Virus record (IMG/VR): IMGVR_UViG_3300020042_005675
Coordinates: 1-29,673 of that record
DNA: 29,673 bases
Source: a virus
Lineage: Duplodnaviria > Caudoviricetes
Direction: 5' to 3' (one strand)
Shown: one piece after another, positions 1-29,673 of the stretch
Layout of the letters: each line of letters starts with the position of its first letter
How positions within the stretch are numbered: the stretch's first letter is position 1
Notes under the pieces: generated by a model
What the model was told of the DNA's origin: nothing
The model's database searches: none
What the model saw: the letters and a program-made list of their open reading frames with translations, nothing else
Made by a program: the position numbers and the translations under genes

Positions 1-259
1 CGTCAAGCTTTTTTTGATTAGACCACGCTTGTGCGTATGAATTGTCTTGGTTGCATAGTTCTAGTGCAGTTTTTTCACTGACTACGCGGTGCGTTATAAT
101 CTGCTCGCCTATGTGTTGTTGAGAGAACTCTTTGGCTTGGTTCATTGTAACAGTATCTAATGCCCACAAGTCTTTATCCTTGGGCGTTTCTACCATGTAT
201 CTGTGGTGAAAAGTTGAAACACATTCAACTAAGACCCACTGGGTTTGTTTATTGCGCAT
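1..259 (-). CDS. Phage hypothetical protein (3' end outside window)
   Basis: Hand-translated from ATG 259: MRNKQTQWVLVECVSTFHHRYMVETPKDKDLWALDTVTMNQAKEFSQQHIGEQIITHRVVSEK..., open to the window edge; not in the ORF track. Confidence 0.75.
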   Translation of the reverse strand, partial: MRNKQTQWVLVECVSTFHHRYMVETPKDKDLWALDTVTMNQAKEFSQQHIGEQIITHRVVSEKTALELCNQDNSYAQAWSNQKKLD

Positions 260-474
260 TTAGTTAATTCCTGGTTATATTTTATTCTGTGTGATTCCAT
301 ATCAAGTTCTGGCTTATTACCTTTTAGCTTTACAAACAGCGGGTGCATAAGTTTTGCAGTCAAAGACTTTGACATTTGTTCTAAAACAAGATTTACGTCT
401 TTGCCAGCTTTAATATCTTTAAAGGCTGCAGCTAGTACTCGAAGTCTAGCCTCTTCTGCCCAGTTATCGGTCAT
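229..474 (-). CDS. Small protein resembling the glutamyl-tRNA reductase (HemA) dimerisation domain
   Basis: AFKDIKAGKDVNLVLEQMSKSLTAKLMHP resembles the HemA C-terminal pattern L..G.D...VLE.L...LT.KL.H. Confidence 0.6.
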   Translation of the reverse strand: MTDNWAEEARLRVLAAAFKDIKAGKDVNLVLEQMSKSLTAKLMHPLFVKLKGNKPELDMESHRIKYNQELTKCAINKPSGS

Positions 475-826
475 GGGTATCCCAAGTTATTTTGGGGTTA
501 TGCTGTTCGTATGCTGTGATCAAGTCTGCTAAAGTCCATACTGATATAGTTTGTATATCCCATAGCCAATCACCAAGTGCGTGCCAGTCTGTGGACAGCA
601 TTGGCGGCACTCCAAGTTCATCACCATAAGGCTCATTGGGAATACCCCGTACGTCAATTCTGCCACAGCTATAGTTTGTGGTTATATCTTCTGTGGTATA
701 AGTATCACCTGTGTTGTAAAACATGGTGTCTTGGGTAGCAGTTTTAGTCTGCTTCTGGGTAAGGCCACGTGTTCTGTACCACTCCATGCTCACTGGTCCC
801 ATCCAGTTCGTTGAGTATGTTATCAT
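464..826 (-). CDS. Phage hypothetical protein
   Basis: 120 aa ORF, co-oriented and tightly packed with neighbours. Confidence 0.7.
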   Translation of the reverse strand: MITYSTNWMGPVSMEWYRTRGLTQKQTKTATQDTMFYNTGDTYTTEDITTNYSCGRIDVRGIPNEPYGDELGVPPMLSTDWHALGDWLWDIQTISVWTLADLITAYEQHNPKITWDTHDR

Positions 827-980
827 ATTCTAGTTGCTCCAAGAAATCTTGTAATACTTGTTCAACAAAATTGTTAAACGTCATATCTTTTTCATGTGCC
901 ATTTTAAATAGCACTAAAAATTCTGCGTCAGTTAAATCCAACGCAACTTCTACTTTGTTGTCTGTTGCTAGTGTAATCAT
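744..980 (-). CDS. Hypothetical protein, possibly ribbon-helix-helix-like
   Basis: VEVALDLTDAEFLVLFKMAHEKDMTFNNFVEQVL fits a strand-helix-helix pattern; start at 980 or 989. Confidence 0.65.
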   Translation of the reverse strand: MITLATDNKVEVALDLTDAEFLVLFKMAHEKDMTFNNFVEQVLQDFLEQLEYDNILNELDGTSEHGVVQNTWPYPEAD

Positions 981-981
981 T

Positions 982-1173
982 TTATACATCCAAATCTACG
1001 TTAGTGCCTTTGTCTAAACCAAGTCGTAAGTTACGATGAACTCGGTCAAGTATAATTCTTTCAAATTCTTTCACTTCTACACGGGCACGATAATCTTCGT
1101 CTTCCCTGTCCCTAAGCCGTAGCCTTTGAGCAGTATAAGCGGCAAGTAATCTGTCCTCAATAGTTATTTTCAT
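982..1173 (-). CDS. Phage hypothetical protein
   Basis: AAGGA Shine-Dalgarno and a promoter directly upstream. Confidence 0.75.
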   Translation of the reverse strand: MKITIEDRLLAAYTAQRLRLRDREDEDYRARVEVKEFERIILDRVHRNLRLGLDKGTNVDLDV

Positions 1174-1194
1174 AATTATCCTTAGTTATAATAT

Positions 1195-1223
1195 ATTATA
1201 ACACAAAACAAAAGGGGACTCAA
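1195..1223 (-). promoter_or_regulatory. Sigma70-type promoter TTGAGT-17-TATAAT
   Basis: Reverse strand -35 at 1218-1223 and -10 at 1195-1200. Confidence 0.8.
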
Positions 1224-1251
1224 GCCAATAATTTTTAGCTTAAGTCCCCTT
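1203..1251 (-). terminator. Intrinsic terminator overlapping the promoter
   Basis: AAGGGGACTTAAGCT / GGCTTGAGTCCCCTT hairpin followed by TTGTTTTGT. Confidence 0.75.
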
Positions 1252-1267
1252 GTGGTTTGTTGCGTGC

Positions 1268-1549
1268 TTAGGGTTTAGTATGTGGAAACGGCCAAGCTGC
1301 TTGTGGATTTAACACAGTTGGTTCTAGTGTTTCTTCTGGTTGTTTCCACCAAATCTTATCACCAACTTTTGCGTTCCAGTTGTCAATGTTGTCTAGAGTA
1401 TCTGCTTTAGTTGCCGCTTTCCACTGCTCTGCCATATCAGGCTTAACAGGTTCTTGATATGGAGGTTTAGCCAGCTTTTGGTACTCAAGCACAACATAAC
1501 ACACCGCAAGGCAAAGTCCTAAAATAATAAGCGTTATTTCAATAGTCAT
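1268..1549 (-). CDS. Membrane-anchored protein with C-terminal LNPQAAWPFPHTKP motif
   Basis: N-terminal hydrophobic helix ITLIILGLCLAVCYVVL; distinctive C-terminal tail. Confidence 0.75.
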   Translation of the reverse strand: MTIEITLIILGLCLAVCYVVLEYQKLAKPPYQEPVKPDMAEQWKAATKADTLDNIDNWNAKVGDKIWWKQPEETLEPTVLNPQAAWPFPHTKP

Positions 1550-1552
1550 TGT

Positions 1553-2239
1553 TTAATCCCATAAATTTTCATAATACTTACCAAACAGTTTAAACCCTTT
1601 GGTAATACGTTTTTGTTCTACTGCCATGCCGTCATAATCACACTTATAAGTATGGTTAGGTCCGTTACCCATTTTAAACATTTTAGGCTTACCATTTTCG
1701 TGCCACTCACAAGGCTCAGAAGTCCAGTCGGGTACACCAGTAGAGTACTTGTCTTGCCAAGTGCCATCTTTTTTGCTTTCAAAAGCAAAGATCATTTCGT
1801 CTAGGATATAATCCCAACGAAGAAAATGGTTTGAATCTGTGTCATACTCATTTTCTTTAGGCTTAGCATTAGTGCTCCACAATTCTTTAGGCACGTCTAC
1901 ATCCTCTGTGTTTGGTGCTCCATGCTTGCTTGCTTTAAGCTGAAGCAGCATTGGAAGAATAATTTGTGCAAGAGTATGATCCATGCCCCAAGTATCCCAC
2001 TTGTCAATACGTACATATACTTGACGATGACGTTTGCTTTCAACCCAGTTGCAAAACGTGTTAAGTTTTGAGTCCGTGCCATCTTTGTTTGAAGCAAGCC
2101 AAGTGCCAAAGTTGTGAACCCAATCAGGCTTTGCTTTCATGCCGTATTCATCAGGCACTTTTTTAACCCACCAGCAAAGTAGGTCAGCAATTTGGTATGG
2201 ACCAATCCAAGTAGTATACTTTCCGATTACGACTTTCAT
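1553..2239 (-). CDS. Trp-rich phage hypothetical protein
   Basis: 228 aa ORF; start overlaps the upstream stop (ATGA). Confidence 0.8.
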   Translation of the reverse strand: MKVVIGKYTTWIGPYQIADLLCWWVKKVPDEYGMKAKPDWVHNFGTWLASNKDGTDSKLNTFCNWVESKRHRQVYVRIDKWDTWGMDHTLAQIILPMLLQLKASKHGAPNTEDVDVPKELWSTNAKPKENEYDTDSNHFLRWDYILDEMIFAFESKKDGTWQDKYSTGVPDWTSEPCEWHENGKPKMFKMGNGPNHTYKCDYDGMAVEQKRITKGFKLFGKYYENLWD

Positions 2240-2469
2240 AGTGGGTAGTTCCTGTTTATGTTAAATGCTTCAAATTGTTCTAGTGCGTTGACTTCGTAGC
2301 CGTGTGTTGCTGCTTCTGCACCTGCTTTAAAAGCTTCACGCATCCAGTAGTCAATAACGTTGATGTTCTGTGAGTTTTGGGTTGTTGAGTATACTTGACG
2401 GCGATTGCTGCCTTGCTCAGGGTATTCGGCTTCATAAAACCATTTAACAAATTCGCGATCAATATTCAT
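2236..2469 (-). CDS. Phage hypothetical protein
   Basis: ATGA coupling on both sides; F..WF and WMREAFKAG motifs. Confidence 0.75.
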   Translation of the reverse strand: MNIDREFVKWFYEAEYPEQGSNRRQVYSTTQNSQNINVIDYWMREAFKAGAEAATHGYEVNALEQFEAFNINRNYPL

Positions 2470-2660
2470 ACCAACTCCTTATACATTGATTTTCTACCTT
2501 GTTCTCCAAGGATTTCTTCAAAAATTTCATTTGTTCTTTGCATCATAGCACAAGCCAACATTAATCTTTCATTATCGTTATCAGTTAACATCAATGATTT
2601 GTCAACTAAAACCATTAGCTCTTCCATTCTTTTAGCAATATTATTCATATTATCTGCCAC
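2466..2660 (-). CDS. Small helical hypothetical protein
   Basis: Translationally coupled in the operon. Confidence 0.7.
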   Translation of the reverse strand: MADNMNNIAKRMEELMVLVDKSLMLTDNDNERLMLACAMMQRTNEIFEEILGEQGRKSMYKELV

Positions 2661-2850
2661 CTTTGTGGCTGGAGTTTAGGTTAAGAAGTAGTGACTTGTC
2701 TGTGACTACAATGTAGTTTGATTTAGGCATAGGTACAATAGTGTGCTTATAGCGTTTGGCAACAGTTTCACCACAAGGCAAACAAGTATGCCTACCTAAA
2801 CGCCAGCGATTAGGATTAACAGTATCAGAACAAAGCACACAATAAAACAT
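2650..2850 (-). CDS. DksA/TraR-like C4 zinc-finger protein
   Basis: CVLC-x6-R-x6-TCLPC; own promoter and GGGA SD. Confidence 0.6.
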   Translation of the reverse strand: MFYCVLCSDTVNPNRWRLGRHTCLPCGETVAKRYKHTIVPMPKSNYIVVTDKSLLLNLNSSHKGGR

Positions 2851-2875
2851 ATTTTTTCCCTTAAATCAAGTATTT

Positions 2876-2904
2876 ATTATACTTTGATTTAACACAGAAG
2901 TCAA
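2876..2904 (-). promoter_or_regulatory. Sigma70-type promoter TTGACT-17-TATAAT
   Basis: -35 at 2899-2904 contains the upstream TGA stop; -10 at 2876-2881. Confidence 0.8.
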
Positions 2905-3272
2905 TCTTGATTTTTTCTAATTTGTTTAATTAATTGTTCATGCAGCTTACGCATAGCTGCTACATACGTTTGAAGAGGAGCACGCTGACCAGGCAACCAT
3001 TCTGGGTTTAGTGTTAGCGCAAGTTCTTCGTCAGGAGTAACTAAAATAGTTTTTAGTGTGTCATCTCGCCATCGGAGTTTTTCGTAACGTATACGAACTG
3101 TTGGTGCTTCACATTCTAAATTACCCACAGGGATTTGTTCTTCTGTGAAACCACTTGGTCTGTTAACAGCTACACGAACACCGCCTTCTTTTTCTAGTCT
3201 ATCTAGTAACCATAGGGGTAGATCTATTGGAATAATAGGTTCAAAGTCTTCTGTGTAGAGTATAACTATCAT
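2901..3272 (-). CDS. Phage hypothetical protein
   Basis: Likely start MIVILYT at 3272 after AAGGA, overlapping the upstream stop. Confidence 0.75.
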   Translation of the reverse strand: MIVILYTEDFEPIIPIDLPLWLLDRLEKEGGVRVAVNRPSGFTEEQIPVGNLECEAPTVRIRYEKLRWRDDTLKTILVTPDEELALTLNPEWLPGQRAPLQTYVAAMRKLHEQLIKQIRKNQD

Positions 3273-3625
3273 GGTTTTTTCCTTAATGTCCAAACATTTT
3301 CTGCTTTAGTTTCCCACAGCAACTCGTCGCCAGTTTTCCAACCAGTTTTTTCTAATATTTCTTCGTTAAGCGGAAGTATTAAGTCTTCACCATCTTGTTC
3401 AAGATCAATTACCCAACGACTATTAGCCATTTCTTTTTTACTGCTATATCCACTCATAATATTACCTTTACCCATATCAAAAGCAACACGTAACCATTTT
3501 TCACAAAATTCATTGCGCTCCTGTTGTGTCTCGGCTAACTCTAGGTGTTGAAAGAAGCGTTCTGATCTAAAACTAAATCCTTCTAGTTCTTCAAACCAGT
3601 CTTCAAATGTTTCGTATTCTACCAT
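3269..3625 (-). CDS. Two-part protein with C-terminal AbrB/MazE/SpoVT-like domain
   Basis: DLILPLNEEILEKTGWKTGDELLW is an AbrB-like signature. Confidence 0.6.
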   Translation of the reverse strand: MVEYETFEDWFEELEGFSFRSERFFQHLELAETQQERNEFCEKWLRVAFDMGKGNIMSGYSSKKEMANSRWVIDLEQDGEDLILPLNEEILEKTGWKTGDELLWETKAENVWTLRKKP

Positions 3626-4542
3626 ACTGCCTCGCTTCTAATAAGTTTGCGATGCTGAATCCAGCCACGTAAGTTGCCTGACCATAGATCAGAATTAGCA
3701 CTGACATGGCTAACACCTGGCTGCCATGTATCAGGTTCAAACCTACACATACTGTCAATATCCATAGGGGTAGCTTGATGCTCAATTGGACTGGCGTGAA
3801 CAGGATCATTTTCAATAAGTTGTTCCCAAATCTTGAATGCTTTGGTAAAGCCAGGATCGTTTTTACGATAACTAACTTGAGCACAACAACTAGCACTAAT
3901 AATCTTAGCGTCTTCAAGACTAAGTTGATTAAAATTATCATCAAAATATTGAAGTTGACCAGTAGGTACATATTCAGCAATCGTAATATAAGGTAAATGC
4001 CAGTCGCCTGGCTTAAGGGATACGGGTAAGTGTGTTGTGTAAGCTACAGTCATTGCTTCAGCTAAAGCTTTAATCTCTGGCTGTGCGTCTGGGTGATTGC
4101 GTAAGTGAAAGAAATTTGTCCATTCAGTTCCAGAGATAACTGTTTTCATAGTCATCCAAGGCTCTGTAATGCGGTTAGCAATCTGTTTGTGAATTGCTAA
4201 TTTGTGTGCTAAAGCGTCCGACCAGTATAAGGCGTCTTCTTTAGCCTTATTCCATACTTGTTCTGCTTCTGTAGCTACACTGCTACCAACCTGCTCATTG
4301 GCTTTCATACCTGGTTGGTTTTTACCCCAACTAACAGGAGTAGCAGGATTATTTTTGATAAATTCATGCATAGCTTTAACAGGAATAGCACGGCTTGAGG
4401 CACTATTCTTTGATAACATACGATGCGTATTGAGTTCTGCTAAAATAAATCTAGGATATTCAATTTCCATAGTAGTCATACGTACACCTTTAGGACATAC
4501 GCTGTCGGCAATAACTTTAGCTGAGATCAACTTATTTTTCAT
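3619..4542 (-). CDS. thyX: Flavin-dependent thymidylate synthase-like protein
   Basis: YPRFILAELNTHRMLSKNSASSRAIP is a variant ThyX motif; HPDAQPEI and HASPIEH; start at 4542 via TAATG coupling. Confidence 0.85.
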   Translation of the reverse strand: MKNKLISAKVIADSVCPKGVRMTTMEIEYPRFILAELNTHRMLSKNSASSRAIPVKAMHEFIKNNPATPVSWGKNQPGMKANEQVGSSVATEAEQVWNKAKEDALYWSDALAHKLAIHKQIANRITEPWMTMKTVISGTEWTNFFHLRNHPDAQPEIKALAEAMTVAYTTHLPVSLKPGDWHLPYITIAEYVPTGQLQYFDDNFNQLSLEDAKIISASCCAQVSYRKNDPGFTKAFKIWEQLIENDPVHASPIEHQATPMDIDSMCRFEPDTWQPGVSHVSANSDLWSGNLRGWIQHRKLIRSEAVW

Positions 4543-4733
4543 TACCAGCCTCCATCTGCATGATGCATTATATAGTTGTAAACCTTGACGTAATCTTTTA
4601 GCCAAACAGTTTGAGGAGTTTCTTCATCAAATGCTTTGTTTGGAGAACTCCACCAAAGGTCTACAAGTTTTGAGCCAAGCATTGCAGTTAGCAATACTTG
4701 TGCTCTTTGTTTAGCAACATATTCTGAAATCAT
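4542..4733 (-). CDS. Xre/MbcA/ParS antitoxin C-terminal-like domain protein
   Basis: LVDLWWSSPNKAFDEETP fits W...PN.A....TP of the antitoxin toxin-binding domain. Confidence 0.6.
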   Translation of the reverse strand: MISEYVAKQRAQVLLTAMLGSKLVDLWWSSPNKAFDEETPQTVWLKDYVKVYNYIMHHADGGW

Positions 4734-5488
4734 ATTGTAATTGTTTTATGTGGATTGAATCCGTTAGTACCTATTTCACCAGAGCCGTAGTAACCATGTG
4801 GATTACATACTAAACGAGTATTACCTATTTCAAAGTCTGTACAATCGTGTGTATGTCCAAACAACCAAGTAGTGTTCTCCATATCAGCAATCCAAGACCC
4901 TAAATTGTTAGCAAAGTAGTCGTTTAATAAATTACCATCACGCCAGCGTGGGGCAATGCACTCACGTGCAGGTAAAAAGTGTGTGACGATGACAACTGGT
5001 TTATCCCCACGAGTTTCATAGCTAGATTTAAGGTACTCTAAGTGCTTATAATACAAGTCATAAGCATGACTAGTAGTAAAGTTTCTGATCTGACGAAAGT
5101 CGTTGATTGTACGCTTGGCATAGCTCTGACTAAAGAAATTATCAGCAAAGTTAGTCCATAACGTAGCACCTGTAAACATTACTCCATCAATAGTAACTGT
5201 ACCTGGACGTAAAAAGTGTGCGTTTCGTGTTTGTTCGCATAAGTCAAGCAGCTTGTCGTCAAAGTGCTTGATAGTGCTTCCATAGTACTCATGGTTACCA
5301 GGTACATAAACAACTTTAGGAAAACCTTGGTCTAAGAAAAACTTAATCACATCCATTGTGTTAGTGCTTCCTGAGGCAATGTCACCAGCTAACACAAGCA
5401 CATCTTCACCACGATATTCTGCAAATTCAGCAGTTTTATATGGTAGGCGGAATTCTGTGTGAAGGTCGCTGAGCAGTCTGATTTTCAT
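4730..5488 (-). CDS. Calcineurin-like metallophosphoesterase
   Basis: SDLH, AGD, GNHE, THF and GHTH motifs. Confidence 0.9.
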   Translation of the reverse strand: MKIRLLSDLHTEFRLPYKTAEFAEYRGEDVLVLAGDIASGSTNTMDVIKFFLDQGFPKVVYVPGNHEYYGSTIKHFDDKLLDLCEQTRNAHFLRPGTVTIDGVMFTGATLWTNFADNFFSQSYAKRTINDFRQIRNFTTSHAYDLYYKHLEYLKSSYETRGDKPVVIVTHFLPARECIAPRWRDGNLLNDYFANNLGSWIADMENTTWLFGHTHDCTDFEIGNTRLVCNPHGYYGSGEIGTNGFNPHKTITI

Positions 5489-5510
5489 AAAATTTCTCTG
5501 TTAAGCCTAT

Positions 5511-5539
5511 ATTATAACAGAAAACAAAAAGGGCAGCAA
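5511..5539 (-). promoter_or_regulatory. Sigma70-type promoter TTGCTG-17-TATAAT
   Basis: -35 at 5534-5539 and -10 at 5511-5516. Confidence 0.75.
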
Positions 5540-5570
5540 GCCAAAAATAATTAGCCTGTTTGCCCTTTTG
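5520..5570 (-). terminator. Intrinsic terminator overlapping the promoter
   Basis: AAAAGGGCAAACAGGCTAA / TTGGCTTGCTGCCCTTTT hairpin plus T-tract right after the hydrolase stop. Confidence 0.7.
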
Positions 5571-5571
5571 C

Positions 5572-6051
5572 TTATGCGTAAAAAATATGATTACCTATTT
5601 TGGCAACTAATTCTTTAGTTTTGTTCCACTGTGGTTTCACTGTTAAATTATGAAAGTACAAAGCGTTGAACTTTGGTAAATGTACTGTACCTACCACCAC
5701 GGCTTTAGCAATTGCTTTAGCTTCAAGCCAAGCTTCTCCACGAGGCTCACGATGCGGTTCCATAGTCCACGAAAATTGATGTTTTGCATATACAACCTGA
5801 CAAATACTTGATTGAAATTCGGTGCGGTGTGTTACACGATTAAGCGTAACTTGTGCAACGGCTATTTTACCATGCATTGGCTCACCACGAGCCTCATAGT
5901 AAATATTCTTAGCTAAACATAATAGTTCAGCGTTTGTGGCTTTTACTGTTTGATATGCAGTATTAAGTGTTTTCTCAGCCTTATCCAGTGGAAGGGCTAT
6001 TAGAGTTCCCATCAGCACTGGTAGTAGTGCTTGTTTTAGAGTTAATTTCAT
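5572..6051 (-). CDS. SleB/Hydrolase_2-family cell wall hydrolase
   Basis: CLAKNIYYEARGE, AVAQVTLNRV, QFSW, ALYFH, IGNHIFY; N-terminal signal/anchor; T5 carries a similar gene. Confidence 0.9.
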   Translation of the reverse strand: MKLTLKQALLPVLMGTLIALPLDKAEKTLNTAYQTVKATNAELLCLAKNIYYEARGEPMHGKIAVAQVTLNRVTHRTEFQSSICQVVYAKHQFSWTMEPHREPRGEAWLEAKAIAKAVVVGTVHLPKFNALYFHNLTVKPQWNKTKELVAKIGNHIFYA

Positions 6052-6298
6052 GTTGTAACCTCTTATTCTGTTCCTGAAGACGAGTTATGGAATCCATTAA
6101 CTCGTTTCGTTCTTTAGTAAGTTGATTAATTGCACTTGTACCAAAATTAAGTTGATTTTGTAAATTTTGAAGAGCTTTAGCTGCTGCTAATGCTGTGCGA
6201 TTTGGTGGTCTTGGTTCTTGGTAAACAGTACCATCAGATTTAGTTACTGTAACTGATTCCCCGTTGACCAGACTATTAATTAATATGTCGTAGCTCAT
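5981..6298 (-). CDS. Hypothetical coiled-coil protein
   Basis: Likely start MSYDIL at 6298 downstream of a promoter; heptad-rich C-terminal half. Confidence 0.65.
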   Translation of the reverse strand: MSYDILINSLVNGESVTVTKSDGTVYQEPRPPNRTALAAAKALQNLQNQLNFGTSAINQLTKERNELMDSITRLQEQNKRLQHEINSKTSTTTSADGNSNSPSTG

Positions 6299-6326
6299 GC
6301 TTGTTTGATGTGTGAATGAACTTTCA

Positions 6327-6355
6327 ATTATATCACAAGACCAAGCAGTGCACAA
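6327..6355 (-). promoter_or_regulatory. Leftward divergent promoter TTGTGC-17-TATAAT
   Basis: -10 at 6327-6332 and -35 at 6350-6355. Confidence 0.65.
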
Positions 6356-6397
6356 GTGTGTTTTTAAGGTCTGCGCTAACCACGAAATGAAATTGTC

Positions 6398-6426
6398 TTG
6401 AAAAATATTTGCCACAATGATATAAT
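6398..6426 (+). promoter_or_regulatory. Rightward divergent promoter TTGAAA-17-TATAAT
   Basis: Consensus match with exact spacing. Confidence 0.8.
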
Positions 6427-6447
6427 AGACAGACTTGGAGAATTTTA

Positions 6448-6648
6448 ATGTCAACTCAACCAAATTATACAGCAGAACTAGAAGCCCTCATATTAGACGT
6501 GCTGCTGCCAGTATATGAACAACATTGTCGTCAGCGAGGTATTGCTTCCTTACGAAATGAAATTAATCCTGAGTTGCTGAAACAATTAAAGAAAAAGAAA
6601 ACAATTCCCCGACTATTTATGCCTAAACTTAAAGATAATCATGCCTAA
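6448..6648 (+). CDS. Phage hypothetical protein
   Basis: GGAG SD; first gene after the promoter. Confidence 0.75.
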   Translation: MSTQPNYTAELEALILDVLLPVYEQHCRQRGIASLRNEINPELLKQLKKKKTIPRLFMPKLKDNHA

Positions 6649-7057
6649 ACAAGAAACAATTACCCTTACCGATCTTGATACAGGTGATACAATGTATATT
6701 GCCGCTAAAGAACAGATTGAATTAAAAACAATTGTAGGTACTATGCCTACAGGCACAGCACTTAAGTTTGATGATGGTAAATTACCCTTTCACTTATTAA
6801 GTACTGAAGCAATGAACCAAACTGCAGCAGTATTAGCATTTGGTGCAGAAAAGTATGCAGAACACAACTGGCGTAAAGGCTTTGTGTGGAGCAGACCCTT
6901 AAGCGCAGCAATGCGTCATATTACCGCGTTTAATGCGGGAGAAGACAAAGACCCTGAGTCTGGACTGTCGCACTTAGCTCATGCAGCTTGTTGTATTATG
7001 TTCTTGCTCGAATTTGAAAAGACTCATAAAGAGCTAGATGATAGATATAAGCCCTAA
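6641..7057 (+). CDS. dATP/dGTP diphosphohydrolase domain protein (DUF5664-like)
   Basis: KFDDGK..LL, FGAEKY..HNWRKG, AAMRH, GEDKDPESGLSHLAHAACCIMFL. Confidence 0.85.
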   Translation: MPKQETITLTDLDTGDTMYIAAKEQIELKTIVGTMPTGTALKFDDGKLPFHLLSTEAMNQTAAVLAFGAEKYAEHNWRKGFVWSRPLSAAMRHITAFNAGEDKDPESGLSHLAHAACCIMFLLEFEKTHKELDDRYKP

Positions 7058-7271
7058 CTATAAAAGACTTGCTAAAGTATTAAATAAAACACGCAGGTCT
7101 CTTACCCAAACTTGTCATGAACTGGGTATAGATGTTGATGATATAGAAGACCATATATTAATAGAAGTAATTGATCAATGTTCGCATTGCAACATTTGGT
7201 CTCAACAATTAGTAAAAGATCTTGACTATAATCCAGTATGCCCTACATGTGTTAGGCTAACTGGATTATAG
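7038..7271 (+). CDS. Small zinc-finger protein
   Basis: CSHC and CPTC pairs after a helical N-terminus. Confidence 0.65.
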   Translation: MIDISPNYKRLAKVLNKTRRSLTQTCHELGIDVDDIEDHILIEVIDQCSHCNIWSQQLVKDLDYNPVCPTCVRLTGL

Positions 7272-7273
7272 AC

Positions 7274-7302
7274 TTGACAAAGCAATCAAAATAGAGTATA
7301 AT
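7274..7302 (+). promoter_or_regulatory. Perfect sigma70 promoter TTGACA-17-TATAAT
   Basis: Exact consensus upstream of uvsE. Confidence 0.9.
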
Positions 7303-7331
7303 AAACAATTACCGACAAATATAAGTACAAA

Positions 7332-8330
7332 ATGTTCAATCAAAATATTAATCGCATTGGCTTTGCCTGCAAAGTTCAGATTTCAGAGTCAAAAGCTGAC
7401 CCTAAACTGAATCAGTCAGGCACGACTATTAAGTGGCTAAGCTCACAAACACCCGATCGGGCTCGTGAACGTTTATGGGATTTGATGCGTGCTAATGTTC
7501 AAGCATTGTCGGGTCAGATTGAATGGTTAGGCAAGCAGCCACCAGAGCTGCGTATGTTCAGAATTACTTCAGATTTGCTGACCGCATATACTCATGACGA
7601 CTATATAGCTTTTTACTTTGAGCCTGACGTAGTCCAATTCCTAGAGTCTAATCTAAGCAAAATAGGTACTCGTGCCCGAGAACTAGACATTCGTCTCTCA
7701 TTTCACCCAGGTCAGTTCTGCGTGCTTGCTAGTGAACAAGATCATGTTATTGAAAACTCAATCACAGAATTTGAGTATCATTGCGACTTAATACGCTACA
7801 TGGGCTACGGCAAAAAGTTTCAAGACTTTAAATGCAATGTACACATTGGTGGTAGACGCGGTCCTGACGGCATCAAAGCCGCACTAAAACGTTTGTCACC
7901 AGAAGCACGTAACTGCTTAACCATCGAAAACGCAGAGTTTACATGGGGTTTAGATCACTCGCTAGAATTAGTAGACCACTGTGCACTTGTGCTTGACATT
8001 CATCACCACTGGATTCATTCAGGCGAATACATTACACCTTGTGACGATAAGTTCAAACGTGTTGTCGACTCATGGCGTGGTGTTAGACCAACAATGCACT
8101 ACTCAGTATCTCGTGAAGATGTACTCATCGACCATGATCCTTATATTCGCCCAGACTTTCAACAACTAAAAGCAAGTGGATTTACTTCAGCAAAACTTCG
8201 TGCACATTCAGAATTCTACTGGAACAAAGCAGTAAATAAGTGGGCACTAAGCTTTAATCCACACGCAGATATAATGTGCGAATCAAAACAGAAAAACACA
8301 GCATCACAAGAACTATATGAACAAATTTGA
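7332..8330 (+). CDS. uvsE: UV damage endonuclease (UVDE)
   Basis: RIGFAC, MFRITSD, RLSFHPGQF, NVHIGG, LTIEN, VLDIHHH, HYS, RAHS, DIMCESKQKN. Confidence 0.9.
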   Translation: MFNQNINRIGFACKVQISESKADPKLNQSGTTIKWLSSQTPDRARERLWDLMRANVQALSGQIEWLGKQPPELRMFRITSDLLTAYTHDDYIAFYFEPDVVQFLESNLSKIGTRARELDIRLSFHPGQFCVLASEQDHVIENSITEFEYHCDLIRYMGYGKKFQDFKCNVHIGGRRGPDGIKAALKRLSPEARNCLTIENAEFTWGLDHSLELVDHCALVLDIHHHWIHSGEYITPCDDKFKRVVDSWRGVRPTMHYSVSREDVLIDHDPYIRPDFQQLKASGFTSAKLRAHSEFYWNKAVNKWALSFNPHADIMCESKQKNTASQELYEQI

Positions 8331-8757
8331 AACAGGCACTAAAAATGCAGAAATCTTTAATACAACAGCTCCTTATAATAATTACAATCAAGGCAGTGAT
8401 CCTCGCTGGCTTTTTGTGTGTAGCGCTGGGTTACTGCGTAGCCCAACAGGTGCTGCATTAGCCATCCGCAAAGGCGTCAATGCCAGATCATGTGGTAGCG
8501 CAGTAGATTATGCTTTAATTCCTATTAGTGCCAATCTTATTATGTGGGCACATAAAATTGTATTTGTTAGCGAAGAAAACTACCACGAAGCACTAGAACT
8601 ATTTAAAGATCATCAAATGTTGAGTCATCTAATAGTAGTAAGATCACTAGTACTTGATATTCCTGACGTATACAACTTCAATGATCCTGACCTTATCATA
8701 GAATTTGAAAAGCAAATTGATTGGGTCAGAGAGTTTGCTGGCAAAGCCATATATTAA
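8317..8757 (+). CDS. LMW protein-tyrosine-phosphatase-like protein
   Basis: LFVCSAGLLRSPT is a CX5R(S) P-loop; LDIPD carries the general acid. Confidence 0.8.
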   Translation: MNKFETGTKNAEIFNTTAPYNNYNQGSDPRWLFVCSAGLLRSPTGAALAIRKGVNARSCGSAVDYALIPISANLIMWAHKIVFVSEENYHEALELFKDHQMLSHLIVVRSLVLDIPDVYNFNDPDLIIEFEKQIDWVREFAGKAIY

Positions 8758-8764
8758 TTTAGAC

Positions 8765-8793
8765 TTGATTTTGTTTGCTTTTTCGAGTATAAT
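8765..8793 (+). promoter_or_regulatory. Sigma70-type promoter TTGATT-17-TATAAT
   Basis: Consensus match with exact spacing. Confidence 0.8.
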
Positions 8794-8815
8794 ATAAACT
8801 ACTTTGGAGAAAACA

Positions 8816-9019
8816 ATGGCTGGGTATACAAAAGAATTTTTAATTGATGCTTTTATGAGTCGCTACGTTAACTGCGACCATTTGTCAATAGAAAAACTAG
8901 AACGACTAGAAATTATGGCTAACGATCTTTATGATCGCGTTGGTCGTGACTCATTTCGTGTGTACTGTTGCTTAGATGCAGAAGCTATCCGTGAGTATAA
9001 AAATAAGGTAACAGCATGA
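8816..9019 (+). CDS. Phage hypothetical protein
   Basis: GGAG SD before ATG 8816. Confidence 0.75.
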   Translation: MAGYTKEFLIDAFMSRYVNCDHLSIEKLERLEIMANDLYDRVGRDSFRVYCCLDAEAIREYKNKVTA

Positions 9020-9246
9020 AAATAAAAGACTTAATTGCAGAATTGCAAAAACACGATCCCGAAATGCAAGCTATTCGTGCTGGATACGAAGGCGGAGTTG
9101 AGTTTGTTTCAAGTGTTAAGTGTTTCGAAGTTGCACTAGACGTTAATTTAGACTGGTGGTATGGCAAACATGAAATACTACTGCACGACCTGCAACGTGA
9201 AGAGTTGCGCGATTATACTAAAACACAAGCGGTATTAGTATCATGA
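9016..9246 (+). CDS. Phage hypothetical protein
   Basis: ATGA coupling; MKIKDLIAELQKHDPEM-type N-terminus is common in phages. Confidence 0.75.
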   Translation: MKIKDLIAELQKHDPEMQAIRAGYEGGVEFVSSVKCFEVALDVNLDWWYGKHEILLHDLQREELRDYTKTQAVLVS

Positions 9247-9362
9247 AAAAATTACCAAAAATGCGTAACCGAATAGTTATGCATATGATTAAGCGTAAGT
9301 GTGGGGCGCATAAAAAGACTCACAAACAACTACGCGGCAAATTAAATCGCAATTTAGAATAA
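9243..9362 (+). CDS. Small highly basic protein (39 aa)
   Basis: MKKLPKMRNRIVMHMIKRKCGAHKKTHKQLRGKLNRNLE; ATGA-coupled; below the ORF track cutoff. Confidence 0.65.
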   Translation: MKKLPKMRNRIVMHMIKRKCGAHKKTHKQLRGKLNRNLE

Positions 9363-9463
9363 CCACTCGGGTTTAAGGAAACCAGAAAACTATCCTTACA
9401 GCAATTCAAGCAGGGCTGTGTAAATATTTCTTGAATTTTTTCACACACAACACAAGGAATTTT

Positions 9464-9682
9464 ATGTTCACACCCGATTTTTATATTGATTTATTTCAAT
9501 CCTCAAAGCGTCAGTTTACTAACCAAGTTTACCAAGACGAAACACTCAACAAAGCCTGCAATGCTTTCATTGACGCACAAACAACGTTTGCTAAAATGAT
9601 GGCTAAAAATTATGTTGATTTGTCAACATACAGCGCGGACACAATGAGCAAAGTATTTTTTCCACAAAAGGACTCAAAATGA
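9464..9682 (+). CDS. Hypothetical amphipathic helical protein (phasin-like, tentative)
   Basis: AAGGA SD with AC-rich leader; FIDAQTTFAK motif. Confidence 0.65.
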   Translation: MFTPDFYIDLFQSSKRQFTNQVYQDETLNKACNAFIDAQTTFAKMMAKNYVDLSTYSADTMSKVFFPQKDSK

Positions 9683-9906
9683 ATCCTTTTGAACTTCGTG
9701 CACAAATGTTAAGCATGGCTCAAGATTACTTGCAGCAGCAACAACAAATTAACTTAGATTTTGCTGGTCGCACTTTTGAACAACTTGTAAAAGAAGGTAA
9801 AAAAGTAGCAGAAGACTGGCAACAGTATGCTCCTAAAATGCACTCATTAGAAGATGTAGTAAAAGAAGCAAACAAGTTATACGGGTTTGTTAAAGATACT
9901 AAGTAA
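9679..9906 (+). CDS. Phage hypothetical protein
   Basis: MNPFELR...A.KLYGFV; ATGA coupling. Confidence 0.75.
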   Translation: MNPFELRAQMLSMAQDYLQQQQQINLDFAGRTFEQLVKEGKKVAEDWQQYAPKMHSLEDVVKEANKLYGFVKDTK

Positions 9907-9914
9907 TTTAATAC

Positions 9915-9985
9915 CGCGGTGAGTCAGGGTAAGGGCAAGCCTCATAAGCTCAGCCCAGAAGGTTCGAGTCCTTCCGCCGCAACCA
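9915..9985 (+). tRNA. Atypical tRNA-like gene, anticodon CAT, initiator-like C1:A72, no D-stem
   Basis: Acceptor CGCGGTG/CGCCGCA, ACCA end, perfect T-arm GAAGG-TTCGAGT-CCTTC, loop CTCATAA; only 71 nt. Confidence 0.7.
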
Positions 9986-10013
9986 AACATGGGCTAAATG
10001 CCTGTCCTAAACC

Positions 10014-10060
10014 AAGGTTTAGGTTTGCCAAGCCAGGTAAACCTAAGCCTTTATTTATTT
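10014..10060 (+). terminator. 16-bp hairpin with T-rich tail (terminator or processing stem)
   Basis: AAGGTTTAGGTTTGCC / GGTAAACCTAAGCCTT with two G-U pairs, followed by TATTTATTT. Confidence 0.6.
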
Positions 10061-10066
10061 ATACAT

Positions 10067-10405
10067 ATGAAATTATTAGAACACTTAAGAGTTATTTATT
10101 ATACATATACTACTTTAGTGTATCAACTACTTTGTATGTTTTTAGCAACACTATGCTTGGCTATGTATATGTTAACACAATTTAATTATGGATACATGGA
10201 AGCATATAAAGCACAGATTGATATGTTACGACAGCGAACAGAAGGTCAGTCAAAGCAACTAATTGTATTAGAAGAACGATATAATAAACAGCAACAAGAG
10301 TTTAATGCTTTTAAAAGTAGAACAGTTGCAGTAGAAACTAATTTGCAATATGAAGTTCAACAACTTAAATCTCCCCAAAAATCAATAACACATTTAAAGA
10401 GGTAA
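10067..10405 (+). CDS. Membrane-anchored coiled-coil protein
   Basis: Hydrophobic LVYQLLCMFLATLCLAMYML followed by heptads; start 10067 is tentative. Confidence 0.65.
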   Translation: MKLLEHLRVIYYTYTTLVYQLLCMFLATLCLAMYMLTQFNYGYMEAYKAQIDMLRQRTEGQSKQLIVLEERYNKQQQEFNAFKSRTVAVETNLQYEVQQLKSPQKSITHLKR

Positions 10406-10406
10406 T

Positions 10407-10595
10407 ATGTCAGACGGAGGAAAAGGTTCAAAGCCAAGACCTATTAAGGTATCAAATCAAGAATACGAACTACGGTGGGATGCAATATTTGCTGTTCCTA
10501 TTGATAGCGAAACAGATAAACCTACTCGTAACAACGAAGAAACTCAACAAGTTCAAAATATTAAAGTTGACAATTCTGGTAAAAGTTTGTTATAA
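10407..10595 (+). CDS. Small conserved phage protein
   Basis: GAGG SD; MSDGGKGS.PRP...WDAIF motif recurrent in aquatic phages. Confidence 0.7.
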   Translation: MSDGGKGSKPRPIKVSNQEYELRWDAIFAVPIDSETDKPTRNNEETQQVQNIKVDNSGKSLL

Positions 10596-10596
10596 T
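10567..10596 (+). promoter_or_regulatory. Promoter TTGACA-18-TATAAT with extended -10 TG, likely driving the tRNA cluster
   Basis: Both hexamers are exact consensus. Confidence 0.75.
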
Positions 10597-10615
10597 TATT
10601 CTTTAAGGATAATCT

Positions 10616-10819
10616 ATGAACTCAAAACCATTAATGATTATGCCTGCTTACGGCAGACAGTATAAAACTAGCGAACAAGCTAAAACTGACTGGAACGCTG
10701 GAAAAGATTTCAAAATTGTCAATGGACCATACCTTAGTATACGAGATGTTAATTATATTAAAGATACTTATAGTTCTGTATGGATTGACTTAATTACACT
10801 TGTAGTTAGAGTAGCGTAA
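10616..10819 (+). CDS. Phage hypothetical protein
   Basis: AAGGA SD; PAYGR.YK...DWNAGKDF motif. Confidence 0.7.
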   Translation: MNSKPLMIMPAYGRQYKTSEQAKTDWNAGKDFKIVNGPYLSIRDVNYIKDTYSSVWIDLITLVVRVA

Positions 10820-10824
10820 ACAAA

Positions 10825-10908
10825 GCGAGTATGGGGGAATCGGTAGACCCAGCAGACTTAAAATCTGCCGCGTAATGCGTATCGGTTCGATTCCGATTAC
10901 TCGTACCA
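10825..10908 (+). tRNA. tRNA-Leu(TAA)
   Basis: Cloverleaf, GCAGA-CTTAAAA-TCTGC, long variable arm, CCA. Confidence 0.95.
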
Positions 10909-10914
10909 AACAAT

Positions 10915-10990
10915 ATCTCGTTCGTCTAGAGGCCTAGGACACCACCCTTTCACGGTGACTACACCAGTTCGAATCTGGTACGAGATACCA
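10915..10990 (+). tRNA. tRNA-Glu(TTC)
   Basis: ATCTCGT/ACGAGAT acceptor, CTTTCAC loop, TTCGAAT, CCA. Confidence 0.93.
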
Positions 10991-10995
10991 ATTTA

Positions 10996-11070
10996 GGTCT
11001 TAAAGTGTTCACGGACGCACACAGCACTGTCACTGCTGTAGATGGGGATCGTTACCCCATGAGACCGCCA
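10996..11070 (+). tRNA. tRNA-Asp(GTC) with non-canonical core
   Basis: CAGCA-CTGTCAC-TGCTG, G73, CCA; T-loop reads ATCGTTA. Confidence 0.88.
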
Positions 11071-11075
11071 ATTAT

Positions 11076-11151
11076 GCAGTTGTTAGTGTAACGGTTAACA
11101 CCACGGATTGTGATTCCGTTAATATGGGTTCGATCCCCATACTTCTGCCCA
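11076..11151 (+). tRNA. tRNA-His(GTG)
   Basis: Encoded G-1:C73, ACGGA-TTGTGAT-TCCGT, CCA; two T-T mismatches in the acceptor stem. Confidence 0.85.
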
Positions 11152-11158
11152 AAATTAT

Positions 11159-11236
11159 AGTGTGATGGCAGAGTGGTCTAATGCAACGGATTGCAAATCC
11201 GTAAAGTCGTCGGTTCAAATCCGACTCACACTTCCA
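11159..11236 (+). tRNA. tRNA-Cys(GCA)
   Basis: AGTGTGA/TCACACT, T73, TTGCAAA loop, CCA. Confidence 0.93.
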
Positions 11237-11255
11237 CTTAATTAAAGAAACATAA

Positions 11256-11846
11256 ATGATAGACGAAACAAAAATTACATTAGGTAAACAGTATTTTACT
11301 AAAAATACATCAAACGTATATGAATTCTATCTGTCAGGCGAAATTGAAGATGCTAGTGAGTATAGCGAATGGTTTGATATTATTCGCAATGCACGACTAG
11401 GCGATGTAGTTAAAATTTACATTAATAGTTGCGGAGGCGATTTATATACGGCTCTGCAATTTTTGCGTGTGTTATCAGAAAGTTCGGCTCATGTAATTAC
11501 ATCAGTTGAAGGTGCTTGTATGAGTGCTGCAACAATGATCTTTTTGCATGGTGATGAGTTTGAAGTAACCCCGCACTCACTTTTTATGTTTCATAATTAT
11601 AGTGCAGGTGTGTTTGGTAAAGGCGGAGAAATGTTTGACCAACTTCAGTTTGAACGTAGTTGGTCAGAAAACTTCTTACGAGATGTATACCACGACTTTT
11701 TAACACCAGATGAAATTAAATCAATGTTGGACAACAAAGACATCTGGCTTACATCAGAGCAGGTATTAGCACGAATTGATTTAGTATTAGCTAAAGTAAC
11801 TGCAGAGCAGGAATTAAATGAAGAATCTGTGGAGACTGTGGAGTAA
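11256..11846 (+). CDS. clpP: ClpP-like protease proteolytic subunit
   Basis: YLSGEI, IYINSCGG, GACMSAAT (catalytic Ser), FMFH (His), DIWLT. Confidence 0.85.
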   Translation: MIDETKITLGKQYFTKNTSNVYEFYLSGEIEDASEYSEWFDIIRNARLGDVVKIYINSCGGDLYTALQFLRVLSESSAHVITSVEGACMSAATMIFLHGDEFEVTPHSLFMFHNYSAGVFGKGGEMFDQLQFERSWSENFLRDVYHDFLTPDEIKSMLDNKDIWLTSEQVLARIDLVLAKVTAEQELNEESVETVE

Positions 11847-11975
11847 AGCACTAGGTGAAAAAAGTGGCAGCACTGATTGTGAAGCTAACAAAATAGCTTT
11901 AATTCGTACACTAATCGTGCTTTGTTACATTGTTACAAATTTATTTATAATAGCAGGCGTTATAAGGCAATGGTA

Positions 11976-12236
11976 ATGGCTAAAACATTTGGTAATTTAA
12001 AATCTAATAAATTAGATATGTTGGACAAATTAACAATCGGCAAGTTTGCTGGTTGTAGAATATGTGACATTATAGCAGATGATTTTGAATATCTTATTTG
12101 GTTAAACAAGCAAGGATTTGTAAACTTTACAACGCCTGTTATGACTGATCTGCTTGCAAGAGCAGGCTTTAAAGAAGCTGAAGAAAACTACAAGAATGAA
12201 GTTGAACCATGGGAGGGTGAAGATGTACCCCTTTGA
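11976..12236 (+). CDS. Small protein with ExoX C-terminal/DUF3820-like motif
   Basis: LTIGKFAGCRICDII..DFEYLIWL matches GK..G..I......YL.W. Confidence 0.6.
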   Translation: MAKTFGNLKSNKLDMLDKLTIGKFAGCRICDIIADDFEYLIWLNKQGFVNFTTPVMTDLLARAGFKEAEENYKNEVEPWEGEDVPL

Positions 12237-12327
12237 TTATTCAAATCTAAATATAAAAGAAGTCCTTATCTGGTCTATTGACAAACATGGATTTGTTGAA
12301 GTAGAAAAGATAACACTAGAAACATAA
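12223..12327 (+). CDS. Putative 34 aa peptide
   Basis: GGAGG SD; MYPFDYSNLNIKEVLIWSIDKHGFVEVEKITLET; stop abuts tRNA-Gly. Confidence 0.45.
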   Translation: MYPFDYSNLNIKEVLIWSIDKHGFVEVEKITLET

Positions 12328-12401
12328 GCGGGATTGGTATAGGGGTTGTGCCCTAGTCTTCCAAACTAGAGAGATCAGTTCGAGCCTGATATCCCGCTCC
12401 A
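12328..12401 (+). tRNA. tRNA-Gly(TCC)
   Basis: GCGGGAT/ATCCCGC, CTAGT-CTTCCAA-ACTAG, T73, CCA. Confidence 0.93.
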
Positions 12402-12413
12402 TTTTTTCGAGTC

Positions 12414-12489
<76 letters not shown>

Positions 12490-12500
12490 TGAAACATAAA

Positions 12501-12590
12501 TTTATACCTGATCCATTATTACATAAGCGCAATTTTATACCTGACCCATTATTAAAAGATAAACGTAAGTTTATTCTTGACAAACCCTTA
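12501..12590 (+). repeat. Direct repeat TTTATACCTGAYCCATTATTA x2 plus a degenerate third copy
   Basis: Copies start at 12501, 12534 and 12570 (periods 33 and 36). Confidence 0.8.
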
Positions 12591-12604
12591 CATCAAAAAC
12601 AACC

Positions 12605-12633
12605 AACCCCAGCTTAAGCTGGGTTTTTTGTTT
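12605..12633 (+). terminator. Intrinsic terminator ending the tRNA region
   Basis: CCCAGC-TTAA-GCTGGG followed by TTTTTTGTTT. Confidence 0.85.
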
Positions 12634-12646
12634 GTAAAAAACATAC

Positions 12647-12675
12647 TTGAACTATTGTACTAATTTTGATATAAT
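12647..12675 (+). promoter_or_regulatory. Sigma70-type promoter TTGAAC-17-TATAAT
   Basis: Consensus match directly after the terminator. Confidence 0.8.
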
Positions 12676-12712
12676 ACAAGTTCTGAAGAAAACTTTAACA
12701 CAAGGAAACACA

Positions 12713-13039
12713 ATGAAAATTTATTTTGGTAATGCTAACGAAGACTTGTTTAGTGATGGTCTGTTTGTTATCAATGACAAGCAGTACTACTATGGTGTAC
12801 AACACGGAACAAACCCTGGTGGACTAGACGAAGTAGTTATCTTTGATGGCTGTAAGCGTAAAGTACCAGTACACATTGAAGCTATTCCAGAGCTGATTGC
12901 AGCTTTGAAAGAAGTACAAAGAGTTAATGAAGCAGTTAAAGAAGCTAATCGTTTAACAGAGCGCGCAGAATCTAAAACTAAAGGATACGTATATAGTTCT
13001 TGGAATGACGATTTTGAAGTAGATTTTGATACGGAGTAA
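12713..13039 (+). CDS. Phage hypothetical protein
   Basis: AAGGA SD before ATG 12713. Confidence 0.75.
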   Translation: MKIYFGNANEDLFSDGLFVINDKQYYYGVQHGTNPGGLDEVVIFDGCKRKVPVHIEAIPELIAALKEVQRVNEAVKEANRLTERAESKTKGYVYSSWNDDFEVDFDTE

Positions 13040-13042
13040 TTA

Positions 13043-13438
13043 ATGGCATCTTCAGGAAGTAAAGCTAAACAAGCATATGCGGCATTGTATAAGTCTAGCA
13101 CACGCTGGGCTACAAACCGCAAAATTAAACTAACACGGATACTAAAACAACAACCTAATAACGAACAAATTAAAGACGCATTAGCAAATATTAAGTATCG
13201 TAGACATACTCCTACAACTAAAACAGTATGGAGTCATAGTAACATTCGAATAGCTAAATTATTTAAAGAATTTACTGGTCGTGCTAGTGCTGACTTATTT
13301 AGTAGTAATCCAAAAGTTCAGTTCGCTGCACTTATGTATCGCCCTGATGCTGATAAGTTGGGGGTCATCGAAGGTAGAGTTAACTTTAGTTTGGGTGCTA
13401 GAGCACACGATGCTAAAGGCAACTTTATATGGAAATAA
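13043..13438 (+). CDS. Basic hypothetical protein
   Basis: GGAG SD; K/R-rich. Confidence 0.75.
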   Translation: MASSGSKAKQAYAALYKSSTRWATNRKIKLTRILKQQPNNEQIKDALANIKYRRHTPTTKTVWSHSNIRIAKLFKEFTGRASADLFSSNPKVQFAALMYRPDADKLGVIEGRVNFSLGARAHDAKGNFIWK

Positions 13439-13692
13439 TTGAAATATATCTCTTATTTGCATTAACAACAGGTATTACTAGCTGTTACTTATTTTTAGTT
13501 CCAGCAGTATCTTTAGCTCGGGAAATGAATATACAAAATACTTTTACTGAAAATACTTGGTTAAGCTATGCAATTTACATAACTATAACAACTATTACAG
13601 CTCCCTTTAGTATATTACCTATTTTTATAACTAGCTTTGCTGAGCGTTTTAAAACTGGTCTTGAACGGGCGGTATTAGAAAATCAAATTTAA
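13429..13692 (+). CDS. Two-TM membrane protein
   Basis: Two hydrophobic segments. Confidence 0.7.
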   Translation: MEIIEIYLLFALTTGITSCYLFLVPAVSLAREMNIQNTFTENTWLSYAIYITITTITAPFSILPIFITSFAERFKTGLERAVLENQI

Positions 13693-13702
13693 AAATTTTG
13701 AT

Positions 13703-13731
13703 TTGACCCTAAAGTGCAAAAGTTGTATAAT
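13703..13731 (+). promoter_or_regulatory. Sigma70-type promoter TTGACC-17-TATAAT
   Basis: Consensus match with exact spacing. Confidence 0.85.
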
Positions 13732-13762
13732 ATATACTTAATTTAAGAAAGAAAAGCCTATC

Positions 13763-14035
13763 ATGAACTTCATAGAATTTACTTATACAAAAGCAGACGG
13801 AACTGAGTCAAAGCGTGCAGTATTACCACTAGTTGGTCCTACTACATTTGTTGAAGGTATCGATGTTTCACAAATGCCAGAAGATGAGTTTGTAGTTTTT
13901 TGCCGTGACTTTTCAACCTTGAAATCAGCACAGCATGAACAAACTATGGCAATGCTTGAACAGTTTGACCTTAAGCACAACTATCGTAGATTTATCCCAG
14001 CACAAATGTCAGACATTACAACAGATTATGTCTAA
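13763..14035 (+). CDS. Hypothetical protein with WYL/SH3-like N-terminus
   Basis: IEFTYTKADGTESKRAV and YRRF resemble WYL-like strands. Confidence 0.6.
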   Translation: MNFIEFTYTKADGTESKRAVLPLVGPTTFVEGIDVSQMPEDEFVVFCRDFSTLKSAQHEQTMAMLEQFDLKHNYRRFIPAQMSDITTDYV

Positions 14036-14276
14036 ATTCAGAGCATGGGATAGTGAAATATTACTAGAAGCTGTAAAAATAAGTTTACAAATTCGTAGTA
14101 AAATAGAAGAAATGTGTATTAGTACACGAACCGATCCTGATAATTTACCAAATAGTTTAATACCAACTTCTAACTTATACAGATTAGTTTGTGCGTATGA
14201 GGCGTCTTATAACGCATTAATTGAAAACGATTTAGTTAAATCAGGTAATTTATCAACAAACAAAGAAATACATTAA
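14028..14276 (+). CDS. Phage hypothetical protein
   Basis: Likely start MSKFRAWDS overlapping the upstream gene end. Confidence 0.65.
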   Translation: MSKFRAWDSEILLEAVKISLQIRSKIEEMCISTRTDPDNLPNSLIPTSNLYRLVCAYEASYNALIENDLVKSGNLSTNKEIH

Positions 14277-14287
14277 AGAAAGCAAAC

Positions 14288-14644
14288 ATGGCAACTTGGA
14301 CAGACGAACTCAAAGCAGAAGTAATTGCTAAATACGAAGGTGCAGGCCCAACGCCTGAATCCTCTACTGAAATTATCAAAGATATTGCAGAAGAAATTGA
14401 AATGTCGCCTAATGGCGTTCGCATGGTACTAGTGCAAGCTGGTGTTTATGTGAAAAAAGAAGCAGGCGCTTCTACTACAAAAACAAAAGCACCTAGCGGT
14501 GAAGGCACAAAACGTGTGTCAAAAGAGTCTAGCATTGCTGAACTCAAAGCAGCTATTGAAGCAGCAGGTAAAGAAGTCGATGAAGACATTCTAAGCAAGC
14601 TCACAGGTAAAGCTGCTGTATACTTCTTAACAATCTTGAAGTAA
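14288..14644 (+). CDS. D3: T5 D3-like DNA-binding protein
   Basis: WTDEL, SPNGVRM.LV.AGVYVKK, RVSK, KLTGKAA match T5 D3 as recalled. Confidence 0.8.
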   Translation: MATWTDELKAEVIAKYEGAGPTPESSTEIIKDIAEEIEMSPNGVRMVLVQAGVYVKKEAGASTTKTKAPSGEGTKRVSKESSIAELKAAIEAAGKEVDEDILSKLTGKAAVYFLTILK

Positions 14645-14647
14645 TTT

Positions 14648-14673
14648 AAGGCGGCCCTGTGTCGCCTTTTTTT
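14648..14673 (+). terminator. Intrinsic terminator
   Basis: AAGGCGGC-CCTGT-GTCGCCTT followed by TTTTT. Confidence 0.85.
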
Positions 14674-14696
14674 CGTCTTAAAATCAAAGGAATAAC

Positions 14697-15323
14697 ATGG
14701 CAACACGCAAGCGTTCAGTAACTGAAGAAGAAATGATGACAGGTGCAAATATTGCAAAAGTTATTCGTCTTCTTGAACCTACAGAAGAAGGTAAAAAACC
14801 AATTACTAAAAAAGACGCTTGTGCTATGTTAGGTATGGCGTATAACACTACGCGTCTTGGTACTATTATTGAAGAATATAAACAAAAACAAGTGCGTATA
14901 TCACAGCGTAAGTCACAGCTACGTGGAAAGCCCGCAACACAAGAAGAAAAAGTTTATATTATCTCAGAGTACTTAAATGGCGAAACTGTGGATGCTATCT
15001 CAAAAATGACTTATCGTAGCAGTCGTTTTATTAAAGACATTCTAGAAGGTAACTCAGTACCAATTCGTGTACCTGGGTCAAGTTATTTTAATCCCGAACT
15101 TATTCCAGACGATGCAGTTCGTGAAAGATTCAAGATTGGCGAAGTAGTTTATAGTTCACGCTATGATTCTACTGCGCGCATTGATGCTGAGCAAAAAACA
15201 TCTAAACATGGTTTTGTATATCGTGTTTGGTTACTTGCAGAAAAATGGCAACAAAACGCTTATCAAGAAGCTGCTGAGTTAGCAAGCCTAGAGCACTTAA
15301 GACAAATGGGAGTTAGAATCTAA
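14697..15323 (+). CDS. D2: T5 D2-like protein
   Basis: TKKDACAMLG, EYLNG, YRS, IPDDAV, YRVWLL, QQN, ELASLEHL match T5 D2 as recalled. Confidence 0.8.
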   Translation: MATRKRSVTEEEMMTGANIAKVIRLLEPTEEGKKPITKKDACAMLGMAYNTTRLGTIIEEYKQKQVRISQRKSQLRGKPATQEEKVYIISEYLNGETVDAISKMTYRSSRFIKDILEGNSVPIRVPGSSYFNPELIPDDAVRERFKIGEVVYSSRYDSTARIDAEQKTSKHGFVYRVWLLAEKWQQNAYQEAAELASLEHLRQMGVRI

Positions 15324-15610
15324 TGGAAACTGCTGTTCTTTATGAACGCTTAATTGAAGAAAACATGGAAAAAGGTTTTCAAGTTAAGTTAGTAGTCAAC
15401 GAATTTCGTGATGTAATTTATATTCATTTACGAAAATACTTCCTTAGTTACGAAGGTGACTGGGTCCCTAGTCGCGAAGGTATATCAATCCCCGCTTCTA
15501 TTGAAAATATTCACTCCCTACTCTATGGACTTTTTGACGTTTGTGCTAAAGCCGAAGGCAAAGAAGTTATTGAATACTTCTCAGACAAGATAAAAGAAAA
15601 ACAAACTTGA
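15323..15610 (+). CDS. PC4/p15-like ssDNA-binding protein
   Basis: VNEFRDVIYIHLRKYF..W.P...GISI; same position as in T5. Confidence 0.8.
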   Translation: METAVLYERLIEENMEKGFQVKLVVNEFRDVIYIHLRKYFLSYEGDWVPSREGISIPASIENIHSLLYGLFDVCAKAEGKEVIEYFSDKIKEKQT

Positions 15611-15635
15611 ATCGCTTAGTTTAAAATGTTATAAT
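15607..15635 (+). promoter_or_regulatory. Promoter TTGAAT-17-TATAAT for ligA
   Basis: -35 contains the upstream TGA stop; -10 ends 7 nt before the ATG. Confidence 0.8.
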
Positions 15636-15642
15636 AATACTT

Positions 15643-16599
15643 ATGAACAAACTTGAACAATATTTAAATCTAGCATCGCGAGCCTACTATAGTGGTTCTC
15701 CGATCATTGGTGACGACCAGTTCGATAGGCTTGCAGAGTCTATTGGATATAATGCTGTTGGTGCTAAGCAGCACGGCAATGTCGAGCGTCATGTTTATCA
15801 AATGTATTCACTACAAAAGTATTATGAAGACGAAGATCAAAAACGTCCTTTGGATGGTATTAGTGACATTGTTACTACTGCCAAGCTCGATGGTGCTGCT
15901 ATTAGCTTACTGTATGTGGATGGCACGCTTGTACGTGCGTTAACTCGTGGCGATGGTACTGAAGGTCAGCTTATCACAGACAAAATTCTTAGTCATACTG
16001 GATTAGTTCCACACACAATTCCTATTTCAGGAATTTATCAAGTTACTGGTGAGATTGTTGCTCCAAGTTATATTGAAAATGCTCGTAATTATGCAGCAGG
16101 TTCACTTAACCTAAAAGATTCAACAGAGTTTAGTACACGTGCAGTAAGTTTCTTTGCTTATGGTGCTCAACCTAGTGTTACTACAACTTATCGTAAAGAA
16201 CTAGATGTACTAAAGCAGTATGGTTTTAATGTAATCAACGAACCTGACTTAGACAAAGTATATCCTTGCGATGGACTTGTGTTTCGTGTAAATGATACAC
16301 AAGTATTTCAAGACTTAGGTTATACTGCCAAGCATCCTCGTGGTGCATATGCTAAAAAAGAACGACAAGCCCATGTTGAAACTACCCTCCTAGCAGTTGA
16401 ATGGCAAGTAGGTAAAAGCGGTAAAGTTACCCCAGTTGCAATTCTTGAGCCTGTTTATATTGGCGATGCTCTAGTCAGTAGGGCTACACTTAATAATCCT
16501 GGTTTTATTGAAATGCTGGATCTTCAAATCGGAGACAGGGTAGCAGTAATTAGATCGGGTGAAATTATCCCTTGCATACTACATAAGGTAGACGCGTGA
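15643..16599 (+). CDS. ligA: NAD-dependent DNA ligase subunit A
   Basis: YY.G.P.I.D..FD, MYSL, KLDG, TRGDG, NARN.AAGSL, DG, WQVGKSG, RSGEIIP. Confidence 0.95.
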   Translation: MNKLEQYLNLASRAYYSGSPIIGDDQFDRLAESIGYNAVGAKQHGNVERHVYQMYSLQKYYEDEDQKRPLDGISDIVTTAKLDGAAISLLYVDGTLVRALTRGDGTEGQLITDKILSHTGLVPHTIPISGIYQVTGEIVAPSYIENARNYAAGSLNLKDSTEFSTRAVSFFAYGAQPSVTTTYRKELDVLKQYGFNVINEPDLDKVYPCDGLVFRVNDTQVFQDLGYTAKHPRGAYAKKERQAHVETTLLAVEWQVGKSGKVTPVAILEPVYIGDALVSRATLNNPGFIEMLDLQIGDRVAVIRSGEIIPCILHKVDA

Positions 16600-16630
16600 A
16601 TTTTTGGCTTAGGGCAAGAGAAATTTTCAC

Positions 16631-16659
16631 TTGTCATAAGCAACTTAATCTAGTATAAT
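16631..16659 (+). promoter_or_regulatory. Promoter TTGTCA-17-TATAAT for ligB
   Basis: Consensus match between the two ligase genes. Confidence 0.8.
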
Positions 16660-16684
16660 AGATACTTAAATTGATAAATAAACT

Positions 16685-17446
16685 ATGAGAATCGAAATAC
16701 CAACCGAATGCCCTTGTTGCAATTATACTTTAGAACTGGTCAACGATCAGCTCTTCTGTAGAAACACAGCTTGCAGTGCTCAGTTAAATAAAAAGCTCGA
16801 ACACTTTTGTAAGACGCTTGGAATTAAAGGTATGGGTTCTCGCACAGTGGAAAAGCTTGGTCTATCAGATATTACTGAATTGTTTTATCTCGATGCAGAA
16901 CAAGTTGTTGAATCACTAGGTAGTGAAAAAGTAGCATTAAAACTGTTAGATGAAATTGAACGCAGTAAATCTGCGGACTTAGCTACAGTTATTGTAAGTT
17001 TTTCAATTCCGTTGGTTGGTTCAACAGCAAGTAAGAAATTGTGTGAAGTAGTTACATCTGTAGACGAGATCAGTTACACTACTTGCAAGCAAGCTGGACT
17101 TGGTGACAAAGTTACTCAAAACTTAGTTGCTTGGCTTGAGACTGATTTCCAAGAGATGAGAGAGTTTTTGCCTTTCTCGTTTAAATCTCAAAAGAATTCC
17201 AGTACAAATAGCAATCAAAAAACTATTTGTATCACAGGAAAATTATCTTCTTATAAAACTAAATCAGAAGCCTACAAATCATTAGAAGAGGCAGGCTACA
17301 CTCCAGTAGAATCTGTAACTAAGGCTACAGATTATTTAGTTGATGAAGAAGATAAGGGTAGTACAAAACGCAAAAAAGCCGAGTCTCTCGGTATTACAAT
17401 TATCACAAACTTAAATAATTTCTTGAAAGAAATAAAAAATGACTGA
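16685..17446 (+). CDS. ligB: NAD-dependent DNA ligase subunit B
   Basis: CPCC..C..C zinc finger, HhH repeats, BRCT (CITGKL, SVTKATDYLV, KAESLGI). Confidence 0.92.
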   Translation: MRIEIPTECPCCNYTLELVNDQLFCRNTACSAQLNKKLEHFCKTLGIKGMGSRTVEKLGLSDITELFYLDAEQVVESLGSEKVALKLLDEIERSKSADLATVIVSFSIPLVGSTASKKLCEVVTSVDEISYTTCKQAGLGDKVTQNLVAWLETDFQEMREFLPFSFKSQKNSSTNSNQKTICITGKLSSYKTKSEAYKSLEEAGYTPVESVTKATDYLVDEEDKGSTKRKKAESLGITIITNLNNFLKEIKND

Positions 17447-18185
17447 AAAAACAAAAAAATGGTCTGACGACGCAGTTGCACAATTAACTAACATGGTAGG
17501 CGGACAGTCTCCAGTTACAGTTGATGCAGTTGAGCGGGCAGCCGAAACATTGGGTTTTACAACTCGCTCTGTTGCTTCTAAGCTCCGCCAAATGGACTAT
17601 GAAGTTGCTTCAATGGCTAAAGAAAAAGTTAGCGCATTTACTCCTGAGCAAAGCGCTGACTTGTCAGACTTTGTTGTAAACAACACTGGTGCTTTAACAT
17701 ACAAAGAAATTGCCGAAGCATTTGCTGGTGGTAGTTTTTCTGCAAAACAAATTCAAGGTAAGTTGCTTGCTTTGGAATTGACAGGTGCTGTTAAGCCTGC
17801 TGAAAAAGTTGAAGTAGCTCGTACATACACTGAAGCTGAAGAGTCTAGGTTTATTGCTATGGCTGATGCAGGTAGCTTTATCGAAGATATTGCCAGTGCA
17901 TTGAACAAGACAGTTGCTTCTGTACGTGGCAAGGCTTTGAGTCTGACACGCAAAGGTCAAATTGCTAAGATTCCCGCACAGCGTGTTTCTCATGCAAAAG
18001 AGACAATTGATCCTGTTACCGCTTTGGGTGCTTCGATCACTGGTATGACTGTTGCTGACATTGCTAAAGCTGTTGATAAGACAGAACGCGGTCTTCGCAC
18101 ATTGTTAACACGTCGTGGCATCAAAGTCGCTGACTATGACGGTGCTGCTAAGAAAGCCAAAGCAGAAGCCAAAGCTGCTGCTTAA
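17439..18185 (+). CDS. D5: T5 D5-like DNA-binding protein
   Basis: Repeated HTH-like units (RSVASKLR, QIQGKLL.LE, SVRGKALSL, GLRTLLTRRG); synteny with T5. Confidence 0.85.
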   Translation: MTEKTKKWSDDAVAQLTNMVGGQSPVTVDAVERAAETLGFTTRSVASKLRQMDYEVASMAKEKVSAFTPEQSADLSDFVVNNTGALTYKEIAEAFAGGSFSAKQIQGKLLALELTGAVKPAEKVEVARTYTEAEESRFIAMADAGSFIEDIASALNKTVASVRGKALSLTRKGQIAKIPAQRVSHAKETIDPVTALGASITGMTVADIAKAVDKTERGLRTLLTRRGIKVADYDGAAKKAKAEAKAAA

Positions 18186-18204
18186 TTTAGTTTTATAAAC
18201 GATT

Positions 18205-18238
18205 GGTCGGGAGTTGTTAAAAGCTCCCGACCTTTTTT
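18205..18238 (+). terminator. Intrinsic terminator
   Basis: GGTCGGGAG / CTCCCGACC followed by TTTTTT. Confidence 0.88.
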
Positions 18239-18255
18239 ACTTTAGCGAGTCGAAA

Positions 18256-18555
18256 ATGAAAGTTACACTTACATATCATGACAACGATTCCTTTACAGTA
18301 GAAGAAGTTGTCAAACAAGCCGTTCATAACTACGGCAAAGCTATACAAATAGAAATTATGCCTGAATCAACACTAGCATATGATCATATCTATTTTGGCT
18401 TACAACAATTAATTACGCATGAGCAGTTGAGTCTACTGTTTGATAAAGATACTGCTTATCAAAAAGATATTAGAAAATTAAGAGAGTCTGTTCTCTATAA
18501 AGTTACAGAAATTATTGACCAAGTTATTATAGATAACGAATCGAAAGTAGGGTAA
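18256..18555 (+). CDS. Phage hypothetical protein
   Basis: Likely start MKVTL after the terminator. Confidence 0.7.
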   Translation: MKVTLTYHDNDSFTVEEVVKQAVHNYGKAIQIEIMPESTLAYDHIYFGLQQLITHEQLSLLFDKDTAYQKDIRKLRESVLYKVTEIIDQVIIDNESKVG

Positions 18556-18557
18556 TC

Positions 18558-19946
18558 TTGGATACATCCGCAGTAGTCTTAAATAAATTACTAACTGAGA
18601 GAAACCTAGATATCTGGGCTAAACTTAAATTAGTATTTCTAGACGCTGCATACTCTTCCTTGTATGGTGCTATAAATAAGTATTACGAGAAATACAGTGC
18701 CATTCCGTCGTTTGACGATCTTGAGCTAACCCTAAGGGAGGGTTCGGCGTCTAAAACGTTAGCAACCCTTCGGTTAACCGAGGTTCCTGATGTTTCAGCT
18801 GAAGTAGCGCTTGATGCGCTAATAGATCAGTATACACAAAATGAAACGGTAAAATTATTAGACAAATTTGTAGACAAGCTACCTCTTTACGATTCCGACG
18901 AAATAAAAGACAATTTAGCAAATATTGCACTAACAATTGAAGAAAAGACTCACACTAGTGAGAAAGTATTTACAATGGCTGACATGATGATGTTCCGTCA
19001 TCCTGAAGATTTGGAGAAAGAACGTGTTTATTTGGGTCTTAATAATACTTTTGACGCTGTGCTTGGTGGCGTGGCTCGACAGGAACTCATCCTCATCGGA
19101 GGAAAGCGTGGATCTGGCAAATCTATTACTAGTAGTAATATCTTTGTTAATCAGTATGAATCTGGTAATAGCAGCATTTACTTCTCAATAGAAATGACTG
19201 CACAAGAAACTATGGAACGCAACTTAGCTATTTTAGCTAATGTGAACCTACAAAACTTAAAACAACACAAATTAACAGACGATGAAGTTCTTAAAGTAGT
19301 AAAAGCTAGAGCAGGAATGTTCCAAGACTCTGATACTACTGTTACAGAATTTATGCGTCATAGAGACAGATTTAAATTCGAAGAAAACTTAGTACGAAAT
19401 CATCTACTTAAAGTAGACAATCAAATGATTATTGTTGATGACCGAGACTTGACCCTAAGCTCAATCGACTTGCATATTGGCAAAGCCAAAGCAAAGTTTG
19501 GTGATAAGCTGAAAGTTGTAGTAGTTGACTACCTTAATCAAATTGTACTAGAAGGTACAGATCAATACGACTGGAAACCACAAATTGAAATATCGAAAAA
19601 GCTTAAGAACCTCGCTCGTAAATATGAGATCGTTCTTGTATCTCCGTACCAGATCGATGCCACAGGTGAGGCTAGATTTGCCAAAGGCATCCTGGATGCG
19701 TCGGATATTGCCCTTACAATGGAAGCGCACGACAAGGAGACTAATGCTATCTCGTTCGAAACAACTAAAATTAGGGGCGGGAAGGAAATGGCATTTACGT
19801 GCCCGATTGACTGGGACACTTTACGCATTAGCCCACAATCAGTGGATAAACCAGCCGCTAAGGAAGTTGTTAAGAAAGCGGGGAAGAAAGCACATACCAC
19901 TGATCTAAAACAAAACGACACAGCATCTGACTTACCATGGAACTAA
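18558..19946 (+). CDS. DnaB-like replicative helicase (T5 D6-like), TTG start
   Basis: Walker A GKRGSGKS, YFSIEM, VVVDYLN, SPYQ. Confidence 0.92.
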   Translation: MDTSAVVLNKLLTERNLDIWAKLKLVFLDAAYSSLYGAINKYYEKYSAIPSFDDLELTLREGSASKTLATLRLTEVPDVSAEVALDALIDQYTQNETVKLLDKFVDKLPLYDSDEIKDNLANIALTIEEKTHTSEKVFTMADMMMFRHPEDLEKERVYLGLNNTFDAVLGGVARQELILIGGKRGSGKSITSSNIFVNQYESGNSSIYFSIEMTAQETMERNLAILANVNLQNLKQHKLTDDEVLKVVKARAGMFQDSDTTVTEFMRHRDRFKFEENLVRNHLLKVDNQMIIVDDRDLTLSSIDLHIGKAKAKFGDKLKVVVVDYLNQIVLEGTDQYDWKPQIEISKKLKNLARKYEIVLVSPYQIDATGEARFAKGILDASDIALTMEAHDKETNAISFETTKIRGGKEMAFTCPIDWDTLRISPQSVDKPAAKEVVKKAGKKAHTTDLKQNDTASDLPWN

Positions 19947-19947
19947 A

Positions 19948-20802
19948 ATGAGCGATCCAGTACTAGAACTAATCAACAAAAATGGGCTAGCATTTAGTGT
20001 GTCAGGTCGCGACTACCTAATTAAATGCCTAAACCCAGATCACGAGGATTCCAATCCAAGTTTTCGGGTAGATCGTGTTACTGGTGTTGCTCATTGCTTC
20101 AGTTGCGGCTTTAAAACTAATTTATTCAAATATTATGGGGTTTTTACTAATCCTGTACCTATGAAAATTGCGGCTCTCAAGGAAAAACTGAATGAACTAA
20201 AAACGAGTCACATCGGGCTTGAGCTACCTAGTGGTCATACCCCTTACTTGAAGCAGTTCCGTGGAGTGAGTCCTCAAACGTTAAAATACTTTGGGGCTTT
20301 TTACACAAACATAGTTGAAAAACTACAGGACAGAATTATTTTTCCTGTTAAAGATATTACTGGTAAAATAGTAGTATTTGTTGGCAGGCATACCCTGTCT
20401 AATGGAAATCCTAGATATATTAACTACCCTAGTGGTGTTACTATGCCTGTGTTTCCTGCACATCTCCCTAGTGGTTATCAGTCAATGGTAATTGTAGAAG
20501 GTGTGTTTGATATGTTAAATCTTTATGACAAAGGTTTAGAAAACGTAGTGTGTGCTTTTGGCACAAACACTTTACAAAATGACACAAAACAAAAATTATT
20601 GCCGTTTAAAGCACAAGGTATTACTCATATATATCTTTTATTTGATGGTGACGAGGCAGGCGATAAAGCTGCCAAAGCATTAAAACCCCTAATCCAAGCT
20701 GAGAATTTTATTGTTGAGATTGTTAAATTGCCTGATGGAAGTGACCCAGGTGAACTATCACAAGACGATGTAAATTCAATTGCAGAATATATAACAAAAT
20801 AG
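19948..20802 (+). CDS. DNA primase
   Basis: CLNPDH..C..C zinc-binding domain; TOPRIM VEGVFD and FDGDEAG. Confidence 0.92.
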   Translation: MSDPVLELINKNGLAFSVSGRDYLIKCLNPDHEDSNPSFRVDRVTGVAHCFSCGFKTNLFKYYGVFTNPVPMKIAALKEKLNELKTSHIGLELPSGHTPYLKQFRGVSPQTLKYFGAFYTNIVEKLQDRIIFPVKDITGKIVVFVGRHTLSNGNPRYINYPSGVTMPVFPAHLPSGYQSMVIVEGVFDMLNLYDKGLENVVCAFGTNTLQNDTKQKLLPFKAQGITHIYLLFDGDEAGDKAAKALKPLIQAENFIVEIVKLPDGSDPGELSQDDVNSIAEYITK

Positions 20803-20829
20803 CCTAAATACGCTATAAGAAAGTATTAA

Positions 20830-23118
20830 ATGAAAATTGCATTAATTGATAAAGCCCCTAATCGTACTCGGTATAAAGAGTATTTTAACTTTGATTTCGA
20901 TCACTATCATATGAGTTCGATTCCTATTACTAAACTACTTAAAAAAGATGTAGATTTAGAAATAGATTTAAGCCCATATAACTACGTTATTCTTATAGGT
21001 GCAGAAGCTGCCAAAGAGTACGCTAAAATTACTTCAGTAACTAATATGGCTGGTCAATTAGTTGCAGATAAATTTATTGCTATTTCAAATCCTGCAATGC
21101 TGGCTTTTAAACCAGAAGGTAAACCTGACTTTCAACGTGCCTGTGATCGTATTCATAAATATGTAGAAGGCACATTACGTTCTGCAACCGAAGGCGATTT
21201 TAAAGGTATTAATAATCCAGATGAAGCCTATGAGTTTTTAACCGAAGTTCTTGAAAATGCCCAAGGCTATGTAGCCATAGACACAGAAACAACAGGACTA
21301 TATCCACGTGATGGGTATGTGCTTGGTGTCTCTATTAGTTATAAATCTAAGCATGGTCGTTACATATTGTGTGATGCTATGGATGAAAACTCTGTAGAGT
21401 TATTGCAGAAAATTTGCGATACTTTTACTATTGTTTTCCATAACATGAAATTTGACTATAAAATGTTATCTTATCATTTAGGATTAACATTTAATCGTAA
21501 AAAAGTTCATGATACAATGGTTATGCACTATGTATTAGATGAAACTGATTCACACGGCTTAAAGGCACTTGCACTTAAGTATACAGATTATGGAGATTAC
21601 GACAGTGAATTGGACGACTTTAAGAAATCGTATTGTGCCCAAAACGGCATTTTACAAGATGACTTTACTTACGATCTAATTCCATTTGATACTATTAGTC
21701 GTTATGCTAGTATTGATACTGCTGTAACCTACGACTTATTCATGAAATTTTGGCCTATCGTACAAGCCAATGATAAATTGCGATATGTATACGAAACTAT
21801 TTTAGTTCCTGGCACATTATTTTTAATGGATATGGAAGAAGTAGGAATTCCTATTAGTCAAGAAAGAATGGCTGCTGCTAATCTGTATCTTGATGAACAA
21901 ATTGCAAAAGCTAAAGAGGTGGTGTATGGTTTTGAAGAAGTTAAGCGCTTTGAGCAAGATACTGGAAAGATCTTTAATCCCAATAGTGTTATGCAGTTAC
22001 GGGTTGTTCTTTTTGACTATCTTGGTTTATCCCCCACTGGAAAGAAAACTGCTACAGGTGCAATCTCAACAGATGCAGAGGTACTTGAACAGTTGTCAGA
22101 GGAGCACCCACTCCCTGCGGCAATTTTAAAAGTACGACAACTTGGAAAGATACAAAATACCTATATTTCAAAGATTTTACCAGAGCTTGACCGTGATGGT
22201 CGCATACGTACAAATTTTAATCTTATATTTACTACTAGCGGTAGGCTTAGTAGTTCTGGGAAGTTCAACGCTCAGCAAATACCTCGCGACAATCCTATTA
22301 TCAAAGGTTGCATCAAGGCTCCAGCGGGTTTTAAGATCGTTTCGCAAGACTTAACTACAGCAGAGATGTATTATGCAGCTGTTTTAAGCGGCGACAAGAA
22401 ATTGCAAGAAGTGTTCTCTAGCGGAGGAGACTTCCACTCAACTATTGCTAAAATGGTATTTGATTTGCCCTGCGATGTTGAAGATGTAAAGAAAAAATAC
22501 GGCAATATGCGTCAGAGTGCTAAAGCTATTTCTTTTGGTATTTTGTATGGTTCAGGTGCTAACAAAGTATCTCAAACTGTATCAAAAGCCACTGGAGAAA
22601 ATTATCCAGTAGACAGGGCCAGAGATGATATTAAACAATATTTTAAGAAGTTTAGCAAACTTAAAAACTGGTTGGATACGCGCAAATCATTTATTGAACA
22701 AAATGGCTATACTTATAGTTATTTTGGCAGAAAGCGTCGTCTTCCTAATGTATTTTCTAGTGACAAGGGTATTGCGGCTCACGAAGTACGTAGCGGCATT
22801 AATGCTGAAGTCCAGTCTCTTGCTAGTGATGTTAATTTGCTTGGTGCTATGGGCACTGCTAACGATATTGTTAAGGCCAATATCAACGCTCAAATATTTA
22901 TGCTTGTACACGACTCGATTGTGGCATTGGTTAAAGAAGAACATGTAGAGCAATACTGTGAAATTTTAAAGCGTAACACACAACAAGATTGGGGCTGTGG
23001 TATTCCTGGATTCCCTATTGGCGTTGACCAAGACGTTGGTGAAGACTATAGCTTTGGCTCATGGGAGGAGTACTATGAAACTACAGGAAATAGTATTTCC
23101 CGTATTCAGGTTGGGTGA
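20830..23118 (+). CDS. polA: Family A DNA polymerase with 3'-5' exonuclease
   Basis: DTETTG, HNMKFD, YASID, TSGRLSS, DLTTAE, RQSAKAISFGILYG, VHDS. Confidence 0.97.
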   Translation: MKIALIDKAPNRTRYKEYFNFDFDHYHMSSIPITKLLKKDVDLEIDLSPYNYVILIGAEAAKEYAKITSVTNMAGQLVADKFIAISNPAMLAFKPEGKPDFQRACDRIHKYVEGTLRSATEGDFKGINNPDEAYEFLTEVLENAQGYVAIDTETTGLYPRDGYVLGVSISYKSKHGRYILCDAMDENSVELLQKICDTFTIVFHNMKFDYKMLSYHLGLTFNRKKVHDTMVMHYVLDETDSHGLKALALKYTDYGDYDSELDDFKKSYCAQNGILQDDFTYDLIPFDTISRYASIDTAVTYDLFMKFWPIVQANDKLRYVYETILVPGTLFLMDMEEVGIPISQERMAAANLYLDEQIAKAKEVVYGFEEVKRFEQDTGKIFNPNSVMQLRVVLFDYLGLSPTGKKTATGAISTDAEVLEQLSEEHPLPAAILKVRQLGKIQNTYISKILPELDRDGRIRTNFNLIFTTSGRLSSSGKFNAQQIPRDNPIIKGCIKAPAGFKIVSQDLTTAEMYYAAVLSGDKKLQEVFSSGGDFHSTIAKMVFDLPCDVEDVKKKYGNMRQSAKAISFGILYGSGANKVSQTVSKATGENYPVDRARDDIKQYFKKFSKLKNWLDTRKSFIEQNGYTYSYFGRKRRLPNVFSSDKGIAAHEVRSGINAEVQSLASDVNLLGAMGTANDIVKANINAQIFMLVHDSIVALVKEEHVEQYCEILKRNTQQDWGCGIPGFPIGVDQDVGEDYSFGSWEEYYETTGNSISRIQVG

Positions 23119-23605
23119 AAAACAACCTGAAACAGATGGCAATATAGTGTATTATAAATCAGAATATAGTGATAAGGATACTGCTGAACATACAACAAAC
23201 TATAGGTTTGTAGACGATAAGTCAATAGATAAGCCTACTCTAGGCTTACGTAGACTCGCTTTACAAGGTAAAGCAACGTTGTTTCCTATAAGTTCAGCAG
23301 TATACTTTCTTGTAGATATTATTAAGTTGGCAAAATCAACAACGTGGTTTATTGATAGTCACGGACAGGTTTTTCAACATAAAAAAACTACACGCGCCAA
23401 GCTGACAACAAAGAAGATTACTAAAGTGTTACCTGCGGAGGGCATAGGTTGTGTATTAGAATTACAAGGTATAGCGCATAGATTTAAAACTATGATTCAG
23501 CCTCAAAGTTATCACCAATATGGTGGCGTTCTATACATGGATAATAGTTACTTATTTTACGGATACTACGAATATCCCCAGAAAGATACTTGGAGATTAG
23601 TATAG
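23075..23605 (+). CDS. T5-like hypothetical protein between pol and D10
   Basis: GGAGG SD before ATG 23075; overlaps the pol 3' end by 44 nt. Confidence 0.75.
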   Translation: MKLQEIVFPVFRLGEKQPETDGNIVYYKSEYSDKDTAEHTTNYRFVDDKSIDKPTLGLRRLALQGKATLFPISSAVYFLVDIIKLAKSTTWFIDSHGQVFQHKKTTRAKLTTKKITKVLPAEGIGCVLELQGIAHRFKTMIQPQSYHQYGGVLYMDNSYLFYGYYEYPQKDTWRLV

Positions 23606-24897
23606 TGGCAAAAGCAGTAATTAGTAACAGAATATATATTGATAATCCTGGTATAGAGCATACTAAACACGTAATTAAGTCTCTTACATACAAAATACAT
23701 AAAGACACTGGATCAAAAAAGTTTGCTAGTGTAGAAACAATTAAAAATTATAAGTCGTTAATCAAGGGTATTTTATCTATTCCTCAAGGTAGAACAGACT
23801 TAATTCCTAAAGATTACGAAATTATAGACAAACGAGTATTAGTACCAGTGCCTTTTCCCGACCCTAAGTTTGAGCTATATGAAGATCAACAAACAATCTA
23901 CAATGAAGTAAATGATACTTGCTTTATAAATGCTTTACCAGGTTGGGGCAAGACATTTACAGCACTACACTTAGCTAGAAAGTTTGGGCAGAAAACATTA
24001 GTTATCACGCATACAGCTGCATTGCGAGATCAATGGGTTGAAGAGATTGAGACTTTATTTGGTTGTGAGTGTGGTATTATTGGTGGAGGTAGTCTAGATC
24101 ATGAAGATCATTTTATTACAGTTGCCAATATTCAAACACTTGTAAAACATACCACTGAGTTAGCTAAAGAGTTTGGAACAGTTATCTTAGATGAGGCGCA
24201 TCATTGTCCCGCAACAACGTTTGCTACAACAGTTGATAGCTTTTATGCACGTTACAGAATTGCCCTTAGTGGTACAATGATCCGTAAAGATGGTAAGCAT
24301 ATATTATTTAAAGACTACTTCGGTACTGTAGTGTTAAAACCACCTGCGTCTAATACTATACCTCCTACAATTCACATGGTAAAAAGCGGTATTAAACTTA
24401 AAGCTAATGTTACTTGGGTAGATAAAATTACTGATCTTACTCAAGATGATAAGTATAGACAGTTTATTGCAGACATAGCTAAGATGCATATTGCCGAAGG
24501 GCATAGTGTTTTAGTTATTGCTGATAGAGTAGAATTCTTAGAAAAGGTAAAAGAATATGTTGGTGAAAAGTGTTTGTTGGTTACTGGGGCAACCAGTTTT
24601 GAAGATCGACAAAAAGCCAAGGCTCAAATCCTTGCCAAAGAAAAAATGTGCATTGCTGGAAGCAGGCAAATCTTTTCAGAAGGAATATCAATCAACATCC
24701 TTAGCTGCGTAATATTAGCAGTTCCAATGTCAAATGATAGCTTACTAGAACAAATTGCTGGTAGAATTATGCGAATGCATGAAGGCAAACTAGACCCAAT
24801 CATAGTAGACATTCAATTTGCTGGATACGCGGATAAAAAACAAAACACAGACAGGTTAGGGCTTTATCTACGCAAAGGCTGGAAAGTATTAGCCTAG
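23605..24897 (+). CDS. D10: SF2 helicase (T5 D10/UvsW-like)
   Basis: PGWGKT, DEAHH, LSGT, SEG, EQIAGRIMR; probable GTG start at 23605. Confidence 0.92.
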   Translation: MAKAVISNRIYIDNPGIEHTKHVIKSLTYKIHKDTGSKKFASVETIKNYKSLIKGILSIPQGRTDLIPKDYEIIDKRVLVPVPFPDPKFELYEDQQTIYNEVNDTCFINALPGWGKTFTALHLARKFGQKTLVITHTAALRDQWVEEIETLFGCECGIIGGGSLDHEDHFITVANIQTLVKHTTELAKEFGTVILDEAHHCPATTFATTVDSFYARYRIALSGTMIRKDGKHILFKDYFGTVVLKPPASNTIPPTIHMVKSGIKLKANVTWVDKITDLTQDDKYRQFIADIAKMHIAEGHSVLVIADRVEFLEKVKEYVGEKCLLVTGATSFEDRQKAKAQILAKEKMCIAGSRQIFSEGISINILSCVILAVPMSNDSLLEQIAGRIMRMHEGKLDPIIVDIQFAGYADKKQNTDRLGLYLRKGWKVLA

Positions 24898-24909
24898 ATA
24901 AAATTTCAC

Positions 24910-24938
24910 TTGTCAAATTGTATCCAAAATGGTATAAT
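24910..24938 (+). promoter_or_regulatory. Promoter TTGTCA-17-TATAAT
   Basis: Consensus match; shares the upstream TTTCACTTGTCA with the ligB promoter. Confidence 0.8.
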
Positions 24939-24957
24939 ATTTATTAAGTTTTAGTAT

Positions 24958-25341
24958 ATGACCTTTTTCTTCAACCTTGAATTGCTTGAGTCCACAACAC
25001 AGTGTGACTCTGTAAAATTAGTTGAAATTTTAAGACTGCATTTTATTAGAAAATCTATTCCTAAAAACCAATACAGTAAAATCAAACCGATTTTTAACTT
25101 AAACGGTAATAGTTTTCTAATAAACCCTGCTTCATTATTTACTGATACCAGCACAGATATTGTACACAAAGCACAATACATACGATTAGCGGGGCGTAGA
25201 AATTACGCCATATACAAACATTACGATTACACATATCTAGACCTATCTTATTATTCAGATATAGATTTAAACGCAATAAAACCAAATCCGCTACTAAAAA
25301 TAACAGAAAACAAAATTCACTTCAAATACGAGGAAAAATAA
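24958..25341 (+). CDS. T5-like hypothetical protein
   Basis: Between D10 and D11 with its own promoter. Confidence 0.75.
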   Translation: MTFFFNLELLESTTQCDSVKLVEILRLHFIRKSIPKNQYSKIKPIFNLNGNSFLINPASLFTDTSTDIVHKAQYIRLAGRRNYAIYKHYDYTYLDLSYYSDIDLNAIKPNPLLKITENKIHFKYEEK

Positions 25342-25343
25342 AA

Positions 25344-25985
25344 ATGGCACTTAGTTTTAAAAACACCAAAGGTAAAGCACAATCAAACAAAGTTGATTCT
25401 TATGAATACAAAGATGGCGAAAATACAGTCCGCTTAATTGGCGGAGTTCTACCACGATATATTTATTGGCTGAAAGGCACTAACAACAAAGATATTCCAG
25501 TTGAATGTTTAGCATTTAGTCGTGAAAAAGAAAAGTTTGACAACGTTGAAAAAGATCATGTTACTGAGTATTATCCAGAAGCAAAGTGCTCTTGGAGTTA
25601 TTCTGTAAATTGTATAGACCCTAAGTCACAAAAAGTTGTTGCTCTTAATCTTAAAAAGAAATTGTTTGAGCAAATTGTTACAGCAGCTGAAGATTTAGGA
25701 GACCCTACTGACTATGATACAGGTTGGGATGTTGTGTTTAAACGTGTAAAGACAGGCCCTCTGCCTTTTAATGTTGAGTACACACTACAAGTTTTGCGTT
25801 GCAAGGCTCGCCCATTAACTGACGAAGAGCGTGCTATGGCTGATTCCGCTAAATCTATTGACGAGAAATTCTCTCGCCCTACAGAAGCAGATGTAAAAGC
25901 CTTGTTAGATAAACTCACAACCCAGCAAGATGAAGATGGCGAAGCCCCTTCATCTGAGCAAGAAGCAGTCAAAGAACTTGGTTAA
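25344..25985 (+). CDS. D11: T5 D11-like ssDNA-binding protein
   Basis: GENTVRLIGGVLPRYIYW, KTGPLPFNVEY, acidic tail; synteny with T5. Confidence 0.85.
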   Translation: MALSFKNTKGKAQSNKVDSYEYKDGENTVRLIGGVLPRYIYWLKGTNNKDIPVECLAFSREKEKFDNVEKDHVTEYYPEAKCSWSYSVNCIDPKSQKVVALNLKKKLFEQIVTAAEDLGDPTDYDTGWDVVFKRVKTGPLPFNVEYTLQVLRCKARPLTDEERAMADSAKSIDEKFSRPTEADVKALLDKLTTQQDEDGEAPSSEQEAVKELG

Positions 25986-25992
25986 AAAACTT

Positions 25993-26027
25993 AAGCCCGC
26001 TAAACAAAATGCTTAGCGGGCTTTTCT
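25993..26027 (+). terminator. Intrinsic terminator
   Basis: AAGCCCGCTAA / TTAGCGGGCTT followed by TTCT. Confidence 0.8.
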
Positions 26028-26042
26028 GTCTTATAGGACAAT

Positions 26043-26999
26043 ATGAAAGTATTATTTACAGCCGACCTGCATATTAAATTAGGTCAAAAAAACGTACCTA
26101 TTGAGTGGGCAAAGAATAGGTTTAATATGCTGTGGCAACAACTAGAAACACTACAAGGTGAGTGCGATCTTTTTGTAGTTGGTGGTGATGTTTTTGATAA
26201 ACTTCCTAATATGGAAGAATTAGAAACATATTTTGATTTGGTTAATAGTTGTAAGATTTCAACAATTATTTATGCAGGTAATCACGAAGCAGTTAAAAAG
26301 GACACAACTTTCCTTACTAATCTAAAACAAGTTACGAATCGCTTAAATCCATTAGTAGAAGTTATTGACGACTACTGTAAAATAGAAAATATGGATTTTA
26401 TTCCTTATAATAGATTAAAAGAATTTGAAAAAAATCCTTTTCAAATTCGTGGAAACATTTGTTTTACACACGTTCGCGGAGAAATCCCACCACATGTAAA
26501 GCCTGAAATGGACTTAGAGTTATTTGCTAGCTATGACGTTGTTTTAGCAGGCGATCTACATAGCTATGAAAATTCTCAAAAAAATATTATCTATCCTGGA
26601 AGTCCCGTTACTACTAGCTTTCATCGTGGGAATGTGGCTACTGGTGTTATTTTATTGGATACCCATAGCTTAGATCATGAATGGCGTGAACTACAACTAC
26701 CACAACTTATTCGTCGTACAGTAGCTGTGCATGACCCTAAGCCGCAAACAGACTACGATCACACAATTTATCAAGTTGAAGGCGATATGCAAGAACTTGG
26801 TGAACTAGAAGATTCAGAGTTAATTGATCGTAAAGTAATTAAGCGAGACACAGACTCTGCGCTAATTCTAGACAAAGAAATGTCTATGTCAGAAGAAATT
26901 CGTGAGTATCTAGCATATATTTTAGAATTGCCTGAAGATACTATAGAAAACGTATTAAAAGAGTTTCAAAATCATGCAGACAAAATTGAAACTGAATAG
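26043..26999 (+). CDS. D12: SbcD/Mre11-like nuclease
   Basis: ADLH, GGDVFD, GNHE, THVRG, GDLH, YPGSP. Confidence 0.92.
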   Translation: MKVLFTADLHIKLGQKNVPIEWAKNRFNMLWQQLETLQGECDLFVVGGDVFDKLPNMEELETYFDLVNSCKISTIIYAGNHEAVKKDTTFLTNLKQVTNRLNPLVEVIDDYCKIENMDFIPYNRLKEFEKNPFQIRGNICFTHVRGEIPPHVKPEMDLELFASYDVVLAGDLHSYENSQKNIIYPGSPVTTSFHRGNVATGVILLDTHSLDHEWRELQLPQLIRRTVAVHDPKPQTDYDHTIYQVEGDMQELGELEDSELIDRKVIKRDTDSALILDKEMSMSEEIREYLAYILELPEDTIENVLKEFQNHADKIETE

Positions 27000-27007
27000 A
27001 GACTTTA

Positions 27008-28804
27008 ATGATAACTATAAAACAACTACGATGGGCTAACGCCTTTAGTTACGGAAAAGATAATCAAATTGATTTTGTTTCAGCTCCACTTACACAATTA
27101 GTAGGTAAAAATGGGCACGGTAAAAGTTCTATTGCTTTAATACTAGAAGAAGTATTGTTTAATAAGAACTCAAAAGGTATTAAGAAAGCAGATATTCTTA
27201 ATCGCCATATTAAAGATAAGACTTATAGTATTGAACTAGATTTTAACAGAGATGACATAGACTACACAATTAAGTCTAGTCGTGGCACTGCTCAAACCGT
27301 AAAACTTTTTAAGTCAGGTGTAGATATAAGTGCTCATACGGCAACCGCAACTTATAAAATAATTGAAGACATACTAGGGTTTGATCATAAAAGTTTTGCA
27401 CAAATAGTTTACCAATCTAATGCTAGCAGTTTAGAATTTTTAACTGCTCCTGATACTGCTCGTAAAAAATTTCTTATTGAGATTCTTAATTTAGGCAAGT
27501 ATACTCGTGCTGCTGAAGTTTTTAAAGAAGTTGCAACACAACTTACTAAAGATATTGCTGTAGTGCAGTCGCAGGTAAATACTGTAGCAAGCTGGTTAAA
27601 TAAATATGAAAAAACTGAGCTAACACTAAAAGAACTAATTGCAAGCCCAGAGTTAAATACTTTGCTAATAACAGAGGCGGCAGCTTTAGATTCTAGTATA
27701 AGCAGTATAGAGTCTACTAATAAAAAGATTTCTCAAAACAATACTTACAAGCAACTACAGTCAAAGATTACATTGCTGCCAATTCCAGAAAAGCCTGAAG
27801 AAGGCATGGAAAACTATCAAGCAGAAGTAGCAAAATTATCTAAAACAATTACTGATGCAGAGAGTTTTGTTAGAAAAATGAAAACTCTGGGTGGAACGTG
27901 CCCTACTTGCTTAAGTGACATTGATGAGTCTAAGGTTTCAGAATTAGTAGTAGAAAAAGAAACAGAGGCTGAAAAAGCTCGCTATGCTTCTTCTATGTAC
28001 GACGTAAGAATTAATAATATTAAATATCAAAAAACAGCTTGGCAAGATGCTCAAAAAGCTCAGGAAGATTGGGAAAAGTATCATACTCTAATTGATACAG
28101 AGTTACCAGAAATATTATTAGACAAGCAAACTTTACAACAACAATTTACAGAGTTACAGAATTCAATTGCTGCTACTAAACGTAAAATCGTAGAAGCAGA
28201 GCAATACAACAAAGAAGTGACTGCACACAACACTAAAGTAGACTTAGTATCAAAGCAATTGGTTGAAATGAACCAAGAACTAGAGGTTTATAGTGGTAAA
28301 CTGCACGAGTTAAGCGAGCGCATGAGTATTTTAAATGTTTTAACAAAGACATTTAGTACAACAGGTTTAGTAGCATATAAAATAGAGAGTTTAGTAAAAG
28401 ACTTAGAAGAAATTACAAATAGTTATTTGGTTGATCTAAGTGATGGAAGATTTCAAATTAGTTTTAAAATTAGTGCTAGTGATAAACTAAATGTTGTTAT
28501 TACTGATAATGGAAAAGATATTGAAATACTTGCGTTAAGTGGTGGTGAAAAAGCAAGAGTTAATGTAGCTACTTTGTTAGCTATTAGAAAACTAATGCAA
28601 ACATTGTCTAGTTCTAGAATCAATCTATTAATACTGGATGAAACTGTAGAAACACTTGATACTGATGGTAAAGAAAAGTTAGTAGAAGTATTACTACATG
28701 AAGAACACTTAAACACTTTCTTAGTAAGTCATGGCTTTAGTCATCCCCTGCTAGAAAAGATTAATGTTGTTAAACGTAACAACATATCCCAAATAGAGGT
28801 ATAA
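27008..28804 (+). CDS. D13: SbcC/Rad50-like ATPase
   Basis: GKNGHGKSS, coiled coils, CPTC hook, LSGGE, LILDE, SH. Confidence 0.95.
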   Translation: MITIKQLRWANAFSYGKDNQIDFVSAPLTQLVGKNGHGKSSIALILEEVLFNKNSKGIKKADILNRHIKDKTYSIELDFNRDDIDYTIKSSRGTAQTVKLFKSGVDISAHTATATYKIIEDILGFDHKSFAQIVYQSNASSLEFLTAPDTARKKFLIEILNLGKYTRAAEVFKEVATQLTKDIAVVQSQVNTVASWLNKYEKTELTLKELIASPELNTLLITEAAALDSSISSIESTNKKISQNNTYKQLQSKITLLPIPEKPEEGMENYQAEVAKLSKTITDAESFVRKMKTLGGTCPTCLSDIDESKVSELVVEKETEAEKARYASSMYDVRINNIKYQKTAWQDAQKAQEDWEKYHTLIDTELPEILLDKQTLQQQFTELQNSIAATKRKIVEAEQYNKEVTAHNTKVDLVSKQLVEMNQELEVYSGKLHELSERMSILNVLTKTFSTTGLVAYKIESLVKDLEEITNSYLVDLSDGRFQISFKISASDKLNVVITDNGKDIEILALSGGEKARVNVATLLAIRKLMQTLSSSRINLLILDETVETLDTDGKEKLVEVLLHEEHLNTFLVSHGFSHPLLEKINVVKRNNISQIEV

Positions 28805-29262
28805 TGACAGTAGATCCAAGAGCCAAAGGTGCTAGAACAGAGACCACAGTACGTGATCTACTCAAAAAGCATACAGGTTTATCATGGGAAAGAGTACCTG
28901 GATCAGGCGCTCTTGACCCTAAACATCAGCTTAAGGGCGATTTATACGTTCCTGGGCGAACCAACCTTTGGTGTGTAGAAGTTAAAGGCTATGCGGAAGA
29001 TCACCTTACTTCACACTTACTAACATCCAAAACTCCGCAACTAGTAGAATTCTGGCAACAGACTACTCGTCAAGGCACTCAAGTAAGCAAAAAACCGCTA
29101 CTGATTTTTAAATTTGATCGCAGCAAAGTATTTGTTGCTTTTGATGAGATGCCTAATTCACAAAACTATCGTTGCTTATACTATAACCATGAAGACCACG
29201 AGTTCTATGCTGCACTGCTAGAAGATTGGTTAAAGTGGGAGCAACCAGTATTTGTAACTTGA
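28804..29262 (+). CDS. D14: PD-(D/E)XK Holliday-junction-resolvase-like endonuclease
   Basis: KGARTE, RVPGSGA, GD, VEVK, FWQQT. Confidence 0.88.
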   Translation: MTVDPRAKGARTETTVRDLLKKHTGLSWERVPGSGALDPKHQLKGDLYVPGRTNLWCVEVKGYAEDHLTSHLLTSKTPQLVEFWQQTTRQGTQVSKKPLLIFKFDRSKVFVAFDEMPNSQNYRCLYYNHEDHEFYAALLEDWLKWEQPVFVT

Positions 29263-29287
29263 CAAAACAGCTAAGCAGTGGTATAAT
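29259..29287 (+). promoter_or_regulatory. Perfect sigma70 promoter TTGACA-17-TATAAT
   Basis: -35 contains the D14 TGA stop. Confidence 0.88.
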
Positions 29288-29309
29288 AACAGATTAACAC
29301 ACAAATAAT

Positions 29310-29673
29310 ATGTCAAAAACATTCTCAAAAATTACCGAACAAGAAAATACCTTACTAGTTGTAGACTCACTTAATCTTGCATTTCGCTATAAACATAGTG
29401 GTGCTACAGATTTTGCTGAAGATTACTTACGAACAGTTCAAAGTCTTAAAAAATCATATAAAGCAAGTCATGTTATTATTGCAGGAGATATGGGCTCAAG
29501 CTCTTATCGTAAAGCTATTTATCCTGAATACAAGCAAAATCGTAAAGATAAGTTCGCAGAACAAACCGATGCTGAAAAAGCAGCGTTTGAGTTGTTCTTT
29601 GAAGACTTTACAAAAACACTAGAACATATTGCTGAAAGTACCGACTTTCCAATTTTACGCTTTCAGGGCGTTG
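29310..29673 (+). CDS. D15: Flap endonuclease / 5'-3' exonuclease (3' end outside window)
   Basis: Hand-translated: LLVVDSLNLAFRYKH, GDMGSSSYRKAIYPEYKQNRK, FFEDF, RFQGV. Confidence 0.92.
   Translation, partial: MSKTFSKITEQENTLLVVDSLNLAFRYKHSGATDFAEDYLRTVQSLKKSYKASHVIIAGDMGSSSYRKAIYPEYKQNRKDKFAEQTDAEKAAFELFFEDFTKTLEHIAESTDFPILRFQGV

Follow-up and report, generated by a model that had tools for sequence, protein, structure and literature searches.

Can a tRNA that lacks a D-stem start protein synthesis on bacterial ribosomes? The question is raised by a 71-nt tRNA-like gene with a CAU anticodon, found in a 29.7-kb virus record (Caudoviricetes) that was analyzed over its whole length and is referred to below as the window (features are collected in Table 1). 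The original prediction described a 71-nt element with C1:A72, an intact T arm and CCA, but without U8 and with an 11-nt unpaired D region, and the sequence at 9915-9985 agrees with it on every point. Position 8 is A instead of U and the acceptor stem carries the C1.A72 mismatch on top of six pairs; a 7-bp acceptor, a 5-bp T-stem with a T-psi-C loop and NCCA are present as in canonical tRNAs, while U8, the D-stem and a 5-bp anticodon stem are absent. The loop-proximal part of the anticodon stem reads A29-U41/G30-C40/C31-G39. A pattern describing this anatomy matches once in the window and not at all in 500 shuffled windows. ARAGORN calls no tRNA at 9915-9985, and with relaxed settings its sole output there is a spurious Leu(aag) cloverleaf (9912-9985), which was rejected. 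The Rfam tRNA model (RF00005) gives 18.2 bits, under the 29-bit cut-off; the covariance model built from the family described below gives 92.4 bits, with the window copy part of that model by construction.

Table 1 Features of the tRNA-like gene and its surroundings in the window
Feature	Position	Strand	Basis
D-stem-less CAU tRNA gene, 71 nt, encoded CCA	9915..9985	+	sequence, family covariation
Acceptor stem, 5' strand (C1, G2, C3, G4, G5), pairs with 9975-9981	9915..9921	+	sequence
D-replacement loop, 11 nt, family motif A-N-U-C-A-G-G-N-N-A-N	9922..9932	+	motif scan; no conserved stem
Extended anticodon arm: 4 bp, 1x2 internal loop, 3 bp, 7-nt loop	9933..9956	+	covariation
Anticodon CAU in 7-nt loop	9943..9945	+	sequence
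T arm, 5 bp and 7-nt loop	9958..9974	+	all five pairs with double changes, 100% of cells paired (76-member alignment)
Acceptor 3' strand, A73 discriminator (9982), CCA (9983-9985)	9975..9985	+	sequence
75-aa ORF adjoining upstream, function unassigned; synteny marker	9679..9906	+	phrog_18733, E = 1.6e-4
Intrinsic-terminator-like hairpin, 16 pairs, 28 nt 3' of CCA	10014..10051	+	consensus match
Sigma-70-type promoter, 12/12 match, ahead of canonical tRNA cluster	10567-10596	+	consensus match
Canonical tRNA cluster Leu(UAA), Glu, Asp, His, Cys	10825..11236	+	ARAGORN; promoter 5' of cluster
Second CAU tRNA, canonical cloverleaf, G1-C72, hence not initiator	12414..12489	+	ARAGORN, Rfam

The window also holds a replication block (split NAD ligase, D5-like regulator, DnaB, polymerase, helicase, SbcCD and resolvase), whose gene order we take to resemble that of T5, and seven canonical tRNA genes according to ARAGORN; the second CAU tRNA is presumably Ile2-like. 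Only 8 nt separate the 75-aa ORF from the 71-nt gene. A Phasin_2 match in that ORF lies far below cut-off. Terminator consensus matches number one in the window, against 1.8 expected in shuffles. Several other features were recorded along the way: a C.A pair at the top of the anticodon stem of tRNA-Glu (10915-10990), an acceptor with two mismatches in the Rfam register in tRNA-His (11077-11151), and genes for a UvdE UV-damage endonuclease (7332-8330), a dATP/dGTP pyrophosphohydrolase-like enzyme (6641-7057) and, inside the tRNA region, a ClpP-like protease (11256-11846). Fourteen lake RNA-library runs hold at least half of the words of window positions 9200-12700. The bin with the 71-nt gene is covered by contigs in all four of the runs compared and depth drops in the next bin past the hairpin, although assembled contigs cannot reveal transcription, strand, ends or mature tRNA. 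The bins of two small ORFs upstream (9431-9906) have high contig depth in four RNA libraries, contigs making a ranking impossible.

The window copy belongs to a family. Sequence pattern scans of viral and metagenome contigs followed by a stem filter, the totals of which are lower bounds, returned at least 97 distinct sequences, comprising at least 94 with CAU and three chance matches without CCA; a few further genuine members failed the filter, and a loosened scan gave no new member among the matches listed. The family thus comprises at least 94 distinct sequences from at least 253 loci, or at least 144 distinct contexts after repeats are merged. When the anticodon was left free, CAU was present in all well-formed member loci (at least 42, among the matches listed). 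The motif of the D-replacement loop is imposed by most search patterns; it was present in 30 of the 39 well-formed matches listed from a scan without it. Two family copies are broken (L646:285-333 and L623:271-330; locus numbers are those of this analysis), one lacking the T arm and one the 3' acceptor strand. Other tRNA genes are present in 227 of the 253 carrier loci, ARAGORN flags the member position in five (one of these being a touching neighbor gene), and among 48 neighboring proteins from 17 carrier loci none is shared conspicuously.

The carriers are freshwater phages, represented by uncultured viral and metagenome contigs and by the cultured Limnohabitans phage DC31, which was the only carrier found by blastn of 50,697 named phage records. 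Its copy is unannotated and lies between tRNA-Pro and tRNA-Tyr; the DC31 paper lists six tRNA genes and places the phage near Pakpunavirus (PMC12195039; papers are cited here and below for the excerpts of their text that were available), and the carriers therefore include at least two kinds of phage. A pattern scan of GTDB with one genome per species gave seven matches, none tRNA-shaped and none a family member, and a model search of 121 sampled GTDB genomes, with only 41 candidates scored per genome and without a positive control, gave none at E ≤ 1e-8, a result of little weight. The 75-aa ORF is found in ten viral contigs. In nine of these a D-stem-less gene lies at the syntenic position, and one such gene is identical to the window copy. 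In the tenth (L009) the corresponding position, flanked by the shared ORF upstream and the shared sequence downstream, is taken by an initiator-type tRNA of 76 nt whose D-stem is short (3385-3460). The picture that would have undermined the original prediction, of relatives with a normal cloverleaf and a decayed copy here, is thus not what the syntenic relatives present.

The fold was examined in a gap-free alignment of the 76 members that are 71 nt long and have CCA in register, from which 21 sequences were left out (18 length or register variants and the three chance matches); mean identity is 77%, the lowest 56%, and the effective number of sequences about 24. With the structure of Table 1, 92.6% of cells are paired, compared with 74.3 ± 0.6 in shuffles, and the covariation score is 0.467, compared with 0.126 in shuffles (0 of 500 as high) and at most 0.096 in slid controls. 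Within the extended helix, pair 20:41 is complementary in all 76 members, with five pair types and 30 double changes, and pair 21:40 likewise in all 76, with 11 double changes; pair 22:39 is formed in 70, and the looser pairs 23:38 and 19:42 (the outer one) in 49 and 42, respectively. In many members a single pair and a 1-nt bulge replace the 1x2 internal loop. By mutual information the extended-helix pairs rank alongside those of the T-stem, and RNAalifold, run unaided on the alignment, returns the same three helices. Neither covariation nor RNAalifold detects a conserved D-stem across the 76 members. A 3-bp D-stem can be drawn in the window copy (positions 9-11 with 20-22); it is retained in 14 of the 76, competes with the covarying helix and was rejected. 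The former 3' strand of the D-stem pairs with the former variable loop, and the anticodon helix thereby becomes a single long, bulged one. Compensatory changes maintain it as firmly as the T-stem, in line with the original argument that clean pairing speaks against decay.

The accompanying proposal that the extended arm "folds best" holds for the isolated arm and the family consensus, but not for the full-length window copy, for which ViennaRNA favors an alternative pairing by 0.5 kcal/mol (pair probability 0.65 versus 0.31 for the extended helix). Because the single copy slightly favors this other pairing, the extended fold rests on the family, although single-sequence folding, too, favors the extended helix in only 24 of the 76 members. 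The number of drawable pairs was dropped as evidence, since 70 of 108 canonical-length phage initiators also allow at least seven in a bulged anticodon helix; hence covariation alone was used for the fold. The same comparison suggests that pairing between the D-stem 3' strand and the variable loop is latent in ordinary initiators and becomes dominant when the 5' strand disappears. Loop columns 9 and 18 also covary, which may only mirror a split into two clades; no tertiary pair is claimed for them. Within the T arm, the normally invariant G53-C61 (alignment columns 48 and 56) is U-A in 20 members, C-G in two and A-U in two, and three further members have A54 with U58 in the T-loop where U54 with A58 is usual (loci noted: L594, L609, L613 and L307).

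Every well-formed member carries CAU, CCA and initiator acceptor pairs. CAU, the MetRS element, is present in all 76 aligned members, a count imposed by most search patterns. The formyltransferase elements comprise a weak 1:72 pair, G2-C71, C3-G70, G4-C69 and A73, and also U8 and the R11:Y24 pair (PMC9976931). Position 1:72, whose columns were free in the patterns, is CA in 37 members, UA in 22, AU in ten, UU in six and AA in one, and never G:C or C:G; the discriminator is A73 in 58 and U73 in 17. The three acceptor pairs are present in the window copy, their 5' side imposed by the patterns and their 3' side free yet matching. U8 and R11:Y24 are absent from the family, which has no conserved D-stem. 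As A-U or U-A occupies 1:72 in 10 and 22 members, exclusion from elongation may be leaky.

In the anticodon stem, the original prediction stressed the missing run of three G-C pairs (29-31:39-41), and these are indeed absent from the window copy; GGG/CCC occurs in one of the 76 aligned members and in two members overall (L499 and L551). Its absence is, however, no special mark of this gene. The family consensus A-U/G-C/U.G (59 of 76, with G30-C40 in 74) is the stem of T5 tRNAfMet, and GGG/CCC is found in none of 29 other initiator-like tRNAs located beside an elongator-Met anchor, the stem having played no part in their selection. An au/GC/gu stem sustains growth of E. coli, G30 being the crucial base (PMC5389676). 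For these reasons the lost pairs neither distinguish the gene nor rule out initiation. The window's own A-U/G-C/C-G stem is estimated to occur in about 920 viral stretches, nearly all of them, among the matches listed, ordinary cloverleaves.

Genomic context points the same way. The D-stem-less gene sits in the initiator slot: L009 has an initiator with a D-stem at the position that the gene takes in the window, tRNA-Pro precedes the gene in DC31 just as it precedes tRNAfM in T5, and the complete DC31 genome has a single further CAU tRNA, with G1-C72. With CAU tRNAs classed by a motif rule, the at least 144 contexts contain 41 elongator-type, 18 Ile2-like and at least four canonical initiator genes. 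Because a canonical initiator lies nearby in these four or more, the D-stem-less gene is not always a replacement, and yet it seldom co-occurs with a second initiator. Among 103 clusters anchored on an elongator-Met gene, seven have the D-stem-less gene, 29 another initiator-like gene, none both and 67 neither (p = 0.07 for mutual exclusion, calculated for the 53 clusters with long flanks). Among large clusters, a second initiator is present in 3 of 30 carriers versus 20 of 46 non-carriers (p = 0.002, a value inflated by kinship and flank limits); these Fisher tests count related phages as independent and compare sets from different searches. CAU, the weak 1:72, the acceptor pairs, G30-C40 and the slot together back the initiator-type identity that had been predicted.

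We therefore favor, at a probability of roughly 0.6, the reading that the gene encodes a working D-stem-less phage initiator tRNA(fMet), which would be charged and formylated by host enzymes and start phage proteins. An unlikely but serious competitor is a decoy or mimic of tRNAfMet that does not translate, its target being a host anticodon nuclease, acetyltransferase or sensor that it would absorb or inhibit, or MetRS or IF2, which it would sequester. Loss of U8 and the D-stem would suit such a role, as would the contexts in which a canonical initiator coexists, and a decoy would need the CAU loop and acceptor end equally. It should, however, mimic its host target, yet GGG/CCC is gone in 75 of the 76 aligned members; moreover, the gene tends to replace rather than accompany the ordinary initiator, and it retains G30-C40 and all translation-relevant distances. 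Use of the charged tRNA-Met in elongation, or in both initiation and elongation, appears improbable. The weak Watson-Crick 1:72 pair in 32 of the 76 members would permit it and EF-Tu accepts a D-arm-less tRNA (PMC11551756), but 37 members, the window copy included, have C1.A72, and elongator-type CAU tRNAs are encoded separately in the contexts counted above.

RNase P reads the acceptor/T arm, and a tRNA-like signal for processing or stability (an RNase P or 3' trimming site) would fit the position of the gene as the last element ahead of the terminator-like hairpin in the window; a Y-RNA-like partner of a phage Ro60 would fit the Ro60-like gene in 4 of 17 protein-scanned carrier loci. These four assignments derive from matches to phrog_850 ("RNA-binding protein") at most 4 kb away in L498, L325, L340 and L458; TROVE was confirmed for L340 only, and L325 instead matched DUF7788/DUF2828. 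Either role is quite improbable, as the invariant CAU loop, G30-C40 and formylase determinants would be superfluous to a processing signal, most members lie among other tRNA genes, and Rfam gives no match to Y RNA or tmRNA. That the gene is a decayed pseudogene of an ordinary initiator is very hard to sustain: the sub-threshold Rfam score and the existence of decayed family copies could be read in this way, but covariation contradicts it, with at least 94 distinct sequences, down to 56% identity, in which length is fixed and each of the three helices shows compensatory changes. The chance that the gene encodes a lysidine-modified tRNA-Ile2 for AUA is close to negligible. CAU with A37-A38 is compatible with it, but the isoleucine determinants C4-G69, U12-G23 and C29-G41 (PMC9976931) are unmet in the window copy, which has G4-C69, no D-stem and A29-U41, and the window has a separate Ile2-like gene, as do other carriers.

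For the favored reading, a phage initiator, the mechanism would run as follows. The RNA would be processed, methionylated and formylated by the host and then used for phage translation starts. The extended helix would largely make up for the height lost with the D-stem/anticodon stack, and the invariant GG of the loop, as the equivalent of G18-G19, could dock on the intact T-loop to form an L-like elbow. MetRS would read CAU, formyltransferase the weak 1:72 pair with G2-C71/C3-G70/G4-C69, and G30-C40 would license the P site. Acceptance by MetRS, Fmt, IF2 and the ribosome is the step that we infer; it is plausible because E. coli ribosomes, EF-Tu and HisRS accept an engineered D-arm-less tRNA, with a pnp mutation required in vivo (PMC11551756).

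The benefit is the weakest step of the proposal. Initiation might continue when host defenses destroy or modify host tRNAfMet, the remodeled body evading enzymes that read its shape. Substitution of phage tRNAs for host tRNAs that defenses have cut has been proposed or demonstrated (PMC10264068, PMC12409363, PMC11555353), and Shigella phages tend to avoid tRNA-fMet (PMC10264068). Resistance to tRNAfMet-cleaving toxins such as VapC was among the suggestions of the original prediction. VapC cleaves in the anticodon stem-loop (PMC8522696), and could thus bear on the stem changes common to ordinary phage initiators, but this gives no reason for loss of the D-stem, to which nothing links VapC. Relaxed selection with structural compensation may account for that loss as well as evasion of defense would.

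Other phage initiators with reduced D arms were also observed. Seven loci (L686, L689, L693, L711, L724, L732 and L763) form a second initiator-like CAU group that lacks U8, has a mini D hairpin (3 bp, 4-nt loop) and shares the extended anticodon helix of 3 bp/bulge/4 bp. The initiator-like tRNAs at L009:3385-3460, L691 and L704 have a D-stem of 3 bp, could form a bulged anticodon helix of 7 bp, and are possible intermediates. Short CAU tRNAs with differing D regions and long anticodon helices occur in L094, L103, L107, L229, L267, L292, L290, L233, L305 and L307. D-arm reduction in phage initiators may thus be wider than the D-stem-less family, and shrinkage may have arisen several times.

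Among known RNAs, the tRNA-like domain of tmRNA and the bacterial Y RNAs combine an acceptor and T arm with a D-loop-like GG, tmRNA without a D-stem; neither has a CAU anticodon loop. Mitochondrial tRNA-Ser(AGY) also has a lengthened anticodon stem. T5 tRNAfMet (tRNAfM, AY692264) shares the weak 1:72, G2-C71, C3-G70, G4-C69, G5-C68, the CAU loop and the encoded CCA, but has U8, a full D arm and 78 nt, and scores 34 bits on the family model versus 67-92 for members. Bacterial tRNAfMet, including natural au/GC/gu variants (PMC5389676), shares the acceptor determinants, CAU and G30-C40, but is a cloverleaf with U8, a D-stem and R11:Y24. The type III mitochondrial tRNA-Ser(AGY) likewise has an unpaired connector in place of the D arm (PMC7609411; PMC11551756), but this is a serine elongator with a 5-nt connector, a reshaped T arm and co-evolved machinery, whereas in the phage gene the loop is 11 nt long and contains GG, the T-loop is canonical, the identity is that of an initiator and the host is bacterial. 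The engineered E. coli mini HisT (PMC11551756) is also D-arm-less and used by bacterial ribosomes, but is artificial, 62 nt long, an elongator without a compensating helix and dependent on the pnp mutation. Failing canonical tRNAfMet on the D-stem and the three G-C pairs while carrying the other initiator marks, the D-stem-less gene is a structurally new form.

In the text available, a 2024 paper describes all known bacterial tRNAs as cloverleaves and natural arm-less tRNAs as confined to mitochondria (PMC11551756), and a review of D-arm-less tRNAs likewise treats them as mitochondria-only, the word "phage" being absent from that text (PMC7609411). Our literature search, with most subscription journals and supplements outside its reach, found no description of a D-stem-less phage initiator family. 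On a broader reading, to which we give slightly better than even odds, this would be the first tRNA in nature to lack a D arm and yet work on bacterial ribosomes, as well as the first initiator without that arm. Several kinds of phage would have rebuilt tRNAfMet by pairing the variable loop with the D-stem strand, and the family would be one end of a D-arm-shrunken series missed by annotation tools, with escape from tRNAfMet-attacking host enzymes as the probable selective force.

Inventories of phage tRNAs are incomplete, as neither ARAGORN nor Rfam picks up the gene. The gene is carried by a cultured pair, DC31 and Limnohabitans, and its role is therefore directly testable. It may serve as a naturally minimal scaffold on which to engineer initiators, and may help to reveal which tRNA surfaces are read by host defenses. 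If the favored reading is true, a conserved D-stem-less phage initiator would overturn the cloverleaf-only rule for the most tightly checked of all tRNAs.
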